Notes under the pieces: generated by a model | What the model was told of the DNA's origin: nothing | What the model saw: only the letters and a program-made list of their open reading frames with translations | The model's database searches: none | Position numbers and translations under genes: made by a program | Shown: positions 1 through 64,000 of the stretch, in pieces | Numbering within the stretch: the first letter of the stretch is position 1 | Layout of the letters: the number at the start of each line of letters is the position of its first letter | Assembly: GCA_946636615.1 (NCBI GenBank) | Contig: CAMPBE010000003.1 | Span: forward strand, 15,928 to 79,927 | Direction: 5' to 3' | Source of the DNA: an uncultured bacterium | GTDB lineage: Bacteria; Cyanobacteriota; Vampirovibrionia; Gastranaerophilales; Gastranaerophilaceae | Length of the DNA stretch: 64,000 bases

Positions 1-325
1 TAGGTAAATGCAGTATTTGAAAAACATTAATGCCTAGAGCTAACATGCCTACAGCATAAAATGTTTGTATTACAAATTTTTTACCTATTTTATTAAAGGC
101 TAAGAAAAAGAACGGAATGTTTATTATGAAAATTAAAAGTCCTAAATTCAATCCGGTTAATGCGCTTGTGATTATTGATATACCCACAATTCCACCATCA
201 ATAATCTCATTTGGAACTAAAAATACTTCTAAAGCAAAAGCCGCTATAAACGGACCTAATGTCAAAAACAAGACTTTGGTTAGAATACTTTTTATATGTT
301 CTTTTAATGTTAGTTTACGATCCAA
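1..325 (-). CDS. YitT-family integral membrane protein, N-terminal part only (gene runs off left edge)
   Basis: Not in the ORF track because there is no stop in the window. Hand translation of the minus strand from TTG at 325-323 gives MDRKLTLKEHIKSILTKVLFLTLGPFIAAFALEVFLVPNEIIDGGIVGISIITSALTGLNLGLLIFIINIPFFFLAFNKIGKKF..., a pattern typical of YitT proteins. It starts 1 nt after the cdaA stop. Confidence 0.6.
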   Translation of the reverse strand, partial: MDRKLTLKEHIKSILTKVLFLTLGPFIAAFALEVFLVPNEIIDGGIVGISIITSALTGLNLGLLIFIINIPFFFLAFNKIGKKFVIQTFYAVGMLALGINVFQILHLP

Positions 326-326
326 T

Positions 327-1220
327 TTATTTACCTGATGTCTTTTTTATTGTTACAAAATTATTAATTTTAAATATTGTTTTTTTATCTTCCTTTTCAG
401 GTTCTTTAAGTCCTAAAATATTTTCTAAATCTATTTTTAATGAAATTAAATCTTCGTATTTTTTTAAGTTTCCACCGAGTGCAATAGAAACATCACCCGT
501 TTCTTCCGAAACAACCAGACAAGCAGCATCACTTGTTTCGGTCATGCCGATTGCAGCTCTATGTCTTGTTCCGTATTTCCAGCTTAATTTTGGATCTTCT
601 GTAAGAGGGAGCAAAACTCCTGCTGAAATTATTTTGTCGCCGTTGATAACAACAGCTCCGTCGTGTAACGGAGTATTAGGATGAAATATTGTTAACAATA
701 ATTCTGTTGATAAATCTGCGTTCAATTTTGTTCCGACATCATAGTATGTGTTGCTCAAATCACTTTGAAACACAATAAGAGCACCTGTATGAGACTTGGA
801 AAAATACTTCACACTTTCAATTAATTCTTTAACAACATCAATTTTTTTATCTTTTTTCTTTGAATTGTGATTTGTAAACAAATTTGCAACAAAACTAGCT
901 TGTCCTAAATAACCTAAAAATCTTCTCAATTCAGGCTGAAATATAACGATTAAACTTAAAGCTACGAGAGATACTACAGCTTTTAAAAACATTCCGATAA
1001 TATTTAAATTAATTCTAATTAATAATTCGCTAAAAATCCAAGTAAATACAATGATCATTAAGCCTTTAACAAACTTTTCTGAAGATGTATTTTTAATAAA
1101 CTTCTTATAAAAAAAGAAAATGCAAGCAGCCAAAAATATAACTTGAAAGAAATCTGACCAATTAAAGCCGATTTTTAAATTTCCAAAATATTTAATTATA
1201 AATGTAAATACATCATTCAT
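327..1220 (-). CDS. cdaA: Diadenylate cyclase CdaA (three N-terminal TM helices plus DAC domain)
   Basis: 297-aa ORF with a hydrophobic N-terminus followed by DAC motifs HTGALIVF, DGAVVI and GTRHRAAIG...SEETG. It starts 4 nt after the lysA stop. Confidence 0.9.
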   Translation of the reverse strand: MNDVFTFIIKYFGNLKIGFNWSDFFQVIFLAACIFFFYKKFIKNTSSEKFVKGLMIIVFTWIFSELLIRINLNIIGMFLKAVVSLVALSLIVIFQPELRRFLGYLGQASFVANLFTNHNSKKKDKKIDVVKELIESVKYFSKSHTGALIVFQSDLSNTYYDVGTKLNADLSTELLLTIFHPNTPLHDGAVVINGDKIISAGVLLPLTEDPKLSWKYGTRHRAAIGMTETSDAACLVVSEETGDVSIALGGNLKKYEDLISLKIDLENILGLKEPEKEDKKTIFKINNFVTIKKTSGK

Positions 1221-1224
1221 TTTC

Positions 1225-2547
1225 TTATAACCTGTCAGGAATTACATCATGTGCAATGATATCATCTAAAGTCTCTCTATTAATTATAATATCAGATTGT
1301 GAATTATTTACAAGTACCATGGCCGGTTTTTGAACTCTATTGTAGTTAGATGCCATAGAATAATTATATGCTCCTGTGTTGTATACGCAAATAATATCAC
1401 CTTCGTTTAATTTAGGTAAAGTAATATCTTTTATTAATATATCTCCGGATTCGCAGAAACGACCCGCAATAGTAACTTTTTCAATGAGTTCGTGGTCAGT
1501 GTTGTTGGCGACTTCTGCAACATATTCGGCTCCATACATTGAAGGTCTTGCGTTATCAGCCATTCCACCGTCAACCGCAATGTATTTTTTACCGTTAGGA
1601 ACTTGTTTTGAACTGCCTACAGTATATAACGTTACTCCTGATGTTGATATCACACTTCTTCCCGGTTCTAAAATTAATGTTGGAGCATCTATAGAATATT
1701 TTTTTATACATTCGTTTAATTTGTTTATAATAATATCTGCAATTTCATATGTAGCAGGAGGCTTGTCTGATTCATTATATTTTACACCAAGTCCGCCTCC
1801 AATATTAATTTCATTTAGTTTTAATCCAAATTTCTTATCTAATCTGGAGATTTCTTTTGTTAAAATTTCAACTTCATCACCATATATAGAGGTTTCAAAT
1901 ATTTGAGAACCTATATGTGCGTGTAGACCATGTAATTTAAGATTTTTATAATCGTTAAGAATTAATTCAACAGCTTCATCAATTTGAGTTAAATCAAATC
2001 CAAATTTGGAATCTAAGTGTCCCGTTTGAATATATTCATGAGTATGGCATTCTATTCCAGGAGTAATTCTGAGCAAAATATCAACTGTTTTATTGTATGA
2101 TTTTGCGATTTCGTTAAGCAGAGAAAGCTCAAAGAAATTATCAACAGATATGCGGCCCACACCTAATTCTATCGCCAAACTTAATTCTTCATATGACTTG
2201 TTGTTACCGTTAAACAGAACTTTTGTCATATCAACTCCGGCTTTATATACAGTGTAAATTTCACCTGCTGAAACTGTATCAAACCCAAAACCTTCTGAGT
2301 GTAAAATTTTTGCAATAGCTTTAGTACATAATGCTTTAGACGCGTACATCATATTAACATTATGGTATTTTTCAAAAGCCTTTTTGTAATCCTGACAAAT
2401 TCCTCTTACTGTTGCTTCATCAATAACATATAAAGGAGTGTTATATTTTTCAGCTAAATCAACCAAATCACATCCGCCAATTTCAATATTACCTGACGAA
2501 TTGAGTTTTGTAGTTATAGGCTTTAAAGATTGATTGATGCTCTTCAT
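1225..2547 (-). CDS. lysA: Diaminopimelate decarboxylase
   Basis: 440-aa ORF with PLP-dependent Orn/DAP/Arg decarboxylase motifs: YASKA, HAHIGSQI, EPGRS and CESGD. Confidence 0.9.
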   Translation of the reverse strand: MKSINQSLKPITTKLNSSGNIEIGGCDLVDLAEKYNTPLYVIDEATVRGICQDYKKAFEKYHNVNMMYASKALCTKAIAKILHSEGFGFDTVSAGEIYTVYKAGVDMTKVLFNGNNKSYEELSLAIELGVGRISVDNFFELSLLNEIAKSYNKTVDILLRITPGIECHTHEYIQTGHLDSKFGFDLTQIDEAVELILNDYKNLKLHGLHAHIGSQIFETSIYGDEVEILTKEISRLDKKFGLKLNEINIGGGLGVKYNESDKPPATYEIADIIINKLNECIKKYSIDAPTLILEPGRSVISTSGVTLYTVGSSKQVPNGKKYIAVDGGMADNARPSMYGAEYVAEVANNTDHELIEKVTIAGRFCESGDILIKDITLPKLNEGDIICVYNTGAYNYSMASNYNRVQKPAMVLVNNSQSDIIINRETLDDIIAHDVIPDRL

Positions 2548-2641
2548 TATGCTCCTTACATATTTAGAATACCATAATTTACGCGAAAATAAAATAGTAA
2601 AAATAATGTATATCTATAAAAATTTTATATGTATTTAGAAG

Positions 2642-3649
2642 CTATGAGATATCCCATCTTCCGCAAGTTCCACCCCAACGGGCAATGATATTTCCTTTAA
2701 TATCTTTGATTTTTTCAACGTGGTGTATATCTTCACCGCCTTCAACAATTGTAATGACTTCACAGTTATTTGAACAGCCGTTGCAGTCGCAAGTTATAGA
2801 GTGGAAATTCATTTCTCCAACAGACCAACCTTTGAATTTTGTAGGAGTCTCTGTATATTGATGATTTTCCATTGCTAATAATGCTGCTCCGATAGCTCCC
2901 ATTGTTTGGTGGTGGTCAGGAACTATTATTTTTTGTCCCAATTCTTCTTCAAAAGCTTTTACCATACCTGTGTTTGTAGCAACTCCGCCTTGAAAAGAGA
3001 ATACAGGTAAAAGTTCTTTACCCAACGCCAAGTTCGCTAGATAATTTCTAACAAGTGCCTGACATAAACCATATAACAAATCTTCTACAGGATATCCTAG
3101 TTGTTGTTTGTGGATAAGGTCACTTTCTGCAAACACCCCACATCTTCCTGCGATACGTGCAGGGTTTTCTGATTTTAGTGCAGTTTCTCCAAATTCTTCA
3201 ATAGGTACGTTCAATCTTTGGGCCTGATGATCCAAAAAACTTCCTGTTCCTGCAGCACAAACAGTATTCATTGCAAAGTCGGTAACAATACCGTCACGAA
3301 GAATTATTATTTTGCTATCCTGACCGCCGATTTCCAAAATTGTCTGGACTCCGGGGACATTGATGCTCGCTGCAACAGCATGTGCTGTAATTTCATTCTT
3401 TATAACATCAGCACCAACCAAAGCTCCGGCAAGATTTCTGCCTGAACCTGTTGTGCCGACTCCCATAACATCATAATCAGTTATTTTTTTTGCATAAAGC
3501 TCATTCAATCCTTTTTGTACTGCATCTACAGGTTTACCTGCAGTTCTGAGCATATAACTGTCAACATATTTGCCTTTCTCATCAACTAAAGCAAGCTTTG
3601 TTGTAACCGAACCTACATCTATCCCTAAATATACTGTTAAACTCATGAC
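2642..3649 (-). CDS. BcrAD/BadFG-family ATPase (2-hydroxyacyl-CoA dehydratase activase-like) with a Cys-rich C-terminal extension
   Basis: Contains GIDVGSVTTK, GTTGSGR, EIGGQDSK, and the cluster cysteines in CAAGTGSF and GRCGVFAESD. An extra ~80-aa tail carries CDCNGCSNNC. The start was moved to the second ATG (MSLTVYLGIDVGS), which follows AGAGGA. Confidence 0.8.
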   Translation of the reverse strand, partial: VMSLTVYLGIDVGSVTTKLALVDEKGKYVDSYMLRTAGKPVDAVQKGLNELYAKKITDYDVMGVGTTGSGRNLAGALVGADVIKNEITAHAVAASINVPGVQTILEIGGQDSKIIILRDGIVTDFAMNTVCAAGTGSFLDHQAQRLNVPIEEFGETALKSENPARIAGRCGVFAESDLIHKQQLGYPVEDLLYGLCQALVRNYLANLALGKELLPVFSFQGGVATNTGMVKAFEEELGQKIIVPDHHQTMGAIGAALLAMENHQYTETPTKFKGWSVGEMNFHSITCDCNGCSNNCEVITIVEGGEDIHHVEKIKDIKGNIIARWGGTCGRWDIS

Positions 3650-3891
3650 ATATCCTCTTTTCTTCATAATAACACAAAAAAAGAGTGTACATTATTTTTG
3701 TCCTAGAAATATGCAAATAGAAGGAATAGTTAGTTGTTAATGCAATTTTGGCAACAATTTTGACATAAATTACAGTAGAAAAACAGTATTATTATTTTGT
3801 TTGTAACAATTTGTAAAAAAAGCGGAATGGCATTTTTAGAAATTTATATTCATTACTTGAAATGTAAAGCAAGAAAGCGGAGGTAGGAAAA

Positions 3892-4050
3892 ATGAATTTT
3901 AGAACGTTTACAGTCGGTTTATTAGTAGGTGGTGCGGCATTATGTGGAGCAAATTATTATAATAACAAAAATAAAGCTGATGCTACAAACATTCCGCAAG
4001 AATTACGTACAGAATTTGAACGAATAAAAACAGCATTAAAAATAAAATAG
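3892..4050 (+). CDS. Small 52-aa membrane-anchored protein (hypothetical)
   Basis: Below the ORF-track size cutoff. GGAGGT lies 7 nt upstream of the ATG. Translation is MNFRTFTVGLLVGGAALCGANYYNNKNKADATNIPQELRTEFERIKTALKIK, and a terminator follows. Confidence 0.45.
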   Translation: MNFRTFTVGLLVGGAALCGANYYNNKNKADATNIPQELRTEFERIKTALKIK

Positions 4051-4136
4051 CTTTATATAATGATACAATTTATTTAGCATACGAACAAATTAAAAGAATT
4101 AAGTAAATCTTTAAAAAATAAAAATTATACACAAGC

Positions 4137-4165
4137 AAAACCCCTGATTTAATATCAGGGGTTTT
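4137..4165. terminator. Bidirectional intrinsic terminator between the small ORF and hppA
   Basis: Hairpin CCCCTGAT/ATCAGGGG with a 5-nt loop, flanked by an A-run and a T-run. Confidence 0.7.
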
Positions 4166-4181
4166 GAATATTACTAGTATT

Positions 4182-6596
4182 TTATTTTCCTGTCGGAATT
4201 CTCATTGCATAGAATGAACGAATAACAAATATCAAAGCTACAACTAGGAATATCCAACCTGCAATCGGAGCTATACATCTGAATGATTCCGAGATTGCAA
4301 TTTCCATTGCAAGAAGACCAAATAATGTTGTAAATTTGATAATCGGGTTCATAGCTACAGATGATGTGTCTTTAAAAGGGTCACCTACCGTATCTCCAAC
4401 AACTGTTGCTTCATGCAAAGGTGTGCCTTTTTCTGCCAAATCAACTTCAACAATTTTCTTTGCATTATCCCAACATCCGCCTGCATTTGCCATAAATACG
4501 GCTTGGAATAAACCAAATACGGCAATTGCAATTAAGTAGCTTACAAAGAATGCTACAGGAGCTGTAGTTATGCAGCTTGGTGCTGATAGACAAGCAAATG
4601 CCAGCGCAAAAGCAAACAGTGCAATAAAGATATTAATCATACCTTTTTGAGCATATTGAGTACAAATTTTTACAACTTCTTTTGAATTTGCAACGTTTGC
4701 GCTCTTAGATGATTCATCATCAAGCTTAATGTTATCTTTAATGTATTCTGTAGCTGAGTATGCACCTGTTGTAACAGCCTGCATAGAAGCACCTGAGAAC
4801 CAATAAATTACCGCACCGCCTGATAAGAACCCAAGCAATGTATAAGGATTTAAGATATTCAAGATCATCTCAGGCTCAATTCCCAATGTGGATTTTATAA
4901 CAAGGATAAGTGAGAAAATCATTGTTGTAGCACCAACAACCGCAGTACCGATAAGCACAGGTTTTGAAGTTGCTTTGAATGTATTTCCTGCTCCGTCATT
5001 TTCTTCCAAATATTTTTTAGCATTTTCAAAATCAGGTTTAAAACCATATTCTTTTTCAATATCTTCACCGACATTTGGAATATCTTCAATTAGTGATAAT
5101 TCATATACTGATTGGGCATTATCAGTAACAGGTCCATATGAATCTACAGCAATTGTTACAGGGCCCATTCCTAAGAACCCGAATGCCACAAGTCCGAATG
5201 CAAATACGGAACTGTATATCATCAAACCGTCAGGAATGAATGTTGATGCATAATATGCAAGTCCCATCAAAAGAACGATCACCATTCCAATCCAGAATGC
5301 TGAGAAGTTTCCTGCAACTATACCTGAAAGAATTGTAAGAGATGCACCACCTTCTCTTGAAGCAGTTACAACTTCTTCAGTATGCTTTGCTTTTGGCGAT
5401 GTAAATATCTTTGTAAATTCAGGAATTAATGCGGCACCTAATGTTCCGCAAGATATAATTGTTGATAATATCAACCATAAATTACCGCCTAAATCAGATA
5501 ATAACCAGTGGCTTACTCCAAATGTCATACCGATTGATAATATAGAAGTTAACCAAACTAGGTTTGTTAAAGGTTTTTCAAAATCGAATTTTTCAGTTTT
5601 TGCTGCATAGAATTTGTCAACTAATCCGTTAAACCAATATGCAACAACTGATGTAACAATCATCAAAAATCTCATTACAAAAATCCAAGTCAAAAGTTGT
5701 ACTTGATTTTCTTGACCGGCAACTGCAAGTAATATAAATGAAACGAGTGCAACACCTGTTACGCCATATGTTTCAAATCCATCAGCAGTCGGTCCGACAG
5801 AATCGCCAGCATTATCACCCGTACAATCGGCAATAACACCGGGGTTACGAGGGTCATCTTCTTTTATACCGAATTGAATTTTCATTAAATCTGATCCGAT
5901 ATCTGCAATTTTAGTAAATATGCCACCTGCTACACGAAGAGCTGAAGCTCCTAATGATTCGCCGATTGCAAAACCGATAAAGCAAGCGCCTGCAATTTCT
6001 CCGGGAACAAACAAAAGAATTGTCAACATTAATATTAATTCAACAGAAACCAGACAAACTCCGATTGACATTCCTGCTTTTAGAGGAATGTTTAAAATGT
6101 TTAGCGGATTTCCTTTAAGTGAAACAAATGCTGTTCTTGCGTTTGCCAAAGTGTTCATTCTTATACCAAACCAAGCAACTGCATAAGAACCTAAAATACC
6201 AATTACTGACCAACCTAAAATTATAAGTACATTTTTAAGCGGCATATGTTGTAAATAGCCGAAATAAAAAGCTATACATAAACCAATCAAAACCTCTAAT
6301 CCAAACAAGAATTTGCCTTGTTGGACCAAATAAGTTTTGCAAGTTTCGAAAATTGTATTTCCCACATCAGCCATAGCTGAATGAACGTCCAATTTTTTGA
6401 TTCTAAAAAATTCAATAAATCCAAAAATCAAGCCTAAAATCGAAATTCCAATACCAATAAGCAGGTAATTAAAGAAATCAGGATTTACGTCTTTGATGTT
6501 TGGAACAACTAAATCTGCCTCACTTGAGTATGCAGGCAGACATAATAATGTCAAAGCAAGAGCAGACATTATTTTAGATGCAAATTTTTTCATCAT
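4182..6596 (-). CDS. hppA: Membrane-bound pyrophosphate-energised cation pump (M-PPase)
   Basis: 804-aa polytopic ORF with GDNAGD, DNAKK and GDTVGDPFKDTS motifs. It has an N-terminal signal-like extension, MMKKFASKIMSALALTLLCLPAYSS. Confidence 0.92.
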   Translation of the reverse strand: MMKKFASKIMSALALTLLCLPAYSSEADLVVPNIKDVNPDFFNYLLIGIGISILGLIFGFIEFFRIKKLDVHSAMADVGNTIFETCKTYLVQQGKFLFGLEVLIGLCIAFYFGYLQHMPLKNVLIILGWSVIGILGSYAVAWFGIRMNTLANARTAFVSLKGNPLNILNIPLKAGMSIGVCLVSVELILMLTILLFVPGEIAGACFIGFAIGESLGASALRVAGGIFTKIADIGSDLMKIQFGIKEDDPRNPGVIADCTGDNAGDSVGPTADGFETYGVTGVALVSFILLAVAGQENQVQLLTWIFVMRFLMIVTSVVAYWFNGLVDKFYAAKTEKFDFEKPLTNLVWLTSILSIGMTFGVSHWLLSDLGGNLWLILSTIISCGTLGAALIPEFTKIFTSPKAKHTEEVVTASREGGASLTILSGIVAGNFSAFWIGMVIVLLMGLAYYASTFIPDGLMIYSSVFAFGLVAFGFLGMGPVTIAVDSYGPVTDNAQSVYELSLIEDIPNVGEDIEKEYGFKPDFENAKKYLEENDGAGNTFKATSKPVLIGTAVVGATTMIFSLILVIKSTLGIEPEMILNILNPYTLLGFLSGGAVIYWFSGASMQAVTTGAYSATEYIKDNIKLDDESSKSANVANSKEVVKICTQYAQKGMINIFIALFAFALAFACLSAPSCITTAPVAFFVSYLIAIAVFGLFQAVFMANAGGCWDNAKKIVEVDLAEKGTPLHEATVVGDTVGDPFKDTSSVAMNPIIKFTTLFGLLAMEIAISESFRCIAPIAGWIFLVVALIFVIRSFYAMRIPTGK

Positions 6597-6696
6597 AAAC
6601 TCTCCTTACTGTATAAATCTACGCATTTTATTATAATCTTAATTGTTATTTTAAACAACAAATTTACAAAAATACATTACATATGGAATTATATAA

Positions 6697-7569
6697 TTAC
6701 TGTTGCAAATAAACATCTTCCAATAATTTAATCTCAAATTCGCTACCGGCAGGAATAGATAGCTTTCCACCTTTTGCACTTATTGCAAATATTGGAGATC
6801 CAACAAAATTGAAAGTGTAGACTACAGTCCCAAAAATTATAGGAATTGGAGAGATTATTTTGCCAAAAGGGTTACTTGATAACTTATTTGTTGTTCTTTG
6901 CGTTTTGTTGTAAAAATTTTGGCCTTTATTAATTTGTCTTGATACACCTTTCCAATACTGATGTTTCCCTTTAATGCTGTTAAAAAATATTTTTTTATGG
7001 TTTGCCTTTGTTATTTTGCCGTTAGCATAAAGTTTGCAGCCGTTATAATTTATACCGGTAACTGCTATTTCAAGCAGACCTCCGTTTCCTGTAATTTGCG
7101 GGGTATGGGAATCCGTTACAATCGCATCAAAAACTGTACCTGTAGGAATTGTAACATATCTTTGTGTTACCGGTGTTAAAGTTGTAAATCTAAAAGTAGC
7201 GCCTGTTCGTGTGCTATCTGCCAAATATGCATTTGATTTAACTTTAAATTTTGTACCTTTTTTTATTCTTATGGCAGTTGTTTTGTCAATAACAGATGAA
7301 TAAGAATTTGTCATATTTTTGACTCTTATTTTTGCTTTAGATGAGTCTGTTGTGGGTAAATTTTTTGGAGGAGTCGGCAGAGTTTTATTTGAATTTTGTG
7401 TTGGTGAAGTTTTGGGTAATGCCGGCAGAGATTTTTCTATAGCTGACGGATTATAATTCTTTCTTATTTCTTCATCAACGGATGTATCAAGCTCAAAAGC
7501 GATAGCAGGCAATACAATAAAATTGATTGCCAAAATAAAACTTAAAGTTTTATTTATCAAACTTTTCAT
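6697..7569 (-). CDS. Secreted hypothetical protein (signal peptide, Pro/Thr-rich linker, beta-rich C-terminal part)
   Basis: 290-aa ORF with an N-terminal hydrophobic signal-like segment. No family was recognised. Confidence 0.6.
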   Translation of the reverse strand: MKSLINKTLSFILAINFIVLPAIAFELDTSVDEEIRKNYNPSAIEKSLPALPKTSPTQNSNKTLPTPPKNLPTTDSSKAKIRVKNMTNSYSSVIDKTTAIRIKKGTKFKVKSNAYLADSTRTGATFRFTTLTPVTQRYVTIPTGTVFDAIVTDSHTPQITGNGGLLEIAVTGINYNGCKLYANGKITKANHKKIFFNSIKGKHQYWKGVSRQINKGQNFYNKTQRTTNKLSSNPFGKIISPIPIIFGTVVYTFNFVGSPIFAISAKGGKLSIPAGSEFEIKLLEDVYLQQ

Positions 7570-7579
7570 TGTCTAATCC

Positions 7580-8956
7580 TTATTTGTTATTTAAAAATTC
7601 ATTTATGGCTTTTGCAGCTTTTTTGCCTGCTCCCATAGCGTTAATTGCGTTGGATTCACCTACAGGTGCAACATCTCCTCCTGCATAAACAGAATCTATG
7701 TTAGTTGCTCTTGAATCAGCGTCAACAACAATATAGCCTCTTTTGTCAGTTTCTATGTTCAAACCTTCAGCTTGTGCTGATTTTTGAATAATAGGGTTTG
7801 GTCCTGTGCCAAGTGCAACAATTACTGTATCAAGTTCAATTGTTTCAAATTTACCTGTAGAAATTGGCTTTCTTCTGCCCGATTCATCAGGTTCGCCAAG
7901 CTCCATAATTTCTAATTCGACAGCTTTTACATAACCGTTTTCTCCGATAATTTCCTTAGGTGCATATAAAAATTTGAATACAATACCTTCTTCTTTTGCG
8001 TGACGAATTTCTTCTAATCTTGCAGGTAATTCTTTTTCTGTTCTTCTGTAAATTATATAAACTTCGTCAAAGCCTACCCTGACAGCAGTTCTTGCAGCAT
8101 CCATAGCAACGTTGCCACCGCCAAATATAGCAGCTTTTTTGCCGACTCTCAATGGAGTCGGGCTATCAGGTTGACCGGCATGCATTAGATTTACTCTTGT
8201 CAAAAATTCATTAGCTGAAAATACTCCGTTTAAGTTTTCGCCTTTTATGTTCAACATCTTAGGTAATCCTGCGCCTGAACTTATAAATATTGCATCAAAT
8301 CCATCATCTTTTAATTGTTGGATAGTTATGGATTTGCCTACAATAACGTTTGTGTGAAATTTAACGCCCATATTTTCAAGATTTTTAATTTCTCTGTCTA
8401 AAAATTTACGTGGCAGTCTGAATGGTGGTATACCGTATCTAAGTACTCCGCCGAGTTCATGAAGTGCTTCAAAAACTTCAACATTGTGTCCTGCTTTTCT
8501 AAGGTCGCAGGCTGCAGTTAATCCTGCACAACCTGAACCTACTACTGCAACTTTTTTCCCTGATTCTTTTATTTTGGGAGTTTCTGCTGTAGTGTTGTCA
8601 CCTACGTATCTTTCAAGTGCACCGATTGAAACAGGTTCCCCTTTTATACCTAATACACAGTTACCTTCGCACTGTCTTTCTTGAGGGCAAACTCTGCCAC
8701 AAACAGATGGAAGCATACTTGTTTGTCGGATTATTTCGCCGGCTTTATTCAAATCACCTTCCTTGATTGCTTGAATAAAACTCGGTATTTGAATATTAAC
8801 GGGACAACCTTGTACACATCTCGGGTTTTTGCAATTTAAACATCTTGAGACTTCTAATTTTACCTGTTCTTCTGTAAGATTACTTTCTACAGGATTAAAG
8901 TTTGAGCGTCTTTCTATTTTATCTTGTTCTTTTACTTTTTGTCTTTCTACAGCCAT
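7580..8956 (-). CDS. GltD-family NADPH-dependent FAD/Fe-S oxidoreductase (homotetrameric glutamate synthase / NfnB-like)
   Basis: 458-aa ORF with N-terminal Cys clusters CLNCKNPRCVQGCP and CGRVCPQERQCEGNC, and two Rossmann motifs, VAVVGSGCAGL and GGGNVAMD. Confidence 0.85.
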   Translation of the reverse strand: MAVERQKVKEQDKIERRSNFNPVESNLTEEQVKLEVSRCLNCKNPRCVQGCPVNIQIPSFIQAIKEGDLNKAGEIIRQTSMLPSVCGRVCPQERQCEGNCVLGIKGEPVSIGALERYVGDNTTAETPKIKESGKKVAVVGSGCAGLTAACDLRKAGHNVEVFEALHELGGVLRYGIPPFRLPRKFLDREIKNLENMGVKFHTNVIVGKSITIQQLKDDGFDAIFISSGAGLPKMLNIKGENLNGVFSANEFLTRVNLMHAGQPDSPTPLRVGKKAAIFGGGNVAMDAARTAVRVGFDEVYIIYRRTEKELPARLEEIRHAKEEGIVFKFLYAPKEIIGENGYVKAVELEIMELGEPDESGRRKPISTGKFETIELDTVIVALGTGPNPIIQKSAQAEGLNIETDKRGYIVVDADSRATNIDSVYAGGDVAPVGESNAINAMGAGKKAAKAINEFLNNK

Positions 8957-9047
8957 TTTTCTCCCCTTCTTACATTATAATTTTATCTAAAAAAACATTT
9001 AGTGCAAGATTGTTGTAATTTAGTTATTATTGTCTTTAAATATATAT

Positions 9048-11408
9048 ATGGATATTGTGGAAAAAAGCTTTAAAGCATTAGAATTTGATAAAATAGTTGA
9101 GAATCTTTCTAATTTTGCAAAAACCAAACAAAGCAAAGAATTATGTCTGTCATTATTGCCAAATGATGATATTGTTGTGATAAATAAAGATTTGCAATGT
9201 ACAAGGGAAGCTAAATATATATTAGATTTACCTAACGACATTCCAATTGAATTTGTTGCTGATATAAAATTAATAAAGAACAATTTAGGAGCGCATTATC
9301 TTTCTGAAGAAGAATTGATTGATGTCGCAAAAACTCTTAAGTCATCAAGACTTGTCAAAAAATTTTTGACAGATAATTTGGATGATAGAGCATTAATTCG
9401 TCAAATGACTCAAAATTTAATTTTAGACAGAGAGCTTGAAGAAAAAATTTTTAATACTTTTGATGAAAATTTGTGCGTAAGACCTGATGCTACACCTGAG
9501 TTGAATGGTTTGTATTCTGCTTTAAAAGATAATGAAAAAAATCTAAAGAATACCGTTGCATCGCTTTTAAATTCTCCGGATTTTCAAAAATATTTGCAGG
9601 AAAATATATATACAACACGTGATGACAGAATCGTATTTCAGGTTATGGCATCTGCTAAAAATAAAGTAAAAGGAATTATTCATGATGTTTCTGCAACGAA
9701 TAAAACGTTCTATATTGAACCTGAGCAGATTGTTCCTTTGAATAACAAAATAAGAGAGATAAAATCGCATATTAATTCAGAAATTATAAAAATACTTGCA
9801 GGCCTGACAAATCTTGTTAAAGATGAGATAAATGCAATTTCTTTGAGTGAAGATATATTAGCTAAAATTGATTTTTGTTTTGCGAAAGCAAGATATGCTG
9901 TGAAGCTCCACGCTGTGGAACCTGAAATTGTAACCTCAAAGATAGTTGAAATTTTATCTATGAGACATCCTTTACTGAATGTGGAAAATGTTGTGACCAA
10001 TGATTTTGAGATAGGAAAAGATTACAAGTCAGTTGTTATAACAGGTTCAAATACAGGTGGTAAAACCGTTACCATAAAAACTATAGGCTTATTTATTCTG
10101 ATGGCAAAAGCCGGATTGTTTTTGCCCTGCATAAATGCGAAAATTTATCCTTTTCAAAAAGTATTTGCAGATATCGGGGATGATCAGAGCATTTTGCAAA
10201 ACCTTTCAACATTTTCATCACATATGACTCATATTATTGATATTTTAAACCAAAGTGATTCAAAAACTTTTGTTTTGCTTGATGAAATATGTGCAGGTAC
10301 AGATCCTGTAGAGGGTGCAGTTTTGGCGAGGGTTATTTTGGAAAAACTTGCAGAGAAAGAAGTTTTATCAACAATAACAACTCATTACGGAGAATTGAAG
10401 GCTTTAGAGTATACAAATCCATATTTTAAAAATGCATCCGTTGAATTTAATACAGAGACTTTAAAACCTACATATAAGTTGATGATGGGAATACCGGGAC
10501 TTAGTAATGCAATATCTATAGCTGCAAATTTAGGATTAGATAAAGAGTTAGCGCAAAAGGCTAAAGATATAATAGTTTCATCAAAAGATCCTTCAATGGT
10601 TGTGGTTGAAAAACTTCAAGAAACTCAGGCAGAGCTGGCAAAAAATCTTAAAGAAGCTGAAGAATTGAAAGAATCTTCTAAAAATATAAAAGAAGAATAT
10701 CAATTAAATCTTGAAGCCGTAAAAAAAGATAAGAAAAAAACAGTAAAAAACATAAAAGACAAATTTGACAGAGAATTACTTTCCGTAAAGGCTGAGATAA
10801 AAGAAATTATTGATGAATTAAGACGAGAGAAATCAGAAAAAATAGCACGTCGCTCGTATGCAAGACTTGCACAAACAGAACAAAAATTCAGAGAAAAATT
10901 ATCCGAATTTGATGAAAAACAAAAGTATGCACCGATTGATTGGTCTACTGTTAAAGTTAATGATAAATTGATATTAAAAGAACTTAATCAACCTGTTGTT
11001 TTGCTTACACAGCCTGACAAAAATGATTATGTATTGGTTCAGATGGGAAATATTAAAACTAAAGTTAAAACAAAAAAACTTGCACCGTATGATTCTTCAT
11101 ATGAAAGAAAAGAAAATGTATATAAACCAAATTCTTTTGAACATTTTGAACTTAGAAAAATCAATATTGCAAGTACGTTGGATTTGAGAGGCTATAAGGT
11201 TGAAGAAGCTTTAGACAGTCTTGAAACTTATTTAGATAAAGCAAGTCTTGCAAATCTTGCCTGCGTAACAATTATCCACGGACATGGAACAGGTGCGTTA
11301 AAATCCGCAGTTAGAGATTTCCTTTCAACTTCGCCGTATGTTGCAAAGTTCAGAGTCGGTGAAGATTCGGAAGGCGGAGATGGTGTGAGTGTTGTTGATA
11401 TAAATTGA
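9048..11408 (+). CDS. mutS2: Endonuclease MutS2 (MutS ATPase plus C-terminal Smr domain)
   Basis: Walker A GSNTGGKT, DEICAGTD, and an Smr domain with LDLRGYKVEEA...HGHGTGALK. The start is set at the ATG (MDIVEKSF) rather than the upstream TTG used by the ORF track. Confidence 0.93.
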   Translation: MDIVEKSFKALEFDKIVENLSNFAKTKQSKELCLSLLPNDDIVVINKDLQCTREAKYILDLPNDIPIEFVADIKLIKNNLGAHYLSEEELIDVAKTLKSSRLVKKFLTDNLDDRALIRQMTQNLILDRELEEKIFNTFDENLCVRPDATPELNGLYSALKDNEKNLKNTVASLLNSPDFQKYLQENIYTTRDDRIVFQVMASAKNKVKGIIHDVSATNKTFYIEPEQIVPLNNKIREIKSHINSEIIKILAGLTNLVKDEINAISLSEDILAKIDFCFAKARYAVKLHAVEPEIVTSKIVEILSMRHPLLNVENVVTNDFEIGKDYKSVVITGSNTGGKTVTIKTIGLFILMAKAGLFLPCINAKIYPFQKVFADIGDDQSILQNLSTFSSHMTHIIDILNQSDSKTFVLLDEICAGTDPVEGAVLARVILEKLAEKEVLSTITTHYGELKALEYTNPYFKNASVEFNTETLKPTYKLMMGIPGLSNAISIAANLGLDKELAQKAKDIIVSSKDPSMVVVEKLQETQAELAKNLKEAEELKESSKNIKEEYQLNLEAVKKDKKKTVKNIKDKFDRELLSVKAEIKEIIDELRREKSEKIARRSYARLAQTEQKFREKLSEFDEKQKYAPIDWSTVKVNDKLILKELNQPVVLLTQPDKNDYVLVQMGNIKTKVKTKKLAPYDSSYERKENVYKPNSFEHFELRKINIASTLDLRGYKVEEALDSLETYLDKASLANLACVTIIHGHGTGALKSAVRDFLSTSPYVAKFRVGEDSEGGDGVSVVDIN

Positions 11409-11475
11409 TTTTATTATTCCAAGCTTGATTCAGAATTTATAAACAACTATAATATTTTTTATAAGGAGAAATTAT

Positions 11476-12639
11476 ATGTCTATAGAAGAAATAAGAAAAG
11501 AACATGAACTTGTAGATTTGTTTTGTACTTTGGCGGAAATTCCATCACCATCTTTACATGAAGAAAATGTGGCAAATTGGATAAAAGATTATTGCGATAA
11601 AAATAATATTCCCTGCAGGCTTGATGATTATGGAAACATAAGGATAGAAATTCCTGCAACTGCAGAGGGTAAGGAATCATTGTTGTTATCTTCTCATATG
11701 GATGTAATAGGTGATGATAGTCCGGTAAAAACATATTTGGATGAATGCGGAAATATTCATGCAGAAGGCAGGACACTTGGCGGAGACGATAAAGCAGGAG
11801 TCGCAAATGCTCTTTTGCTTGCGAAAGAAATAGCAAATTCCGATATGGCTCATGGTGGCTTGGAATGTGTGTTTACAAGAGATGAAGAATCCGGCATGTC
11901 AGGTATTCGCCATGTCAATTTTAAAGATATAAAATCTAAATATCTTCTTGTTTGTGATAGCGATACACTTGGACAGTTAGAAATTTCAGGTGCTAGTTAT
12001 ACGCAAGTAAGAATTGAGGTTCACAGTCATAAAGGTGGTCATTCAGGTATTGATATCGGTGATAAAACAAGAGCTAATGCCGCAAAATTGATTGCAAATT
12101 TAATAGCAAGATTGCCTCAAGGCGTTTTTTATGAAGAAGGCGGAATGGTTGTTACATCATGTAACTTAGGCGGAATTGATGCCGGAAAAATTGAAGTTAC
12201 AAATATTATTAACTCTGATGCTGCAGTAAGCTATTCTATAAGAAGCTCAAGTCGTAAAAAGGAAGATGAATTAAAAGCGTTGATGTCAAAAACTGTTGAA
12301 GATTTTCAGGCAGAAGTGGCAGATGTAGCAAATGTTTCAATTAGTTTTAAAGAACATGTTCCTCCGTTTGAAAAAGTTGATGATGAATATATTCCTATAC
12401 TTTTCGAAGCTGCTGCAAAAAAAGCAGGAGTAAAACCCGATATTACATCGTTCCATGCTGCAGCAGAAACTCATATTTATGCTAATGAAACAAATTCAAA
12501 AGGTGAAAAATTTATTCCATATTTGGTTGGGCTTGCTACCGTATGTAATATGCATACCAAAGATGAATATTTAGACTATAATTCAATGCTAAAAGGCCAT
12601 GTTCTTCTAAAAGAATTTTTTGAAGCTTTTAACAAATAA
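11476..12639 (+). CDS. M20-family metallopeptidase (PepT/PepD-like)
   Basis: 387-aa ORF with SSHMDV, GGDDKAGVA and TRDEESGMSG metal-ligand motifs, preceded by AAGGAG. Confidence 0.8.
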   Translation: MSIEEIRKEHELVDLFCTLAEIPSPSLHEENVANWIKDYCDKNNIPCRLDDYGNIRIEIPATAEGKESLLLSSHMDVIGDDSPVKTYLDECGNIHAEGRTLGGDDKAGVANALLLAKEIANSDMAHGGLECVFTRDEESGMSGIRHVNFKDIKSKYLLVCDSDTLGQLEISGASYTQVRIEVHSHKGGHSGIDIGDKTRANAAKLIANLIARLPQGVFYEEGGMVVTSCNLGGIDAGKIEVTNIINSDAAVSYSIRSSSRKKEDELKALMSKTVEDFQAEVADVANVSISFKEHVPPFEKVDDEYIPILFEAAAKKAGVKPDITSFHAAAETHIYANETNSKGEKFIPYLVGLATVCNMHTKDEYLDYNSMLKGHVLLKEFFEAFNK

Positions 12640-12640
12640 A

Positions 12641-12660
12641 AAGAGCCTTTTGGCTCTTTT
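12641..12660. terminator. Bidirectional intrinsic terminator between convergent genes
   Basis: AAGAGCC-TTTT-GGCTCTT followed by a T-run, with an A-run upstream. Confidence 0.7.
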
Positions 12661-12661
12661 T

Positions 12662-14572
12662 TTAGCTGAATGCTTTGAATGATCTTTCTACGTTTTTATT
12701 TATAACTTCTTTTATTGATTCGTATTCGGTTTGTAATGCATTGTGTTCTGTGTCGAGTTTTTTTAAATCTTGATCATATTTTTTGTCTTTATTTTCAATT
12801 TCAGTAACCGTATTTTTATATTGAACTTCTGCAATTGCTATTGCAACTTCATCATCTTGAGATACAATGTCAACTGCACTCGTGTATGCTTTAGAAACCC
12901 AATCGAATTGTCCCATGTCCGGATATTTTGCAGAACCGTCTTCAAAGAATGTCGCTTGTTCTAATGTTACTATTCCGTGTTCTAAAGCGAACTTCAACCA
13001 TTCAGAATTGTTCAAAAGATTTTCTTCAAGTTCTACAAAATTGCTTTTGTCAATTTCTTCCGTATGACCAACTTTTGCACCGCCTCCCATACGATACCAC
13101 AGATTTGTGTACCATTGAAATTTAGCATCTTTTTCATCAGGAACTTCTTTTGTAGGCTCACCAAGTTTCAATATAGCATCTTGTACTTTTTGCGCTAATT
13201 CTGCAAAGCTATCTATCCATTCATTTACTTTTTGGCATAAGGCATTGTATCCAGTTTGCCAATCGTTATGTTTTGCTTCATAATTAGTATATAGTTGATT
13301 TCTGTATGTTTCGAAATTTGCTTTGATTTCTGCATCTAGTTTTGTCTGTAATCCTGATAAATTGTCGTACATTAGATTCCACCTATTAACTAAATCTGAA
13401 TTGCTACAGCCACCTGTTGTTGATGTTATGCTATATCTGCCAGAATTTAATTCTGTAGTTCTGCTGCCAACACATCCATTTTTGTCTAATGTGTTAACAA
13501 CATCACAGTATAAATCTATTATTGATTGTTTTGTGTCTTGAACACATGTATATTCTGAAAAAGTATTTAGTGCATTACCAAGAGCCGAAGATGTTTCGGT
13601 ATAACCAAATTGTAAATTAGTTAAAGAAACATAATCCTCTTTTGGATTATTTGCAGTAATTGTAATATTTTGTGATGAATTTTGAATTGTAGAATTGCCG
13701 TTATAAATGCCATCTCTACCCCATAGTAGTGCAGCTAGGTTGTGTTCCATATGACCTATACCATCATGTGAGTCTCCAACTGCACTATGACATTGTTGTC
13801 CGTTATATGCAGTTACTAATGATGCGAAGTCTGGTGATGAAGGTTTTACAGGTTCAGTCCAAGTTGGTTCGTCACCTATTGCATATGTTGGTGGATTTGT
13901 GATTGTATTTACATATTTGCCAGTTAAACCACTTGATCTTATTAAATCATATATTCCTGATGTAGTATCGTTTATTGTGGTGCCGATACCTGAAGTTAGA
14001 CTGTTATAATCTGCAAGAGTGTGTGGAATAGTGGCAAAATTATTGTATATTGTACTTGCAACTGAATTAATTCTGTTCAAATATTCAGAAAGTTTATTTT
14101 GTACATCTCCGACTGAGGTAACATCTGTTGCTGTTAAATATTCAGCCCATTCATCGCCTAATATTGTTTGCAATTGATCTGCGTATTCATCGTTATCTAC
14201 AGTAACAGTATTAACACCGTTCAATTTCATGTATTCAAGGTAATCTCCATTTGCAGCCATATATGTTTTTATATCAGAACCTGATAATAAAATTTGACCG
14301 TTTGTGTTTACCATTGCATATTGATTTTTTAAATCACCATAGCCCAATAAAACATTTGCTGTCAACGGAGTATATGTTTTATCTCCGTTTGCATCATATT
14401 GACCGAATACCAATTTTTTTGAAGCCAAAGCATCCATGTACTTTTGGCTTGCTTCTGTTGATTGAGTCGCAAGTCTTAATTTAGAATTTGTAATTGTCTG
14501 CGCACGAAATTCATTGTTAGTCAATCGACTTGTAATACTTAGTAATCGCGCTTGTGATGCGGACATTCCCAT
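12662..14572 (-). CDS. Unknown 636-aa protein, paralog 1 of a pair with conserved helical termini and a variable core
   Basis: Long ORF. The start is placed at MGMSASQARLL (AAAGGA upstream) by analogy with paralog 36362..38473. Both termini align with that paralog (see findings). No signal peptide was seen. Confidence 0.85.
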   Translation of the reverse strand: MGMSASQARLLSITSRLTNNEFRAQTITNSKLRLATQSTEASQKYMDALASKKLVFGQYDANGDKTYTPLTANVLLGYGDLKNQYAMVNTNGQILLSGSDIKTYMAANGDYLEYMKLNGVNTVTVDNDEYADQLQTILGDEWAEYLTATDVTSVGDVQNKLSEYLNRINSVASTIYNNFATIPHTLADYNSLTSGIGTTINDTTSGIYDLIRSSGLTGKYVNTITNPPTYAIGDEPTWTEPVKPSSPDFASLVTAYNGQQCHSAVGDSHDGIGHMEHNLAALLWGRDGIYNGNSTIQNSSQNITITANNPKEDYVSLTNLQFGYTETSSALGNALNTFSEYTCVQDTKQSIIDLYCDVVNTLDKNGCVGSRTTELNSGRYSITSTTGGCSNSDLVNRWNLMYDNLSGLQTKLDAEIKANFETYRNQLYTNYEAKHNDWQTGYNALCQKVNEWIDSFAELAQKVQDAILKLGEPTKEVPDEKDAKFQWYTNLWYRMGGGAKVGHTEEIDKSNFVELEENLLNNSEWLKFALEHGIVTLEQATFFEDGSAKYPDMGQFDWVSKAYTSAVDIVSQDDEVAIAIAEVQYKNTVTEIENKDKKYDQDLKKLDTEHNALQTEYESIKEVINKNVERSFKAFS

Positions 14573-14672
14573 AATACATGAATCCTTTCTCATGTTGTAT
14601 TACGGTATATGTGGGGCAATTCTTTAATACTTTTAAGTAATTGTAAAGTTATGTTAATAATAAAAATTTTTG

Positions 14673-14698
14673 CAAAAAAAAAGACCCTTTCGGGTCTT
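14673..14698 (-). terminator. Intrinsic terminator after the SLT gene
   Basis: The minus strand reads AGACCC-GAAA-GGGTCT followed by T9. Confidence 0.75.
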
Positions 14699-14701
14699 CT
14701 C

Positions 14702-15352
14702 TTATATTGAAACTGTTAATGTTTCTAATTTTAATTCTATAGGATTTTCTTCTATTATTTCTGTTTCTAAATCCGATGCATTAACAATCTGTCCTGCGGG
14801 TGCCATTTTATATTCCGCTTTGGCTTTTGGAATGTTTGTTTTTGGAGCTTGTGCTGTATATGTTCCGGATTTTACCTTTGCAACTATAGGATCAGGAGTT
14901 GTTTTTTGTCTCTTTACATCTGCAGTAATTTTTCTAACAAAATTTCTTGTTTCTGCATATGGTGGAATTGAGTTATTATATTTTTTTACATTTCCAGGGC
15001 CTGCATTATATGCTGCAAGCGCTAATTCTACGGAACCAAACATGTTATACATTTTTTTGTAATACATAATTCCGCCTTTAATATTGTCATTTAATGAATA
15101 TGGGTTTAATCCCATTCTTCTTGCAGTAGACGGCATCAATTGAAATACTCCCACTGCACCGTGTGAACTTCTTGCTTCATGTCTAAATCCTGACTCAGTA
15201 CGTGCAATACTAAGAGCTATAGCAGGATCTACACCCATTGAAATAGCGTGTTTTACTATTTTTGCTTTTACAGCGTTCACATCTGTTGCTTGCGCAGGCG
15301 CATTAACAAATATTGCACACAGCAGTGTAAAAGTTAATAATAGTTTCTTCAA
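14702..15352 (-). CDS. Secreted lytic transglycosylase (SLT domain)
   Basis: 216-aa ORF with a TTG start after AGAGGA and a signal peptide. It carries the SLT catalytic motif ESGFRHEA...GVFQLMPSTA...AYNAGPGNV. Confidence 0.85.
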   Translation of the reverse strand: MKKLLLTFTLLCAIFVNAPAQATDVNAVKAKIVKHAISMGVDPAIALSIARTESGFRHEARSSHGAVGVFQLMPSTARRMGLNPYSLNDNIKGGIMYYKKMYNMFGSVELALAAYNAGPGNVKKYNNSIPPYAETRNFVRKITADVKRQKTTPDPIVAKVKSGTYTAQAPKTNIPKAKAEYKMAPAGQIVNASDLETEIIEENPIELKLETLTVSI

Positions 15353-15581
15353 AATGTAATCCTCTTGTTGTAAATTGAGATCCTTAAAAATTCCCTAACG
15401 ATCTGTTTCTTCGGCTACGATCCAAAACTTTTAAAGATGTTTATGTTTATATAATAATACAAAAGTTTTTAAAAATCAAGTGTAGGGCTTACACTCAATT
15501 ATATCCTTGATTTTTGATTACTTGAAAATTTTATTTTTATGTTAATATAAGTTATATTAGGAAAAAAGAGAGGTTGTATTT

Positions 15582-16385
15582 ATGGAAAACAAAAAATTGG
15601 CTGATATTGGTGTGTTTGGAGGCTCAGGCTTTTATAAATTTTTAGATAATATTGAAGAAATTAAAGTTGAAACTCCTTATGGTATGCCAAGTGAAAATTT
15701 ATTTATTGGTCAAATCGGTGACCATAAGGTTGCATTTATGCCAAGACATGGTAGAAACCATACAATATTACCTCATTTAATTAATTACAGAGCAAATGTT
15801 TGGGCTATGAAGCACATCGGTTGTGAAAGGGTGATTTCTCCTTGTGCTGCAGGTAGTTTGCAAAAATATGTGAAACCCGGTGATTTTGTTGTATGTGATC
15901 AATTCGTTGATTGGACTGATGGTAGAAAATCAACTTTTTTTGAAGGCCCTATTGTAACTCATCCTTCTGCGGCTGAAACATATTGTCCGGAACTTAGAAA
16001 TCTTGCAATTAAAACAGCAAAAGATTTAGGGATTACTGTTCATGAATCAGGTACTGTTGTTGTAGTTAACGGACCAAGATTTTCAACTAAATCAGAGTCT
16101 AAATTCTTTACAAATCAAGGCTGGGAAGTTATAAATATGACAGCTTTTCCTGAAGCTTATCTTGTAAAAGAAATGGATATGTGCCCATTGAATATTTCTT
16201 TAATTACTGATTATGATGCAGGGTTAGTTGGAGATGTGCCACCGGTTTCTCACCAAGAAGTTATTGAAGTATTTAATTCTAATGTTGCAAATTTAAAAAA
16301 TCTTTTATTCAAGATGATAGAAAATATTCCTGCAACAAGAGAAAATTGTGATTGTAAAAATACAAAGAAAAATTCTCAGTTATAA
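15582..16385 (+). CDS. mtnP: S-methyl-5'-thioadenosine phosphorylase
   Basis: 267-aa PNP/MTAP-family ORF with GVFGGSG, FMPRHGRNH and INMTAFPE. Confidence 0.9.
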   Translation: MENKKLADIGVFGGSGFYKFLDNIEEIKVETPYGMPSENLFIGQIGDHKVAFMPRHGRNHTILPHLINYRANVWAMKHIGCERVISPCAAGSLQKYVKPGDFVVCDQFVDWTDGRKSTFFEGPIVTHPSAAETYCPELRNLAIKTAKDLGITVHESGTVVVVNGPRFSTKSESKFFTNQGWEVINMTAFPEAYLVKEMDMCPLNISLITDYDAGLVGDVPPVSHQEVIEVFNSNVANLKNLLFKMIENIPATRENCDCKNTKKNSQL

Positions 16386-16390
16386 ATTTT

Positions 16391-16458
16391 GTCATTCTGA
16401 GGCAGAATTAGTGAGATTCTTCGCTGCTCTCAGAATGACGTTTTAGCCGAAGAATCTC
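16391..16458. repeat. Interleaved-palindrome intergenic element, copy 1
   Basis: GTCATTCTGAG (16391-16401) pairs with CTCAGAATGAC (16429-16439). GAGATTCTTCG (16413-16423) pairs with CGAAGAATCTC (16448-16458). The arms are interleaved in the order A-B-A'-B'. Confidence 0.8.
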
Positions 16459-16471
16459 AAAGAAATATAAT

Positions 16472-16741
16472 ATGATAGATAATTTAATATTTGTAGTAAA
16501 TAATTTATTTCAAATTTATTTTTGGTTAATTCTTGTAAGGTGTTTGCTCAGCTTTATTCCGTCTATAGATTGGTATAAACAACCCTTTCAGGGAATAAAG
16601 GATGTAACTGATTTATATCTGAATTTGTTTAGAAAAGTTGTTCCGCCTTTTAATGGGGTTGATTTTTCTCCAATTGTTGCAATTATAGTTTTACAATTAT
16701 TAAATTATATTTTAGTATTTGGGTTGCTAATGTTTAAATAG
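16472..16741 (+). CDS. yggT: YggT/Ycf19-family membrane protein
   Basis: 89-aa ORF with two TM segments and the YggT-like pattern LLIVRCLLSFIP...DLYLNLFRKVVPP..G.DFSPIVA. Confidence 0.75.
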   Translation: MIDNLIFVVNNLFQIYFWLILVRCLLSFIPSIDWYKQPFQGIKDVTDLYLNLFRKVVPPFNGVDFSPIVAIIVLQLLNYILVFGLLMFK

Positions 16742-16821
16742 ATTGTTGTAGAAAATGTAATTAATGTTTATTAATTCTTTACAACTTGTAAAAAAATGGG
16801 TGTTAATATATAATCCTTGTT

Positions 16822-18162
16822 ATGAAAATAGTAATATACGGTGCTACAGAAATCGGCTGTTTGTTGGCAACTGAGTTTTTTGAAGACCATGATATAACAA
16901 TAATTGATAAAGAAGAAAATAGAGCCAAGGAACTTAGCAGTCTTGATATTAGTTTTGTTGCAGGTAATGCATCTAATATAGATGTGTTAAAGAGTGCCGA
17001 TATTAAAAATGCGGATATATTTATAGCCTGTACAAATACAGATGAGGCAAATATTGTTGCTTGCCTTTCAGCAAAGCAATATGGTGGAGTCAGAACAATA
17101 TGTTTTGTAAACCGAGAAGAATATAAGAATACACTTAATTTTGAAAAAAATAGTGAGCAATCAAAGAATTTCTTTATAGATTATATAATTTGGCCAGAAG
17201 AATTACTTTCTCAGGAAATTTTCAGAATTGTTACTGTTGCACAAGCTTTGGATGTTGAAAATTTTGCAGACGGCAGAGCAAGATTGTTGGAATATAAGGT
17301 GCAGTCAAATCCTTCTATAACAGGCAAAAAACTCAAAGAATGCGGATTTACTCAAGATACTTTAATGGTTGGGCTAACAAGGAACGGTGAATTGTTTATT
17401 CCAAATGGTGATACTGAAATTCAAGACGAAGATAAATTGATTTTTATGGGTAATGTTCATTCACTGAATATACTTGCGGGAACATTTTTCCATGAAAAAG
17501 ATCCTGTTAAAAATGTTGCAATAATAGGTGGAGGTACTGTTGGGAGAATTCTTGCAAGATCTTTGGAAACGTTAAAAATTAAGACAAAAATTATTGAAAA
17601 AGACCATGAAAGATGTGAATTTTTGGCTGAAAATCTTACGAATACTCTTATTATAAATGGCGATGGAACAAATATGCAGCTTCTTGATGAAGAGGAAATA
17701 GGTTCTGCTGATGTTGTTATTAGTATTACAAATAACGATGAAAGAAATCTTTTATGTTCTTTGTTGGCAAAACAATTAGGAGCAAAAAGAGTTATTTCAA
17801 GAGTTTCAAAAGTTTTAAATATACCGTTATTTGAAAAAGTGGGTATTGATATTGCTATTTCTGCAAAAAATGCGGCTTTGAATGAGGTAAAAAATGATTT
17901 GCAGGAAAACAATGTGGATATTTTAGCGACTGTTGAGCAAGGGCAGGGTGAAGTTTTGGAAATTGCAGTTGTTTCTGAATTTGACGGTAAAAAAATTATG
18001 GATTTAAAATTTCCTGCAAGGGCTGTTGTAGGTGTTGTTCAACGCAGAAATAAAGTTATTATTCCAAAGGGTGATACTGAAATTCATGAAGATGATATTT
18101 TAATAATATTTACAACTGCTGAGAATGCGGATCAAATAAAAAATTTCTTTAAGGTGAACTAA
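16822..18162 (+). CDS. trkA: Trk potassium uptake system NAD-binding subunit TrkA
   Basis: 446-aa ORF with duplicated TrkA-N Rossmann and TrkA-C modules (IYGATEIG, IIGGGTVG), immediately followed by trkH. Confidence 0.9.
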   Translation: MKIVIYGATEIGCLLATEFFEDHDITIIDKEENRAKELSSLDISFVAGNASNIDVLKSADIKNADIFIACTNTDEANIVACLSAKQYGGVRTICFVNREEYKNTLNFEKNSEQSKNFFIDYIIWPEELLSQEIFRIVTVAQALDVENFADGRARLLEYKVQSNPSITGKKLKECGFTQDTLMVGLTRNGELFIPNGDTEIQDEDKLIFMGNVHSLNILAGTFFHEKDPVKNVAIIGGGTVGRILARSLETLKIKTKIIEKDHERCEFLAENLTNTLIINGDGTNMQLLDEEEIGSADVVISITNNDERNLLCSLLAKQLGAKRVISRVSKVLNIPLFEKVGIDIAISAKNAALNEVKNDLQENNVDILATVEQGQGEVLEIAVVSEFDGKKIMDLKFPARAVVGVVQRRNKVIIPKGDTEIHEDDILIIFTTAENADQIKNFFKVN

Positions 18163-19629
18163 ATGCGTTTAAATTATCTGGCAAGTGCAATAGGATTGGT
18201 GATGATGTACATAGGATTGGTTTTGTTATCTCCTGTTGTGGTTGCTATGTTTTATAATGAAATGGGGTCAATATTGCCTTTTGTTGCTGCGTCAGCAGTA
18301 TCAATTGCAATCGGTTACTGTTTTCGAAAATTTGTAAAAAATGCATCTAATCTTGAAAACTTGAATGATATTAAAAAGGCTGAAGCATTGTTTATTGTTG
18401 CGATGTCGTGGGTTGTATTTAGTTTTATTGCCGCTATTCCGTATTTGTTTTATGATTTTTCTCCAATAAATGCTTTGTTTGAAGCTGTTTCCGGTATAAC
18501 AACAACCGGTGCTACTGTTTTAACTAATTATAATTATCCTCATGCATTTTTCTTTTGGAGAGCTTTAACGCAATGGTTTGGCGGTTTGGGTATAATCGTG
18601 TTATTTATAGCAATTTTACCTCAGTTTGCAGTTGCAGGTAGGCAGATGTTTTTTGCTGAAACTCCGGGGCCTACTGAGGATAAATTTACTCCGAGAATTA
18701 GGAATACTGCTTCTTCTTTGTGGAAAATATATTTAGCTTTTACTGTTATTGAGATTTTGTTATTAATATGGGCAGGAATGCCTGCATTTGATGCAGTATG
18801 TAATTCTCTTTCTACACTTTCTGCGGGCGGATTTTCACCTCATGCGAAAAGTATTTTGGGGTATAATTCTAATGCGATAACTTGGATAATTCTTATATTT
18901 ATGTTTATAGCAGGTATAAGTTTTAACCTGCAATATAAGGCTCTAAAACAGTTTAATCCTTTTGTGCTATTCAAAAATGAAGAATTTAGGGCATATTTTG
19001 GATTAGTTTTAATAATGAGCATGTTTATTTCTGTATCATTATTTTTAAATCATCATACAAATATCGCTGATAATATAAGAGATTCTTTATTTCAAATTAT
19101 AAGTATTACAACATCTTCAGGATTTGCTAGTTTAGATTTTGAAAAATGGAATTATACATCAAAATTACTTTTATTCATTGTTATGTTTATGGGAGCCTGT
19201 TCAAGTTCTGCAGGTGGTGGTATAAAACTTGCAAGGTGGCTTGTTGTTTATAAATCAATGAAAAGTGAAATTGTAAAAATTTTACATCCGAATGCTGTTG
19301 TTAATATAAAAATAGACGGGAAAACAGTACCTATAGAAACAGCACGACAAATAGTTGTTTTTGTCTTTTTTTATTTCTTAATTTTTGGCGTAACAGCAAT
19401 TTTTATATCAATATTAGAGCATAATAGTGCAGTAGGCTTGACAAGTGCGATATCATCTTTAGGAAATATTGGCCCCGGTGTTGCAGTTTCAACAGGTCCG
19501 ATGGGTAATTATGATAACTTAACGATACCTTCAAAAGTTATATATATAATGAATATGCTTGTCGGTAGACTTGAATTAATTCCGTTTATGGTAATGTTGC
19601 AAAAAGATTTTTGGACATTGAAAGATTAA
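18163..19629 (+). CDS. trkH: Trk potassium uptake system membrane subunit TrkH
   Basis: 488-aa polytopic ORF with repeated selectivity-filter-like TTTGAT, LSAGGFS and SSSAGGG segments. Its start abuts the trkA stop. Confidence 0.9.
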   Translation: MRLNYLASAIGLVMMYIGLVLLSPVVVAMFYNEMGSILPFVAASAVSIAIGYCFRKFVKNASNLENLNDIKKAEALFIVAMSWVVFSFIAAIPYLFYDFSPINALFEAVSGITTTGATVLTNYNYPHAFFFWRALTQWFGGLGIIVLFIAILPQFAVAGRQMFFAETPGPTEDKFTPRIRNTASSLWKIYLAFTVIEILLLIWAGMPAFDAVCNSLSTLSAGGFSPHAKSILGYNSNAITWIILIFMFIAGISFNLQYKALKQFNPFVLFKNEEFRAYFGLVLIMSMFISVSLFLNHHTNIADNIRDSLFQIISITTSSGFASLDFEKWNYTSKLLLFIVMFMGACSSSAGGGIKLARWLVVYKSMKSEIVKILHPNAVVNIKIDGKTVPIETARQIVVFVFFYFLIFGVTAIFISILEHNSAVGLTSAISSLGNIGPGVAVSTGPMGNYDNLTIPSKVIYIMNMLVGRLELIPFMVMLQKDFWTLKD

Positions 19630-19700
19630 ATTGTATAATATGTTTGTGTAATGAACAATTTGTGACAAAAATCGTTTAATAAGTATTAGAGGGGAAATAT

Positions 19701-21173
19701 TTGAAATTTAATATAAAAAATATAATATTGTTAATACTTGTCAGTTTGTCAGCAAATGTGTGTTTTGCAGTTGAGCAAATGAGTATTGAAAAGCATGCGG
19801 TACTTAATATAGACGATTGTGTAAATATAGCCCTTCAAAATAGCCCAAAAATTAAGAAAGCAAGATATAATTACGGGATTTCCAAAGGTAATTTGGGTGT
19901 TGCAAAAGCCGGCTACTTTCCGACTCTTGGAGTTGGTACAGGATATAATTTCACAGGAAATTATACAGATAAAAACTCCACAAATAACGATATTTATAAT
20001 GCTGAGGCAAGTATAAATCAATTAATATGGAATTTTGGTAAGACAAACGCAAACATAAGAATGCAAAATTTTAACAGAATTGCATCTTTGTATACTTTTG
20101 AGAATATTGTTTTAGAAACTATTTTCGAGGTTAAAACGAATTATTATGGAGTTTTAGCTGCTCGTGCTGCTCTTGATGTTAACAAGGCAAATGTGCAGAT
20201 AAATGAGAGAAATTACCAGAGAACAAAAGCATACTTTGATGAAGGTATAAAATCTAAGATTGATTTGGTTAATGCTGAGGTAAATTTAAGTGATTCAAAA
20301 ATTACTTTGGTAAATTCTCAAAAGTCTTACCAAAATGCAATTGTTTTATTGAATAATTCTATGTATATTGCTTTTGCTCCTGAATATGAAATTGAAAACA
20401 CAAAAACTTTTAATCTTGAGCATAAGTTTGCACCTGTAAGTCTGGAAAAATTGGATGAAAAGCTGGATATAAGTGCGACTCCTAGTGATGTTGATAATGC
20501 TTTTTTAACATCAAAGGTTGAAAAAATTAATGTATTAGAAAATTTTGAGTTTGAACCTTTTCCATATAAGTTTGAAGAAGCTGTTAAAATTGCTTATAAG
20601 AATAGACCTGATTTAAAGGCTTATGATGCAACATTGAATGCGATGAAAGAGTCTCTAAAATATACAAAAAGAGAATATTTGCCAGAAATTTCTGCAAAGG
20701 CAGGTTATGGCTTTAGAAATCAATATAATTCAAATTCTTTCAATGCAGGCATCAATTTGACAGGATCTGTTAATGTAAAAGCCGAAAAACATAAGATTGA
20801 CAATGCTAAATTGCAGGTTGAAATTGCACAAAACGAAATAGATATGGCAAAGCAAAATATATATTTTCAAGTTCAGAATTTATATGTAAATATGGTTCAA
20901 TATGAAAAACAAGTTCCTTTGTTAGCAGTAAAGGTTAAAGAAACATTGGAAAATTTCGAGCTTGCTGACGGTAGGTATGAAGTTGGTCTTGGGGATTATA
21001 TAGAATTACAAGATGCTAAGGTAAAATATAATAATGCGCAAATTAGTTATGTTCAAGCTGTTCATAATTATAATGTAGCCAGAGCAAATTTGGAAAAAGC
21101 AATAGCGCTTCCACAAAGTATTACAACATCTATTGAGGATAATAAAAATGATAAAAAATCTAAAAAACATTAA
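19701..21173 (+). CDS. TolC-family outer-membrane efflux protein
   Basis: 490-aa ORF with a TTG start after GAGGGG and a signal peptide. It has two OEP-type repeats rich in coiled-coil heptads and is first in the efflux operon. Confidence 0.85.
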   Translation: MKFNIKNIILLILVSLSANVCFAVEQMSIEKHAVLNIDDCVNIALQNSPKIKKARYNYGISKGNLGVAKAGYFPTLGVGTGYNFTGNYTDKNSTNNDIYNAEASINQLIWNFGKTNANIRMQNFNRIASLYTFENIVLETIFEVKTNYYGVLAARAALDVNKANVQINERNYQRTKAYFDEGIKSKIDLVNAEVNLSDSKITLVNSQKSYQNAIVLLNNSMYIAFAPEYEIENTKTFNLEHKFAPVSLEKLDEKLDISATPSDVDNAFLTSKVEKINVLENFEFEPFPYKFEEAVKIAYKNRPDLKAYDATLNAMKESLKYTKREYLPEISAKAGYGFRNQYNSNSFNAGINLTGSVNVKAEKHKIDNAKLQVEIAQNEIDMAKQNIYFQVQNLYVNMVQYEKQVPLLAVKVKETLENFELADGRYEVGLGDYIELQDAKVKYNNAQISYVQAVHNYNVARANLEKAIALPQSITTSIEDNKNDKKSKKH

Positions 21174-22320
21174 GAAGAGATATATTTTTGCTACTGTAGC
21201 AATTGTTATTGCTGTATTGGCTTGTTATGGCATTGTATCTAAAAATAAAGTTCATTATGATACAAAACCGTTAAAATTTTGCACTATAACTCAATATGTA
21301 GATGCTTCCGGTACAATAAATCCTGTGAATACAGTTTCCGTCGGTTCAACTGTTTCAGGTTTAATAAAGGCTATATATGTTGATTATAATTCCGAAGTAA
21401 AAAAAGGACAGCTTTTGGCGCAAATTGACCCTGCAAATTTTGAAGCTCAAGTTCAACAAAATCAGGCACAAATTAGCAATGCGCAGGCTAATCTCGCAAA
21501 ATTGCAGGCAATAGCTGATTTTGATGAAAAACAGTATCAAAGGTATAAAAATTTGTATAACAAAAATTTTGTTGCAAAAAGTGAATTAGACCAAAAATAT
21601 AGTACTTATAAGTCAGATTTGGCACAGATAAATGCTGCAAGAGCTCAAATACATCAGTTTCAGGCGTCGCTTCAAACCGCGCAGACAAATCTCGGTTACA
21701 CAAAAATTATAGCTCCGGTTGACGGCACTGTGATTTCAAGAAAAATCGATTTGGGGCAACCGGTTGCAGCAAGTTTTCAGGCTCCTGAACTGTTTACTAT
21801 TGCTCAGGATTTGACAAAAATGCAAATAGAGGTTAGTGTTTCAGAAGCTGATATAGGTAAAGTTAAAGAAGGTCAAGATGTTACTTATACACTTGACGGT
21901 TATCCTGACAGTACATTTTATGGTAAGGTTACACAAGTAAGACTTTCTCCTACTACCGTCTCAAATGTTGTAACTTATACTGTTATTGTTGATGTTGATA
22001 ATGAAGATCTTAAATTAAAGCCCGGAATGACAGCAAATGTTTCGATTATAACCAGCAAGAGCGAAGATGTTTTGTGTGCCCCAAATCTTGCATTAAAGTT
22101 TACTCCTGATATAAACGGTCAAAAATATCAAAAGCAAGGAGTCTGGATTTTAGAAAAAGGAACACCAAAGCGTATTGATATAGAAACCGGTGCAAGTGAT
22201 GATAATTATACTGAAGTGAAATCGTCAGAGCTTACTGATGGAACAAGAGTGATTTTAGGCACTCAAAATAAAAATTCTAAGAAAAAGAACATGAACAAAA
22301 ACCGTGTACCGAGGTTGTAA
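21148..22320 (+). CDS. HlyD/MacA/DevB-type periplasmic adaptor
   Basis: N-terminal TM anchor, biotinyl-lipoyl-like segments (GQLLAQIDP, IIAPVDGTVI), a long coiled coil and a beta-barrel C-terminal part. Confidence 0.85.
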   Translation: MIKNLKNIKKRYIFATVAIVIAVLACYGIVSKNKVHYDTKPLKFCTITQYVDASGTINPVNTVSVGSTVSGLIKAIYVDYNSEVKKGQLLAQIDPANFEAQVQQNQAQISNAQANLAKLQAIADFDEKQYQRYKNLYNKNFVAKSELDQKYSTYKSDLAQINAARAQIHQFQASLQTAQTNLGYTKIIAPVDGTVISRKIDLGQPVAASFQAPELFTIAQDLTKMQIEVSVSEADIGKVKEGQDVTYTLDGYPDSTFYGKVTQVRLSPTTVSNVVTYTVIVDVDNEDLKLKPGMTANVSIITSKSEDVLCAPNLALKFTPDINGQKYQKQGVWILEKGTPKRIDIETGASDDNYTEVKSSELTDGTRVILGTQNKNSKKKNMNKNRVPRL

Positions 22321-22321
22321 T

Positions 22322-23038
22322 ATGCCATTAATTGAGGTTAAAAACGCAATAAAGATATATCGCATGGGAGATGAAAATTTCTATGCTTTAAATGATGTGT
22401 CTTTTTCTATAGATAAAGGTGAATTTGTAGCGATAATGGGCGCTTCAGGATCAGGAAAGTCTACTTGTATGAATATGCTGGGGACTCTTGATAAGCCGTC
22501 TTCGGGTGAATATTATCTGGAAGGGATAGATGTTTTTTCTCTAAATTCAGAACAATTATCAGATATAAGAAATAATAAAATTGGTTTTGTTTTTCAAGGG
22601 TTTAATTTGATATCAAGGACTACAGCTATTGATAATGTTGCTATGCCAATGATATATAAGGGTATTCCTGAACAAGAAAGATATGAAAGAGCCAGAAAAG
22701 CATTAAAGATAGTTGGTCTTGAAAATAAGGAATCAAATATGCCGTCACAAATGTCTGGCGGTCAGCAACAAAGAGTTGCCATTGCCCGTGCTATAGTAAA
22801 TGATGCCCCTCTTATTCTGGCAGATGAACCGACAGGTAATTTGGATACAAAAACAAGTATTGATGTTATGGAATTTTTTGTAGAATTAAACGAAAAATAT
22901 GGGAAAACCGTCGTGCTTGTTACACATGAGCCTGATATTGCTCAATATACAAAAAGAATATTGAAATTTAAAGATGGGAAAATTGTATCTGATATGCCCA
23001 AAGAGGAGTGGTTAAAAGTAAGAACTAGGGAAACTTAG
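22322..23038 (+). CDS. ABC transporter ATP-binding protein (MacB/DevA/LolD type)
   Basis: Walker A GASGSGKST, signature SGGQQQRVAIARA and Walker B ILADEPTGNLD. The start is at the ATG after GAGG. Confidence 0.92.
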   Translation: MPLIEVKNAIKIYRMGDENFYALNDVSFSIDKGEFVAIMGASGSGKSTCMNMLGTLDKPSSGEYYLEGIDVFSLNSEQLSDIRNNKIGFVFQGFNLISRTTAIDNVAMPMIYKGIPEQERYERARKALKIVGLENKESNMPSQMSGGQQQRVAIARAIVNDAPLILADEPTGNLDTKTSIDVMEFFVELNEKYGKTVVLVTHEPDIAQYTKRILKFKDGKIVSDMPKEEWLKVRTRET

Positions 23039-23051
23039 TAAAAGGATAATA

Positions 23052-24278
23052 ATGATAGATTTTAAATCAACACTAAAAATAGCTCTTAATTCTTTAAAAG
23101 TTAATAAAATGCGCTCTGCTCTCACTTCGCTTGGTATAATTATTGGTGTCGCGTCAGTTATTGCTATGCTTGCGATTGGAGGTGGTACGAATAAACAAGT
23201 ACAAGAAAATATGGAATCTATGGGGTCAAATTTGTTGACTGTCCGATCTTCTTCTGCAAAGACCGGCGGAGTTTCTATGGGTATGGGGTCTAAACCTACT
23301 TTAAGTGTAAAAGATTCCGTAGCTATCCGTAAGAATGTCAGAGGGGTTGAGGCAGTTGCACCAATTATGAGTTCTTCAAAGCAGGTTATGTATGGCAATC
23401 AAAATTGGCAGACTACAATTTATGGGGTAACTAATCCATATTTGTATGTCAAAAATTATGAGGTAGAAACAGGAAAATCATTTACACCTGATGATGATAG
23501 AAATGCCGCAAAGGTTGCAATAATTGGTGCTACTGTAGAAAATGAACTGTTTGGCGATATTGATGCAACAGGTAAAATAATAAGAATTGGGAATGTTCCG
23601 TTTAAAGTTATTGGAATATTAAAATCAAAAGGTCAGTCTGGGCCTTTTGATCAGGATGATTTAATCCTTATTCCTTTAACAACAGCACAACGCAAAATAT
23701 TTGGGACTGATTTCCCGGGTTCTGTAAATCAAATATTAGTGAAAGCTGCCTCTGTAGAGGATAGTTCACGAGCTGAACAAGAGATAACAGAAGTATTGAG
23801 AGCAAGGCATAAACTTGGCAAATCTCAAGAAAATGATTTTGAAATTAGAAATAATGCTGAATTTCAGGAAACATTAAAGGCTAATGTAAGATCAATCACT
23901 GTATTTTTAATATTTGTTGCCGCAATTTCTTTGCTTGTCGGTGGTATCGGTGTTATGAATATTATGCTCGTGTCTGTTACAGAAAGAACTAAGGAAATTG
24001 GTATAAGAATGGCTATCGGTGCAAGAGCTCAGGATATAAGAATGCAGTTTTTGGTAGAAGCGTTGGTGCTATCTTTGGTCGGCGGATTAATCGGAGTTAT
24101 AACCGGTATTGTTATTGCTTTAATCTTTGGCGTAGTTTCAGGCCGTCCTGTTGTATTTACATTAATGCCAATATTAATATCTTTTTCTTTTTCCGGTTTG
24201 GTAGGAATTGTTTTTGGATTTTATCCTGCATATAAAGCGTCATTGCTTAATCCTATCGATGCTTTGAGATACGAATAA
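23052..24278 (+). CDS. ABC transporter permease (FtsX/MacB/DevC type)
   Basis: 408-aa ORF with a MacB_PCD-like periplasmic domain between TM1 and TM2, and a C-terminal FtsX domain containing TERTKEIGIRMAIGA. Confidence 0.9.
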   Translation: MIDFKSTLKIALNSLKVNKMRSALTSLGIIIGVASVIAMLAIGGGTNKQVQENMESMGSNLLTVRSSSAKTGGVSMGMGSKPTLSVKDSVAIRKNVRGVEAVAPIMSSSKQVMYGNQNWQTTIYGVTNPYLYVKNYEVETGKSFTPDDDRNAAKVAIIGATVENELFGDIDATGKIIRIGNVPFKVIGILKSKGQSGPFDQDDLILIPLTTAQRKIFGTDFPGSVNQILVKAASVEDSSRAEQEITEVLRARHKLGKSQENDFEIRNNAEFQETLKANVRSITVFLIFVAAISLLVGGIGVMNIMLVSVTERTKEIGIRMAIGARAQDIRMQFLVEALVLSLVGGLIGVITGIVIALIFGVVSGRPVVFTLMPILISFSFSGLVGIVFGFYPAYKASLLNPIDALRYE

Positions 24279-24279
24279 A

Positions 24280-25230
24280 TTAATGATTATCATATAAAAA
24301 ACACTTTACGTTATGGTAAGTTCCTATGATATTTGGGGAACAAGTTTTGCATTTATCCATAACTTTTGGGCATCTTGTATGAAACTTGCATCCGTCAGGC
24401 AAATTTGTCGGGGACGGTAAATCCCCCTTTAATATATTCTTTTGCTTCTTTGTTTTGTCAAATGACGGGACTGAGTTTATCAATGCTTTTGTGTAGGGGT
24501 GCAAGGGATTTGAAAATATGTCTTTAGTCTTTCCAAGTTCAACAATTTCTCCCAAATACATAATTGCAACTCTGTCTGCTAAATATTCAATTACGCTCAT
24601 ATCGTGTGTAATCAATAAAAATGTAATGTTTTGAGTTTCTTTTAATTCTTTAATAAGGTTTATTATCTGTGCCTGAATACTGACATCAAGTGCACTGACA
24701 GGTTCATCAGCAATGATAAATTCTGGGTTTAGCATTAGTGCTCTTGCGATTGCGATTCTTTGTCTTTGTCCGCCTGAAAATTCATGTGGGTATTTGTCTA
24801 AACAATTTTCGTCTAATCCTACTAATTTTATTTTTTCTTTAACTATTTCAATAATTTTTTCTTTTTTTAAATTTGTATTTATAACGAGAGGTTCTGTCAA
24901 AATTTCAAGAATTTTCATTTTAGGGTTTAGGCTTGCATAAGGATTTTGAAATACTATTTGAGCAAACTGTCGAAATGTTTTAAGGCTATTTGCTTTACAA
25001 CTGTTAAACAGGATGCAGCCGCTTTTTATTGGTTCCAATTTTAATATTGCTTTTGCAAGTGTCGATTTGCCGCAACCGGACTCACCGGCCAAGGCTAAAA
25101 TTTCACCTTGTTTTATATCAAGAGAAACTCCATTTACTGCATGGATAATTTGTTTTTGACCGATGATATTTTTATTTGTTTTATACTCTACGTGTAAGTC
25201 GTTTATTTTTAATAAATTTTCTTTATTCAT
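24280..25230 (-). CDS. Oligopeptide/dipeptide ABC transporter ATP-binding protein (OppF/DppF-like), orphan
   Basis: Walker A GESGCGKST and signature FSGGQRQRIAIARA, plus a C-terminal oligopeptide-type Cys-rich extension, CKFHTRCPKVMDKCKTC. No permease or binding protein is adjacent. Confidence 0.85.
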   Translation of the reverse strand: MNKENLLKINDLHVEYKTNKNIIGQKQIIHAVNGVSLDIKQGEILALAGESGCGKSTLAKAILKLEPIKSGCILFNSCKANSLKTFRQFAQIVFQNPYASLNPKMKILEILTEPLVINTNLKKEKIIEIVKEKIKLVGLDENCLDKYPHEFSGGQRQRIAIARALMLNPEFIIADEPVSALDVSIQAQIINLIKELKETQNITFLLITHDMSVIEYLADRVAIMYLGEIVELGKTKDIFSNPLHPYTKALINSVPSFDKTKKQKNILKGDLPSPTNLPDGCKFHTRCPKVMDKCKTCSPNIIGTYHNVKCFLYDNH

Positions 25231-25286
25231 AGATAAATTTTATATTTATTTTTTGTTGTAGGCAATTGTATTAAAGGTTAATATTT

Positions 25287-25883
25287 TTATAACTCTCTTC
25301 TACCTTCAATAGCTTTTGCAATTGTGATTTCATCAGCATATTCAAGATCTGCACCTACAGGTAAACCAAAGGCTATACGAGAAATTTTTATTCCAAACGG
25401 TTTTATTAATTTGTTTAAGTATAAACTTGTGGCTTCGCCTTCCACAGATGGGCTTAATGCAAGAATAACCTCTTTTACTTTATCATCGGTTAATCTGTTT
25501 AAGAGCTCTTTTATTCGGATATCATCGGCACCAATACCATCCATTGGAGAAATTAGACCTTGAAGTACATGGTACAAGCCCTTGTATTCGTTAGTTTTTT
25601 CTATTGCAATTAAATCTTTTGTTTCAGCAACAACGCATATTGTTGACTTGTCTCTCGAAGATGATGAACATATTTCGCATGGACTTGTTGCTGAAAGGTT
25701 GAAACAGATTTCACATGTTTTCGTATTTTGTTTTGCATCTATCATACTTTGTGCAAATTTTTCCACCTCAGACAAAGGCATCCTCAACAAATAAAATGCC
25801 ATTCTTTGAGCTGATTTTGGTCCGACAGATGGGAATTTTTGAAAATGCTCTATTAAAGCTGCTATAGATTTTGGGTAAATCAT
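25287..25883 (-). CDS. recR: Recombination protein RecR
   Basis: 198-aa ORF with HhH, the zinc finger CEICFNLSATSPCEIC and a Toprim domain. It overlaps the ybaB stop by 1 nt. Confidence 0.95.
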   Translation of the reverse strand: MIYPKSIAALIEHFQKFPSVGPKSAQRMAFYLLRMPLSEVEKFAQSMIDAKQNTKTCEICFNLSATSPCEICSSSSRDKSTICVVAETKDLIAIEKTNEYKGLYHVLQGLISPMDGIGADDIRIKELLNRLTDDKVKEVILALSPSVEGEATSLYLNKLIKPFGIKISRIAFGLPVGADLEYADEITIAKAIEGRREL

Positions 25884-26218
25884 TAGAAGTTCAATCCCGG
25901 AATGTTAATACCGCCTGTAACAGCCTTCATTCTGGTTTCCATTTCTTTTTCAGCTTTTGAACTTGCTTGATTTATAGCTGTTGTAACTAGATCTTCAAGC
26001 ATTTCTACAGTTTCAGCATCAACTGAAGATGGATTTTCAGGATTAATAGCTTCAGGTTTTATTTTTATTGATTTGAATTTACCTTGTCCTGAACAAGTAA
26101 CTACAACAGCTCCGCCAGCACTTTCTCCTGTTAAATTCATATCTGAAAGTTCTTGTTGAACATCTTTTAATCTTGCTTGTATATTTTGTGCTTGTTTCAT
26201 CATTTGCATAATATTCAT
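25883..26218 (-). CDS. ybaB: YbaB/EbfC nucleoid-associated protein
   Basis: 111-aa ORF with the typical MMKQAQ..Q......Q.EL pattern and the conserved ybaB-recR gene pair. Confidence 0.9.
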   Translation of the reverse strand: MNIMQMMKQAQNIQARLKDVQQELSDMNLTGESAGGAVVVTCSGQGKFKSIKIKPEAINPENPSSVDAETVEMLEDLVTTAINQASSKAEKEMETRMKAVTGGINIPGLNF

Positions 26219-26278
26219 ATTTATCTCTCCTTAGTCTGTAAATTGAAATTTTCCTAATAATTATTATATAATAAAATC

Positions 26279-27052
26279 ATGCAAAAATACACTTATGTTG
26301 CAGAATCTTTAAAAAACGGTCAGATAATGCGTTGGACATTTATGCCTTTGAATGTCTATATTGCGCCTATGAAATTTTATTCTAAGCAGGGCCAAGATTT
26401 GAAATACAGGGGAATGGTAATAAGGGCTTTGAATGAATGGGAAAGGGCGACAAAAGGAAAGGTAGCATTCAGAGTTGTCAATACTCTTTTAGAATCTAAT
26501 GTTAATGTCGATTGGAAAAGGGTTGAAAGAAAAGCTTTGGGACACTGTTATTTTAATTATGATGGTATGAACAGGCTATATGGGGCTGAGGTTGCTATAG
26601 GTCTGACTGAAGGTATAGTACATGCTGATTATATGGATGAGGACGAAGTATATCATACGATTTTGCACGAAATTGGGCATGCAATTGGATTGGGACATAG
26701 CAAAAACCCTGCGGATATAATGTACACTCCTCACCAAAAAGGTGTTAATTCAGTATCAAAGGGTGATTGTTTGACTGTAAATTGGCTATATGCGTTACCG
26801 CAAGGTGCAACAACAGCTGAAGTTGCATCAAAATACGGTATTGGAGGAAGTAATATAGATGAAATAATTGCAAAATTTATTGATAAAAAATCTCCGACTG
26901 AATTTGAAAAGGTAAAATCTTCAATAAAGCTCCCAAAAAGAGATTTGTTGGAAGAACAGGAAGCTATTGCTAATCTGCGTAAATATCATATGTCTTTGCA
27001 AAATATTCATATATCTGAGGATATGAAAAAGTTTTTTAGAGAGAAACATTAA
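26279..27052 (+). CDS. Matrixin-like (metzincin) zinc metalloprotease, no obvious signal peptide
   Basis: Extended zinc motif HEIGHAIGLGH followed by a Met-turn candidate, DIMY. Confidence 0.7.
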   Translation: MQKYTYVAESLKNGQIMRWTFMPLNVYIAPMKFYSKQGQDLKYRGMVIRALNEWERATKGKVAFRVVNTLLESNVNVDWKRVERKALGHCYFNYDGMNRLYGAEVAIGLTEGIVHADYMDEDEVYHTILHEIGHAIGLGHSKNPADIMYTPHQKGVNSVSKGDCLTVNWLYALPQGATTAEVASKYGIGGSNIDEIIAKFIDKKSPTEFEKVKSSIKLPKRDLLEEQEAIANLRKYHMSLQNIHISEDMKKFFREKH

Positions 27053-27087
27053 AAATGGTTTATATTGTAAAGCCTTTTTGTTAAAAA

Positions 27088-27115
27088 TTGCTATTGAAAT
27101 TTTTTCGGGTATAAT
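27088..27115 (+). promoter_or_regulatory. Candidate sigma-70-type promoter of the accD operon
   Basis: TTGCTA (27088-27093), a 16-nt spacer, then TATAAT (27110-27115), 45 nt upstream of the accD ATG. Confidence 0.4.
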
Positions 27116-27160
27116 GTTATTGTATAAAATGTTGATTAGGATTATATAGGAATATAAAAT

Positions 27161-28036
27161 ATGACAGTTCAAGATTGGTTTGAAAAAAGGAAACAAGCTC
27201 AAATTCAGCGTCGAGAACTTGAGGGAAGAGTTGAATTGGATATGGACCCTAATTTGTGGGTCAAATGTGTGCATTGTGATGCACAATTGCTAAAAGAAGA
27301 TTTAGAAAAAAATGATATGGTTTGTCCTGTATGTGATTATCATTTTAGAATATGTGCAAAAAAACGGATAAAACAGCTTTTTGATGAAGGTTCCTTTGAA
27401 GAACTGTTTACTGATGTTAAGCCGACAGACCCGTTGGAATTTTCTGATACTGAGACTTATAAATCTCGCTTGGAAAAGGCTCAGAAGAAAACATCATTAG
27501 ATGATGCAGTTATCACAGGTATTGCAACAATTGAAGGTAATAAAGTTGCAACTGCAGTCATGGATTTTGATTTTATGGGCGGTTCAATGGGCAGTGTTGT
27601 CGGGGAAAAAGTTACACGTATAATTGAAAAGGCTATAGAAGAAAGGTTGCCGGTGTTAGCTATTACTTCATCAGGCGGTGCCAGAATGCAAGAAAGTGCA
27701 TTAAGTTTGATGCAAATGGCAAAAACATCCTGTGCAGTTTCTAGACTTGATGATGAAGGCCTTTTGTATATAAATCTTTTAACTGAGCCTACATTTGGTG
27801 GTATAACAGCAAGTTTTGGCATGTTGGGTGATGTTATTGTTGCAGAGCAAGGGGCACGTATTGGCTTTGCAGGCAGAAGGGTTATCGAGCAAACAATAAG
27901 GCAAAAACTTCCGTCAGATTTCCAAACTGCGGAATATTTGCTTAAGTACGGACAGGTTGATGTTGTTTCAGCAAGAAAAGATTTAAAGAGTACACTTGCT
28001 AAAATTTTAGAAATGCACTCTAAGAAAGGTGTTTAA
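27161..28036 (+). CDS. accD: Acetyl-CoA carboxylase carboxyltransferase beta subunit
   Basis: Zinc ribbon CVHCDAQL...CPVCDYH followed by a carboxyltransferase domain with MGGSMGSVVGEK. Confidence 0.95.
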   Translation: MTVQDWFEKRKQAQIQRRELEGRVELDMDPNLWVKCVHCDAQLLKEDLEKNDMVCPVCDYHFRICAKKRIKQLFDEGSFEELFTDVKPTDPLEFSDTETYKSRLEKAQKKTSLDDAVITGIATIEGNKVATAVMDFDFMGGSMGSVVGEKVTRIIEKAIEERLPVLAITSSGGARMQESALSLMQMAKTSCAVSRLDDEGLLYINLLTEPTFGGITASFGMLGDVIVAEQGARIGFAGRRVIEQTIRQKLPSDFQTAEYLLKYGQVDVVSARKDLKSTLAKILEMHSKKGV

Positions 28037-28993
28037 ATGGCAGCAGTATTAGATTTTGAAAAACCAATATTAGAAATACAAGAAAAAATAGAAGAATTAA
28101 AAAAGATAAGTTTGGAGTCAGGCATGGATCTAAATAAAGAAATTGAAACTTTTGAACAGCAGGCACAGGATTATAAAAAAGAGTTATATTCTAATTTAAA
28201 ACCGGCTCAGAAATTGCAAATTGCACGACATCCTGAAAGACCGAACTTTTTAGATTATGTTAACAATATTTGTGAAGATTTTATAGAATTTCATGGCGAT
28301 AGAGAGGGCATGGATGATAGGGCAATTATTGGCGGTATAGCTAAGATTGATGGTAAACCTGTTATGATTATCGGTACCATGAAAGGTAAATCAACAAAAG
28401 AAAATTTGGAATACAATTTTGGTATGCCTCAGCCTCAGGGGTATAGAAAGGCTTTAAGATTATTTAATCATGCAAATAAATTCGGTTTGCCTATAATAAC
28501 TTTAATAGATACTCCAGGGGCATATCCCGGTATAAGTGCTGAAGAAACAAACCAAGGTGGAGCTATTGCCGTAAATCTTCGTGATATGGCAAAATTGGAA
28601 GTTCCTGTTATTGCGATTATTACAGGTGAAGGATGCTCAGGTGGTGCCTTAGGTTTGGCAGTCGCAAATAAAGTGTTTTTGCTTGAACATGCTTATTATA
28701 CAGTAATTTCTCCGGAAGGTTGTGCATCTATTCTTTGGAGAGATGCTTCTAAGTCTGCTGAAGCTGCAGATGCTCTGAAAATTACCGCAAAAGATTTACT
28801 AAAATTTGATATAATTGATGGTGAAATTGCCGAACCTACAGGTGGCGCTCATACAAATTATGAGGAAATTTCTGCTAATATGAAAAAGACTATATTGGAA
28901 AGTTTAAAGGAATTATCAAAATTATCTGCAAAGAAATTAAAAGAGCAAAGATACCAAAAATTCAGAAAAATGGGTATGTTTTTAGAAGGCTAG
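28037..28993 (+). CDS. accA: Acetyl-CoA carboxylase carboxyltransferase alpha subunit
   Basis: 318-aa ORF with IARHPERP, DTPGAYPG and GEGCSGGALG. Its start abuts the accD stop. Confidence 0.95.
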   Translation: MAAVLDFEKPILEIQEKIEELKKISLESGMDLNKEIETFEQQAQDYKKELYSNLKPAQKLQIARHPERPNFLDYVNNICEDFIEFHGDREGMDDRAIIGGIAKIDGKPVMIIGTMKGKSTKENLEYNFGMPQPQGYRKALRLFNHANKFGLPIITLIDTPGAYPGISAEETNQGGAIAVNLRDMAKLEVPVIAIITGEGCSGGALGLAVANKVFLLEHAYYTVISPEGCASILWRDASKSAEAADALKITAKDLLKFDIIDGEIAEPTGGAHTNYEEISANMKKTILESLKELSKLSAKKLKEQRYQKFRKMGMFLEG

Positions 28994-28996
28994 TGT

Positions 28997-29896
28997 ATGT
29001 CTGATAATTATTATGAATTACAAATAAGAATTAATCCCGAAATAGAAGATGTGATTTCGGATTTTTTCTTTGAAAATTTTTCTTGCGAGGGTGTCGTTCT
29101 TGCTGAAGAAACATACAAAGATTTAGAAATGGTTTCGACAACAGAGGGTACTTTGAGAGTGTTTTTAGCAGAAGAACCCAACCAACTTTCAATGTTAATT
29201 TTAAAACAACGTGATTTGTTAAAATCAAGAGGTTTAACAGATGAAGAACTAGGTAGTTGGGAATATGTTTTGTCGCCAAAGAAAAACGAGGATTGGTCAA
29301 AAAAGTGGAAAGAAAAGTGGGGTATTACCCGTGTAACTGATAAAATTGTGGTTGTGCCTGATTGGCTAGAATATGAGCAAAAAAAGGATGAGGTTGTTAT
29401 TCGCCTTGAACCTGGATGCGCTTTTGGAACCGGTACTCACCAAACAACCCAATTATGCATGAAAGCTATTGAAAAATATATGTCATGTGGTGCAAAAATG
29501 GCAGATATTGGCATGGGATCAGGAATTTTGGCGATTTGTGCTAAAAAATTCGGCGCAAGTTATGTATATGGTTGTGATAACGATGAAACTGTTATTGATG
29601 TTGCAAAAGAAAATGCTTTGAAAAATGGTGCTGAATGTGTTTTTGAATTAAATACTACTGACAAAATTACGGAAAAGTTTGATTTTGTATGTGCAAACAT
29701 TCTTCATAATGTTTTAGCTGAAATTATGGGGGAATTAAAAAACATAATGAGTAAAGGTGCGATTATGGTTTTGTCAGGTATTCTTGACGAAAAGAAACCG
29801 GTTGTGCTTGATGCTATAAAAAAATGGAATATGGAACTGATTGAAGAAGCTCATCAGGATCAATGGGTGGCATTAATTGTAAAAAGGATAGATTAA
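28997..29896 (+). CDS. prmA: Ribosomal protein L11 methyltransferase
   Basis: FGTGTHQTTQLC and the SAM motif DIGMGSGILA. Confidence 0.9.
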   Translation: MSDNYYELQIRINPEIEDVISDFFFENFSCEGVVLAEETYKDLEMVSTTEGTLRVFLAEEPNQLSMLILKQRDLLKSRGLTDEELGSWEYVLSPKKNEDWSKKWKEKWGITRVTDKIVVVPDWLEYEQKKDEVVIRLEPGCAFGTGTHQTTQLCMKAIEKYMSCGAKMADIGMGSGILAICAKKFGASYVYGCDNDETVIDVAKENALKNGAECVFELNTTDKITEKFDFVCANILHNVLAEIMGELKNIMSKGAIMVLSGILDEKKPVVLDAIKKWNMELIEEAHQDQWVALIVKRID

Positions 29897-29897
29897 A

Positions 29898-30626
29898 ATG
29901 GGAAAAACTGCGATTATAATACCTGCCAGATATGGATCATCTAGGTTAGAAGGAAAACCGTTAATAAGAGTTGAAGGAAAGACTATTATTCAATGGGTTT
30001 ATGAAAAAGCAAAACAGTCAAAATTAGCAGATATTATTATTGTGGCTACTGATGATAAAAGAATTTTTGATGTAGTAAAAGGGTTTGGCGGAGAGGTTGA
30101 AATGACATCTGTTGAGCACAAATGTGGTTCTGATAGAATTAAAGAAGTTGTTATGCGACATCCTGAAATTGATTTTATTGTGAATTTACAAGGTGATGAA
30201 CCTTTAATTAAGCCTGAAAGCATTGATGAGGTAGCAAGGAATGTTAAAGAAGACAGTTTGGCTGATATTTCGACATTAATTAGGAAAATTACTCCAGAAG
30301 AAGCTGAAAATCCAAATTTAGTTAAGTGTGTTGTTGACAATAATGGTTATGCGTTGTATTTCTCTCGTTCAAAAATTCCGTATGAAAGAAATAACGGTAA
30401 ATCGGATTTTTACGGCCATTTGGGAATTTACGGATACAAAAGGGAGGCATTGGTTAAGATGACAGAGCTTCCTCAAACATCTTATGAAATGGCGGAAAGT
30501 TTGGAGCAATTGAGAGCTTTGCAAAACGGCATGAGAATAAAAACTTCTGTTGTTGATTTTGTACCTGTTGGTATTGATACTGCTGATGATGTAGAAAAGT
30601 TTAAAACTTTAGTAGGTGCAAATTAG
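29898..30626 (+). CDS. kdsB: 3-deoxy-manno-octulosonate cytidylyltransferase (CMP-Kdo synthetase)
   Basis: IIPARYGSSRLEGKPL, NLQGDEP and LEQLRALQNG. Confidence 0.9.
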   Translation: MGKTAIIIPARYGSSRLEGKPLIRVEGKTIIQWVYEKAKQSKLADIIIVATDDKRIFDVVKGFGGEVEMTSVEHKCGSDRIKEVVMRHPEIDFIVNLQGDEPLIKPESIDEVARNVKEDSLADISTLIRKITPEEAENPNLVKCVVDNNGYALYFSRSKIPYERNNGKSDFYGHLGIYGYKREALVKMTELPQTSYEMAESLEQLRALQNGMRIKTSVVDFVPVGIDTADDVEKFKTLVGAN

Positions 30627-30761
30627 AAAATCTTTTAAAAAAGTGCTTGCAAAATTTTAATTAATGGATTAAGATATATTTATAAATATTAACGAAAATT
30701 TATAAAAATAAATATTTTTTAATATTAGTAATGTTAGTGGTGAAATTATTTAGCAAAGGAA

Positions 30762-31517
30762 ATGAGTATGACTGAAAATACGGAAATGGCTAATGAATCA
30801 GAGGATCGTCAACGTATATTGTTGGCTGATGATGAAGCTAGTATCAGACGAATTCTTGAGACGAGATTAAAAATGGTTGGATATGATGTATATACAGCTC
30901 AAGATGGCGAAGAAGCTGTAAATGCATTTAATAAATATAATCCGGATTTGGTAGTTTTAGATGTAATGATGCCGAAGATGGACGGTTATGGTGTTACAAG
31001 AGAAATCAGAAGAACTTCTGATGTTCCTATTATTATTTTGACAGCTTTAGGTGATGTTTCTGAAAGAATTACAGGTTTAGAACTTGGTGCAGATGATTAT
31101 GTCATCAAACCTTTTTCTCCAAAAGAATTGGAAGCTCGCGTAAAAGCCGTTTTGAGACGTACAAATAACAGAGAAACAGTTACTCCTACAGGAAAAGTAA
31201 CAAAGAATGTTATAACAACAGGTAATATAAAAATCGATACTGCACGTCGTCAAGTATACAGAAAGAATGAAAGAATAAGATTGACAGGAATGGAATTCAG
31301 CTTGTTAGAGTTGCTTGTAAATAATTCTGGTCAAGCATTTTCAAGAAATGAAATTCTACAACATGTATGGGCATATCCGCCTGATCACAGAATTGATACT
31401 CGTGTAGTTGATGTACATATTTCAAGATTACGTTCAAAATTGGAATCCGATCCTGCAAATCCTGAGTTAATATTAACAGCTCGCGGAATAGGATATATGT
31501 TCCAAAGAATAAGCTAA
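30762..31517 (+). CDS. OmpR-family response regulator (RpaB/Ycf27-like)
   Basis: Receiver domain with ILLADDE...LDVMMPKMDG...KPF, and a winged-helix output domain with RVVDVHISRLRSKLE. Confidence 0.9.
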   Translation: MSMTENTEMANESEDRQRILLADDEASIRRILETRLKMVGYDVYTAQDGEEAVNAFNKYNPDLVVLDVMMPKMDGYGVTREIRRTSDVPIIILTALGDVSERITGLELGADDYVIKPFSPKELEARVKAVLRRTNNRETVTPTGKVTKNVITTGNIKIDTARRQVYRKNERIRLTGMEFSLLELLVNNSGQAFSRNEILQHVWAYPPDHRIDTRVVDVHISRLRSKLESDPANPELILTARGIGYMFQRIS

Positions 31518-31524
31518 AAAATCA

Positions 31525-31556
31525 AAAGGACCTTGGCAATTGCTAAGGTCCTTTTG
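31525..31556 (+). terminator. Intrinsic terminator after the response regulator
   Basis: GGACCTTGGCA/TGCTAAGGTCC hairpin followed by TTTT. Confidence 0.7.
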
Positions 31557-31601
31557 TATGTCTTGATTTTAATCTTTTTTATGTTAATATGATTAGGTGA
31601 T

Positions 31602-31678
31602 GGCGGGTGTCGTCAAGTGGTTAAGACCACGGATTGTGGTTCCGTTATGCGTGGGTTCGAATCCCACCACCCGCCCCA
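31602..31678 (+). tRNA. tRNA-His (GTG) with encoded G-1 and CCA
   Basis: Hand fold. G-1 is at 31602. The acceptor GCGGGTG pairs with CACCCGC. The anticodon arm is ACGGA-TTGTGGT-TCCGT with anticodon GTG. The T arm is GTGGG-TTCGAAT-CCCAC. Discriminator C is followed by CCA. Confidence 0.9.
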
Positions 31679-31680
31679 CT

Positions 31681-31712
31681 AAAAAGCAGATAACAAAAGT
31701 TATCTGCTTTTT
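31681..31712 (+). terminator. Intrinsic terminator after tRNA-His
   Basis: AAAAAGCAGATAAC-AAAA-GTTATCTGCTTTTT. Confidence 0.8.
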
Positions 31713-31735
31713 AGTTTGAGATGTTGTGAAATTCT

Positions 31736-31886
31736 GAGAACCCAACAGGCCGACAGGTCTGTCTGTGGTTCGAGCGGATTTTTTGCAGAGTGCGGAGTGC
31801 TTTTGCAAAGTGATGTAAATCACGTCGGCAAAACACGTAGACACGTTTAACGCAAAAAATCCAAGACAATCCCACCACCCGCCCCA
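31736..31886 (+). ncRNA. tRNA-His-tail element A (candidate structured small RNA or att-site relic)
   Basis: A 151-nt unit that ends in a 19-nt exact copy of the tRNA-His 3' end, AATCCCACCACCCGCCCCA (31868-31886 matches 31660-31678). It has internal hairpins and is followed by its own terminator. It is a near-duplicate of element B. Confidence 0.5.
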
Positions 31887-31896
31887 TAATAAAAAT

Positions 31897-31922
31897 AAGC
31901 ACCCTTTTGGGTGCGTTTTTTA
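31897..31922 (+). terminator. Intrinsic terminator after element A
   Basis: GCACCC-TTTT-GGGTGC followed by a T-run. Confidence 0.75.
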
Positions 31923-31938
31923 TTTGTGTAGTTGGGAT

Positions 31939-32090
31939 GAGAACCTTACCAAGCGAAGCTTGGTCTGGGTTCGAGCGAGGAGCGAGCAGAGGCTGGAGTG
32001 CTTTTGCAATGTGATGTAAATCACGACGGCAAAACACGTAGACACGTTTAACGCAAAAAAATCCAAGACAATCCAACCACTCGCTCCCCA
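31939..32090 (+). ncRNA. tRNA-His-tail element B (diverged tandem copy of element A)
   Basis: A 152-nt unit with the same module order as A. Its ~77-nt core differs from A only by 2 substitutions and 1 A-run indel. It ends in the degenerate tRNA-like tail AATCCAACCACTCGCTCCCCA. Confidence 0.5.
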
Positions 32091-32102
32091 TTTAAAGAGT
32101 CT

Positions 32103-32121
32103 GACTCTTCGGGGTCTTTTT
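32103..32121 (+). terminator. Intrinsic terminator after element B
   Basis: GACTC-TTCG-GGGTC (UUCG tetraloop) followed by TTTTT. Confidence 0.75.
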
Positions 32122-32395
32122 ATTAGGAACGATAAGGATTTTCAGAATTAGTGCCTTTTAACAGGACATTTGGTCGGATGTGGTAAAGATTTGAGTTGCT
32201 AAAGTTGCTAATTTTAGTAAACATTAGCGATTTTGTTTGGTCGGAAGTTGATTGATTTAAAATGTCAGAAATGTCCGATTGCGGTAACAAAAATGCCCGA
32301 TATTTTACTCTTTTTGTCCTAATATTTGCACTCCTAAGTATTGTTGGGTTGCCCAACCTACAATCTATTCACTACAGGTTGCAGTTTTGCGCAAG

Positions 32396-33415
32396 TTATA
32401 ATATGGGTGGAATATACCCATTATTTACAAGATAAAATTTGTTAATATTCTTAGGATAAATCTTTCCGCCCATTATTCCTGAAAAATATTCAGCCATAAA
32501 TTCATCTAAGCTATATGAATACAATGAAACATTTTCAGGTATTTGTATATCTTTTGCAATTTTTTGATATTTGCTTGTATCACCAATTAATGTTGAACCT
32601 GCACCCACATTATTAAGAGTGTGACCAACTTCATGATATATAATTCCATCAATAGTTGGATTTGCGAGATATCCTTTTTCTTCTTGTACAATTTTAAATA
32701 TATCATCAGAATAAATTACATATCTGTCTTTTAAAGCTTTATTTACTATTGCCTCGTTCATTTCATCTTCTAATGTATATCTTACCTTAGGAAATTCCCG
32801 CACTCCTTTTTGGTGCATATTTTTAAAAGCAGTATAAATGTTTTGTGAAATTTTTTCATGATCAGTTAAGCGTGCATCAATGCCCAATTCTGCAAGTTTA
32901 TTTTCTATATCTATTACTTTTGGATTTGTTGATTTAGGGAATATTATATCGTCAAAAACACTAACAAATTTTGCACGAGCACTATTACCTATTTCGCCAT
33001 ACTTATCAAGAAGTTCTTTTGTTGTATTTAAAGGATCTACACCTTCATTTCTTCTTAAATATTCAGGCCATGAGCTTTTTATGTCATAAAATAGTTTACG
33101 TATTTCATCTTGTTCTACTGCGGTAAATTTTTGCTCTCTAATGGAATATAATAATTCTTCTTCGGATTTGTTTAAATATTTTCTTAATTTTGGATTTTCT
33201 TTTGCTATAAATTGCAATAAATTATCTTTTTTAAATATTTCAATATTTTTTTCAAGTTTTGTTACAAAAGGAACGACATTATTTAGTTTAGAATCATACT
33301 TTATGTTTTTAATATTTGGAATTACTTTTTGTGGTTTGGCGCAGAAGAGCAGACTTTTGCAGAGTTTTCCCCCACGCTCAACCATAAAATTAAAAGCAAC
33401 TTTTTGTAATCCCAT
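32396..33415 (-). CDS. Hypothetical protein with an HExxH zinc-metalloprotease motif
   Basis: 339-aa ORF containing IIYHEVGHTL and a downstream DEFMAEYFSG, a possible third-ligand Glu. No family was recognised. Confidence 0.6.
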   Translation of the reverse strand: MGLQKVAFNFMVERGGKLCKSLLFCAKPQKVIPNIKNIKYDSKLNNVVPFVTKLEKNIEIFKKDNLLQFIAKENPKLRKYLNKSEEELLYSIREQKFTAVEQDEIRKLFYDIKSSWPEYLRRNEGVDPLNTTKELLDKYGEIGNSARAKFVSVFDDIIFPKSTNPKVIDIENKLAELGIDARLTDHEKISQNIYTAFKNMHQKGVREFPKVRYTLEDEMNEAIVNKALKDRYVIYSDDIFKIVQEEKGYLANPTIDGIIYHEVGHTLNNVGAGSTLIGDTSKYQKIAKDIQIPENVSLYSYSLDEFMAEYFSGIMGGKIYPKNINKFYLVNNGYIPPIL

Positions 33416-33568
33416 AGCAATATTTTCCCCTGTGTATATTTATATAAAATATTTTTTTTTTCAGAAATTGCTTAATTGTGACATAGTATGAAAGAATTGT
33501 TACAAATTAACTTTACCAAAAAGTGTAAACTATCTGTATAACGAAACCATATTATCTGTCATTTTAAA

Positions 33569-33614
33569 GAGAACCCAACAGACCGACAGGTCTGTCTGTG
33601 GTTCGAGCGGATTT
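33569..33614 (+). repeat. Solo copy of the 46-nt 5' module of element A
   Basis: GAGAACCCAACAGACCGACAGGTCTGTCTGTGGTTCGAGCGGATTT matches 31736-31781 with one difference, G to A at a stem position. Confidence 0.85.
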
Positions 33615-33664
33615 ATAAATTATTTATGATAAAATTCTCTGTATAAGATTGATAGGAAATAATA

Positions 33665-34258
33665 ATGAGTAAAATAGTATTGATTTCATCAATTGCAATT
33701 ATTACAATATTAGCGTTAATTCTTTTGATATTTGCTTTGAATTGGTATCTTAATAAAAATGTCAGTTATACTAATAATTTATCAGACAAAAAAATATTGA
33801 TTGCATATTATTCTTATAGTAATCATACTGAAGAAATTGCAAATATGATTAATCAATATTTGAACTGTGATATTGTTGAAATTAAATCAGAAGAATATGA
33901 AAATAAAAATATTATAGAACTAAACAAGCTCGTTAATCAACAAATAAAAAATGAAACCCTTCCGAAAATAAATAAAATTGATATTTCGAATTATGATCTT
34001 ATATTTGTTGGAAGTCCTGTTTGGAAAGATGATGTAGCATTGCCTGTTAAAAGTTTTTTGATTAATAATGATTTTAATGGCAAAATTATTATTCCGTTTT
34101 ATACCTTTGGAGGGTTTGTTGATAAATTAAGGTTAGATAATCAAATAAAAGAATATTCTCATAATGACAGTGTTTTACCTTCATTTTTAACTGTTTATTT
34201 TAAATTTGCATTTATTGAGTACAGACTTACAAAATGGTTAAATGGAATAAATTTATAG
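33665..34258 (+). CDS. Membrane-anchored flavodoxin-like protein
   Basis: 197-aa ORF with an N-terminal TM helix followed by the flavodoxin-like pattern KILIAYYSYSNHTEEIA...DLIFVGSPVW. Confidence 0.65.
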   Translation: MSKIVLISSIAIITILALILLIFALNWYLNKNVSYTNNLSDKKILIAYYSYSNHTEEIANMINQYLNCDIVEIKSEEYENKNIIELNKLVNQQIKNETLPKINKIDISNYDLIFVGSPVWKDDVALPVKSFLINNDFNGKIIIPFYTFGGFVDKLRLDNQIKEYSHNDSVLPSFLTVYFKFAFIEYRLTKWLNGINL

Positions 34259-34300
34259 TCTATTGCTTTTTTAAAATCCAATTTGGAAATGCTTTTAAAT

Positions 34301-35236
34301 TTATTCTAATGTAAGATTAAACGGTTTTTGGTTCTCAAATGTTGAACCTATGTGTTTTTCATTATTTGAGACTATTTTAAATCCTTTTTCAATGTTAATG
34401 CAAAATTTGTCAGGCAAAAGCTGCTTGAAATCATTTTTATTTCCGTTATTGTTAATTGTTGTTATTGTTACTATATTGTTATTTTCATATGTGTAATTTA
34501 CAATTTCCAAAGGCTTTTCGACATCCCATGAGGCATAATGGAATCCTTTTATCGGTTTGTTGTTTTTATATGTGACAATCCAAAGCCCCTCTGATTCTCG
34601 TCCAGATTCATATCGAGCAATCATTTTTATTTCGTTGTTGTCGTCGATTATTTGCATTTCAGATGCGCAAACTTCATATTTACAATTGTTGCCTTGTATT
34701 GTAAGGATTTTCCCACCTTCGGTATTTACTCCTGTAATCGTTGTTTCTCTTGGGAGTTTGCCCTCTTTTATACATTGCTCAAGATAATTTATTTCTTCGA
34801 TATTTGTTTTTGAATTATTTTTAGAAAATTCCAATAAAACTCTTGCACTGTTTGCTTTTCCTAATAAATCAAGAATGTATTTAGGTGTAGGCATAACTGC
34901 GGATTTAGAGTTCTCTTGTTTTGGCTGAATATCTTGTGTTAAAGCTTTTTCTGCTTCATCTATGTATTCAGGTTTATTTATAACTTTTTTTTGCATATCG
35001 GGAGTTTGAATCAGTTGACTAAACACCCTGCCGTTGGCGGATTTTGTTTCCACAATGGTTCCGACGGGCATTTCAAATTCTTCCCCGTTTATATCCATTT
35101 TTCCGCCTTTTAAAAAGGTTATATATTTTACCTGTGAACCGTCATCAAAAGTTACTTCTTGCAGCTTACTGCCATCATCAAGAATCTTACATTTAATTTC
35201 GACTTTTTTTCCTTTATATGAAGTAACCTTAGTCAA
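34301..35236 (-). CDS. Hypothetical protein (orphan, 311 aa)
   Basis: Long ORF with a TTG start after AAAGGA, second gene of a two-gene minus-strand operon. No recognisable motif. Confidence 0.6.
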   Translation of the reverse strand: MTKVTSYKGKKVEIKCKILDDGSKLQEVTFDDGSQVKYITFLKGGKMDINGEEFEMPVGTIVETKSANGRVFSQLIQTPDMQKKVINKPEYIDEAEKALTQDIQPKQENSKSAVMPTPKYILDLLGKANSARVLLEFSKNNSKTNIEEINYLEQCIKEGKLPRETTITGVNTEGGKILTIQGNNCKYEVCASEMQIIDDNNEIKMIARYESGRESEGLWIVTYKNNKPIKGFHYASWDVEKPLEIVNYTYENNNIVTITTINNNGNKNDFKQLLPDKFCINIEKGFKIVSNNEKHIGSTFENQKPFNLTLE

Positions 35237-35247
35237 TTTATTATCCT

Positions 35248-35613
35248 TTACACGGTTGCTATTACTGTATCTGCTGATACAGGAGTAAATTCTGTGAATT
35301 TTATCTCAGGATTTTTAAATGCTGCATACTCAGGTAATAGTTTATCATAAACACTGTCAATTTCACCGGAACGATTAAGTTCCGCTAATGTTAAATTAGC
35401 GTTATCTCTGTTAGACTTCACAGTTGCTGCAAGTAGTCGTTCTTCATCAGAACGAGCTTCTTCGTTGTCATTATATGTAAAGTCGTCACTAGTTGTACCT
35501 TGATTATTGCTGTAAGGCTGCGAATATGGAGATATTCGTTCTTTTATAGCATTTCTAAGGTTTTTAAAAGCTGATTTGATCTGTGGAAAAGAGACTCCGG
35601 GTATGTTATCCAT
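35248..35613 (-). CDS. Hypothetical protein (orphan, 121 aa)
   Basis: A strong AAGGAGG lies 6 nt upstream of the ATG. No recognisable motif. Confidence 0.65.
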   Translation of the reverse strand: MDNIPGVSFPQIKSAFKNLRNAIKERISPYSQPYSNNQGTTSDDFTYNDNEEARSDEERLLAATVKSNRDNANLTLAELNRSGEIDSVYDKLLPEYAAFKNPEIKFTEFTPVSADTVIATV

Positions 35614-35886
35614 TTTTAGCCTCCTTTCTTGTATACATATTGCACTTCATAAATATATAAAACCTATTATATATTAATTATTTACATAATATATACAAAT
35701 TGTTACAAAACTTTACAATTCATAAATTTGTTCAAAATTTTTTCATTGGCGTTTATTTTAAATGCATTATAAATGCATATTTATTGACATATGCTTTGAT
35801 TTTTAATAGAATCGTGTTGTGGAAATTTGTATGTTAAACAACTTTCACTATTTTTGTTTTAATTATTTGTATAAGGAGTTAGGTTT

Positions 35887-36189
35887 ATGAAAAAGATTTT
35901 ATTAGCGTTGGCAGTTTTGTTATTTACCACAGTAGCAGCAAGGGCAGAGTTTTTAGGTGGTTTTATTTATAACGGAGCAACAACTCCCGGCGGCGGTTAT
36001 ACTGCAGCAATTGCATCAAAACAAGGTTCTGCTACATGTAAAAATGTATGGTATATTGTTAGTGTAGGCGATTGTAGCGTCAAAGCGGCAATGAAAAACG
36101 GCGGTATCCGTTCTTTAGCAGGTTATGATGTACACAGAGAAAATATCTTAGGCTTTCAAACAATAACAGTAAAAGCTTGGGGAAATTAG
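35887..36189 (+). CDS. TRL-like small secreted protein
   Basis: 100-aa ORF after AAGGAG, with a signal peptide. The pattern G.IY....P.....K.G.A.C......VGD.S...A...GGI......D matches my recollection of the TRL-like family. Confidence 0.6.
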   Translation: MKKILLALAVLLFTTVAARAEFLGGFIYNGATTPGGGYTAAIASKQGSATCKNVWYIVSVGDCSVKAAMKNGGIRSLAGYDVHRENILGFQTITVKAWGN

Positions 36190-36209
36190 TTGAGTAATAA
36201 AATATTAAA

Positions 36210-36242
36210 AAGAGGGGAATCTTATAGGTTCCTCTTTTTTTT
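36210..36242 (+). terminator. Intrinsic terminator after the TRL-like gene
   Basis: GAGGGGAA/TTCCTC hairpin followed by T8. Confidence 0.65.
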
Positions 36243-36290
36243 GTGGTTTAAATTTCCTGTTACATATCTTAACAATAATCTGTAAATTAT

Positions 36291-36318
36291 TAAAGTTTTT
36301 ATAAAAATATGCCGATAG
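36291..36318 (+). promoter_or_regulatory. Sigma-28 (FliA/SigD)-type promoter candidate
   Basis: TAAAGTTT (36291-36298), a 12-nt spacer, then GCCGATAG (36311-36318), 43 nt upstream of the ATG at 36362. The textbook consensus is TAAAGTTT-N11-GCCGATAA. Confidence 0.55.
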
Positions 36319-36361
36319 AGCATAGTGAAAGTTACTAAGGAAATCGAAAGGAAACATCGTC

Positions 36362-38473
36362 ATGGGAATGGCGGCAGGACAAGCAAGATTATTATCAATA
36401 ACATCTCGTATGTCTGATAACGAGCTAAGAGCTCAGATTATCAACAATAATAAGATGCGTCTTGCTGCTGAAAGCTCTCAAGCAAGCGAAGCTTATGTTG
36501 CAGCCTTGAATGAAGCACAGTTAATGTTTACTAATTACGATATTGATAACAATGCAACTTATCAAAATTTAACTTATAATGCGTTAACTTCATTTAATCC
36601 TTATAACAATCAATATGCTTTGATAAATTCATCAGGCAATGTATTGTTGTCAGAAAAGGATGCTGAGAACTATAGAAAATCCGGTGGAAATCTTGATGCG
36701 TTCTTGGGTATGTATGGGCTGGATTATACAACTACATATTTTGATCAATTGCCTGAGAATGTAGAATTTGAAGGCTTTGAAGGTTTGACGGTCGGTAGGG
36801 ATATTCTTGAATATATATATTCAGGCAATGTTCCTGAAGGTACAGAGTTTGATCTAGGTAAGATTGGCAAGATAAATCTTCATCCAACAGGAAGTTCTGC
36901 TATATCTTACATTGGTACTGCAAATTCGGAAGCTGTTTACGATTATGATAAATATTTGCAGCAATATACCGAAACAAAGAATAAATATCTTGGTTATATT
37001 ATGCAAGTTATGAAAGAAGAATTTAAAACATTGGTAAAAGATGGAGATTTCAAAGATTCTGAAGGTAAAGCTCTTGACTCTATAACTGATATAAAAACAT
37101 ATATAAATAGTGTTATTGCAGAAGCAGATGCCGAAGAATCAACAGCACGAACAAGTACATCAAAATTCGAAACTAATGTTGTTGATGCGTTATCTAAGTT
37201 GATAACTAATATGAATGCTGAAAAATATACTAAAAATTCTGAAAGTGCAACTAACTTTTTTATAGATATTGAAAATTTGATAAAGAATAATGCAGGAAGC
37301 ATTGCAAAAGATGAATTTACAAGTGATAATTACAGATATATGACATCAGATGGCAATGACTTGTATATTGTTACAAAAGACGAGACAAATCCGGTTATTG
37401 AATTAAAAGTAGATAATAAAGGAAATTTATATTCTATAAGTGAAACAGAAACAACAGGAGAGAACGGTCAAACAAATTACACTTCATCTGGATATAACGA
37501 CTCTGTATTTAGTGAAGGTGTCACTCCCAAGGTATCATCAGGCGATAAGGAGGGTTGGAGTAAAAATCCTTGGGTAAGTCCAGCTGTTTTCTCAACAGCT
37601 GAGGAAGATACCGTAAATATCGACGGCATGATATTACATCAAGTAAAAAATAAAGAAGTTGATTTTAGTTTATATACAATCAACGATATTGATAACATGG
37701 CAGGTATTGCTAAACAAGTCATTGCAACAATTGAATCTTCATTAGACACTTGTTGGGATTCGACTGCGAAATATTGGTCAGATGGTGCTGAAGATTCAGC
37801 ATTAAAAGCTGCTTATGTAGCTTATCAAGATGCGGCTAAGAGTTTAAGCGAAACAATATTTGGAAAAGACGTACCTGAAAAGTATGACGATTTAGATGAT
37901 ATATACTCACTTTATAATAATTATAATTTTTCCGAACTACCATTTTCTGTTGATTTTAAGAAAGTTTTTGTGAATATCATAATGGATCAGTTATTGGATA
38001 CATATGGTGAACCTAATTATGCTTGGATAGACCAATCTTCATTGCCTACATCAACAAGTTCTTATAACACAAATGGTCAGGCTAAGGCTCAATGGTATGA
38101 AAATCTGTTTAATCGTATAAAATCCGGCGGATATCAGGTTCTTCAAGACGGTCTTGCTTCAAGCAAAGAGTGGATACAATTCGCATTTGAAAGCGGTATT
38201 GTAACAATGGAACAAATAGATTCTCTTGGTAATTGGCAGCCGTTGATATATTCAAATTGTAGTGATATTACATCGCAAACAAATGAAAAAATGATTGCAA
38301 AAGCTGAAGCTGAATACAGAAATGCAATGAATAAGATTGAAAACAAAGATAAACGATATGATTTGGAATTGAAAAATATTGATACAGAACACAATTCATT
38401 GATGGCAGAATATGAATCAATAAAGACTGCAATAGACAAAAACGTAGAGCGAACATTTAAACTGTACTCATAG
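36362..38473 (+). CDS. Unknown 703-aa protein, paralog 2 of the conserved-termini/variable-core pair
   Basis: Long ORF with AAAGGA upstream. Its N-terminal ~115 aa and C-terminal ~150 aa align with 12662..14572, while the centre is unalignable. No signal peptide was seen. Confidence 0.88.
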   Translation: MGMAAGQARLLSITSRMSDNELRAQIINNNKMRLAAESSQASEAYVAALNEAQLMFTNYDIDNNATYQNLTYNALTSFNPYNNQYALINSSGNVLLSEKDAENYRKSGGNLDAFLGMYGLDYTTTYFDQLPENVEFEGFEGLTVGRDILEYIYSGNVPEGTEFDLGKIGKINLHPTGSSAISYIGTANSEAVYDYDKYLQQYTETKNKYLGYIMQVMKEEFKTLVKDGDFKDSEGKALDSITDIKTYINSVIAEADAEESTARTSTSKFETNVVDALSKLITNMNAEKYTKNSESATNFFIDIENLIKNNAGSIAKDEFTSDNYRYMTSDGNDLYIVTKDETNPVIELKVDNKGNLYSISETETTGENGQTNYTSSGYNDSVFSEGVTPKVSSGDKEGWSKNPWVSPAVFSTAEEDTVNIDGMILHQVKNKEVDFSLYTINDIDNMAGIAKQVIATIESSLDTCWDSTAKYWSDGAEDSALKAAYVAYQDAAKSLSETIFGKDVPEKYDDLDDIYSLYNNYNFSELPFSVDFKKVFVNIIMDQLLDTYGEPNYAWIDQSSLPTSTSSYNTNGQAKAQWYENLFNRIKSGGYQVLQDGLASSKEWIQFAFESGIVTMEQIDSLGNWQPLIYSNCSDITSQTNEKMIAKAEAEYRNAMNKIENKDKRYDLELKNIDTEHNSLMAEYESIKTAIDKNVERTFKLYS

Positions 38474-38664
38474 TGCTACGCACGTAGAAACTTGGGTTGT
38501 TGCATAAACTTATATTGTCATTGTGAGCAAATCAAAAGCTTGATTTGCGAAACAATCAAGCTTATTTATCAATATAGTAAAAATATTGCATGTAAAATTT
38601 TATCTATGCATGAACATATTGGCTAGATTACTTCGTCGGCAGTCCTCTGCCTCCTCGTAATGAC
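38473..38664 (+). repeat. 192-bp perfect direct repeat, copy 1
   Basis: Identical base for base to 38733-38924. It starts at the last base of the stop codon of the upstream gene. Confidence 0.95.
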
Positions 38665-38732
38665 ATTATTATCGATGAGATTACTACGCAAACTGCGTTT
38701 GCTCGTAATGACAAAAAAACTGTCATTGCGAG

Positions 38733-38924
38733 GTGCTACGCACGTAGAAACTTGGGTTGTTGCATAAACTTATATTGTCATTGTGAGCAAATCAAAAGCT
38801 TGATTTGCGAAACAATCAAGCTTATTTATCAATATAGTAAAAATATTGCATGTAAAATTTTATCTATGCATGAACATATTGGCTAGATTACTTCGTCGGC
38901 AGTCCTCTGCCTCCTCGTAATGAC
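38733..38924 (+). repeat. 192-bp perfect direct repeat, copy 2
   Basis: Identical to 38473-38664 with a period of 260 bp. The 68-bp spacer contains a further head/tail palindromic unit. Confidence 0.95.
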
Positions 38925-38976
38925 TGTATTAAATATATGAGATTACTAAGTAAACGCATTATAATGACAATAAAAA

Positions 38977-38996
38977 ATCCCCGAACGGGGATTTTA
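38977..38996. terminator. Bidirectional intrinsic terminator
   Basis: ATCCCC-GAAC-GGGGAT flanked by an A-run and a T-run, 15 nt beyond the stop of the minus-strand gene 39011..40369. Confidence 0.75.
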
Positions 38997-39010
38997 GTAT
39001 TATATAATTA

Positions 39011-40351
39011 TTAATTATTCTTACAGAATTCTTCTAATGTAACCCATTGATTATTAACCTGTACATTCATTGTTCCGTCACTATTAGTTTTTACATTATA
39101 ACTTTTATCTTTATTATTATCGCCATCATTTTGTACTATTTTGGTTACATTATATGAATTACTTCTTATACGTCCATCTTTAAATTTAATTGCTCCTCTG
39201 TTAATATGGTCACCATCTTCGCATACAAATTCATATTGGTATCCTTTTTGGGTGATTATACGTTTATCAAAGCTCATACCTGAGTCAACGCTAATCTCTG
39301 CAATTTTTATATCACCATCATATATCATGCCACCTAGATACTCATTATTTGGATTCTCAATTTTATAAGTTTTAGAGTTATTATTGCCATTGCTAGCAGC
39401 AGATTCTTTTCTGTATGCATATAAAGCTTTCATACTTGGTATGTCTAATTTATCTAAGTTCTCAACTTTAAAGCCTTTTATGAAATTACCATCTTCATCA
39501 AATACGCTTGGATTTGCAGCTATTAAAGCTTGTTGTAATTTTTTAATGTCATATTTGTTTATATTGGCAACCTTTTGTTTTAATATTGTTTCTGCAAAAT
39601 GTGCTGCGGCCAAATGACCTTTTTTTCTTGATTCAAGGAATGTTTCTTTTAATTTTTCGCCAATTGCTTTGTCATTTTTTGCTTTATACCAACCTTCAGG
39701 GACTATGCCTCGTCTGCCTCGTGGGACAACCGAAGGAACATTGCCATCATTGCCTTCTGTGCCGTCAGCGGCTGCGCCTTCTTCGGCTGCAGCAACTTCT
39801 TCTTCAGCTGCTGTTTCAGTTTCTCTTCTTTGAGAAGAAACAACTTCTTCTTCTTCATCTTCTGCTTTAGCCTTTTCTTTATCAGCTTCTTGAGCCTCTT
39901 GAGCCATTTCAAACAGTTCTTCCATAGAACTTGCTTTTATTAGATTACCTTTTGCATCTCTAGCAAGAACTGTACCGTCAGATAATGTTTGTATATTTTT
40001 ATATGTACCGCTTAAAATTTGTTGCATTTTTATATCGTCTTGCTGCTCATTAGATACTGCACCGCCACGGCCATCCAAATTTTGCTGTTGCAAATATAAT
40101 CCGGGGTACATTGTTGGCATATATCCGTACGGACTTTGTTGCTGTTGTCTGTTCGGAAAAAAGTTTTCCATTGCCATATTAAAAAATTGTTGTATCATTT
40201 GATACTTCATCATTGTTGCAAAAATCGGCGGCATTCTAAATCCACCACCATGACCTCCGCAGCAATTTCCTCCCGAGTAGTATCCGCCACTCGGAATGTT
40301 ATTATTGACAACTACAGTATCGCCGCCATTCCATGGCCACCAATTCACCAT
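39011..40351 (-). CDS. Hypothetical low-complexity protein (W/G/C/M/Q-rich N-terminus, acidic linker, beta-rich C-terminus)
   Basis: The ORF extends to 40369. The start is preferred at MVNWWPW (40351) because AAGGAA lies 8 nt upstream. No family was recognised. Confidence 0.65.
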   Translation of the reverse strand: MVNWWPWNGGDTVVVNNNIPSGGYYSGGNCCGGHGGGFRMPPIFATMMKYQMIQQFFNMAMENFFPNRQQQQSPYGYMPTMYPGLYLQQQNLDGRGGAVSNEQQDDIKMQQILSGTYKNIQTLSDGTVLARDAKGNLIKASSMEELFEMAQEAQEADKEKAKAEDEEEEVVSSQRRETETAAEEEVAAAEEGAAADGTEGNDGNVPSVVPRGRRGIVPEGWYKAKNDKAIGEKLKETFLESRKKGHLAAAHFAETILKQKVANINKYDIKKLQQALIAANPSVFDEDGNFIKGFKVENLDKLDIPSMKALYAYRKESAASNGNNNSKTYKIENPNNEYLGGMIYDGDIKIAEISVDSGMSFDKRIITQKGYQYEFVCEDGDHINRGAIKFKDGRIRSNSYNVTKIVQNDGDNNKDKSYNVKTNSDGTMNVQVNNQWVTLEEFCKNN

Positions 40352-40483
40352 AACAATATTCCTTATCATATACTTTTATTGCATCTGTATATATAAAGTA
40401 TATACTTATTTGTTTTTTGCCTTATTAATGACATTTCGTTACAAATGTTTACAATAAATCTAATTTTATGCTAAACTGTATAT

Positions 40484-40936
40484 ATGGATAGAAAAATTGT
40501 AACTACTAACAGAAAAGCGTTTCACGACTACAATATTATTGAAAAATATGTAGCCGGAATTGTTTTGACAGGTACTGAAATAAAATCTATTCGTAAAAAT
40601 GCTATTAATCTTAAAGATAGTTTTTGCAAAATTGAGGATGGCGAAATCTTTTTATATAATTGTCATATTTCTCCTTACGAGCAAGGAAATAGGTTTAATC
40701 ATGCAGCCGAAAGAATTAGAAAGCTTTTATTAACAAAAAAAGAAATTTTAAAGATGCATACAAAGGTTAAGCAGGATAATTATACAATTGTACCGCTCGA
40801 GGTTTTCTTATCTCATGGGTTTGCAAAAATTGAAATTGCGTTAGCAAAAGGTAAAAAAATACACGACAAGCGTGATGATATTACCAAAAAAGACCAAAAA
40901 AGAGAAATGGACAGAGCATCTAAAATAAGGTATTAA
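40484..40936 (+). CDS. smpB: SsrA-binding protein SmpB
   Basis: 150-aa ORF with NRKAFHDY.I.....AGIVLTGTEIKSIR and a basic C-terminal tail. Confidence 0.95.
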   Translation: MDRKIVTTNRKAFHDYNIIEKYVAGIVLTGTEIKSIRKNAINLKDSFCKIEDGEIFLYNCHISPYEQGNRFNHAAERIRKLLLTKKEILKMHTKVKQDNYTIVPLEVFLSHGFAKIEIALAKGKKIHDKRDDITKKDQKREMDRASKIRY

Positions 40937-40940
40937 GTAG

Positions 40941-41010
40941 TTATTCTGAGACGAAATATTTTGAGATTCTTCGCTTCGCTCAGAATGACCAGCTAGAGCC
41001 GAAGAATCTC
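40941..41010. repeat. Interleaved-palindrome intergenic element, copy 2
   Basis: ATTCTGAG (40943-40950) pairs with CTCAGAAT(GAC) (40979-40989). GAGATTCTTCG (40963-40973) pairs with CGAAGAATCTC (41000-41010). The A-B-A'-B' order is the same as at 16391-16458. Confidence 0.8.
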
Positions 41011-41017
41011 ATTAAAT

Positions 41018-41959
41018 ATGAAAGTCGTAATTTTAGGCAAAGGGGAAATGTTATCAAATCTTATTGAAGGTACATTAGATGCCGGATGTGATATTGTCGG
41101 GGTTTTACGGTACGAAAGAGTTGCTTATCCTGCTTGGCGTTTGTCGCTTACGGATTTCTTTAAGCCTGCAAATGATTTGACCATTATCAAACAACATAAA
41201 TTGTATGAAATAAATTGTAAATCAGCTAATTCCGAAGCTTTTAAAAAGGAAATTTTACGTCTTAATGCTGATGTAATTTTGGTTGGAACTTGGGGGGAAA
41301 AATTAAAAAAAGATGTAATAAATTTACCTGTTATTGCATCTGTAAATGTTCATCCGTCATTATTGCCAAAATATCGAGGACCAAACCCATATTTACAAAC
41401 AATTTTGCACAGAGAAAACAAATCAGGTTTAACTTTTCACTTGATGAACGAAGAATTCGATAAAGGTGCAATTTTAGCTCAAAAAGAAATTCAAATTTTG
41501 CCTAATGAAACGTCAAAAGAGTTAAAAGAAAGAACTGTTTTTCAGGCAAGATTATTGTGTTCGGAAGTTTTAAAAAAACTTGAATATGGACTTGTTATTC
41601 CAATCGAGCAAAATGAAGATGAAATGTCATATTTTCCAAATATAAGCGAGTATGATAAGATGTTGGATTTTGAAAAAGAATCTGCAGAAGAAATTCATGC
41701 TAGAATTAGGGCTTTTCATCCTTGGCTGCCAACTTATGTTACTTATAAAAATAAATTTTTTATCCCAAATCCGTATAAATTGAAAATAATTTTGGCTCAA
41801 AAAGGTTCAGTCGGTGATATTATTGAGACAGACTATACTCATTGTTCAATTACTGTTCAATGTAAAGACGGCAAAGCATTAAAAATGGACGGTGTAAAAC
41901 TGTATGGATTTTTTAACCGTCCATTTACAAAATTGTTTATAAAGAATATTAAAATTTGA
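41018..41959 (+). CDS. Formyltransferase-family protein (methionyl-tRNA formyltransferase-like)
   Basis: 313-aa ORF with NVHPSLLPKYRGPNP plus a C-terminal Fmt-type domain. The N-terminus is atypical for canonical Fmt, so no gene symbol is assigned. Confidence 0.75.
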   Translation: MKVVILGKGEMLSNLIEGTLDAGCDIVGVLRYERVAYPAWRLSLTDFFKPANDLTIIKQHKLYEINCKSANSEAFKKEILRLNADVILVGTWGEKLKKDVINLPVIASVNVHPSLLPKYRGPNPYLQTILHRENKSGLTFHLMNEEFDKGAILAQKEIQILPNETSKELKERTVFQARLLCSEVLKKLEYGLVIPIEQNEDEMSYFPNISEYDKMLDFEKESAEEIHARIRAFHPWLPTYVTYKNKFFIPNPYKLKIILAQKGSVGDIIETDYTHCSITVQCKDGKALKMDGVKLYGFFNRPFTKLFIKNIKI

Positions 41960-43361
41960 AATTTCTTTCACCGTTTTTAATTTTTTCAAGATTTTCTTTT
42001 ACTTTTTCTTTAACGGTTGTAAGTTGTTCGAGTTCTTTTTTTATTAATTCTTCGCCTACTTTTTTTGTTTCATCTGAGGCATAATCTTCCAAGTATTCTT
42101 TCAAAGTCATTATGGCATTTGGTTGGCAGAAATTGTGGATTTGCTGGCTTTTGCAAATTTCCATAAATTTGTCACCGGTTCTTCCGCTTCCGTAGCAAGC
42201 TGTACAAAAACTTGGTAAATAACCCAATTCCATAAGCCATTTTATAACTTCATCAAGAGTTCTTCTGTCAGAAACGTCAAATTGTGCGGAATCCTCTTTT
42301 TCCGGCATAGGTTGGAAGTATCCGCCAACACTTGTTTTTGAACCTCCAGAAATTTGTGAAATACCAAGATTAAGTAATCTTTCTCTGCATTGGGCAGATT
42401 CTCTGGTTGAAATAATCATTCCTGTGTAAGGAACAGCTATTCTGATGCAAGCTGCAATTTTTGCAAAAGTATCGTCATCAATTCCGTTTTCAAAAGCGTT
42501 TGGATCTATGTCGTCAGCTTTTTTAATTCTTGGAAGGCTAATTGTATGAGGTCCAACTCCAAATACTGCTTCTAAGTGTTCAGCGTGCATTAAAAGTCCT
42601 GCAAATTCATACTTGTATGTCGATAGCCCGTACAAGACACCTAATCCAACATCATCAATTCCACCTTGCATAGCTCTGTCCATAGCTTCTGTATGGTAGT
42701 TATAGTTGTGTTTTGGTCCTGTAGGATGAAGCTTTTCATATCTTTCTTTGTCGTATGTTTCTTGGAACAAGATATATGTGCCAATGCCTGCTTCGTGCAA
42801 TTTTTTATAATTTTCAACGGTAGTTGCTGCAATATTAACGTTTACACGTCTTATGGCTCCATTTTTATGCTTTATTGAATAGATAGTTTTAATAGAGTCT
42901 AATATATATTCGATAGGATTGTTTACTGGATCCTCTCCAGCTTCTATTGCAAGACGCTTATGTCCCATATCTTGAAGGGCAATTACCTCTTTTTTTATTT
43001 CTTCCTGAGTTAGTTTTTTTCTTGGTATATGTTTGTTTTTTTGATGATATGGACAGTAAACGCATCCGTTTACGCAATAATTGGATAAATATAGCGGTGC
43101 AAACAGTACAATTCTGTTTCCGTAATAATCTTGTTTTATTTGTTCTGCGAGTTTAAAAATTTCTTTATTGAGTTCCTCGTCCTCGCAAGCTAAGAGCACA
43201 GAAGCCTCTCTGTGATCTAAACCTTTTGCTAGTTTTGCCTTATCTAATATTTTATTTAAAATTTCTTTGTTATTTTTGTTTTCTTCAGCGTATTTTAGTG
43301 TCTCAAGAATTTCTTCATGAGAAATAAATTCATCAGCGCTATTTGATTTCGGATTGTACAT
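41949..43361 (-). CDS. hydG: Radical SAM tyrosine lyase HydG ([FeFe]-hydrogenase maturase)
   Basis: 470 aa. The radical SAM motif is CVNGCVYCPY. The C-terminal CTAC is followed by exactly 22 residues and then a Cys (the CX2CX22C motif), which distinguishes HydG from the shorter ThiH. Confidence 0.8.
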   Translation of the reverse strand: MYNPKSNSADEFISHEEILETLKYAEENKNNKEILNKILDKAKLAKGLDHREASVLLACEDEELNKEIFKLAEQIKQDYYGNRIVLFAPLYLSNYCVNGCVYCPYHQKNKHIPRKKLTQEEIKKEVIALQDMGHKRLAIEAGEDPVNNPIEYILDSIKTIYSIKHKNGAIRRVNVNIAATTVENYKKLHEAGIGTYILFQETYDKERYEKLHPTGPKHNYNYHTEAMDRAMQGGIDDVGLGVLYGLSTYKYEFAGLLMHAEHLEAVFGVGPHTISLPRIKKADDIDPNAFENGIDDDTFAKIAACIRIAVPYTGMIISTRESAQCRERLLNLGISQISGGSKTSVGGYFQPMPEKEDSAQFDVSDRRTLDEVIKWLMELGYLPSFCTACYGSGRTGDKFMEICKSQQIHNFCQPNAIMTLKEYLEDYASDETKKVGEELIKKELEQLTTVKEKVKENLEKIKNGERNFKF

Positions 43362-43410
43362 AATAAATCTCCCTCAAGACATGATAGTCTGCTGAAATTT
43401 AAAAATCAAC

Positions 43411-44466
43411 TTAGACAATAAATCCGCCGCCTATAAGGTGTTTGTCTTTAATGTCATATATTACGCCGGATTGTCCTTTTGTAACAGAATTTACAGGTTC
43501 TTCAAATTCTATATCTGCAAAGTCTTCAAATAATCTTACGTGTGCTTTCTTGTGAGGCATATTGTATCTGATTTTTACAAAAGCATCAAATTCTGTTTCT
43601 CTTTTGGGGTATGTAAGGTTAATATTCGATATTTTTACTGTTTTTTTGTAGTTGTCTTCTTCTCTGCCAACGTATACTATATTTTTTAAAGGATCAATGT
43701 TAATGACATATAATGGGTATGGGGCTGCAATTCCTATACCTCTGCGCTGACCTATAGTGTAGTTGTGGTATCCTTTATGCTCACCCCATTTTTTGCCGGT
43801 AAGTACATCTATAAAATCACCTTTTTTCTCTCCTAATTTTTTGTTAAGAAAAGTTTTTGTTGTATTTGGTTTTTGAATAAAACAAATATCCTGGCTTTCT
43901 TTTGAATCTTTGGGCGGTAAATCAAAATCAATTGCCATTTGTTTTATTTGAGCTTTTTCATATTCATATAACGGGAAAATTGTTTTTGATAATTGTCTTT
44001 GATTTAATCTGTATAAAAAGTACAGTTGGTCTTTATGTTCATCTCTTGCAGGGTATAGCTTAAAAAATCCATCAGAGTATCTAATATCAGCGTAGTGGCC
44101 TGTGGCAAATATATCTGCTTTTAGAACATCTGTTGCATAATCAAATAGTAGTCCCCATTTTATGTGTTGATTACACATTATGCAGGGATTTGGAGTCTCT
44201 CCGTTTTTATAAGATTCAACAAAATAGTTGACGACTCTTTTTTGAAACTGTTCATATGCATCAAATACGTAGTGCCTTATTCCTAGTGTATCTGCAACAT
44301 TTTTTGCATTCTGCACAATATTTTCTGAAGCTGAGTCGTTTAACATTTTTCCTGTTATGCCGATAACATTATATCCTTTTTGTAACAATAAAAGCGCTGT
44401 TACAGAACTGTCAACCCCGCCGCTCATTGCTACTACTGCCGTCTTTTTGTCTTTAAACATAAACAT
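43411..44466 (-). CDS. mnmA: tRNA-specific 2-thiouridylase MnmA
   Basis: PP-loop AMSGGVDSSV, and CNQHIKWG. Confidence 0.95.
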   Translation of the reverse strand: MFMFKDKKTAVVAMSGGVDSSVTALLLLQKGYNVIGITGKMLNDSASENIVQNAKNVADTLGIRHYVFDAYEQFQKRVVNYFVESYKNGETPNPCIMCNQHIKWGLLFDYATDVLKADIFATGHYADIRYSDGFFKLYPARDEHKDQLYFLYRLNQRQLSKTIFPLYEYEKAQIKQMAIDFDLPPKDSKESQDICFIQKPNTTKTFLNKKLGEKKGDFIDVLTGKKWGEHKGYHNYTIGQRRGIGIAAPYPLYVINIDPLKNIVYVGREEDNYKKTVKISNINLTYPKRETEFDAFVKIRYNMPHKKAHVRLFEDFADIEFEEPVNSVTKGQSGVIYDIKDKHLIGGGFIV

Positions 44467-44556
44467 ATTATATCATACTTAAGTGTAAATTATAATTATA
44501 AAAGTAGCAAAAATTTTTCTTTTGAAGTATTATTACTAAAGCAAAGGGGATTTATT

Positions 44557-45636
44557 GTGGAAAATTCAAAAAATTCAGAAATGACTATAGGTATACCGAG
44601 AGGCATGTCTTTTTATAATAATTATCCGTTTTATTACGGTTTCTTTTCAGATTTAGGTATAAAAATTGTTCTGTCAGATCCTACGACAAAAGAAACAATG
44701 TCAAAAGGTGCTTCTTTGGTTGTAACTGAAACTTGTCTTCCTATAAAGGTTTATGTGGGACATGTGTTAAATTTGATTGAAAAGGGTGTTGATAAAATTT
44801 TTGTACCTTCAATTCAATCTATTGCTCCGAAAATTTATAATTGTTCAAAAATCAGAGGTTTGCCTGACTTGATTAGAAATGTTGTAAAAGGCGACTATAC
44901 AATTATTGAAGCAACTCTTGATAAATCCGAAAAAAATCAAGGTTTGTATGAGTTTTTAGCAGAAGCTGTAAAACCTTTTGGCATAACAGATATGGAAAAA
45001 ATTAAAAATGCTTCTAAGGCAGGATGGAAAGCATATAATAATTTCTTTATTATGTCAAAATCAGGTATGAGCTATAAAAAAGCTATGAACTACGCATTAC
45101 AGGGTAAAGTTTTTATTGAAAATCAAACAAAAGAATACCCAATATCAGTAGCTTTAATTTCACACGGATATAATATTTTAGATGACAGAACTTCTATGAA
45201 GATTATAGAAAAGCTGGAAGGTATGGATGTTAAAGTATATACATCTCTTCAACTTTCTAACGAACAAATGGATGACGGTATTGCAACTCTTGGTCAAAAC
45301 ATGTATTGGGCCAACGAAAGAGAAATGACAGGTGCTGCAGGTCATTATATGAAAGATGCTAAGATTGATGGTATTATTACTCTGACAGCATTCGGTTGCG
45401 GACCTGATTCTTTGATGTGTGAAAGAATTGTAAGAAAAACAAAAAGATTCAATAAGCCTTTATTGCATTTGACTATTGATGAGCAAACAGGTGAAGCCGG
45501 ATTTGTTACCAGATTAGAGGCTTTTGTCGATATGCTATTTAGAAAGAAAAGGGCTAGTATTATTAACAAAATGGAGTTGTCTGACAGTAATAATTATGTT
45601 CCGAATACTAATTATATAGAAACTACTCAAATTTAG
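44557..45636 (+). CDS. Acyl-CoA dehydratase activase-related protein (DUF2229-like)
   Basis: GTG start after AAGGGG. The IGIPRGMSFYNNYPFYYGFFSDLGIKIVLSDPT...ETCLPIKVYVGHV pattern is typical of the uncharacterised domain fused to BcrAD ATPases in large activase proteins. Confidence 0.6.
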   Translation: MENSKNSEMTIGIPRGMSFYNNYPFYYGFFSDLGIKIVLSDPTTKETMSKGASLVVTETCLPIKVYVGHVLNLIEKGVDKIFVPSIQSIAPKIYNCSKIRGLPDLIRNVVKGDYTIIEATLDKSEKNQGLYEFLAEAVKPFGITDMEKIKNASKAGWKAYNNFFIMSKSGMSYKKAMNYALQGKVFIENQTKEYPISVALISHGYNILDDRTSMKIIEKLEGMDVKVYTSLQLSNEQMDDGIATLGQNMYWANEREMTGAAGHYMKDAKIDGIITLTAFGCGPDSLMCERIVRKTKRFNKPLLHLTIDEQTGEAGFVTRLEAFVDMLFRKKRASIINKMELSDSNNYVPNTNYIETTQI

Positions 45637-45718
45637 GTACAAAAATCGCCATAATTTTAAAATTAACGGCGATAACAAAATTTTCCCTAAATAAACACTT
45701 CAATAAATAATTACTACC

Positions 45719-46630
45719 CTATCCGACATAACCGGACAATACTTCTTGTCCCAACACGGAGAATCTCATCTTCTTTAATGCCCTCAATTCTGTTTGGCGT
45801 ATGCATTCTTTTGTTACACCATAAATGTTTCCAATTTCTTCAAGTGTCATTTTTGCATTATCGTTAAGCCCATATCTCATCCTGACAACTTCTTGTTCTC
45901 GTTCCTTTAATGTTGATAGAACGTTCATAATATCTGAACGTAAGTTTTCAAATTCTACTTGTTCTGTTGCAGAGGCTTTTTCGTCTTCAATTATGTCTGC
46001 GACATTCATTTCTTTTCCATCTGCATTTTCTAAACCACTTTCAATAGAGATAGTTTTTGAGTATGCGTTTAGAAATGTATCAATTTTATCAACTGTTATA
46101 TTCATTTTCTTCGCAACATCTTCTGTTTTAACCTGACAATTTGATTCTCTTTCCATTTCGGTTTTTAATTTTGAAAATTTTGAAAGTGTCTCTTGGATAT
46201 AAACCGGTATTTTCATGCAATGTGATTGCTCTGATATTGCTTTGAACATTGCTTGTTTTATCCACCAGCTTGCATAAGTGGCAAATTTGTATCCTAATTT
46301 ATAATTAAACTTTTCTGCTGCAATCATCAAACCTACATTTCCCTCTTGAATTAAATCAATCAATGGTAAATGTGACATGTGAATTGCTTTTTTTGCAATT
46401 GTAATGACAAGTCTTAAATTTGATTTTATTAGTTTTTGTCTGGCTTCTTCATCGCCTTCTTTAGCTTTTTTGGCTAATTCTTTTTCTTCCTCAAGGCTCA
46501 AAGAGGAATAGTCTGAAATTTCTCTAATGTAGGCAGCTAATACAGTGTCATTAGAAGCTTCTACAATTTCATTTTTTGCGGGGTTTGAGAATTCTGTCTT
46601 TCTCATCTTAATAAACGAATTTTTTGTCAT
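45719..46630 (-). CDS. RpoD-family RNA polymerase sigma factor
   Basis: 303 aa. Regions 1.2 to 4 are recognisable: NLRLVITIAKK, FATYASWWIKQAM and TLEEIGNIYGVTKECIRQTELRALKKMR. Confidence 0.9.
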   Translation of the reverse strand: MTKNSFIKMRKTEFSNPAKNEIVEASNDTVLAAYIREISDYSSLSLEEEKELAKKAKEGDEEARQKLIKSNLRLVITIAKKAIHMSHLPLIDLIQEGNVGLMIAAEKFNYKLGYKFATYASWWIKQAMFKAISEQSHCMKIPVYIQETLSKFSKLKTEMERESNCQVKTEDVAKKMNITVDKIDTFLNAYSKTISIESGLENADGKEMNVADIIEDEKASATEQVEFENLRSDIMNVLSTLKEREQEVVRMRYGLNDNAKMTLEEIGNIYGVTKECIRQTELRALKKMRFSVLGQEVLSGYVG

Positions 46631-46692
46631 ACTTTTTAAACTCCTTCATATACAATACACAAGACGGGATAAATAACACTTAGTATATATAT

Positions 46693-46714
46693 AGTATATA
46701 CTACAGTATATACT
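46693..46714. promoter_or_regulatory. Tandem perfect 10-bp palindromes (candidate operator)
   Basis: AGTATATACT at 46693-46702 and again at 46705-46714, preceded by the related AGTATATATAT. They lie in the divergent region between the sigma factor gene and the thioredoxin-like gene. Confidence 0.5.
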
Positions 46715-46812
46715 TTTTCAAGTCTTATGTGAAGTTTTATTAATTTTAATAACAAAAATTTTAATAAAAATCACAATATATCTATTTATTGTATAATTTA
46801 TTTGGAGGGATA

Positions 46813-47244
46813 ATGAAAAAAAGGTATATAGTTATTGGCTTATTATCTGTGATTTTATGTGCACCGTTTATCTATGGGTCATTAAGCAATTTGGCATATA
46901 CTGCAGAGAGTGGTGTTAATACTGTTTCATACAGCACAGCAATAAACAACGGTAAACCTTCTGTTGTTTTGTTTTATACAACTTGGTGTACATATTGTAA
47001 AAAGTTTATGCCTATATTTAATGGTTTATCTCGCTCTAATAGTAGTAAGTATAATTTTGTAAAGATAAATATTGATTTAAAAAATAATGCTTCAATAACA
47101 AGAGAGTACGGTGTGGTGTCTATACCAACTGTATATATAATTGAGCCTAAATATAAAGTAAAGAAAGAGGTTTCTCCATATTCATATGATAGTGTAAAGA
47201 GTATGCAAGCAGAGCTTGATTATTATTTAAAACATCGCAGGTAA
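46813..47244 (+). CDS. Membrane-anchored/secreted thioredoxin-like protein
   Basis: Start after GGAGGG. The ORF has an N-terminal hydrophobic segment and the CxxC motif WCTYCK in a thioredoxin-fold context. Confidence 0.8.
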   Translation: MKKRYIVIGLLSVILCAPFIYGSLSNLAYTAESGVNTVSYSTAINNGKPSVVLFYTTWCTYCKKFMPIFNGLSRSNSSKYNFVKINIDLKNNASITREYGVVSIPTVYIIEPKYKVKKEVSPYSYDSVKSMQAELDYYLKHRR

Positions 47245-47371
47245 ATAAAAAAAAAGACCTTGAGTTTTCAAGGCCTATCCGTTTAAATAAGAAGAGAGAG
47301 CTTTATATTTATATAAAGTTAGATTGAAGAAAAAAATTGCTATTAAGTTGATAAAATATTAAGAAATATTA

Positions 47372-48163
47372 ATGAGTGTTATGAAAGACATACAAAATTT
47401 AAACGATACAAGAAATGTTGACATCCAGAAAGTTGGTATAAACAGTTTGACTTTGCCATTAACTGTTCAGCGTAAAAATAGTACTGATCAGATTGTTTCG
47501 GCAAAAGCAAGGGTTTGCGTATCTTTACCAAAAAACTACAAAGGGACACATATGTCAAGATTTGTGGAAGTCCTTACTGAATGGGAAAATAAGCAAATTT
47601 TAGGTGTTGATATAAAAGGATGTCTTGAAAAGGTTATTAAAAAGCTTAATGCAAAAAGCGGAGAGCTAAAATTTAAATTCACGTATTTTATAAATAAAAA
47701 ATCGCCCGTAAAGAAGATGTCAGCTCCTATGGCATATGAATGCTCATTTGAGGGTAGAATTGATAATGGAGAATATAAATTTATACTTGGAGTTGCTGTT
47801 CCTGTTACGACACTGTGCCCATGTTCAAAAGAAATTTCAGATTATGGCGCTCATAATCAAAGAGCAATTATAAAAGTAAAAATCTCTTATGATGAAGTGC
47901 ATCAGATTTGGATTGAAGATTTGATTGACCTTGTTGAATCGTGTGCTTCTTGTCCTGTTTATACATTATTAAAAAGAGAAGATGAAAAATACGTTACTGA
48001 AAAAGCATGGCAAAATCCTAAATTTGTGGAAGATATTCTAAGAGACGTTGTTGTAAAACTTAGAGAAAATAAACTTATTAATGAATTTGAAGTTGAATGT
48101 GAAGCTTTTGAGAGTATTCATAACCATTCTGCTTGGGCTTTTCAGCATGAATTTAACAACTAA
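47372..48163 (+). CDS. folE2: GTP cyclohydrolase FolE2 (type IB)
   Basis: 263-aa ORF with TLCPCSKEISDYGAHNQRA and KGTHMSRF motifs. Confidence 0.85.
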   Translation: MSVMKDIQNLNDTRNVDIQKVGINSLTLPLTVQRKNSTDQIVSAKARVCVSLPKNYKGTHMSRFVEVLTEWENKQILGVDIKGCLEKVIKKLNAKSGELKFKFTYFINKKSPVKKMSAPMAYECSFEGRIDNGEYKFILGVAVPVTTLCPCSKEISDYGAHNQRAIIKVKISYDEVHQIWIEDLIDLVESCASCPVYTLLKREDEKYVTEKAWQNPKFVEDILRDVVVKLRENKLINEFEVECEAFESIHNHSAWAFQHEFNN

Positions 48164-48205
48164 TGAATATTTGATTTTTAAAGTATTTTGAATTTTAATT
48201 TTATT

Positions 48206-49384
48206 ATGGAAACACAAACGTTATGCCAAAAGAAAAAAGCACTGATATGGCTTCAAGGCGGACATTTTGTAAACGATATATATACAGGAATGTTAAATCC
48301 GATTATGCCGTTTATTGCGGCAAAAATAGGCATTTCAATGGCTGTTGCTACAATTGTATTAACTGTCTCACACATATTTTCGTCATTATTGCAGCCTGTT
48401 ATTGGATATTTTGCTGACAATACATACAAAAGAATTATGATTTTTTGGGGAATTCTTTTTTCTTCTATGTTTATTCCTTTAACAGGAGTCGCAGACAGAA
48501 TTGACACACTTCTTCTTTGCATAATTATAGGCAGCATAGGTTCAAGTCTTTTTCATCCGCAAGCGCTTGGACTTATTTCAAAATTTTCACAAGGACTAGA
48601 TAATGGCAAATCGTTATCAATTTTTTTAGCTATGGGTACGCTCGGGTATTCTATAGGGCCTATTATGTCTGCCGGAATTACACAATTTTTCGGTATGGAT
48701 AAAATGTCTGTACTGAGTATTATAGGAATTTTTTGGATTGTTTTGATGTTTAAATTTGTTCCAAAAATGTCGCTTACAGATGAGATCAAAGAAAAAATAC
48801 ATTTTAAAAAATCTTTTAAAGATATTTTATTAAATCATAGACTAAATATTTTGAACATAATAGCAATGCTAAAAACAATGGTTCAATCTTCCTGTTTTAT
48901 TCTACTTCCTTTTTTGTGGAAAGACATCGGACACAAACCATTTTATATAGGACTTGCGCTATTTATGTTTATATTTGCAGGGGGTATTGGTTCGCTAATA
49001 AGTAGCGCAATAGAGAAAAAAATTGGTGCAAAAAAAGTATTGTATTTATCCATGAGTTCCACATTCCCAATGATGGTATTATTTATTTTGACTTATAAAC
49101 AATTTCCTATTTTATCCCTTATAATATTTGTTATTATGGGCTGTGTCACAATGCTTGCGACTCCTGTTGTAATGCTTATGGCACAAAATACTTTGCCTGA
49201 ATACAAAAGTATTATTTCCGGATTTATAAACGGCTTCTCTTGGGGGGTAGTTGCAATTGCAATGTCTGTATTAGGATTTGTTGCAGAAACTTTTGGCATA
49301 ACAAAAGTGCTGATAGCTATATCTGCGGTTCCTGCCATTTGTTCTATACTTGTAAAAGAATTATTTAAGCCTTGTAATCAATAG
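48206..49384 (+). CDS. MFS transporter
   Basis: About 12 predicted TM segments by eye. The start is placed at the ATG (METQTL). Confidence 0.8.
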   Translation: METQTLCQKKKALIWLQGGHFVNDIYTGMLNPIMPFIAAKIGISMAVATIVLTVSHIFSSLLQPVIGYFADNTYKRIMIFWGILFSSMFIPLTGVADRIDTLLLCIIIGSIGSSLFHPQALGLISKFSQGLDNGKSLSIFLAMGTLGYSIGPIMSAGITQFFGMDKMSVLSIIGIFWIVLMFKFVPKMSLTDEIKEKIHFKKSFKDILLNHRLNILNIIAMLKTMVQSSCFILLPFLWKDIGHKPFYIGLALFMFIFAGGIGSLISSAIEKKIGAKKVLYLSMSSTFPMMVLFILTYKQFPILSLIIFVIMGCVTMLATPVVMLMAQNTLPEYKSIISGFINGFSWGVVAIAMSVLGFVAETFGITKVLIAISAVPAICSILVKELFKPCNQ

Positions 49385-49652
49385 CTCTTTTGTTTCGTTC
49401 AAATTCGTCGGCTTGCATTTTTGAAAACATTTTTTCTTGCAAACATGATATTTTGTACAATAAATTATTAGTGAGCATTGTCATTGAAAATCTGTTATCC
49501 AATTTGTGCAACATGCTCAAATCTTGTATACTTCCAAAAGTTCTAGAATCCCCAATAGCATTAATCATGTTGTTTGAAGCTTGCATAGACTGAAGCATTG
49601 CATTATTCATAGTATTAACGGCTTCAAATCGTGCAATAGATGATACTAACAT
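49365..49652 (-). CDS. Hypothetical 95-aa protein (Met/Asn/Gln-rich, helical)
   Basis: A strong GGAGAAGG lies upstream of the ATG. Its 3' end overlaps the convergent MFS gene by 20 nt. Confidence 0.6.
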   Translation of the reverse strand: MLVSSIARFEAVNTMNNAMLQSMQASNNMINAIGDSRTFGSIQDLSMLHKLDNRFSMTMLTNNLLYKISCLQEKMFSKMQADEFERNKRAIDYKA

Positions 49653-49842
49653 TAACCTTCTCCTGTTCTATTATTTTATCTAAGTTTAGTAAAAAAAGCA
49701 ACTATTAACTTTTGTAACAAAAAGTATAGTTTCTGAAATTAGATAAAAAATATATACTTTATATATATGCAAACGTTAAATAAGACGAGAGATATTAAGA
49801 GAGAGACTTTTTAATTCCTATTCCTTCCTACAAAAAGATTTT

Positions 49843-49864
49843 GCCCCGCGAGGGGCTTTTTTTT
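49843..49864. terminator. GC-rich hairpin terminator abutting the HAD gene stop
   Basis: GCCCC-GCGA-GGGGC followed by T8 on the plus strand. The minus-strand reading has a weaker T-tract. Confidence 0.6.
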
Positions 49865-50552
49865 ATTTATAAATTGCAGGAGTTTCAAACAAATCCCGAT
49901 CAATTTCGTCAAAATTTTTAATTATCTGCGATACGTAAGGTATATTTTTATAAATTTCTGTTTTTTCCATGGATGCTATAGCTATGACTTTGCCCGCACC
50001 TGATTTATGTGCTGCTTCAAGACCTGATAGTGCATCTTCAACCATTATGCAATCTTTAGGTTTTATATTAATTAGATTCGCAGCTTTTATATATATATCA
50101 GGAGCTGGTTTACCTTTTACCGTTCCGTCAGCGTATGCAATTTTACTCACGTCAAACCATTTATCAAGTTTAAATGTTTCGATATAAAATTGGACGTTAT
50201 CAATTTCTGACATAGTTGCAATATTTCTAGGGATGTTATTTTGGGCAAGATAATCTAAAAACTCTTTAGCTCCAGGTGCTAGTACGGTATTTTTAGCATC
50301 TTTTCTACACATTTCTCTATAGACAGCTTCTTTTTCTTTCCCAAGTTTTTCTACGAGTTCCTTTTCAGGTTTTCTTCCCATAAGATATGTAAGAATGTCC
50401 TCATTTGTCCTTCCGAACATATATTTGCGCATCTCCTCATCAGTAAATGCATATGGACGAACTCGTTTAGAAAATTCTCTCCAAGCTTCTAAATGTTTTT
50501 TTGAATCAAAAAATAATGTCCCGTTAAAGTCAAAAATTATTCCCTTGTACAT
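49863..50552 (-). CDS. HAD-superfamily hydrolase (beta-phosphoglucomutase-like subfamily IA)
   Basis: Motif I-like IFDFNGTL (the second Asp is replaced by Asn), a cap domain, and motif IV VEDALSG. Confidence 0.8.
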   Translation of the reverse strand: MYKGIIFDFNGTLFFDSKKHLEAWREFSKRVRPYAFTDEEMRKYMFGRTNEDILTYLMGRKPEKELVEKLGKEKEAVYREMCRKDAKNTVLAPGAKEFLDYLAQNNIPRNIATMSEIDNVQFYIETFKLDKWFDVSKIAYADGTVKGKPAPDIYIKAANLINIKPKDCIMVEDALSGLEAAHKSGAGKVIAIASMEKTEIYKNIPYVSQIIKNFDEIDRDLFETPAIYK

Positions 50553-51171
50553 AGTTTTGTTCCATTAATTTATTGTAGTATTCAAGATATTTTTTAGCTT
50601 CTTTTTCTTTTTTGAGTTTTTTTAGTACAAGTGCTAAATTGTAATGAAATTCAGGTACTGTATTTTTAAGATCAGTGGCTGTATATAATTCATATTTGGC
50701 TTTATAATATTTACCAATTGACATATATGCGCATCCAAGATTATAGTGAGCATAAGGGTAATCAGGTTTTATGTCTGTAACTTTTTTGTATTGTTCAATC
50801 GCCATGTTTGGTTTGCCTGTTTGCAAATATATATTTCCCAAATTGTAGTATGCTTTGAAATATTTTTTATCGATATTAATGGCTTTTTTATACATAAATT
50901 CAGCTTCATCGAGCTTTCCTTTATCTTGAAGAATATTCCCCATTAAAAGCCAATCTTGTGGAGTTCTTTGGTCTTCTGGAATATTTAAAAATATTTCCAT
51001 GGCTTTTTCAATATTATTTTCAGCATATACGATACTCGCTTGGTATGATAAGTCTTGATTTTCTTGTGTTTGTGTAATCAATGGTTTTTCGTTAACTTTT
51101 ATAAGATCAAAAGATAAAGCCGAATTTGTGCTAAATATTAATAAACATAGAATTAATAAAATTTTCCTCAT
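50530..51171 (-). CDS. Secreted TPR-repeat protein
   Basis: Signal peptide plus several TPR-like 34-aa repeats (AYYNLGNIY, AHYNLGCAY, FHYNLALV). Confidence 0.8.
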   Translation of the reverse strand: MRKILLILCLLIFSTNSALSFDLIKVNEKPLITQTQENQDLSYQASIVYAENNIEKAMEIFLNIPEDQRTPQDWLLMGNILQDKGKLDEAEFMYKKAINIDKKYFKAYYNLGNIYLQTGKPNMAIEQYKKVTDIKPDYPYAHYNLGCAYMSIGKYYKAKYELYTATDLKNTVPEFHYNLALVLKKLKKEKEAKKYLEYYNKLMEQNYVQGNNF

Positions 51172-51211
51172 AAGAAGATTATAAAATAAATAAAAAAAAT
51201 ATCCACAAAAT

Positions 51212-51297
51212 TTGACATTATTGATAAATGTTCGATAATGTCGTTGATGTCTCTTTTACGTTGTCCCGCATCTGACTCCTTGATGCGGGTTTATTTT
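51212..51297 (+). ncRNA. Candidate short transcription unit (promoter plus terminator, about 50-nt RNA)
   Basis: TTGACA (51212-51217), a 16-nt spacer, then GATAAT (51234-51239). This is followed by the hairpin CCCGCATC/GATGCGGG (51265-51289) and TTTATTTT. No ORF is present, and the flanking genes are on the other strand. Confidence 0.35.
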
Positions 51298-51320
51298 AAA
51301 ATAATTTACATAAATATAAT

Positions 51321-51350
51321 AATAAAAAGAGGTTGAATTTCTTCAACCTC
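51321..51350 (-). terminator. Intrinsic terminator after the Met-rich protein gene
   Basis: The minus strand reads GAGGTTGAA-GAAA-TTCAACCTC followed by a T-run. Confidence 0.7.
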
Positions 51351-51403
51351 AAAACTTCTACACTACACACTATTTTATATTACACTACACATTCGTTTTT
51401 ACA

Positions 51404-52294
51404 TTAATTTTTCATCCATCCACATATTGCAGCAGCTCCACCTGCGATAGCGCCGAGTGCTATGCCCCAGAAAGTTTTGCTCTTTGATGCTATTTTAAGG
51501 CCCTTCATTGCCAAACCTGAGAGTCCCCAAGTTGCACCGCCAACTAATGCACCACCTGCAATATTACCTGCAACTTTCTTTGCATTTTCTTCAGTGCCCA
51601 CCGGCTGTCCTGTCAATTCAGAGACTGTTTCTTCTGCTGTTTTTCTGTTAAATAGGCCAAAAGTTGTTGTCTGTAAAACACCTTGAGTAAATGAATCTCT
51701 GCCGTGATCTCTTATGTCTTCAAGTAATGATTTCCCTGTTGCTTGCTTGTACAGAGTAATAGCTCTGCTTTTTGCGTCGGCATCTGATACATTACCATAA
51801 AGAGCCTTTACACTTTCCACATATGAGTCAAATGCTTGCTTTATTTGTTGTTGTTCATTTCTCAAAATCTTATCTTGTAAAACTGATAGTTTTCCTTGAA
51901 TACCCTCTGTAGGAGCGTTCAATCTCATATCAGCATTACGCATTTTTTGTTGTTGCCGAACTGAACTATCTATCATAAAGTCTTGATATTTTTCGTATTG
52001 TTTGTAATAGTCTTCATAGCTACCACTTCTACCCATTCCAGGCATCATCCCCATTCCAGGCATCATCCCCATTCCAGGCATCATACCCATGCCCGGCATC
52101 ATTCCCATACCCGGCATAAGTCCAATATTTGGTGCCATTCCGCCAAAAATACTACCGTTCATTGAGAGCATTGGATCCATACACATTCCTGTAGGATAGT
52201 ACATATCCAAACCGCTCAAATCGTTCATTGCAATCTGGTTATTGTATATATTCGGATATAGTCCGTACATATTTGCAGCAATATTAGCTACCAT
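51404..52294 (-). CDS. Hypothetical Met/Gly/Pro-repeat protein with a C-terminal glycine-zipper TM segment
   Basis: A strong GGAGG lies upstream. The N-terminus is Met-rich with (PGMGMM)x5, followed by a helical middle and the C-terminal segment WGIALGAIAGGAAAICGW. Confidence 0.7.
   Translation of the reverse strand: MVANIAANMYGLYPNIYNNQIAMNDLSGLDMYYPTGMCMDPMLSMNGSIFGGMAPNIGLMPGMGMMPGMGMMPGMGMMPGMGMMPGMGRSGSYEDYYKQYEKYQDFMIDSSVRQQQKMRNADMRLNAPTEGIQGKLSVLQDKILRNEQQQIKQAFDSYVESVKALYGNVSDADAKSRAITLYKQATGKSLLEDIRDHGRDSFTQGVLQTTTFGLFNRKTAEETVSELTGQPVGTEENAKKVAGNIAGGALVGGATWGLSGLAMKGLKIASKSKTFWGIALGAIAGGAAAICGWMKN
52032..52121. repeat. 5 x 18-bp in-frame tandem repeat encoding PGMGMM units
   Basis: CCCATTCCAGGCATCATC occurs twice exactly, followed by three progressively diverged units. 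Confidence 0.9.
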
Positions 52295-52417
52295 AACCTA
52301 ACCTCCAAATTGAATTTTAACCTACCTTACTTATATAAAGTATTTTATTTTTTATAAATTGCTTTTTTGTAATAATAATGTTACAAAATCTTAACAATAT
52401 TAAAATAATTACTATTC

Positions 52418-52445
52418 TTGCATGCGGTTAAAATAAGTGTATAAT
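52418..52445 (+). promoter_or_regulatory. Candidate sigma-70-type promoter, possibly giving a leaderless TPR mRNA
   Basis: TTGCAT (52418-52423), a 16-nt spacer, then TATAAT (52440-52445). The first ATG of the TPR gene is only 6 nt downstream, and there is no RBS. Confidence 0.4.
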
Positions 52446-52451
52446 ATAGCT

Positions 52452-53555
52452 ATGCGCAAGTTTTTTTCATTTCTTTTTACATTGTTTATAATCGCTGGGG
52501 TAGCTTTTGTTATATGGCAGCATCCGGGTTTTTTTCAAAAACAAATTGATAAAATTAGGGGGCTGTATTATGTTCATAAAGGTGATAAAGAATTAAAAAA
52601 ACTAAAACTTCAAAAGGCTATTAATTATTATAGAAGGGCTGTTGCTTTATATCCGGAGCATTACGGCGCTTGGTATAATTTGGGCAATATTTATGTTGTT
52701 TTTGAAGATTATTATTCTGCTGTTGATGCGTATGAAGAAGCTTTTGAGCATAACCCTAAAATGATGGTTGCCCGAATGAATTATGGTATCGTGTCTGCTG
52801 AAAAACTTGGCGATTTCGATGGCGCAATTAATCAATACGATGAAATTTTAAAGACAAAAAGGCATTTGATTTCTATTCCTTTTGTTTACAGTAATAGAAA
52901 AAGCTATAAAGTAAACAAAGGCCTTGCTTATTATAACAGAGGTGTAGCGTATAAACAAAAATCTATTTACCTTGATTATGAATATGAATACAGACGTCAG
53001 TTTTTACTAAAGGCTTTGGAATCTTATCAAGAAGCGTGTAAAATTTTAAAGAAAGATTATGATGCGAGATATAATCTTGCTTTGACTTATCATTTGTTAG
53101 GCGATTATAAAACTGCAGGATTAACTTATTGTAAAGCAATAGAATTGTCCCCCATGAAATACGAGGCTCATTATAATCTGGCTGTACTTTTAAGGCATTT
53201 AAAATACTATAAAGAATCCTTAGAGGAATTAGAAAAGGCTTCAACCCTTATTTCTACGTCGAGTGAAGGAATTTCTGCTCAGCAAAGATATATTTTTGAT
53301 GTAATGAATGACGTTACAAGAACAATTCTTGCGAGTCAAGATAATGATTTGATTGAAAAAATAACAGAAGGCCCAAATGAAAAATCAAAAGTTACGTATA
53401 TAGGCGGCAAAATTGTGATGACTGATGATTTGGATAAGGCTATTTTGAAAAATTTTAAAGTCTGCGGTGCTAAAAGTCTTTTAAAAGAGGACTTGGAAGA
53501 ATTAAACGAATATGACAATCTTCGTTATGATGTTAATGTTCCAGGAGTTGAATAA
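52452..53555 (+). CDS. Membrane-anchored TPR-repeat protein
   Basis: N-terminal TM helix plus TPR-like repeats (AWYNLGNIY, ARYNLALTY, AHYNLAVLL). The start is placed at the ATG (MRKFFSF). Confidence 0.8.
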   Translation: MRKFFSFLFTLFIIAGVAFVIWQHPGFFQKQIDKIRGLYYVHKGDKELKKLKLQKAINYYRRAVALYPEHYGAWYNLGNIYVVFEDYYSAVDAYEEAFEHNPKMMVARMNYGIVSAEKLGDFDGAINQYDEILKTKRHLISIPFVYSNRKSYKVNKGLAYYNRGVAYKQKSIYLDYEYEYRRQFLLKALESYQEACKILKKDYDARYNLALTYHLLGDYKTAGLTYCKAIELSPMKYEAHYNLAVLLRHLKYYKESLEELEKASTLISTSSEGISAQQRYIFDVMNDVTRTILASQDNDLIEKITEGPNEKSKVTYIGGKIVMTDDLDKAILKNFKVCGAKSLLKEDLEELNEYDNLRYDVNVPGVE

Positions 53556-53565
53556 TTTATTATAA

Positions 53566-54417
53566 TTATCCTTTTACAGCCCCGTCATTTTCGCCAGAGA
53601 TGAAGTATTTTTGCATAGCTAAAAAGAATATCAATATAGGAATTGTTGAAAGTATTGAGCCTGCAGCAATAAATCTCCAATTTGAACTAAACATTCCCTG
53701 TAAGTTGTTCACTCCAACAGGCAAAGTATACATGGCTTCTTTTGTTAAAACAATACTAGGCCATAAAAATTCACCCCAAGAACCTATAAATGTAAAAATT
53801 GCGAGAACAGCAAGAGACGGCTTAACCATAGGAAGTAAAACTTTCCAAAATATTTGAAAAACGTTACAGCCATCGACTATTGCAGCTTCTTCCATTTCTT
53901 TGGGGATGCCTAAAAAGGCTTGTCGCATTAAAAATATTCCAAATGCATTTACAGCAAACGGCAAAATAAGTCCCATAAAGCCGGCAAAGTTATTTATATT
54001 ATCTGTTAAGTGTAATTTTAATGTTATCAAATATACAGGAAGCATAATTGCCTGAAATGGTATCATAATAGTTGCAAGAATTGCGAAAAATGTTATTTTC
54101 TTTCCTTTAAATTCCATTCTTGCCAGAGGATATCCTGCCATAGCTGATAAAATTAGGTTTAATATAACAGTTACTCCAGCAACTATCATACTGTTGATAA
54201 AATATCCTATAAAATTAACTTTGTTCCATACTCCTGTATAATTTGACCATGTGAAATCCGTTGGTATTATCTGAGGTGGATATGCAAAGATATTTTCCGC
54301 ATTTCCTTTTAGTGAAGTTGAAATTAACCATATAAAAGGAAAAATAGAAAGCAAAGAAATTGTTATTAATATAATGTGTATCCATAAGTTTTTAAATTTC
54401 ATATTTCTTCCTTTCAA
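53566..54417 (-). CDS. Carbohydrate ABC transporter permease (MalG/UgpE-like)
   Basis: 283-aa ORF with 6 TM segments and the EAA-loop motif EEAAIVDGCNVFQIFWKVLLP. Confidence 0.88.
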   Translation of the reverse strand: MKGRNMKFKNLWIHIILITISLLSIFPFIWLISTSLKGNAENIFAYPPQIIPTDFTWSNYTGVWNKVNFIGYFINSMIVAGVTVILNLILSAMAGYPLARMEFKGKKITFFAILATIMIPFQAIMLPVYLITLKLHLTDNINNFAGFMGLILPFAVNAFGIFLMRQAFLGIPKEMEEAAIVDGCNVFQIFWKVLLPMVKPSLAVLAIFTFIGSWGEFLWPSIVLTKEAMYTLPVGVNNLQGMFSSNWRFIAAGSILSTIPILIFFLAMQKYFISGENDGAVKG

Positions 54418-55264
54418 AACAGAAAATATTTATTAAAGAAAAAATCATAACTATAATTAGTAATACAACTGCCATTGCAGAAGCAAAGCCTAAATCTAAA
54501 TTTTCAAAAGCTCTTTCATAAATATAATAAACAATTGTTTTGCTGGAATTTAGAGGTCCGCCTTTTGTCATAACGTAAATCTCGGCAAATACTTTCATAG
54601 CAGAAATTGCACTTATTGTAGAAACCAATGCTATAGTCGGCATTATATGTGGTATGGTTACTGTCAGATGTTTTGTTATAAAATTCGCACCATCAATATC
54701 GCAAGCTTCGTAAAGTTCTTGAGGAACACTCATCAATGCCGCAAGATATATTATCATATAATATCCGATACCCTTCCAAATAGTAACAATAATTACAGAC
54801 CATATCGAATATTTTGGATCTGTGAGCCAACCTATTGATTCAAATCCACAAAGGTTTACAAAGTAATTTAAAATACCTTGTTCTGCATATAACCATTTGA
54901 ATGCTATGGCTGCTACGACTATTGATACTATAACAGGTAGGTAAATTAAAATTTTGTATAGCGTTACACCCCTGAGTTTTTGATTAATTAAAATTGCAAG
55001 AAAAAGAGGGAAAATTACAAGAATTGGAACTGCACCTATTAAATACAAAAAAGTGTTCCATAATACTTTATAAAAAATTGGGTTATGAAACATATTTAAG
55101 TAATTTTTCAAACCTATAAATTCTGGTTTGTATATATTTGATGAATAATCTAAAAAGCTAAGCCCAAACGTTTGAAAAAATGGAATGAAGAAAAATACAA
55201 CCAACAAAATAACTGCGGGAAGTAAAAATAGATATGGAGCGTACTTAGAATGGAACTTAAACAT
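54392..55264 (-). CDS. Carbohydrate ABC transporter permease (MalF/UgpA-like)
   Basis: 290-aa ORF with 6 TM segments and the EAA-loop motif YEACDIDGANFITKHLTVTIP. Confidence 0.88.
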   Translation of the reverse strand: MFKFHSKYAPYLFLLPAVILLVVFFFIPFFQTFGLSFLDYSSNIYKPEFIGLKNYLNMFHNPIFYKVLWNTFLYLIGAVPILVIFPLFLAILINQKLRGVTLYKILIYLPVIVSIVVAAIAFKWLYAEQGILNYFVNLCGFESIGWLTDPKYSIWSVIIVTIWKGIGYYMIIYLAALMSVPQELYEACDIDGANFITKHLTVTIPHIMPTIALVSTISAISAMKVFAEIYVMTKGGPLNSSKTIVYYIYERAFENLDLGFASAMAVVLLIIVMIFSLINIFCFERKKYEI

Positions 55265-55317
55265 ATTGTAATTATATTTAAGTTCTTATTTTTTTTCAAA
55301 TATATTAAATAATATTA

Positions 55318-56628
55318 TCAAATGATTCTGTGTGGTTTTGTAAGCAATTTTGCATCAACACGTTCTTTTATTGCGCCTTCCGGTTCGTAATAAGGAGATA
55401 CAGTCATTATTTTAGCCGCAATATCAGGGTAATAATAAATAAATCTCAGTTCACTTGATGTCAACGGCTTTTGTGTGTGGACATTTGCATAACGAGCAAG
55501 TTCAAGAATATTTCTGGCTTCATGTTCGTCCTTAAATTCCAATTCAAGGTTATCATAAACATTTCTAAAACCTTTAATACCACCGTACTCACCTGTTGTA
55601 ATCATTCGACCTGTTTCGATGATTTCAGGTTCACCCCTGCCAAGTTCCTCAAAATCGTATAATTCGTAATTTCTTCTGTCTTTGAGTGCTCCGTCTGCGT
55701 GAATTCCCGATTCGTGAGCGAAGGCGTTATCTCCTACTGCAGGCTGGTTTATCGGGATTGGAACTCCAAATGCATAAGCAGTATATTTAGCAAGTTTCCA
55801 TGTTTTGCTTAAATCAATGTTCGGGTCGATGTGATATTTGCCTCTGAATCCTGCGGATTTGAGTATTGCAAGCAAGCAAGAAACTAAGTCTGCATTTCCT
55901 GCACGTTCGCCCATTCCGTTTATTGCTGTGTTGATGTACGCATCAACTCCTGCATCAATCGCAGCTTTGGCACCCATAACAGAACAGGCTGTTGCCATGC
56001 CTAAATCGTTATGAAAATGTGTTTCTATAGGCATATGAACTTCTTTTGCAATTGTATAAATTCTGTCATATGTTGTTTTTGGATCTTCAAAGCCCAAAGT
56101 GTCACAATATCTAAACCTTTTTGCACCGCATCTTTTAGCTTCTTTTGCGAATCTTATCAAAAATTCTAAATCGCTTCTTGATGCATCTTCAGCATTTACT
56201 CCAATAATTTCTGCATTTTTGGAAACTGCGCATTCAACGGCCTCGCAAGTCATATTAATTATGTCTTGTGGAGTTTTTTTGCCCATATATTTACCGTTAA
56301 TCATTTGTTCAGAAGTTGATTGTGAAAGATTTACGTTTTTTAATTTTGGGACATTGTTAAATGAAAGTTCAACGTCGGATGCTATAGCTCTCATCCAGCC
56401 TGAAAGTTTTGTACGTGATATAACATTTCTTTCAACGAGTTCTAAATTCCCGTTTAAATAGTTAATTTCGTGCTTTGTAGTTGGAAATCCAAATTCCGAT
56501 TGAGTTATACCCATATCATCAAGCATCAAATTTATGATTGTTTTTTGAAGTTTTGCCAAACCTAAGCGAGATGTTTGTACCCCGTCTCTGTTAGTTACGT
56601 CTACAAAATATATTTTGTTGTCTGTCAT
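55318..56628 (-). CDS. HMGL-family synthase (homocitrate / 2-isopropylmalate / citramalate synthase-like)
   Basis: DVTNRDGVQ, HFHNDLGMATA and GERAGNA motifs. The substrate cannot be assigned from sequence alone. Confidence 0.8.
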   Translation of the reverse strand: MTDNKIYFVDVTNRDGVQTSRLGLAKLQKTIINLMLDDMGITQSEFGFPTTKHEINYLNGNLELVERNVISRTKLSGWMRAIASDVELSFNNVPKLKNVNLSQSTSEQMINGKYMGKKTPQDIINMTCEAVECAVSKNAEIIGVNAEDASRSDLEFLIRFAKEAKRCGAKRFRYCDTLGFEDPKTTYDRIYTIAKEVHMPIETHFHNDLGMATACSVMGAKAAIDAGVDAYINTAINGMGERAGNADLVSCLLAILKSAGFRGKYHIDPNIDLSKTWKLAKYTAYAFGVPIPINQPAVGDNAFAHESGIHADGALKDRRNYELYDFEELGRGEPEIIETGRMITTGEYGGIKGFRNVYDNLELEFKDEHEARNILELARYANVHTQKPLTSSELRFIYYYPDIAAKIMTVSPYYEPEGAIKERVDAKLLTKPHRII

Positions 56629-56734
56629 ATTGATTATCCCTTTTTTGTTATGTTAATTACTTGCTTTTTTTAGCTAAATTAATTACAATAATTAGTATGG
56701 AACCTTTTATGTGTTCTGTCAAGTGAATTTTAAT

Positions 56735-58327
56735 ATGTCGAATTTAAAGCAGTTAGAAAAAAAAATTAATAAAGAATACAAAACAGGTAATGTAAAGTCT
56801 GCCATTGAGCTTTGTCAGATAGGTTTGCAGGACGATCCGACAAATGCTGATTTGCATGTTCGCCTTGGTGATTTGTATTTGGAGTGGCATTTAGATATTT
56901 ATAATTCTTGTCAGTACATTGATGAGGCAATTACGGAATATCAAAGAGCTTTAGAAACATATATTGATTCGGCAGAGATTTATTTTAAAATTGGGCAAGC
57001 TCATTATCACAAAGGTGATTTGGATAAAGCAATTAATTATCTTGATATGGCTGTTTCTAAAGATGAAAAATTAGGCAAAGCATATTATTTGCTGGCAGAA
57101 ACTTATACAAGGAAAGCCAGATTTTCGGATGCGGTTATGAGTGCTAAAAAGGCGATAAAAACTATGCCACTTAGAAATTCATGTGCACACTTTTTGCTTT
57201 CAAGCCTTTATAATATATCTTCTGCAAGAAGTTTTAAGAATTATATGCTTTCAAAATCTGAATTTATTCTCTCATTGCTAACTTTGCCTTTTGACAGAAT
57301 TGCAATAGGAAACGTTTTTAAAACAATATCTTATGCAAAATTTTTGCCAATGCTTGTAAAAGGTGCTTATCTTTATCAAACAAATAATTTATCAGGCGCA
57401 TTGGAGGTATATTCGGAAGCTATTGATAAAGCTCCGGGGTTTGTTCCTTTATATTGTCTTTTGGGAGATATTTACCGTTCGCTTGGTAGGTTCGAAGATG
57501 CAATTACTGAATATAAGATGGCAATATGGCTTGATTCTTTGAATATCCCTGCATACAGGCATCTGTGCCAAGCATATGAAGAACAGGGTGATTATGACAG
57601 TGCTGTAGAAATTTATGAAAAATTAATTCAAATTATGCCTAATATGCCGGATGTTCATTCTAATTTGGCAAATATCTTATATGTAAAAGGTGATATTGAT
57701 GGAGCAATTTCGCATTTTCAGACTGCTGTTACATTAAATCCCAGAAAACAATGGACAAGTGTTGTAAATCAAACTTTAGGGTTTGTATATCAGGAATCAA
57801 AGCAGGATATTGATGCGGCTATAAGTTCTTATCAAAGTGCATATCTTCAAACTCCAAAAGATATTGACATATATGTAAATTTGGGAAGTGCTTTTTATGA
57901 TAAAGAAGATATTGAAAATGCTTTGCAAGTTTATAGAAACGCTCTTGATCTTGATCCTGAGAATGCAAAAATTCATTGTAACTTAGGCTTTTTGTATTGG
58001 GGTAAAGGTGATATTGATGAAGCTTTAAAGGAATATCAGTTGGCTATAGATTATGATCCTAATTATGATATTGCCTACAACAATATGGGTGTTATTTATC
58101 TTGACGATTTGGGAAGGGTAAAGCAAGCTATAGATTTATTTACAAAGTCAGTAGAATGTAATCCTAATTATGCCCTAGCACATTTTAATCTCGCTCGCTC
58201 TATTGCTATAACAGGTGACAAAATTGAAGCTGCAAAATTGTATCAGATTGCTCAGGATATTAATAAAATAACCGGTGAAATTGACCCTCAGGATATTGTT
58301 GATAAGATTAACGATTTGTTTAATTAA
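56735..58327 (+). CDS. TPR-repeat protein
   Basis: Multiple TPR units throughout, for example AYNNMGVIY and AHFNLARSI. The start is placed at the first ATG (MSNLKQ). Confidence 0.8.
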   Translation: MSNLKQLEKKINKEYKTGNVKSAIELCQIGLQDDPTNADLHVRLGDLYLEWHLDIYNSCQYIDEAITEYQRALETYIDSAEIYFKIGQAHYHKGDLDKAINYLDMAVSKDEKLGKAYYLLAETYTRKARFSDAVMSAKKAIKTMPLRNSCAHFLLSSLYNISSARSFKNYMLSKSEFILSLLTLPFDRIAIGNVFKTISYAKFLPMLVKGAYLYQTNNLSGALEVYSEAIDKAPGFVPLYCLLGDIYRSLGRFEDAITEYKMAIWLDSLNIPAYRHLCQAYEEQGDYDSAVEIYEKLIQIMPNMPDVHSNLANILYVKGDIDGAISHFQTAVTLNPRKQWTSVVNQTLGFVYQESKQDIDAAISSYQSAYLQTPKDIDIYVNLGSAFYDKEDIENALQVYRNALDLDPENAKIHCNLGFLYWGKGDIDEALKEYQLAIDYDPNYDIAYNNMGVIYLDDLGRVKQAIDLFTKSVECNPNYALAHFNLARSIAITGDKIEAAKLYQIAQDINKITGEIDPQDIVDKINDLFN

Positions 58328-58335
58328 TTTTTACT

Positions 58336-59037
58336 ATGAAAATATTTAAGAAAATTGGTAACAGATTTATATTTTTTGATAAATGGTCTTTTTGCTTCAA
58401 AGGAAAACTTAGAAAATATGTGACTTTGGGCGTAAATTGTTTCCCTCGTACAAAGTTAACTAAATTTGGTATTAAAGCAAAAAAGGCAGATGGAGAATTA
58501 AGTTATCCTTTTGATTTGTGCTTTATTCCGTTAAAATCAGTTAGCAATATATTACAAAATGACTTTAATGATTATTTTGATGATTTGATTTTTGATAATG
58601 CAAAAAATATTTGGACAAATAAAAAATATGCTATCTTATATTGGCACGACAAAAATATTGATTTTGAATCCTTTAAAATTAGATATAATAATAGAATAGA
58701 AAATTTTAAGAAAGTGCTGTCATCTGACGAAAACCTTAATTTTATTTCGGTTATATTTGATGAAGATTATGATGAAAGTTTATATAAAACAGTGTTTGGT
58801 GCTTTAACAAAATATTGTGCAGGTGATTTTAAATATTTAATAGTAAATATTAAGGCAAATCCAAAAACTAAAGAATTAATAAAAATTTCAAATAATATTT
58901 ATTACAAAGAACTACAAGAACCTTGTAAAAATTATAAAGAATGCTGGACTGACAGTAATATTGATAAAGTAGTTCCAAATATGTATGTTTTTTATGAGCA
59001 ATATGTTGATACTGTTATAAGTTTAGATTACTTGTAA
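58336..59037 (+). CDS. Hypothetical protein (weak resemblance to the DUF1796 papain-like fold)
   Basis: 233-aa ORF. The LGVNCFPR...YPFD pattern recalls DUF1796, but this is recognition by eye only. Confidence 0.5.
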   Translation: MKIFKKIGNRFIFFDKWSFCFKGKLRKYVTLGVNCFPRTKLTKFGIKAKKADGELSYPFDLCFIPLKSVSNILQNDFNDYFDDLIFDNAKNIWTNKKYAILYWHDKNIDFESFKIRYNNRIENFKKVLSSDENLNFISVIFDEDYDESLYKTVFGALTKYCAGDFKYLIVNIKANPKTKELIKISNNIYYKELQEPCKNYKECWTDSNIDKVVPNMYVFYEQYVDTVISLDYL

Positions 59038-59771
59038 ATTTTATTCCCAATTTGGACGCTTTTTACGTACATATCTTCGCAGGCTCCGTAACCTCTGCTT
59101 GTTGCATTATTGTCGTATCTTGACATGCTTGTCTTAGCTACAATTTGACCGTCTGAATCTTTATAGATGTCGACAAGATAACCATCAAGTTTTACATAAT
59201 CGTTCTTTTTTATTTTTAAAAGAGCACTCATAATGTTAGAATTAGCAGGTATCATATGTGTATGAGAAAGGTGGGAGCTCATATATTCTATTGACCATGG
59301 AACTTCGTTGTATGGAGGTTTGGTTCTCCAATCAAGACTTCTTGCTTGTCCTAAGGTTTTGTGAGATTTGAATTTCATATGTTTGTAGAGCCTGTGTCTG
59401 TCTGTTGCTAAATCACCCCACACAAATCCAAAGTCTATTAAGCATACATCATCAAATGTGCTGCGCATTATATCTCTGAACCAAAAATTACTGTTTTTTG
59501 CCACTACAAGTGCAGAAATTGAATATTCGGCCTGCGGATCTAATGCGTATTTGTTCTTTTCTCCGTATACCCTTATTAATTCTTGGTTTTTTATATCTGT
59601 TTGTTTTGGTTCATTTTTTACATTAATTATGTTGTCTGTTGTTTCTGTTATTTTAGGAAAGCTGTATTGAATTCTAAATAGTATGTCTCCCAATATTGAA
59701 TTTATGCAGATTAATATAAATACAATAAGTGAAAATTTGCAAAACCAATTCCAAACTCTTTCAAAATCCAT
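59028..59771 (-). CDS. Hypothetical membrane-anchored protein, last gene of the histidine-kinase operon
   Basis: 247-aa ORF with an N-terminal TM helix. Its start lies 2 nt after the kinase stop. Confidence 0.65.
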   Translation of the reverse strand: MDFERVWNWFCKFSLIVFILICINSILGDILFRIQYSFPKITETTDNIINVKNEPKQTDIKNQELIRVYGEKNKYALDPQAEYSISALVVAKNSNFWFRDIMRSTFDDVCLIDFGFVWGDLATDRHRLYKHMKFKSHKTLGQARSLDWRTKPPYNEVPWSIEYMSSHLSHTHMIPANSNIMSALLKIKKNDYVKLDGYLVDIYKDSDGQIVAKTSMSRYDNNATSRGYGACEDMYVKSVQIGNKIYK

Positions 59772-59773
59772 AA

Positions 59774-61543
59774 TTATACCAAACTTTCATCGTATATATT
59801 AATAGGTAAGACAATGCCAAATGTTGAACCTTTACCAATGTCTGATTTTACATAAACTTTGCCGTTGTGATATTTTTCTATTGTTGTTTTAACAAGATGT
59901 AGACCTAAGCCGGTTCCTTTTACTGTGTGAATATTGTTTTCTACTCTGTAAAATCTGTCAAATATTTTGTCATGAAATTCGGGAGCAATACCGCAACCTT
60001 GATCTGTTACGGTGATTTCTGCATTGTCATCTTGTTTATGTATGCATACCTTAATTTCTCCGTTTTCGGGAGAATATTTTATCGCATTTGAAAGTAGGTT
60101 GGTCAATGCTCTTTCTATTCCGTCATAATTAAATAAAAACTCAGGAATATTTTCGTCTTGTTCTATAGTGATAGTTAAATTATGCTCTTTGGTTAATGCT
60201 TTTACTTCATTAACGCAATTATTAACAACTTGATATATGCTGTTAATTGATTTTTCCATATGTGCGTTAGCCTCTATTCTTGAAAAATCAAGTATATCGT
60301 TAACCATTCTGTTTAATCTTATGATTTCTTGATTTATAGTTCCGATAAATTCTTTTTGGGTATCATAATCAAAATCGTTTCCGTAGTTGTATAAAGTATC
60401 TATGTAGCTTCTTAAAACAGTAACAGGAGTTCTTAATTCGTGCGAAACATTTGAGATAAACGTTGAGCGCATTGCATCCATTTCAGCTTCTTTTGTCATG
60501 TCTATAAGTACAATTATGTAGCCTACATAATCCTTATTTCTTGTAAACATTGGAGAAATTATTGATTTTATTACTTTATTATCAACTTTTATATTAAATT
60601 CAATAGGTTTATTTTCCATAATTTCAAGCGGAGTGTCTTTGAATTCTTCGATTTTATCTTTAAAACAATAATTGCCAGCTGTATCGATATAATTTTGGAT
60701 TTTCATGTCAAGCATTTGATTGTTTTCTAACTCCAGAAGTTTGTGAGCGTGATCGTTTACCATAACAACATTGTCGTTGTTGTTACATACAACAACGCCG
60801 TTTGCGATACTCATCAATATTGCTTCAAGTTTGTTTCTTTCTAATGTCAATTGTTCAATATTTTGTTCTTCATAAATGTGAAGTTTGTGTGACATATTGT
60901 TAAAAGCATTAAACAACTCTTTAACTTCTGAGCTGACATCTTCACCTTCAATTTTGTATCCAAATTTTCCGCCTGATATTTGTTGTACACCGTCGTGTAG
61001 TATTCTTAGTTCTCTTGTTATCAAATAGGTATTTATCAAGATTACAAAAGCAAAAACAATCCAAGCTACTGTAAATACAAACATCATAGAAATTCTTGTT
61101 GTATTTGATATTTGTAATATGATTTTTCCTGATAGGCCTACAGTTGCAGAACCTATGTTTCTGTATCCGTCAACAATAATTGGGGAATTAACCGTAATAT
61201 TTGGAATCTTTGAATTCCCTTGTTCACCTGATTTATAGATGACATTTCCTTGTGCATCTTTAAATTCTATAAAAACAATGTCGCTGTGCGCAGAAACTAT
61301 TGTATCTGTGTAATCTTTTAGGGCTTTATAAACCTCATCTTTAGAATATTTTTTATCAATTTCTATATATTCAATAGCAAGCATTTTAGATACAACTTGT
61401 CCGAAATTATGGTAGCCTTCATTCAATCTTTTTTGAATATTGACAATGGCAAAAAACGCTATAGCTACGATTAAAATCGTGCTAAAAATAAGCCCTGATA
61501 TAATTAAACGGTTTTGAGTTGTTATACTTGCTTGTTTAGCCAT
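59774..61543 (-). CDS. Sensor histidine kinase (2 TM, HAMP, PAS-like, HisKA, HATPase_c)
   Basis: H-box SHELRTPVT, N-box LLSNAIKYS, G1 DQGCGI and G2 GTGLGLHLV. Confidence 0.9.
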   Translation of the reverse strand: MAKQASITTQNRLIISGLIFSTILIVAIAFFAIVNIQKRLNEGYHNFGQVVSKMLAIEYIEIDKKYSKDEVYKALKDYTDTIVSAHSDIVFIEFKDAQGNVIYKSGEQGNSKIPNITVNSPIIVDGYRNIGSATVGLSGKIILQISNTTRISMMFVFTVAWIVFAFVILINTYLITRELRILHDGVQQISGGKFGYKIEGEDVSSEVKELFNAFNNMSHKLHIYEEQNIEQLTLERNKLEAILMSIANGVVVCNNNDNVVMVNDHAHKLLELENNQMLDMKIQNYIDTAGNYCFKDKIEEFKDTPLEIMENKPIEFNIKVDNKVIKSIISPMFTRNKDYVGYIIVLIDMTKEAEMDAMRSTFISNVSHELRTPVTVLRSYIDTLYNYGNDFDYDTQKEFIGTINQEIIRLNRMVNDILDFSRIEANAHMEKSINSIYQVVNNCVNEVKALTKEHNLTITIEQDENIPEFLFNYDGIERALTNLLSNAIKYSPENGEIKVCIHKQDDNAEITVTDQGCGIAPEFHDKIFDRFYRVENNIHTVKGTGLGLHLVKTTIEKYHNGKVYVKSDIGKGSTFGIVLPINIYDESLV

Positions 61544-61584
61544 AATTAGATTATATCACTCGAATGAATCTCTCGCAAGTATTT

Positions 61585-62943
61585 TTAGTCATAAAGTGGT
61601 CTTCGGTCGAAACGTTCACCCTCAACAAAAGATGATTTAACCAAATTCTTATCTTTGTCAAGTATTTCTGTTATTGTATTTGTTTGCCATTCGCTTGGAC
61701 GTCCATAAAAATCATGGTCCCAACTTGCGTGCTGTAATATTACTCGTCTGTATCCTGTGTGGTGACCTTTTTCATCAAATATTTTTGCTACAGATGAAAC
61801 TTCATATTTTTGTCTCTCGCCAATACGATAATCTTTAGGGATGTATGCATCGGCTTCTGCGAGTTCATCTTTTATATAAACATCTTTTGCACCTGAATTG
61901 TATCTTCTTTCTCGAATTCCTGTTTTGTCAGAGTATTCTGTATAGTCTGCACCTTTTGGGGTGTGTTCCATAGATACTTCTTCAAATTTGTTTTCTGAAT
62001 TTTTGATATAGTTTTTTGAGGTTACAGCATAGTCACTTGTGGATATTTCCTGTTTATTAAAGATACCGTTTTCGTCTTTAAATATTTTTGTATTTTCTGA
62101 AAAACATAGTTTTCCGTTGCTGTATGCGGTGTGATTTCTTATTCCCTTTTCCGGTATATGATTAATTTGCGCCAGCTCTAAATCCCCACTACAGTATGAA
62201 TAAGAATAATAATTATTCCAATTTTCAACATTTGAAATTTTATTATTGTTGTATGTATAGTTTTTAAAACTCATGTATCTCGAATCAGCCTGCACTTTTA
62301 TACTTCTAACCAATTGTCCGTCTTGGTATTTGAGATAATATTTATCCACAGCATATTCTGATTTTTTTACATTTTTTATTATATATCCTGTGTAGTTTTC
62401 GCCTGTTGAGAGAATAGCTTTGCCTTTTTCAAACTTACCTACTTTGTTAAATTCCTCAACAGTTAGGTGTTCAACTTCATCTAATTCTTCTTCAAGTATT
62501 CTTTCGAAATCTACTCTATGTTCGCATTTGAAGTACCCTTTTGCGTTCATTGCTTCTTTTAATTCATTGAGTTTTTCTCCGATAGTATCAACTATTTTAG
62601 CTTTTTGTGGAGCAACATCTTCAACTATTTCTTCTATATTTTCCACAATTGTTTCTGTTTGCTGTTTGTTAGTCGAACCAAGCAATAATGGTTCTGTGTT
62701 TTTTATTTCTTCTGCAGGTTTTGTATGCTCAGCAGCTTGATTTAAAACTTCTGCCGCTTTTCCGCCTCGTCCTTTCATTGCGAAATAAATACCGCCGGCA
62801 GCTAATACCGCAAGACTTCCTAACAAAAGATAATTAGTCAAATTTTTGTTGTCTTCTTTTGATTCACTTTTTTTAACGAATTCTGTTGCCGTTTTTTGTT
62901 GAACTGTTTTATTATTTACACTGTTTATAGAGTTTACTGACAT
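61585..62943 (-). CDS. Hypothetical single-pass membrane protein (452 aa)
   Basis: AGGTGA lies upstream. The ORF has a TM helix, LLLGSLAVLAAGGIYFAM, an acidic linker and a Tyr/Asn/Lys-rich beta-type C-terminal domain. Confidence 0.65.
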   Translation of the reverse strand: MSVNSINSVNNKTVQQKTATEFVKKSESKEDNKNLTNYLLLGSLAVLAAGGIYFAMKGRGGKAAEVLNQAAEHTKPAEEIKNTEPLLLGSTNKQQTETIVENIEEIVEDVAPQKAKIVDTIGEKLNELKEAMNAKGYFKCEHRVDFERILEEELDEVEHLTVEEFNKVGKFEKGKAILSTGENYTGYIIKNVKKSEYAVDKYYLKYQDGQLVRSIKVQADSRYMSFKNYTYNNNKISNVENWNNYYSYSYCSGDLELAQINHIPEKGIRNHTAYSNGKLCFSENTKIFKDENGIFNKQEISTSDYAVTSKNYIKNSENKFEEVSMEHTPKGADYTEYSDKTGIRERRYNSGAKDVYIKDELAEADAYIPKDYRIGERQKYEVSSVAKIFDEKGHHTGYRRVILQHASWDHDFYGRPSEWQTNTITEILDKDKNLVKSSFVEGERFDRRPLYD

Positions 62944-63085
62944 ACTTCACCTATATATAATGTAAAAATTATGAATAATTAATTTTGCTTAAATCTTTTG
63001 TTATATTAATAAATTGTAACATTAATTTTGTAGTTTATTTTATTAATTTTTTGCCCAAAAATTTTTAATATGCTAAATATATAAT

Positions 63086-64000
63086 ATGAAAAAGACAGTC
63101 ATTGCATATTTACACACCCATTGGGACAGAGAATGGTACAGGGAGTTTGAGGTATTTAGACTTCGACTTCTAAGAGTGTTTGATAATGTGCTTGATTTAT
63201 TGGAGCAGAATAAAATACCGTCTTTCTATTTTGATGGTCAAGTCAGTGCTTTGCTAGATTATTTGGAATTAAGACCGGAAAAAGAAAATCAGGTAAGGAA
63301 ATTTATTAAAGACAAAAAACTCTTTATCGGTCCTTTTTATACGCTTGTAGATGAATTTTTGACGGATGCTAATGCATTTAGAAAAAATTTAGAAATAGGT
63401 CTTAAAATTTCAAAAGATTTCGGATGTGAAGATTTTATCGGTTATTTAGCAGATACATTCGGACACAGCAAAAATATTCCGCCGTTGTTGAAAGAATTTG
63501 GTATTGATAAGTGCGTTGTTTGGCGTGGGTGTGGTGATATTCCGTCAGAGTTTATGTTTAACGGAATTAATACAGTCAATCTCGTAAGAGGTTATTTTAT
63601 GGATATCTTTTCCGCTCCTTTGTCTGTTGAGGATAAGGCGAAGTGGCTTAAAGATAACTTAGATAAAATTGCAGAAAAATCAGGTGATTATTTACTCTTG
63701 CCGATTGGCGCAGATCATTTGGGGGTCAAGCCGGATATTGTTGATCAAATCAAGGAAGTTAATAGAATACTGAATCAAGTTCAGAATGATAATTATTATG
63801 AGATAAAGCTTTCAAGTCCGTTTGAATATTTTGAACTCGTAAAAGATAGATTTTCTAATTTTGAGTGGAATGATGAGCTGAGGGATAACAGTAAGACATT
63901 TATTCTGCAGGGTGCTTATTCTTCCAGAACAAAGATAAAACAGAGCAATGTTAAAGCTTCATATCTGTTGAATCAGGCTGATTTATTGCAAAAAAAATAT
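63086..64000 (+). CDS. Glycoside hydrolase family 38 (alpha-mannosidase / mannosylglycerate hydrolase-like), N-terminal part
   Basis: Not in the ORF track because the frame stays open to the window end. Hand translation gives MKKTVIAYLHTHWDREWYREFEVFRLRL...DGQVSALLDYLE...FIGPFYTLVDEF...ADTFGH, which are GH38 N-terminal motifs. Confidence 0.8.
   Translation, partial: MKKTVIAYLHTHWDREWYREFEVFRLRLLRVFDNVLDLLEQNKIPSFYFDGQVSALLDYLELRPEKENQVRKFIKDKKLFIGPFYTLVDEFLTDANAFRKNLEIGLKISKDFGCEDFIGYLADTFGHSKNIPPLLKEFGIDKCVVWRGCGDIPSEFMFNGINTVNLVRGYFMDIFSAPLSVEDKAKWLKDNLDKIAEKSGDYLLLPIGADHLGVKPDIVDQIKEVNRILNQVQNDNYYEIKLSSPFEYFELVKDRFSNFEWNDELRDNSKTFILQGAYSSRTKIKQSNVKASYLLNQADLLQKKY

Follow-up and report, generated by a model that had tools for sequence, protein, structure and literature searches.

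What are the two elements of about 150 nt that lie in tandem behind a tRNA-His gene in the window, a 64-kb stretch of DNA from an uncultured bacterium? A sequence-only reading had described each as ending in a copy of the tRNA 3' end followed by its own terminator, and had proposed a family of small RNAs that mimic a tRNA tail. The tRNA-His(GTG) gene was placed at 31603-31678 of the plus strand by ARAGORN and by the Rfam tRNA model (61.8 bits); both G-1 (at 31602) and the CCA are encoded, and the T-loop, GGGTTCGA, occupies 31652-31659. It is the sole RNA in the 64 kb to reach the Rfam gathering score. On its 3' side follow, in order and on the same strand, terminator T1 (31681-31713), element A (31736-31886), terminator T2 (31899-31914), element B (31939-32090) and terminator T3 (about 32103-32121). 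T2 and T3 were both found by a terminator scan, and each element does have a separate terminator behind it. T1 is seen as an AT-rich inverted repeat, GCAGATAAC-AAAA-GTTATCTGC followed by a T run; hairpin-type Rfam models alone match its region, and the hairpin recurs in a related locus, L038. T2 is similar to the native tRNA-His terminator of another, L023.

The coordinates and sequences first reported for A and B stand, and the repetition is beyond chance. Element A consists of a 5' module (31736-31773, delimited by the minimum-free-energy fold), a 94-nt conserved imperfect palindrome, GCGG...CAAGAC (31774-31867, defined by a family model, covariation and alignments), and an exact 19-nt copy of the tRNA-His 3' end (31868-31886, 0 mismatches), that is, a direct repeat of the target. 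We call the palindrome the rod. Element B has the corresponding 5' module (31939-31974, again from the minimum-free-energy fold), rod (31975-32069) and a degenerate tail (32070-32090). The 19-nt string AATCCCACCACCCGCCCCA has exact matches at 31660 and 31868 and nowhere else, with 0 expected by chance; a degenerate third copy starts at 32070, so the tail starts are 208 and 202 bp apart. The 27-mer GGCAAAACACGTAGACACGTTTAACGC from the shared core likewise occurs twice against 0 expected. From GGAGTGC onward the two cores differ by the two substitutions already noticed and, in addition, by one extra A. Those substitutions (A31809/T31825 in A, T32010/A32026 in B) had been taken for a complementary pair, but they are not conserved as one: relatives that have the same GTGAT hairpin show A and A there.

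Both elements fold better than 200 of 200 shuffled sequences (z = -4.0 for A, -3.8 for B). The long-range complements private to each copy are real: GGATTTTTTGC/GCAAAAAATCC in A pairs at 11 of 11 positions, and GGAGCGAG/CTCGCTCC is used in the minimum-free-energy fold of B. The 8-bp pairing of rod and tail in B stems from two C-to-T changes in a decaying tail; as a compensation seen in one case only, it is suggestive. Each module does have GAGAACC, a hairpin and a T-arm-like stretch, in an arrangement other than the serial one first described. Because GAGAACC pairs with GGTTC, the T-arm-like GGTTCGA sits inside the 5' hairpin, which encloses it. In A the nested hairpin is CAGGCC-GACA-GGTCTG, and the GTTCGA that ends the module repeats the T arm's left half. 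Neither A nor B has an acceptor 5' strand, D arm or anticodon arm. ARAGORN reports tRNA-His only, with no tmRNA and no permuted tmRNA; at the gathering score Rfam gives only the tRNA, in line with the earlier statement that the elements match no known RNA family, and at E up to 10 it adds hairpin-type chance hits only. The elements are therefore not a tRNA, a tmRNA or a tRNA-like Rfam member. Within the units no conserved ORF was found. A 126-aa minus-strand ORF across both elements (31711-32091) belongs to no Pfam family, and an ATG 5' of the module of B has no counterpart in A.

Genomes of 185,579 species were searched for an exact 20-mer from the core, which occurs at 11 places, ten of them in gut Melainabacteria/Gastranaerophilales metagenome-assembled genomes and one a chance hit. 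Three metagenome contigs carry it as well, one of which comes from the window's own organism, a gut melainabacterium, and one more, divergent copy (L038) was reached through the contexts of RpaB and flavodoxin homologs. In all, the core of about 95 nt is present at about 12 other gut Melainabacteria (Gastranaerophilales) loci, and 14 distinct copies entered the family alignment, so the family that had been surmised is real and conserved. Rods lie behind tRNA-His in L001, L003, L008, L020 and L038, and, as a check at other tRNA genes had been proposed to find out, also behind tRNA-Asp (L004), tRNA-Gly-CCC (L006), tRNA-Leu-TAG (L010 and L011) and tRNA-Arg-TCT (L005). The compared sequences establish a family and its association with five tRNA species. 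Copy number is low: two in the 64 kb, both at tRNA-His, and one or two per related locus. The family model, which misses a divergent partner copy in L005, finds no further rod in the 405 kb examined. BLAST of the elements against phages returned nothing and against plasmids only 32 nt of terminator, and three viral-contig scans gave either no match or chance matches in a phage coding region. The rod family has no description in Rfam or in the literature searched, and we regard the rod of A and B as belonging to a hairpin family not described before.

The flanks of the rod are specific to the neighboring tRNA. At each tRNA-linked copy the core is preceded by 3-4 nt of the T-stem 5' strand of that very tRNA plus GTTCGA, and followed by an A and the remainder of that tRNA's 3' end. 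Since these flanks are the two halves of a T arm, the core (GCGR...CAAGAC) lies where T-loop position 58/59 would be; its junctions overlap the uninterrupted tRNA sequence by 1 nt only. The left flank is GTTCGA in 13 copies and AGAAAA in the remaining one, L019. CCA is part of the tail at His and Asp alone, where the gene encodes it; at Gly, Leu and Arg, where CCA is absent, the repeat stops at the discriminator. From this distribution we conclude that the tail is copied from the gene and not from the mature tRNA, which disposes of a primer-binding site or mature-tRNA mimic and leaves the tail mimicry first proposed without support: the tail is a DNA copy of the adjoining tRNA gene. Compared with the tRNA beside them, tails have mismatches at one to several positions, and these accumulate while the rods stay near-identical, and the L019 rod has no tRNA flanks at all.

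The core folds as one long irregular hairpin made of a basal helix P1, a middle section, a helix P2 and a variable apical hairpin. In the middle section, the invariant internal loops GAGTGC-G-GAGTGC stand opposite ACACGT-AG-ACACGT. P1 exists in four unrelated sequence versions, namely GGATTTTTTGC/GCAAAAAATCC, GACCTGTGAGC/GCGAACAGGTC, GAGGAGCGAGC/GCGAGCGACTC (with tandem G·A pairs) and TTGTCGGC/GCCGACAA. P2, GCTTTTGC/GCAAAAC, becomes GGCTTTTGGC/GCCAAAACC in L038, and the sequence of the apical hairpin takes at least four forms, with a GGAG loop in its place in L019; both covary as P1 does. The end arms of the rod vary around an invariant interior. Rod B scores 79.7 bits against the family model where rod A scores 114.7; its P1 5' arm comes from one version and its 3' arm from another, so that the basal helix is broken, and B and L002 are mosaic copies. 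Across the 14-copy alignment 84% of cells are paired. Of 24 pairs, ten show changes in both partners; shuffling gave 4.5±1.1 such pairs, and none of 500 shuffles reached the observed value. In slid controls, with partners shifted by 1-3 columns, at most three pairs were double-changed. The 5' hairpin also keeps its pairing while its 3' arm follows the tRNA (GAACCC/GGGTTC at His, GAACT/AGTTC at Gly).

The compensatory changes lie far above both the shuffled and the slid controls. That the pairing of the rod is selected as a folded single strand, RNA or single-stranded DNA alike, is well supported. The covariation check in homologs that had been called for came out as compensatory change, and the earlier claim of selection on RNA structure holds for the folded strand; RNA and single-stranded DNA are not separable by this signal. 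The same result bears on the simplest account of the locus. tRNA genes are classic landing pads for genomic islands, and scars there are usually deemed inert. A and B could be plain decaying attL/attR scars of integrase-bearing islands, complementary by chance and under no structural selection, and a locus that is an integration hot spot with many scars, together with a tail of B that is a decaying, displaced tRNA end, would suit that account. It does not predict compensatory changes above both controls, one core at five different tRNAs, or a core near-identical between species whose terminators and spacers share nothing. We consider plain scars very improbable, in agreement with the first reading of the locus.

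How the elements arrived can be read from relatives without them. In L040 and L041, whose RpaB is 92% identical to that of the window, a tRNA-His with an identical 3' end runs straight into TTTAAAGAATTTGACCCTTCGGGGTCTTTTTCATTAGGAATGATAAGGG..., with no unit inserted. The native tRNA-His end, terminator and flank of L040 align with window positions 32070-32160 at 78 of 97 identical positions. Because this alignment joins the L040 sequence without an insertion, the tail of B and its terminator are the displaced original tRNA-His end (32070-32090), not a part of the element, which is how they had been seen; T3 is the native terminator, and ATTAGGAACGATAAGGATTTTCAGAATTAG, up to 32150, the native flank. 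Comparison with the unoccupied relative shows insertion, and on this alignment the original tRNA-His end is displaced by 410 bp of inserted DNA, made up of units of 208 and 202 bp. Unit A (31660-31867) is delimited by the tail spacing, by homology to L038 and by its absence in L040, and contains a replacement tRNA 3' end, T1, a spacer, the 5' hairpin module and rod A. It is identical at 180 of 244 positions to the unit behind tRNA-His in L038, across terminator, spacer, module and rod. Unit B (31868-32069) contains a tRNA 3' end copy, T2, a spacer, its module and rod B; under the insertion reading, the exact copy at 31868-31886 would be the first part of unit B.

Other loci have a comparable history. 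L005 carries two tandem units of different subfamilies. In L020 one terminator sequence precedes both copies, and 3.3 kb of cargo lies between them. In both these tandem or accreted arrays, cargo without an integrase lies between or after the units. No terminator follows the copies in L001, L005 and L038, while most copies are followed by one.

We tentatively propose that A and B are two tandemly accreted, miniature, protein-less integrative units of tRNA genes in gut Melainabacteria, a reading to which we give not quite an even chance. Such a unit, of about 205 bp, would begin with a copy of the tRNA sequence that runs from A58 of the T-loop to the 3' end; its own terminator and a short spacer would follow, then a module ending in xGGTTCGA and finally the rod as a conserved imperfect palindrome of about 95 nt. 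Each unit would have entered the 3' part of tRNA-His and brought along a copy of the 3' end that made the gene whole again, each arrival pushing the earlier 3' end and its terminator downstream. What looks like a tRNA tail after the rod would be a target-site direct repeat of the attL/attR type, and the tail of B the original tRNA end, now decaying. The units would presumably be immobile alone and dependent on a recombinase encoded elsewhere. The rod with its flanking T-arm halves may be a cis-acting folded-strand site for that enzyme or for a mobilization protein, working like an integron attC, the attP hairpin of CTX phage or an oriT hairpin; GAGTGC-G-GAGTGC opposite ACACGT-AG-ACACGT would supply two putative protein-binding boxes. 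Where within the 19-nt repeat the crossover fell is not readable from the sequence. Some observations speak against this reading: near no copy was a recombinase found that would make a repeat from T-loop to 3' end; if the rod is the insert, its 1-nt overlap fits neither a crossover of 2 bp, as for serine recombinases, nor one of 6-8 bp, as for tyrosine recombinases; and the L019 rod has a non-tRNA context.

The site is a proven hot spot of integration. The DNA 3' of tRNA-His is entirely different among strains with identical RpaB: a large serine recombinase prophage, two other serine-recombinase islands, a Lamassu-type defense island, and an SDR/HxlR island bounded by a decayed scar of T arm plus tail. 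The serine-recombinase ORFs at tRNA-His run antisense into the tRNA and end ...NGA-DGIRTH-YRNHNPRS, and free forms of this recombinase family diverge directly after the NGA codons. Since free and integrated forms part there, these enzymes cross over at the very 3' end (CGCCCCA) and not in the T-loop, and a large serine recombinase was rejected on that ground as the maker of the 19-21-nt repeats from T-loop to end. The rod itself is not an att site of such an enzyme either, because GTTCGA|GCG and GAC|AATCC share 1 nt with GTTCGAATCC and the dinucleotide rule fails; the rule on the central dinucleotide likewise eliminates the rod as a miniature serine-recombinase island. No recombinase or transposase was found among the scanned ORFs of at least 150 aa in the 64-kb window, all of which are housekeeping or without a Pfam family, nor among scanned ORFs adjoining the rods in L004, L011, L019 and L020. 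In the 14 copies and the 405 kb examined, no integrase is linked to a rod and no full-length parent element bearing one was found; the intact integrase-bearing relative that had been named as a refuting find thus did not turn up in this DNA. L034 carries a TnsB/TniB-like, Tn7-like transposon without a rod. The so-called X repeats (GGTCGGAAGT, TGTCCG) were considered as ends of this transposon and rejected, being absent from it.

Two features of the flanks open a different possibility. In rod-less loci a native motif, GTTTTCAGGGTTCGA, stands about 81 bp after the T-loop, even before a housekeeping gene, and it shares homology with the units' 5' modules (in L001, 20 of 27 positions are identical, counted by eye). 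In L019, the rod sits inside a different sequence, also palindromic, AAAAGT-G-ACTTTT, whose uninterrupted homolog is in L023; its right flank is homologous to non-coding island sequence that is likewise uninterrupted there. The L019 copy suggests, from sequence comparison, that a rod may move or recombine independently of a unit. The rod could then be a selfish palindrome that inserts on its own, as MITEs, REPINs and PATEs do. It would target the centers of short palindromes such as T-arm DNA and survive only in the non-essential T-arm copies at repeat junctions of tRNA flanks, with module and tail as pre-existing flanks. In favor of this, the rod is placed exactly between T-arm A58 and the next base without target duplication, the native motif resembling the modules occurs even at loci that have neither rod nor island, and the mosaic copies indicate that parts of rods recombine. 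For the same account, an uninterrupted junction of module, GGGTTCGA, AATCC and tail ought to exist, and it was seen at no locus; the L019 junction is unclean, with 11 nt missing relative to L023; the low, tRNA-bound copy number is out of character; variable ends around an invariant interior are the opposite of inverted repeats recognized by a transposase; and the linkage of terminator and rod is conserved across species. We judge an insertion of this kind unlikely. Like REPINs, MITEs and PATEs, the rod is a protein-less hairpin of about 100 nt without target duplication; it differs from them in being low-copy, tied to tRNAs, variable at its ends and invariant inside, and in having no GTAG head. 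REPINs and MITEs typically have many dispersed copies per genome, conserved terminal repeats and often a target duplication; the loci scanned showed only tRNA-linked copies and no target duplication.

The preferred reading, of accreted integrative units, has its main rival in a guide or other small RNA. There, a 5' hairpin, the rod, a 3' guide of about 20 nt and a terminator would form a structured small RNA serving a trans-encoded effector at tRNA loci; the guide would be identical to the top strand of the tRNA gene directly 3' of the universal GTTCGA. The layout would be that of a TnpB/Cas12-type scaffold, with its 3' guide and 5' TAM, for an effector that homes to tRNA loci or regulates them. 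Alternatively, the transcript would be an antisense RNA directed at recombinase mRNAs that extend into the tRNA; the serine-recombinase ORFs indeed run antisense through the gene and would be complementary to the tail. A circular or transfer form would read module, rod, tail, terminator, like a compact transcription unit. An intrinsic terminator follows most copies on the plus strand; the G·U and tandem G·A pairs likewise favor that strand, the sense strand of the tRNA; and helices that vary around invariant internal loops are a property of protein-bound RNA scaffolds. On transcription the evidence turns the other way: promoter-like sites number 7 against 6.9 expected from shuffles, none is conserved before the module, and the spacers before it share no -35/-10 pattern. 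Insertion history accounts for the terminators, which several copies lack. Mismatches at tail positions 6-13 exceed what a guide would tolerate, the deviating left flank of L019 excludes a common TAM, there is no Rfam match, and neither the window nor the surroundings of the copies hold a gene for TnpB, Cas12k or an IS110-type protein. We find the small-RNA reading doubtful.

The systems that inspire this rival can be compared directly. As in a TnpB omega-RNA or a CAST crRNA, a scaffold is joined to about 20 nt identical to DNA beside a short conserved motif, the target is a tRNA gene and the host is a cyanobacterial relative; the homing crRNA of type V-K CAST also targets tRNA genes. A preprint on this subject is bioRxiv 10.1101/2021.02.06.429022. 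The differences are that no tnpB, cas12k, tnsB or tnsC adjoins any copy, that the tails are mismatched, that L019 has no shared left-flank motif, and that there is no similarity in sequence or in Rfam. We rejected a TnpB omega-RNA or an IS200-IS605 PATE for lack of tnpB or tnpA near the copies or in the window and of a constant TAM, and for the single central hairpin in place of subterminal hairpins at both ends. A type V-K CAST homing guide was rejected since no tnsB, tnsC, tniQ or cas12k adjoins the rods and the transposon of L034 is rod-less.

Integrative units as we propose them have counterparts. CIMEs are integrase-less, cis-mobilizable elements that accrete in tandem at the 3' ends of tRNA or other genes (PMC5704250), and tycheposon remnants with partial tRNAs are known from Prochlorococcus islands (bioRxiv 10.1101/2020.12.28.424599). 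Like these remnants, A and B lack an integrase and lie between direct repeats of a tRNA 3' end; later arrivals displace earlier ones, and small cargo islands and partial tRNAs pile up. Direct repeats of the tRNA 3' part flank the inserted DNA with the tRNA gene intact, and L040 and L041 provide the unoccupied site, both of them CIME-like features. The units depart from CIMEs and tycheposons in their size of only about 205 bp with no gene remnants, in the covarying palindrome of about 95 nt between T-arm halves, and in their five tRNA targets.

For the rod, a parallel lies in the folded single-strand recombination sites represented by integron attC and the attP(+) hairpin of CTX phage. It shares with them an imperfect palindrome of about 60-150 nt in which pairing is kept and sequence is largely free, conserved mismatched boxes, and arrays of cassettes without a recombinase. 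In contrast to them it has no R''/R' core sites (RYYYAAC/GTTRRRY) and no IntI or dif context, its base is variable and its middle invariant, the boundary of the repeat is outside the hairpin, and it is known from sequence alone. An integron attC proper was rejected because the module base GAGAAC...GTTCGAG misfits the R''/R' consensus and no IntI gene occurs among the scanned ORFs of the window. Among known classes, A and B would best be placed as tRNA-linked integrative remnants or structured att-type sites, unusual in their size and covarying hairpin. A bolder version, which we think quite improbable, would make the rod and T-arm halves a retargetable module that, folded as single-stranded DNA or as RNA, presents both halves of the T-loop site to a trans-acting enzyme, so that tiny protein-less cassettes and the integrase-less cargo islands behind them insert at the T-loop of any tRNA; this would amount to an integron-like or RNA-guided cassette system anchored on Melainabacteria tRNA genes.

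A hairpin of about 95 nt stays nearly unchanged across species and five tRNA targets in units too small for genes, and this is what gives the locus its wider interest. If the rod is a site or guide for a trans-acting system, it would explain integrase-less islands for defense or toxin-antitoxin functions behind tRNAs, and it might provide an insertion module that is both compact and retargetable. Were it a mere att-site parasite, it would still stand for a new class of palindromic elements with site specificity. In both cases it gives a testable handle on genome plasticity in Melainabacteria, an uncultured gut lineage.

Downstream of T3 the window retains one more trace of the family. A solo copy of the 5' module of A with the first 8 nt of the rod lies on the plus strand at 33569-33614 (45 of 46 nt identical), a third copy of the first 46 nt of A 1.7 kb downstream. 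It adjoins the conserved promoter region of flavodoxin, and its flanks are homologous in L028 and L038. Together with a motif remnant at 32121-32150 it brackets a small accessory island of 1.4 kb (32151-33568), which comprises non-coding repeats and a minus-strand ORF (32396-33415) for a 339-aa protein with an HEVGH motif and no Pfam family. In L023 the sequences that flank the island on its two sides have an uninterrupted counterpart. Hairpins of a distinct, truly REP-like family also occur nearby.

The tRNA-His T-loop GGGTTCGA is followed, at a near-constant distance, by a second xGGGTTCGA motif: about 81 bp in the comparison loci L024, L027, L028, L030 and L031, 84 bp in L023 and 105 bp in L032. 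The interval between the T-loop and this motif holds about 55 nt, the terminator, that are wholly unlike between strains with identical RpaB, and divergence between loci begins immediately 3' of the motif. The motif behaves like a second recombination site. In the window, the native GTTCGA motif that follows tRNA-His hosts a 1.4-kb accessory island. The sole gene of this island is a 339-residue ORF on the minus strand (32396-33415), metalloprotease-like in its HEVGH motif, for which no Pfam family was matched.

Large serine recombinase genes of prophages and islands (L029, 10791-12323; L031, 10807-12435; L032, 10791-12317; L040, 3633-5321) traverse tRNA-His in antisense, and therefore all integrated forms end in ...GIRTH(A/V)YRNHNPRS. 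Free forms end otherwise; the recombinase C-terminus is therefore altered upon integration. On the other side of the gene, one or two tandem repeats of about 106 bp stand immediately upstream of an intact tRNA-His (L041, 3470-3700; L042). They start with a copy of the tRNA-His 5' part, GGCGAATGTCGTCAAGCGATAG..., and suggest that integration has occurred on the 5' side too.

Cargo islands share a recurrent non-coding module, present in the window (32160-32370), L011 (937-1010 and 1760-1930), L023 (4470-4640 and 5920-5980) and L028 (12560-12900). It combines the motif GGTCGGAAGT with a REP-like hairpin whose head is GTAG (GTAGGTTGGGC...GCCCAAC) and with TTGCAC repeats, which occur in runs at a spacing of about 10-11 bp and resemble iterons. 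Each cargo gene is preceded by a repeat of the module.

The window also holds a third, solo copy (33569-33614) of the 5' hairpin module of A, the first of two gene-less units behind tRNA-His; the copy extends 8 nt into the rod, the conserved imperfect palindrome of these units. It matches A at 45 of 46 nt, its nested hairpin is perfect, and a conserved flavodoxin promoter region lies directly downstream. This copy and 31736-31781 constitute a direct repeat that brackets 1.8 kb. In another species (L034 and L035, 1-2387), a Tn7/Mu-like transposon with no associated rod is located upstream of the flavodoxin gene. Besides a 414-residue protein with only a weak HTH match, this transposon encodes a TniB/TnsC-like ATPase and a protein resembling TnsB (rve, Mu-transpos_C). 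No tmRNA gene was found across the 64-kb window, although an SmpB gene is present (40484-40936).

A divergent subfamily of the rod-bearing element, undetected in the scan with the family model, occurs at a tRNA-Arg locus (L005, 112-277). Its interior is unlike that of the main family, while its architecture is the same: hairpin module, GTTCG-GCGG, basal helix (GGATTTCC/GGAAATCC), CCAAGAGA and a tRNA-Arg tail.

What the first reader, a model, noticed from the sequence alone, without database searches (positions are those of the whole stretch)
36291..36318. Near-consensus sigma-28 (FliA/SigD)-type promoter in front of paralog 2
TAAAGTTT-N12-GCCGATAG lies 43 nt upstream of the ATG. The textbook motility-sigma consensus is TAAAGTTT-N11-GCCGATAA (TAAA-N15-GCCGATAT in Bacillus). 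The GC-rich GCCGATA heptamer is rare in this AT-rich window, and I found it in an intergenic promoter position only here. Sigma-28 regulons classically contain flagellin and late motility or chemotaxis genes, so this independently links the unknown protein to a motility or surface-filament programme. Upstream of paralog 1 (14594-14640, minus strand) there is only a weak resemblance, TAAAGAAT-N13-CCGTAATA.
Basis: partly seen in the sequence, partly recalled or inferred. Interest (0 to 1): 0.65.

Follow-up and report, generated by a model that had tools for sequence, protein, structure and literature searches.

The report
Conserved sigma-28-type promoter, gut Melainabacteria
The flagged motif is a real promoter of the type normally used for late flagellar genes, kept almost unchanged in about 70 species of gut non-photosynthetic cyanobacteria, where it drives orphan proteins rather than recognisable flagellar genes; the matching sigma factor gene could not be looked for here.

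Summary
TAAAGTTT-N12-GCCGATAG is at 36291-36318, 43 nt before the ATG of a 703-aa orphan gene. The full two-box pattern occurs once, against 0.03 expected. GCCGATA alone is not rare (4 copies, 3.1 expected).

The window comes from a gut melainabacterium (Gastranaerophilales). In 79 species-level genomes, 74 of 76 genes of this protein family carry TAAAG, 16 nt (rarely 15), then CCG(A/T)(T/A)A, ending 27-57 nt before the ATG. The boxes are conserved and the spacer is not.

A matrix built from these sites hits almost only this family and a 46-aa gene in 1.5 Mb. On the window's own contig it hits paralog 2 (32 bits), paralog 1 (25 bits, so not "weak") and a 51-aa gene.

A metagenome scan shows the same promoter before several other orphan families. 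It also picked up, as a positive control, true flagellin genes of an unrelated bacterium with the same spacing.

A sigma-70 or ECF reading fits the conservation pattern poorly.

Two things were not shown. No RNA data map the transcription start. The link to motility is not supported: the protein shows no sequence or fold similarity to flagellin.

The parts
36207..36249 (+). Intrinsic terminator of the upstream TRL-like gene (35887-36189). It insulates paralog 2 from read-through, so the gene needs its own promoter.
   Evidence: stem-loop 36207-36241 (16 pairs) followed by a T run; 1 found against 0.1 expected; the upstream ORF matches PF13146 TRL.
36259..36274 (+). Two phased upstream hexamers, GTTACA (36259-36264, about -67) and TTAACA (36269-36274, about -57). 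These are degenerate copies of the GTAACA pair seen in orthologues. They are a candidate activator site or UP-like element; no function has been shown.
   Evidence: strict GTAACA starts only at -68..-66 and -58..-55 relative to the predicted +1, in 46 of 76 family promoters. Searches give the sequence. Paralog 1 has TTAACA and TTTACA at about -66 and -56.
36289..36298 (+). -35 element ATTAAAGTTT (core TAAAG at 36291-36295).
   Evidence: TAAAG is found in 74 of 76 family promoters. The two columns 5' of it were not forced by the search and are A in 63/69 and T in 67/69. Published -35 boxes are TAAAGTTT (E. coli, PMC2859248) and TCTAAAG (P. aeruginosa fliC, PMC12784957).
36299..36310 (+). A/T-rich 12-nt spacer between the two octamers, giving 16 nt between TAAAG and CCG. 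Its sequence is not conserved.
   Evidence: the TAAAG-to-CCG spacer is 16 nt in 68 promoters and 15 nt in 3; information content is 0.0-0.2 bits at central spacer columns; true flagellin promoters in locus L100 have the same 16-nt spacing.
36311..36318 (+). -10 element GCCGATAG, a 7/8 match to the consensus GCCGATAA.
   Evidence: -10 hexamers in 74 family promoters are CCGATA 51, CCGTTA 10, CCGTAA 5, CCGACA 4 and others 4. G is in 49/69 sites before CCG, and A in 68/69 sites at the sixth base of the hexamer. E. coli aer uses GCCGACAT.
36324..36327 (+). Predicted transcription start (inferred, not measured).
   Evidence: Inferred by register with P. aeruginosa fliC, where GCCGATAA occupies -15 to -8 (PMC12784957). 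No public RNA run resolves it.
36326..36361 (+). Conserved 5' UTR of about 36 nt. It contains GTGAAAGTTACTAAGGAAA (AAGGAAA at 36337-36343) and the Shine-Dalgarno AAGGA (36348-36352, 9 nt before the ATG).
   Evidence: Searches show the alignment; no consensus RNA structure was predicted; 45% of family UTRs have two or more GGA against 6.7% of random genomic stretches of the same length.
36362..38473 (+). Paralog 2, a 703-aa orphan protein (P0001) with invariant helical N- and C-termini and a variable middle.
   Evidence: no Pfam hit; 795 homologue clusters; model pLDDT 80.8; helices 2-56 and 643-702. Searches find no similarity to flagellin; a metatranscriptome contig is identical to 37988-38193.
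14598..14628 (-). Promoter of paralog 1, of the same class: ATTAAAG (14628-14622), N16, CCGTAATA (14605-14598). It is preceded by a terminator-like hairpin with a T run (read by eye at about 14697-14672) and by TTAACA and TTTACA at about -66 and -56.
   Evidence: sequence; 25.1 bits on the family matrix.
12662..14572 (-). Paralog 1 (636 aa from the conserved MGMSASQARLL start at 14572).
   Evidence: termini are 43-45% identical to paralog 2. One search shows the start codon.

Best explanation
This is a functional promoter of the sigma-28 (FliA/SigD/WhiG) class that drives monocistronic transcription of paralog 2.

Shown: an upstream terminator isolates the gene. An ATTAAAG box and a gCCGATA box lie 16 nt apart and end 43 nt before the ATG. 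This architecture, including two phased GTAACA-like hexamers near -67 and -57 and a conserved 5' UTR, is kept in about 70 species whose proteins have diverged to 34-68% identity. The same motif marks paralog 1 and a 51-aa gene on the same contig, and several other orphan gene families in related metagenome contigs. It therefore defines a regulon.

Inferred: a FliA-family sigma factor of the organism binds TAAAG through region 4 and CCGATA through regions 2-3. It would start transcription near 36324-36327 and give a leader of about 36 nt. Because most Gastranaerophilales keep only a flagellar export gate and rod, the regulon probably couples these orphan proteins to that reduced machine rather than to swimming.
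For: - **Match to consensus:** 8/8 at the -35 box and 7/8 at the -10 box against TAAAGTTT-n11-GCCGATAA (consensus from PMC2859248). The exact bipartite core is found once against 0.03 expected.
- **Conservation:** 48 of 72 family genes have TAAA-N14-17-[GC]CGATA 39-57 nt from the ATG. Nearly all the rest have CCGTTA, CCGACA or CCGTAA variants. In total 74 of 76 have TAAAG-N15/16-[CT]CG. Pairwise identity is 0.89 in the boxes, 0.76 in box columns not forced by the search, and 0.49 in the spacer.
- **Specificity:** hits of 12 bits or more in 1.5 Mb number 87, of which 71 precede the family, 15 precede a 46-aa gene and 1 is other. Shuffled DNA gives 3. On the window's own contig the hits score 32.0, 25.1 and 21.5 bits, with no site between about 8 and 21 bits.
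- **Positive control:** the same pattern retrieved locus L100, which holds four canonical flagellins plus FlgK, FlgL and CsrA. Three of its flagellin genes carry TAAA(G/A)-N16-CCGATA.
- **Insulation:** a terminator lies upstream.
- **Lineage context:** Gastranaerophilales have full or partial flagellar gene sets. A FliJ, FliK-like and FlgE-like operon lies 5.6 kb from the family gene in L018.
- **Transcription:** one metatranscriptome contig matches the gene exactly.
Against: - No FliA-family gene was found. The only sigma factor in the window (45719-46630, minus strand) is RpoD-like, with region 1.2. None occurs in the about 18 kb of the contig read beyond the window's end or in 199 related loci.
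- No TSS data exist.
- The spacer is one base longer than the enteric and Bacillus consensus.
- In 18 of 69 sites the base after CCG is T rather than the A that is flipped out at -11 in solved sigma-28 complexes (PMC12784957).
- The downstream genes are not recognisable flagellar genes.
- Only 1 of 79 genome loci has a flagellar gene within 10 kb.
Confidence: 0.75

Rival explanations
1. The two boxes are read by an alternative sigma factor that is not a FliA orthologue, such as a lineage-specific group 3 or ECF-like factor. Its specificity would only resemble sigma-28 and it would have no flagellar connection.
For: No FliA gene could be shown. The regulon consists of orphan genes. The spacer is one base longer than the consensus. 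CCGT variants (CCGTTA, CCGTAA; 18 of 69 sites have T after CCG) resemble the CGT of ECF -10 boxes.
Against: The ECF -35 hallmark AAC is absent from the invariant TTAAAG. Both boxes match the sigma-28 consensus almost base for base. The same N16 architecture precedes true flagellins in L100. The lineage is reported to carry flagellar genes.
Confidence: 0.12
2. The housekeeping RpoD-type sigma uses TTAACA (36269-36274) as the -35 box and TAAAGT (36291-36296) as the -10 box. The CCGATA box would then be an operator or leader-RNA element downstream of the start.
For: One search lists TTAACA-16-TAAAGT as a 9/12 sigma-70-like match. GTAACA-like hexamers are conserved 16-17 nt upstream of TAAAG. An RpoD-like sigma is encoded in the window.
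Against: The base after TAAAG, which would be the critical final T of a -10 hexamer, is T in only 26 of 69 orthologues. The invariant G is a non-consensus position for a sigma-70 -10 box. Strict GTAACA is absent from 30 of 76 promoters, whereas TAAAG and CCG are in 74 of 76. This reading leaves unexplained why CCG stays at a fixed 16 nt. Sigma-70-like matches in the region are no more frequent than in shuffles (4 against 1.9 +/- 1.4).
Confidence: 0.06
3. The conserved boxes are binding sites for a transcription factor (repressor or activator), not sigma contact elements.
For: GTAAC and GTTAC motifs recur at about -67, about -57 and in the leader, which suggests a DNA-binding regulator acts here.
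Against: That describes the GTAACA elements, not TAAAG and CCGATA. The spacing of those two boxes, their asymmetry and their distance to the start codon are those of a promoter. No better promoter exists in the 120 nt between terminator and ATG.
Confidence: 0.05
4. The motif is a chance match with no function.
For: With one mismatch allowed the pattern is expected about once per window. GCCGATA alone is at chance frequency.
Against: The exact match is expected 0.03 times. The motif is conserved in 74 of 76 orthologous upstream regions at a fixed position. The matrix finds 87 hits against 3 in shuffled sequence.
Confidence: 0.01

Closest known systems
Class 3 (late) flagellar promoters of E. 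coli and Salmonella read by FliA, consensus TAAAGTTT-N11-GCCGATAA (Koo et al. 2009, as cited in PMC2859248)
   Same: The -35 octamer is identical and the -10 octamer matches 7/8. The promoter sits on a monocistronic late-type gene with a short leader. Variant -10 boxes such as GCCGACAT (aer) are also found among the melainabacterial orthologues. The aer promoter gives a precedent for an activator site upstream of a sigma-28 promoter (CRP at -49.5).
   Different: The spacer is 12 nt, not 11, in 68 of 71 family promoters. T replaces A after CCG in about a quarter of sites. Phased GTAACA hexamers lie at about -67 and -57. The downstream genes are orphans, not flagellin, motor or chemotaxis genes. 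The cognate sigma factor was not identified here.
SigD-dependent hag (flagellin) promoters of Firmicute-type late flagellar loci, illustrated here by metagenome locus L100
   Same: L100 flagellin genes carry TAAA(G/A)-N16-CCGATA, the same register as the window's promoter. Their leaders contain GGA motifs, and the family leaders are also GGA-rich.
   Different: L100 encodes recognisable flagellins, FlgK, FlgL and CsrA. No CsrA or flagellin was found in any melainabacterial locus examined. No hairpin structure is conserved in the family leader.
Sigma-28 regulon of Chlamydia trachomatis (hctB and tsp; PMC12282069)
   Same: A sigma-28-class promoter is used outside motility, driving non-flagellar genes.
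   Different: The chlamydial regulon has two genes, shown by ChIP-seq. Here the motif precedes many gene families, including multi-copy ones, and nothing has been tested experimentally.
Flagellin (Pfam PF00669 and PF00700), as a comparison for the downstream gene
   Same: Conserved helical N- and C-termini, a variable central part, no signal peptide noticed on reading the N-terminus (no predictor was run), and a sigma-28-type promoter.
   Different: No Pfam hit. hhalign probability is 0.4% against a flagellin profile. The best Foldseek PDB E-value is 0.039, and flagellins appear only among non-significant hits.

Membership tests
Sigma-28 (FliA/SigD/WhiG)-dependent promoter class | -35 element TAAA(G), extended form TAAAGTTT | tested here: met
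   TAAAGTTT at 36291-36298, an 8/8 match. TAAAG is present in 74 of 76 orthologous promoters.
Sigma-28 (FliA/SigD/WhiG)-dependent promoter class | -10 element GCCGATAA, with CCGA as its core | tested here: met
   GCCGATAG at 36311-36318, a 7/8 match. Orthologues have CCGATA in 51 of 74 and CCG or TCG in all 74 anchored sites.
Sigma-28 (FliA/SigD/WhiG)-dependent promoter class | Spacing of about 11 nt between the octamers (15 nt between TAAAG and CCG) | tested here: met
   The spacing is 12 nt (16 nt from TAAAG to CCG), one more than the consensus. It is the lineage norm, 68 of 71, and is identical in bona fide flagellin promoters of L100. PMC12784957 states that spacer length is not strictly conserved.
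Sigma-28 (FliA/SigD/WhiG)-dependent promoter class | Conservation of both boxes upstream of orthologues | tested here: met
   Pairwise identity is 0.89 in the boxes and 0.49 in the spacer.
Sigma-28 (FliA/SigD/WhiG)-dependent promoter class | A cognate FliA-family sigma factor (NCBIfam TIGR02479) encoded in the genome | not testable with these tools
No FliA was found in the window, in about 18 kb more of the contig or in 199 loci, using phmmer with E. coli FliA. The window's sigma factor is RpoD-like.
Sigma-28 (FliA/SigD/WhiG)-dependent promoter class | Transcript start 6-9 nt downstream of the -10 box | not testable with these tools
   The only RNA run holding the gene has one internal 206-nt contig. 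Runs for an orthologue were DNA-like or uninformative.
Sigma-28 (FliA/SigD/WhiG)-dependent promoter class | Downstream genes belong to the late flagellar or chemotaxis set | tested here: not met
   No flagellar family hits for paralogs 1 and 2 or for ten other genes behind the motif. hhalign against flagellin gives 0.4%. This is typical of the class but not defining; Chlamydia is an exception.
Sigma-70 (RpoD) housekeeping promoter | TTGACA-17(+/-1)-TATAAT with conserved A at position 2 and T at position 6 of the -10 hexamer | tested here: not met
   TTAACA-16-TAAAGT matches 9/12 in the window. The final T is present in only 26 of 69 orthologues, while the non-consensus G is invariant.
ECF sigma promoter | -35 box containing AAC and -10 box containing CGT, 16-17 nt apart | tested here: not met
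   The -35 box is TTAAAG, without AAC, in all sites. CGT occurs in only 18 of 69 -10 boxes.
Flagellin (PF00669/PF00700), for the downstream gene | Flagellin_N and Flagellin_C domains, D0/D1 fold | tested here: not met
   No Pfam hit at E <= 0.01. hhalign probability 0.4%. No Foldseek PDB hit with E <= 0.001.

The most novel reading that the evidence does not exclude
Gut Melainabacteria may have kept the flagellar late-gene switch (a FliA-type sigma with its TAAAG-N16-CCGATA promoters) after losing filament, hook and motor, and rewired it to a large lineage-specific set of orphan proteins. That set would include the flagellin-shaped family in this window, several tiny proteins of 46-77 aa, and giant proteins with protease-like domains. 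These proteins would be the cargo, or the outer structure, of the residual flagellar type III export gate. On this reading the promoter marks a new secretion or surface-appendage regulon.
Probability: 0.3. Interest if true: 0.8.

Novelty: new member of a known kind. Interest (0 to 1): 0.5.

Why it matters
Sigma-28 promoters are textbook elements, so the site itself is not a new kind of thing. Its value is as a handle. No paper in the searched library mentions FliA or any sigma factor in Melainabacteria. Here one sharply defined motif links at least seven unannotated gene families in uncultured gut bacteria that are reported to retain only a fragment of the flagellum. A genome-wide scan with the matrix derived here would list the whole regulon. 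That would make testable what the leftover flagellar export machine of these human and animal gut bacteria is used for.

Tried and rejected
- **Looking for FliA another way.** I ran phmmer with E. coli FliA and 37 other flagellar or chemotaxis proteins plus CsrA over all ORFs of 79 genome loci, 120 metagenome loci and the window. The only sigma hits were RpoD-like. I also walked the window's own 104-kb contig. The about 18 kb gained beyond the window's end contained cell-wall, ribosomal and metabolic genes, no FliA, and one further promoter of this class.
- **Literature.** No paper mentions FliA or sigma factors in Melainabacteria. The supplements of PMC3787301 and PMC4040986 do not list fliA.
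- **TSS from public RNA.** One metatranscriptome holds only an internal 206-nt contig. Runs for the CAG:967 orthologue cover the upstream region as well and behave like DNA.
- **Conserved RNA structure in the leader.** RNAalifold predicts no pairs. A 5'-terminal GUGA-AAG-UUAC hairpin that I saw by eye is not supported by covariation.
- **CsrA control of the leader.** This is suggested by GGA enrichment and by the paralog-1 hairpin ACATGA-GAAAGGAT-TCATGT, which resembles the L100 flagellin leaders. However, the predicted start would truncate that hairpin, and no CsrA gene was found in melainabacterial loci. It stays a lead.
- **Flagellin homology of the product.** Rejected.
- **FlgM identity of the small co-regulated proteins.** No Pfam hit.

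Full report
**Observation**

TAAAGTTT lies at 36291-36298, a 12-nt A/T spacer follows, and GCCGATAG lies at 36311-36318. The ATG of a 703-aa ORF is at 36362, 43 nt further on.

One supporting argument needs correcting. GCCGATA alone is not rare in this 32% G+C window: 4 copies against 3.1 expected. It is, however, the only copy outside a long ORF. The bipartite core TAAAG-N16-CCGATA is the improbable feature: 1 match against 0.03 expected, reached in 3 of 100 shuffles. With one mismatch allowed the expectation rises to about one per window. A single window therefore cannot settle the matter, and comparison with relatives is needed.

**Source organism**

Homologues of the downstream protein come from MAGs labelled Candidatus Gastranaerophilales or Melainabacteria, including MEL.A1 and 'Clostridium sp.' CAG:768 and CAG:967. 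The window is positions 15928-79927 of a 104-kb gut-metagenome scaffold.

**Conservation**

A scan of one genome per species returned 79 loci that carry family members.

- Of 72 genes with the MGMAxxQARLL start, 48 have TAAA-N14-17-[GC]CGATA ending 39-57 nt before the ATG.
- Nearly all the others have the same TTAAAG box with CCGTTA, CCGACA or CCGTAA.
- With a slightly wider N-terminal pattern, 74 of 76 genes have TAAAG-N15/16-[CT]CG within 140 nt.
- The TAAAG-to-CCG distance is 16 nt in 68 promoters and 15 nt in 3.
- Columns that my anchor did not force are also conserved: A in 63/69 and T in 67/69 before TAAAG, G in 49/69 before CCG, A in 68/69 at the last hexamer position, and C in 59/69 three bases later.
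- Central spacer columns carry 0.0-0.2 bits.
- Pairwise identity is 0.89 in the boxes, 0.76 in the unforced box columns and 0.49 in the A/T-biased spacer.

The proteins themselves are only 34-68% identical to the window's copy. The boxes are therefore under selection.

**Specificity**

A 32-column matrix built from 69 sites gives 87 hits of 12 bits or more in 1.5 Mb on both strands, against 3 in shuffled sequence. Of these, 71 precede family genes, 15 precede a conserved 46-aa gene (MYEDLKNEKIIVEI...YCEFMKGVILNTSGLN) and one is a borderline hit.

On the window's own contig there are three strong hits and no site between about 8 and 21 bits:

- paralog 2 at 32.0 bits;
- paralog 1 at 25.1 bits;
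- a site at 21.5 bits in front of a 51-aa gene, about 19 kb beyond the window's end.

It too follows a terminator-like hairpin with a T run, which I read by eye.

**Wider regulon and positive control**

I scanned metagenome contigs for TGTAACA-N8-22-TTAAAG-N16-CCGATA. In the A/T-rich contigs the downstream genes were:

- the same family (20 loci);
- a shorter related family starting MG[ML]AASQARFL.LTARK;
- families of 69-77 aa (DMEDLMLDYGEMTSF...), 57 aa and 51 aa, the last being the family of the gene on the window's contig;
- several large orphans.

Ten representatives have no Pfam assignment, apart from one match above the Pfam cut-off (a calpain-type protease domain) and sub-threshold matches to a metalloprotease family, EF-hand and one other family in the large proteins.

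One hit, L100 (54% G+C, a different organism), is a classical late flagellar locus with four flagellins, FlgK, FlgL and CsrA. Three of its flagellin genes carry TAAA(G/A)-N16-CCGATA. The register found in Melainabacteria is therefore used by genuine flagellin promoters elsewhere. The one-base difference from the enteric consensus TAAAGTTT-n11-GCCGATAA (PMC2859248) is not an argument against the class. PMC12784957 also notes that spacer length is not fixed.

**Anatomy in the window**

- A strong intrinsic terminator (36207-36241 plus a T run) ends the upstream TRL-like gene.
- Next come GTTACA (36259) and TTAACA (36269). In orthologues strict GTAACA starts only at -68..-66 and -58..-55 relative to the predicted start, in 46 of 76 promoters. 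Paralog 1 has TTAACA and TTTACA in the same phase. These look like an activator or UP-type element. [quoted passage not shown]
- By register with P. aeruginosa fliC, where GCCGATAA occupies -15 to -8, the start is predicted at 36324-36327.
- The resulting leader of about 36 nt (GTGAAAGTTACTAAGGAAATCGAAAGGAAACATCGTC) is itself conserved. It is rich in GGA: 45% of family leaders have two or more, against 6.7% of random stretches. It has no conserved secondary structure.

**What could not be shown**

The only sigma factor in the window (45719-46630, minus strand) has region 1.2 and scores best with RpoD, RpoS and SigA models. phmmer with E. coli FliA found nothing else in the window, in about 18 kb more of the contig or in 199 fetched loci. 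Those loci sample only about 1% of each genome, so this says nothing about absence. An earlier, unchecked note of this scan states that the lineage encodes a matching FliA. I could not test that.
- *The transcription start.* The one metatranscriptome that holds the gene has only an internal 206-nt contig identical to 37988-38193. Runs found for an orthologue were uninformative.

**Rivals**

- *Sigma-70 reading.* TTAACA-16-TAAAGT scores 9/12. It fails on conservation. The would-be final T of the -10 hexamer is present in only 26 of 69 orthologues, the invariant G is off-consensus, and the reading leaves the fixed CCG box unexplained.
- *ECF reading.* There is no AAC in the -35 box.
- *A non-FliA sigma with convergent specificity.* This remains possible until fliA is found.

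**Link to motility**

Published surveys report that about a quarter of Gastranaerophilales have complete flagellar sets. The rest retain FlhA, FlhB, FliP, FliR, FliI, FliJ, FliE and the rod proteins, but not flagellin, hook or motor. I saw one such remnant, a FliJ, FliK-like and FlgE-like operon, 5.6 kb from the family gene in L018 and again in L086. It was the only flagellar gene within 10 kb in 79 loci.

The protein behind the promoter has long terminal helices (2-56 and 643-702; model pLDDT 80.8). It has no Pfam hit, no significant PDB fold match (best E = 0.039) and 0.4% hhalign probability against flagellins.

The promoter therefore links the gene to a flagellar-type regulatory programme. 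It does not show a role in motility or in a filament. Chlamydia, where sigma-28 drives only hctB and tsp (PMC12282069), shows that this class of promoter can serve non-flagellar genes.

**Verdict**

The promoter call is well supported by conservation and specificity, but the sigma factor and the start site remain unverified. The site is a new member of a known kind. Its interest lies in the orphan regulon it marks.

Noticed in passing
L207:6350-6571 (same contig as the window, about 19 kb beyond its end): A third promoter of the same class (ATTAAAGATTCTTCATGAATGTTCCGATA, 21.5 bits) drives a 51-aa basic protein, MLKKISYPSCNICDSVVFILRGARKRRNMAQLSAKRVNADAGIEIGLRAVK. Homologues behind the same promoter occur in four metagenome loci (L115, L133, L139, L180).
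   Followed up: partly
L013, L015, L023, L039, L056, L062 and about 15 other genome loci, 8-10 kb from the family gene on the opposite strand: A conserved 46-aa acidic protein (MYEDLKNEKIIVEITNLVEKVEKFEEDIDAYCEFMKGVILNTSGLN) has the same TTGTAACA...TTAAAG-N16-CCG promoter with weaker -10 boxes. It has no Pfam hit and was not found in the window.
   Followed up: partly
window 36259-36274 and 14657-14642 (minus strand); orthologues in L001-L079: GTAACA-like hexamers are phase-locked at about -67 and -57 upstream of the sigma-28-type boxes. The complementary GTTAC recurs in the conserved leader (AAGTTACTAAGG). This may be the site of an unknown regulator.
   Followed up: partly
window 14597-14578 (minus strand): The paralog-1 leader can form ACATGA-GAAAGGAT-TCATGT, a hairpin that presents the Shine-Dalgarno GGA in its loop. 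It resembles the GGGAG-AAAGGAT-CTCCC hairpins in the flagellin leaders of L100, which sit next to csrA. The predicted start would clip its 5' arm, and no csrA was found in melainabacterial loci.
   Followed up: partly
L100 (bioreactor metagenome contig, 54% G+C): A late flagellar locus of an unrelated bacterium holds four tandem flagellin genes, FlgK, FlgL and CsrA. Three of the flagellin genes have TAAA(G/A)-N16-CCGATA promoters, and three flagellin leaders show CsrA-type GGA hairpins.
   Followed up: partly
L105:2685-8315, L111:283-1878, L129:760-2970, L157: Large orphan proteins (532 to 1877 aa) sit behind the same promoter type in A/T-rich metagenome contigs. One has a calpain-like cysteine protease match (27.8 bits, cut-off 23.8). 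One has a sub-threshold match to a zinc-metalloprotease family. One has EF-hand-like motifs.
   Followed up: partly
L018:17809-20912 and L086:7734-10837: A four-gene operon (272-aa unknown protein, FliJ, FliK-like, 278-aa FlgE/F/G-like) is present. The 278-aa protein is at least 81% identical across the 120 best-matching clusters, unusually conserved for a hook or rod protein. One member is labelled Brachyspira in NCBI.
   Followed up: partly
window 45719-46630 (minus strand): A 303-aa RpoD/SigA-like sigma factor with regions 1.2, 2, 3 and 4 is the only sigma factor in the window. It lies beside mnmA and a thioredoxin-like gene.
   Followed up: partly
window 14702-15352 (minus strand): The SLT-domain protein upstream of paralog 1 scores best against NCBIfam 'flagellar assembly lytic transglycosylase' (BB0259 type, E = 1.3e-27). 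The score is far below the cut-off and covers only the SLT domain. A terminator separates it from paralog 1.
   Followed up: no
window 37988-38193: A gut metatranscriptome run (X4) contains a 206-nt contig identical to this stretch inside paralog 2. This is weak evidence that the gene is transcribed in vivo.
   Followed up: partly
L081:8238-8828: In CAG:768 a PilZ-domain protein (196 aa) lies two genes upstream of the family member, downstream of secY.
   Followed up: no

Follow-up and report, generated by a model that had tools for sequence, protein, structure and literature searches.

Flagellin (FliC/Hag; PF00669, PF00700) lacks a Sec signal, is most conserved in its terminal helices and has a hypervariable, length-variable and dispensable centre; it is acidic and Cys-poor, and its genes are monocistronic, occur as paralogs within a genome and are preceded by sigma-28-type promoters. 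FlgK, FlgL and FliD (300-700 aa) likewise combine late (sigma-28) expression in model organisms with terminal helices around large intervening domains. The flagellar export apparatus also carries non-flagellar cargo, such as the FlaC, FspA and CiaI/Fed proteins of Campylobacter, and Buchnera has retained flagellar basal bodies. The Gastranaerophilales, which are the closest non-photosynthetic relatives of the cyanobacteria, occur widely as symbionts in the guts of humans and other animals; to our knowledge they have no cultured representative and no injectisomes. Flagellin genes have been reported in Melainabacteria genomes, and the MEL.A1 genome was described as lacking the genes of filament, cap, junction and L/P rings and as keeping other flagellar genes (Di Rienzi 2013). 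According to a 2026 preprint, approximately 75% of Gastranaerophilales have retained no more than part of the flagellar genes (flhB, fliI, flgG), a subset that was suggested to serve secretion.

The stretch of Gastranaerophilales DNA analysed here (the window; 64,000 nt) encodes two large proteins, of 703 and 636 aa (Table 1), which the first-pass annotation had taken for paralogs with homologous ends. BLASTP bore this out, aligning residues 1-134 of the 703-aa protein with the N-terminal end of the 636-aa protein (44% identity, E 6e-31) and residues 574-703 with residues 483-636 (45% identity, E 4e-33), that is, with E values of the order of 1e-31 to 1e-33; nothing significant was found between the matching ends, in the centres that had resisted alignment by eye. 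The identities counted by hand (31 of 50 residues at the N-terminus, 31 of 45 at the C-terminus) were reproduced on recount, and two motifs noted at the same time, QWY.NL..R...GG and EW..FA.E.GIVT.EQ, were both found and are almost invariant throughout the family. No third copy was found in the window by tblastn. Neither protein has a signal peptide or a TM segment, as had been stated: the Kyte-Doolittle 19-residue maxima are 0.89 and 0.78, compared with 1.74 for the signal peptide of the neighbouring SLT protein. The richness in N, T, S, G, D and Y was also real, these residues making up 45% of both proteins versus a maximum of 39% in the 48 other ORFs of the window, and both are acidic (pI 4.4 and 4.6).

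The 636-aa protein had been credited with 7 Cys, but from the MGM start there are only 6, which lie in its unrelated centre; the seventh belongs to an upstream extension (MRKDSCI) of the mechanical ORF, which is 7 codons longer and reaches 14593. Translation of this extension is improbable, given that the predicted -10 element ends at 14600 and that GAAAGGA, the ribosome-binding site, is situated between 14593 and 14572. The subfamily-2 gene is monocistronic, since a terminator-like hairpin follows directly upon its stop codon; another terminator is present upstream in the sequence, after the SLT gene.

Table 1. Features of the two paralogous genes and of the 703-aa protein (positions of the window unless given as residues).
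Feature	Position	Strand	Basis
Subfamily-1 gene, 703 aa	36362..38473	+	ORF; homologs and alignment A1; AF2 model; conservation profile
Sigma-28 (FliA/SigD)-type promoter TAAAGTTTTTATAAAAATATGCCGATA, -35 TTAAAG, -10 GCCGATA, 44 nt before ATG	36291..36317	+	Motif
Upstream element TGTTACA-N2-TCTTAACA, ~15-17 nt upstream of -35	36258..36274	+	Sequence
Conserved 5' leader (CATAGTGAAAGTTACTAAGGAAATCGAAAGGAAAC)	36318..36361	+	Alignment of upstream regions
Subfamily-2 paralog, 636 aa from MGM start	12662..14572	-	ORF; BLASTP against the 703-aa protein; subfamily homologs; SLT-[gene]-M20 peptidase synteny
Weaker sigma-28-type promoter of paralog, TAAAGAATTGCCCCACATATACCGTAA, equal spacing	14600..14626	-	Sequence, relaxed motif match
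Upstream element of paralog, TATTAACA-N3-CTTTACAA	14641..14659	-	Sequence, compared with family-wide element
Terminator-like hairpin, directly 3' of paralog stop codon	12638..12661	-	
N-terminal helix of 703-aa protein	residues ~2-49		AF2 model
Conserved alpha/beta segments of 703-aa protein	residues 51-130 and 546-640		AF2 model
Variable helical and beta insert of 703-aa protein	residues ~131-545		AF2 model
C-terminal helix of 703-aa protein	residues 642-702		AF2 model

AF2 models of the 703-aa protein (pLDDT 83.7) and of a natural 276-aa mini form (pLDDT 88.7; C-terminal helix at residues 215-275) consist of an N-terminal helix of approximately 48-50 aa and a C-terminal helix of approximately 60 aa, with a conserved alpha/beta head between them. 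The proposal that the conserved parts are alpha-helical therefore holds for the two terminal helices and fails for the two conserved segments inside them, which form a mixed alpha/beta domain. In an alignment of 64 sequences, the commonest residue of a position has a mean frequency of 0.93 over residues 1-50 and 0.89 over residues 641-703, versus 0.26-0.41 in the centre; the terminal helices are conserved on every face, and about 40% of the C-terminal helix consists of charged residues (K/R/D/E), with invariant charged positions among them. Family members range from 276 to 1047 aa, and the central insert is optional (0 to ~770 aa): natural forms of 276 aa and 318 aa lack it, the former occupying the orthologous slot between SLT and M20 genes on 13 contigs. 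Substitutions at the strain level cluster in the centre of the protein. The design that the first-pass annotation had likened to flagellin (conserved helical ends, a variable centre and no Sec signal) is thus a property of the whole family, and the survey of homologs that it had called for recovered the pattern in the alignment, and with it the insert-less 276-aa forms.

The family comprises 2899 representatives at 50% identity and at least three paralogous subfamilies, two of which are conserved and syntenic and co-occur in the genome represented by the window. All titled or source-named records among the best 150 of the 2899 are from Gastranaerophilales/Melainabacteria or from a probably mislabelled MAG, and a third, divergent subfamily, for which a protein-database search with the first 103 aa returned fragments only, is also labelled Gastranaerophilales. 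The names of family members are uninformative ("unknown" or "hypothetical protein" only), no family match was obtained for either window protein in scans of Pfam, NCBIfam and PHROG, and PDB sequences gave no match to either a single-sequence or a profile query. A member is present in MEL.A1 (L025); in contrast to flagellin, the family persists in genomes reportedly without filament, cap and junction genes.

The promoters of the family genes are of the sigma-28 (FliA/SigD) type, a class that serves late flagellar genes, flagellin among them. The E. coli sigma-28 consensus, TAAAGTTT-N11-GCCGATAA, gives a spacing of 14 nt. The same spacing is found in the fliC promoter of P. aeruginosa (PMC12784957), and the family spacer of 15 nt is 1 nt longer; the consensus elements are TCTAAAG at -35 and GCCGATAA at -10 (PMC12784957). 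TTAAAG-N15-(G)CCG[AT][TA]A is present upstream of each of the 76 family genes examined, with identical spacing in 74, and the distance from promoter to ATG is 27-57 nt apart from two longer leaders. Strict matches to TAAAG-N15-GCCGATA numbered 48 in 1.5 Mb versus a mean of 1.0 in shuffled sequences, and 45 of these 48 are located within 130 nt upstream of family genes. The promoter of the 703-aa gene is the sole strict match in the window; orthologs of the weaker promoter of the paralog read GCCGTATA (L084), GTCGTATA (L086) and TCCGTTAA (L090). The element upstream of the -35 of the 703-aa gene is the window version of a family-wide direct repeat, TTGTAACA-N3-4-TTGTAACA, which almost every one of the 76 upstream regions has kept and which also precedes a 46-aa ORF. 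The conserved 5' leader contains two GGA motifs, one of them (the second) in the ribosome-binding site, and a 6-bp hairpin close to its predicted 5' end, but its predicted RNA fold is weak (-9.4 kcal/mol, z-score -1.6), and no Rfam family was found for the leader or for the downstream repeat.

When metagenomes were scanned for the full promoter architecture, a search large enough for some matches to arise by chance, the genes recovered included canonical members of the family, divergent members of the superfamily and one canonical flagellin. This flagellin (L132, 6333-7139; Flagellin_N 2.3e-8, Flagellin_C 7e-8) has the architecture complete with the TTGTAACA element, on a contig of 29% GC where the gene beside it is 49% identical to a Gastranaerophilales gene; a second flagellin, on L202, has a sigma-70-like promoter. 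The same promoter was found upstream of many large proteins without signal peptides, some with weak EF-hand-like or toxin-like matches; besides the family itself, the sigma-28-type regulon outlined in this way includes small acidic ORFs and numerous large proteins that lack signal peptides and known domains. One promoter match precedes a gene for an ECF-type sigma factor, and these promoters could therefore be recognised by a sigma factor of another kind. A FliA-like BLAST match in the window was rejected, as the gene concerned (45719..46630), which is the only sigma gene of the window, encodes an RpoD-type sigma factor, and no FliA gene was found in the 2.4 Mb of loci examined.

Subfamily-1 genes are found in the order SecY-PilZ-aminotransferase-[gene]-94-aa HEAT-like protein-503-aa membrane protein-patatin, and subfamily-2 genes in the order SLT-[gene]-M20 peptidase-MutS2. 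These constant neighbours are housekeeping genes and are treated as synteny, not as functional linkage; the neighbourhood was dropped as a clue to function, and no family gene was ever seen in an operon with flagellar genes. The only locus with hook genes nearby is L022, where FlgE/F/G-like and FliK-like genes are situated 6-9 kb from a family gene. Beyond the window, the 104-kb contig yielded cell-wall genes, glnA and a glycosidase; flagellar genes and further family members were not found there.

In its lack of a Sec signal, conserved terminal helices, hypervariable and dispensable centre, co-occurring paralogs, monocistronic gene, promoter type, acidity and paucity of Cys, the family resembles flagellin, to which it shows no relationship in sequence or fold; with such a build and promoter type and no such relationship, it may therefore be a new exported or filament-forming protein. 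Promoter class, architecture, pattern of variability and non-homology to flagellin are direct observations, and the reading of them favoured here, at a probability of roughly 40%, is that the family consists of late flagellar-regulon, type-III-exported hairpin proteins that are analogous, not homologous, to flagellin. The terminal helices would pair as an antiparallel stalk with the insert at its distal tip, and the proteins would be late substrates of the flagellar type-III export apparatus. Their invariant ends would serve as an export and/or assembly module, acting either by self-association into a filament-like or tip-like structure or by docking to the apparatus or to a chaperone, and the variable insert would be the exposed, diversifying part. 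In the many Gastranaerophilales that no longer have flagellin and still possess export, rod and hook genes, the family proteins may be the remaining cargo. Sigma-28-type promoters, flagellin-like architecture, acidic composition, absence of a signal peptide and distribution all count in favour of this reading. The location of the genes among housekeeping genes and outside flagellar operons, the absence of a FliA gene from the 2.4 Mb examined and the promoter match at an ECF-type sigma gene count against it, and the reported absence of L and P rings from MEL.A1-type genomes makes the route across the outer membrane a difficulty. Also against it, the searches run gave no similarity in sequence or fold to any axial, needle or tip protein, and the highly charged C-terminal helix is unlike the buried, Q/N/S/A/L-rich helices of flagellin D0 and is of a kind seen more often in coiled coils exposed to solvent.

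The Campylobacter proteins mentioned above and Buchnera offer parallels, in that a sigma-28-class promoter precedes genes without signal peptides, and a host-associated lineage has partly lost its flagellum and kept the export core. However, the Campylobacter proteins are small or are flagellin homologs (FlaC), they lack the invariant helices and the fold of the present family, and for the latter export is a prediction.

The same charged helix could instead belong to a soluble coiled-coil protein of the cytoplasm (cytoskeletal, scaffolding or regulatory) whose only tie to the motility or late-flagellar regulon is shared regulation, its helices forming a stalk for dimerisation or partner binding and its centre being poorly constrained. 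This explanation is possible, though somewhat less likely than the favoured one. Invariant charges over a helix that is 40% K/R/D/E are like those of soluble coiled coils, the neighbours are housekeeping genes, and in some bacteria without flagella, such as Chlamydia and, with WhiG, Streptomyces, homologs of sigma-28 govern genes unrelated to flagella. The top Foldseek matches of the 276-aa core model, all non-significant, include an SMC hinge with its coiled coil and the gamma subunit of ATP synthase, both of them stalk-and-head proteins of the cell interior. They also include the type III secretion proteins IpaD/SipD and EspA; the scores of these tip/filament proteins and of SMC (E 0.03-1.6, TM 0.15-0.31, rmsd 14-28 A) and the lack of sequence similarity reduce the likeness to that of a generic stalk-plus-head hairpin. 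Other observations are unfavourable to a cytoplasmic role: the composition (45% N/T/S/G/D/Y, pI 4.4) is extreme relative to the cytoplasmic proteins of the window, a non-homologous insert of 0-770 aa with strain-level diversification is unusual for a cytoplasmic scaffold, diversified paralogs are kept together (at least two in the window genome), and the sharing of one promoter type with many large signal-peptide-less proteins is more like a secretome.

Secretion by a non-flagellar route, for instance a type-I-like one directed by the invariant C-terminus, with promoters read by a lineage-specific and possibly ECF-type sigma factor instead of FliA, is improbable. The family shares with typical substrates of type I secretion its acidity, its scarcity of Cys, the lack of an N-terminal signal and an extreme C-terminus that does not vary, and the window, L084 and L086 each have a cluster of TolC-like, HlyD-like, ABC and MacB genes at 5-10 kb from their subfamily-2 gene. 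The ABC system of this cluster is of the MacB/FtsX type, however, and not a C39/HlyB-type exporter, and a C-terminal signal leaves unexplained why the N-terminus is equally invariant. As for the sigma factor, the ECF sigma gene with the same promoter architecture is suggestive, autoregulation being typical of ECF sigmas, but both promoter elements fit the sigma-28 consensus and not the AAC/CGT pattern usual in ECF promoters, and a canonical flagellin has the same promoter. In addition, gut Melainabacteria were reported to lack a type I secretion system (Di Rienzi 2013).

It is very doubtful that the family is a true, extremely divergent homolog of the flagellar axial proteins (flagellin, FlgK, FlgL, FliD) whose sequence signal has been erased, as in the "very divergent flagellin class" that the first-pass annotation named as one option. 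Topology and regulation are common to both groups. Nevertheless, none of the 64 members of alignment A1 matched Flagellin_N, Flagellin_C, Flg_bb_rod, Flg_bbr_C or FliD in hmmscan at E<=10, the only Pfam matches at that threshold being generic coiled-coil noise (OVT1, DUF7491), and profile scans of the two window proteins were equally empty of such families, in agreement with the earlier remark that no flagellin or FlgK/L signatures are recognisable. In hhalign, A1 was aligned with E. coli FliC at a probability of 0.3% and A2 with a profile of three flagellins at 0.1%, and FlgK, FlgL and FliD of E. coli gave 0.09-0.23%. The best alignment to FliD, although non-significant, does put the C-terminal helices in register (residues 643-675 of 703 with 413-445 of the 468 of FliD). 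As positive controls, the L132 flagellin was recognised by both Pfam flagellin models and the FlgE/F/G-like protein of L022 by NCBIfam and Pfam. Foldseek comparison of the models with flagellin and type III secretion filament proteins, which had been recommended, gave non-significant matches only: searches of PDB with the full-length model, and of PDB and BFVD with the 276-aa core, returned nothing at E<0.03 or TM>0.37. Flagellins were the top PDB matches of the full-length model (E 0.04-3; the best at E 0.044, TM 0.10/0.15), with TM-scores of 0.1-0.2, whereas flagellar proteins matched the core model only at E>1 and TM ~0.2. In flagellin D0/D1 both termini together form a four-helix coiled-coil core; the secondary structure of the AF2 models differs from this, with one long helix per end and, beside the helices, an alpha/beta head without counterpart in the helical bundle of flagellin D1. 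Moreover, ordinary flagellin, recognised by Pfam, is encoded on the related contig L132, and flagellin genes are on record for Melainabacteria (Di Rienzi 2013). A phage-derived or mobile-element-derived structural protein (fibre or tape-measure-like) is suggested by the occurrence of coiled-coil ends and variable centres in phage fibres and by some weak BFVD matches to phage structural proteins (E 0.03-3), but is effectively refuted by the absence of relatives from IMG/VR contigs, GenBank phages and PLSDB plasmids and by chromosomal synteny with housekeeping genes that is stable across dozens of species, to which the lack of a PHROG match and a GC content equal to that of the flanks may be added.

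Type-III export of late flagellar-regulon proteins remains the preferred reading, and a more far-reaching form of it may be put forward tentatively. The family would be a non-homologous replacement or companion of flagellin, a new self-assembling or secreted class of helical-hairpin proteins with several subfamilies that pass through a reduced flagellar type-III apparatus under the control of FliA. In the majority of gut lineages that no longer have flagellin, cap, junction and L/P rings, these proteins might build an unseen filament, surface or periplasmic structure, or be the main cargo of a flagellum turned secretion system that interacts with the host.

A large, fast-evolving family with the promoter type of late flagellar genes and a flagellin-like layout on an unrelated fold is an obvious candidate for the cargo of the flagellar machinery that about three quarters of Gastranaerophilales genomes reportedly retain in part, without a filament. 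If exported, the family would add a new class to the type-III substrates or filament subunits, and possibly a major surface antigen without a recognisable flagellin domain, in which the TLR5 epitope of flagellin is therefore not expected. Export would also make the lineage an unambiguous example of free-living gut commensals that have turned a flagellum over to secretion. Should the protein prove to be cytoplasmic instead, the regulon of sigma-28 type to which it belongs is still new biology for the lineage.

The 703-aa and 636-aa proteins of the window belong to a large paralogous family that, as far as the inspected records go, is confined to the Gastranaerophilales lineage. Each has at least about 800 matches in a search of 5.8 billion proteins, and an exhaustive profile search returned 2899 cluster representatives at E ≤ 1e-3 (675 at E ≤ 1e-30). 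Among the family matches listed, none is informatively named or has a Pfam domain; the source-named homologs are titled 'unknown [Clostridium sp. CAG:768/CAG:967]' or 'hypothetical protein ... Candidatus Gastranaerophilaceae'. When one genome was scanned for each GTDB species, 297 stretches encoding the family emerged; the best 79 of these 297 loci, among them the complete Melainabacteria genome MEL.A1, are titled Gastranaerophilales or Melainabacteria, have uninformative titles ('uncultured bacterium') or come from probably mislabelled MAGs. Loci titled Muribaculaceae (L005, L071, L078), Heliobacteriaceae (L069) or Clostridium sp. (L009, L014, L027, L044) show the usual Gastranaerophilales synteny despite these titles, and their taxon labels are probably wrong. 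From these records the window is assigned to a gut bacterium of the Gastranaerophilales, a group of non-photosynthetic cyanobacteria. The window paralogs represent two subfamilies, each with its own conserved chromosomal slot. A third subfamily begins with MGMSASQARFLSLTARKNN and ends with ...LDTEENAISTELESVKKVISKNVESSFKTFSA; this subfamily and further divergent members have only the terminal helices in common with the rest. No third family copy was found in the 64-kb window.

The conserved ends and hypervariable centre described in the first-pass annotation were borne out by an alignment of 64 family sequences, in which the commonest residue has a mean frequency of 0.93 for residues 1-50 (703-aa numbering), 0.77 for 51-130, 0.26-0.41 for 131-545, 0.77 for 546-640 and 0.89 for 641-703. 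Both terminal helices are conserved at nearly every position, beyond a hydrophobic stripe. Members range from 276 to 1047 aa, and in the shortest (P0249) the N-terminal 120 residues are fused directly to the C-terminal 150; on 13 independent contigs this form is found at the orthologous SLT/M20 position, which makes the centre an optional insert. Three of four clusters sharing >90% identity have their amino-acid differences gathered in the centre. In AF2 models made with the family alignment (pLDDT 83.7 for the 703-aa protein, 88.7 for the 276-aa core), the conserved parts are helical, as had been supposed, at the two ends, and the adjoining conserved segments are predicted to be alpha/beta; the core is modelled as helix 2-49, an alpha/beta head and helix 215-275.

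Between the window paralogs, BLASTP aligned residues 1-134 (44% identity, E 6e-31) and residues 574-703 of the 703-aa protein with 483-636 of the 636-aa protein (45%, E 4e-33), with no alignment outside these two end blocks; the identity counts and shared motifs previously read by hand were reproduced. The absence of a signal peptide or transmembrane segment was likewise upheld: no hydrophobic segment was found in either protein by Kyte-Doolittle analysis (maximum 19-mer means 0.89 and 0.78, the signal peptide of the neighbouring SLT protein reaching 1.74). The two proteins are acidic (pI 4.4 and 4.6, respectively), and N+T+S+G+D+Y make up 45% of each, the maximum among 48 other window ORFs being 39%. 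The count of seven Cys given for one paralog falls to six in the 636-aa protein, since the seventh sits in a 7-codon upstream extension of the ORF that is flanked by the predicted -10 element and the ribosome-binding site and is therefore probably not translated. Both genes are monocistronic, with terminator-like hairpins on both sides.

A sigma-28-class promoter is conserved in every family gene examined. The 79 genome loci and the window contain 76 family genes whose 5' ends are intact, and all 76 are preceded by TTAAAG(w3)-N-(G)CCG[A/T][T/A/C]A, 74 with the identical spacing TAAAG-N15-GCCGATA; the distance from motif to ATG is 27-57 nt in all but two, whose leaders are long. The promoter of the 703-aa gene (TTAAAGTTTTTATAAAAATATGCCGATA) is the sole window match to the strict form TAAA-N14-17-CCGATA. 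This form occurs 48 times on both strands of 1.5 Mb of loci (block-shuffle mean 1.0), and 45 of the 48 are within 130 nt upstream of family genes. Both elements fit the sigma-28 consensus of a 2026 structural paper (-35 TCTAAAG, -10 GCCGATAA; PMC12784957), with a spacer one base longer. Subfamily-2 promoters, including that of the 636-aa gene, have the same layout and a weaker -10 element (e.g. ACCGTAA or GCCGTATA). About 15-17 nt upstream of the -35 element, family loci have a direct repeat of 11-nt period, TTGTAACA(-N3-4-TTGTAACA). On the opposite strand this element reads GTTACAA, which resembles the HLR1 box that RpaB, a response regulator, binds in cyanobacteria. RpaA/RpaB homologs are reported in Melainabacteria (supplement of PMC3787301). 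The conserved 5' leader (CATAGTGAAAGTTACTAAGGAAA..GAAAGG), with a short hairpin and two GGA motifs, has no Rfam match.

The window (~33% GC) carries ordinary chromosomal genes (H+-pyrophosphatase, MutS2, TrkAH, a MacAB-TolC-like system, RecR, AccD, SmpB, Fmt, MnmA and an RpoD-like sigma factor). Subfamily-2 genes are found between an SLT lytic transglycosylase gene and M20 peptidase-MutS2, an arrangement identical in the window; the SLT gene, with signal peptide, is always directly upstream in the same orientation, with a terminator between. Dedicated lytic transglycosylases go with many envelope-spanning machines, and this adjacency may be mere synteny. The subfamily-1 slot is SecY-PilZ-aminotransferase-[gene]-94-aa protein-503-aa membrane protein-patatin, and the window's 703-aa copy is outside it. 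In most loci a highly conserved gene for a 91-99-aa helical (HEAT-like) protein lies 3' of the subfamily-1 gene at ~75-400 nt (mostly 100-190 nt), and still adjoins it, in divergent orientation, in five rearranged loci; the protein has no Pfam or NCBIfam match and no homolog within the window. The 199-nt repeat that begins at the stop codon of the 703-aa gene (99% identity, period 260) holds GTCATTG(C/T)GAG...CTCGTAATGAC-type inverted motifs and minus-strand hairpins. It matches no Rfam family, has no convincing ORF, and may represent a dispersed or MITE-like small element or else sRNA genes that have been duplicated.

Coordinates of family genes, associated features and modelled segments
Feature	Location	Strand	Remark
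703-aa family gene	window 36362..38473	+	subfamily 1, ORF
636-aa family gene	window 12662..14572	-	subfamily 2, ORF
Promoter of 703-aa gene	window 36291-36317		upstream of gene
Promoter of 636-aa gene	window 14600-14626	-	
TTGTAACA-type upstream repeats	window 36258-36274 and 14641-14659		
SLT gene	window 14702-15352	-	same arrangement in L084, L086, L090-L092
TRL-domain lipoprotein-like gene	window 35887-36189		just upstream of 703-aa gene
Four ORFs (121-452 aa) flanking 703-aa gene	window 32396-33415, 34301-35236, 35248-35613, 39011-40369		no Pfam or NCBIfam match
199-nt direct repeat copies	window 38473-38671 and 38733-38931		
685-aa glycosidase-like ORF	L213 7801-9858	-	just past window end, same 104-kb contig; run of masked/unknown residues (X) near C-terminus; region without called gene
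91-99-aa HEAT-like gene	L001 8202-8486, L025 12203-12502		and 62 other loci
46-aa acidic ORF	L052 ~1654-1875	-	also L017, L019, L035, L038, L059, L060, L062, L072, L081
ECF-type sigma gene	L099 3235-3798		
Small flagellar cluster	L022 17809-20912	-	277-aa FlgE/F/G-like, FliK-like (Flg_hook domain), two unknown ORFs
AF2 model, helix	residues 2-49		703-aa protein
AF2 model, small alpha/beta region	residues 53-180		703-aa protein
AF2 model, helical bundles	residues 190-310 and 443-548		703-aa protein
AF2 model, beta-rich domain	residues 314-440		703-aa protein
AF2 model, alpha/beta region	residues 554-640		703-aa protein
AF2 model, helix	residues 642-702		703-aa protein

Apart from family genes, the promoter recurs in the genome loci before just one other target, an acidic ORF of 46 aa (MYDDLRNEKIIVEI...ILNTSGLN; MYDDLRNEKIIVEIVNLVDDIEQFENDIDAYCAFMKEVILNTSGLN), which also carries the TTGTAACA element, is always directly upstream of an NADH-oxidase/CoA-disulfide-reductase-like gene, and may serve the regulon as chaperone or regulator. 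In metagenomes, TTGTAACA-N14-18-TAAAG-N16-CCGATA matched at least 120 stretches (L093-L212); at this scale some matches should arise by chance, as a few GC-rich ones clearly did. Of the matches listed, at least 19 are canonical family genes and at least 9 are divergent members of the superfamily; small ORFs of 46, 51, 57 and 69 aa recur, and there are many proteins of 400 to >1800 aa that have neither a signal peptide nor a Pfam domain, one (L133) with a weak anthrax-lethal-factor-like match and another (L108) with weak EF-hand and RHS matches. The ECF-type sigma gene is preceded by the same promoter architecture; together, the small ORFs, large proteins and this gene look like a sizeable uncharacterised regulon or secretome. 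The same architecture precedes a canonical 269-aa flagellin in L132 (Flagellin_N 2.3e-8, Flagellin_C 7.3e-8) that takes the slot of the 46-aa ORF, directly upstream of an ortholog of the NADH-oxidase-like gene (49% identity), on a contig of 29% GC, which places its source among the relatives of the organisms studied. A sigma-70-like promoter precedes a second flagellin (L202), and chance matches are to be expected; the promoter link to flagellin is thus good but is carried by one clear case.

Complete flagellar sets were found in only three of nine Gastranaerophilales genomes (Soo et al. [quoted passage not shown] MEL.A1, described as without filament, cap, junction and L/P-ring genes (Di Rienzi 2013), has a family gene with an intact promoter. 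In L022, a Gastranaerophilales MAG, FlgE/F/G-like and FliK-like genes are 6-9 kb from a family gene (5.6-9 kb for the whole cluster), separated from it by the housekeeping genes glnA, a polyprenyl synthetase gene and rsgA. No FliA gene was found in the loci examined, the window's own sigma factor being RpoD-like. We put at roughly 40% the probability that the flagellar type-III export pathway takes the family proteins as late substrates; the invariant ends would then mediate export and/or assembly, and the central insert would be the exposed part. Several points count against this reading: the C-terminal helix is highly charged, family genes share no operon with flagellar genes, many hosts lack L and P rings, and an ECF sigma gene has the same promoter. 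It is possible, if doubtful, that the proteins are cytoplasmic coiled-coil members of the same regulon, a reading against which the surface-protein-like composition speaks. That some other export system carries them, with another sigma factor reading the promoter, is unlikely, as the promoter fits the sigma-28 consensus.

A very divergent flagellin class, as the first-pass annotation had entertained, would make the family an extremely diverged axial homolog, which is improbable in spite of the similar organisation. The window paralogs have no match among Pfam, NCBIfam or PHROG families and no sequence match in the PDB. The earlier failure to recognise flagellin sequence held under HMM profiles, with 0 of 64 members matching flagellin, rod/hook or FliD models even at E ≤ 10, and hhalign against E. 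coli FliC, FlgK, FlgL and FliD and a three-flagellin profile gave probabilities of 0.1-0.3%. Foldseek found no significant match for the AF2 models in the PDB or BFVD, to flagellin, T3SS proteins or other folds; the top, non-significant matches (E 0.03-3, TM ≤0.37) were flagellins, FlgK/L-containing complexes, SMC hinges with coiled coils, IpaD/SipD, colicin Ia and ATP-synthase gamma, which we read as a generic likeness of two long terminal helices plus a head. Topology and these matches suggest that the terminal helices pair with each other. A phage origin is very improbable, no relatives having been found in IMG/VR, GenBank phages or PLSDB plasmids.

The family is unannotated, without detectable relatives of known structure and without homology to flagellin or any known fold. 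Its organisation resembles that of flagellin: the helical ends are invariant, the hypervariable centre is optional, a signal peptide is absent and the composition is like that of surface proteins. The searched literature held no prior report of the conserved sigma-28-type promoter, the insert-less variants or the persistence in filament-less genomes. By analogy, the family is rated as a putative flagellar-regulon helical-hairpin counterpart of flagellin, and there is a substantial, though smaller, probability that it is something more unusual: a non-homologous filament, or the chief cargo of a flagellum that has been turned to secretion.
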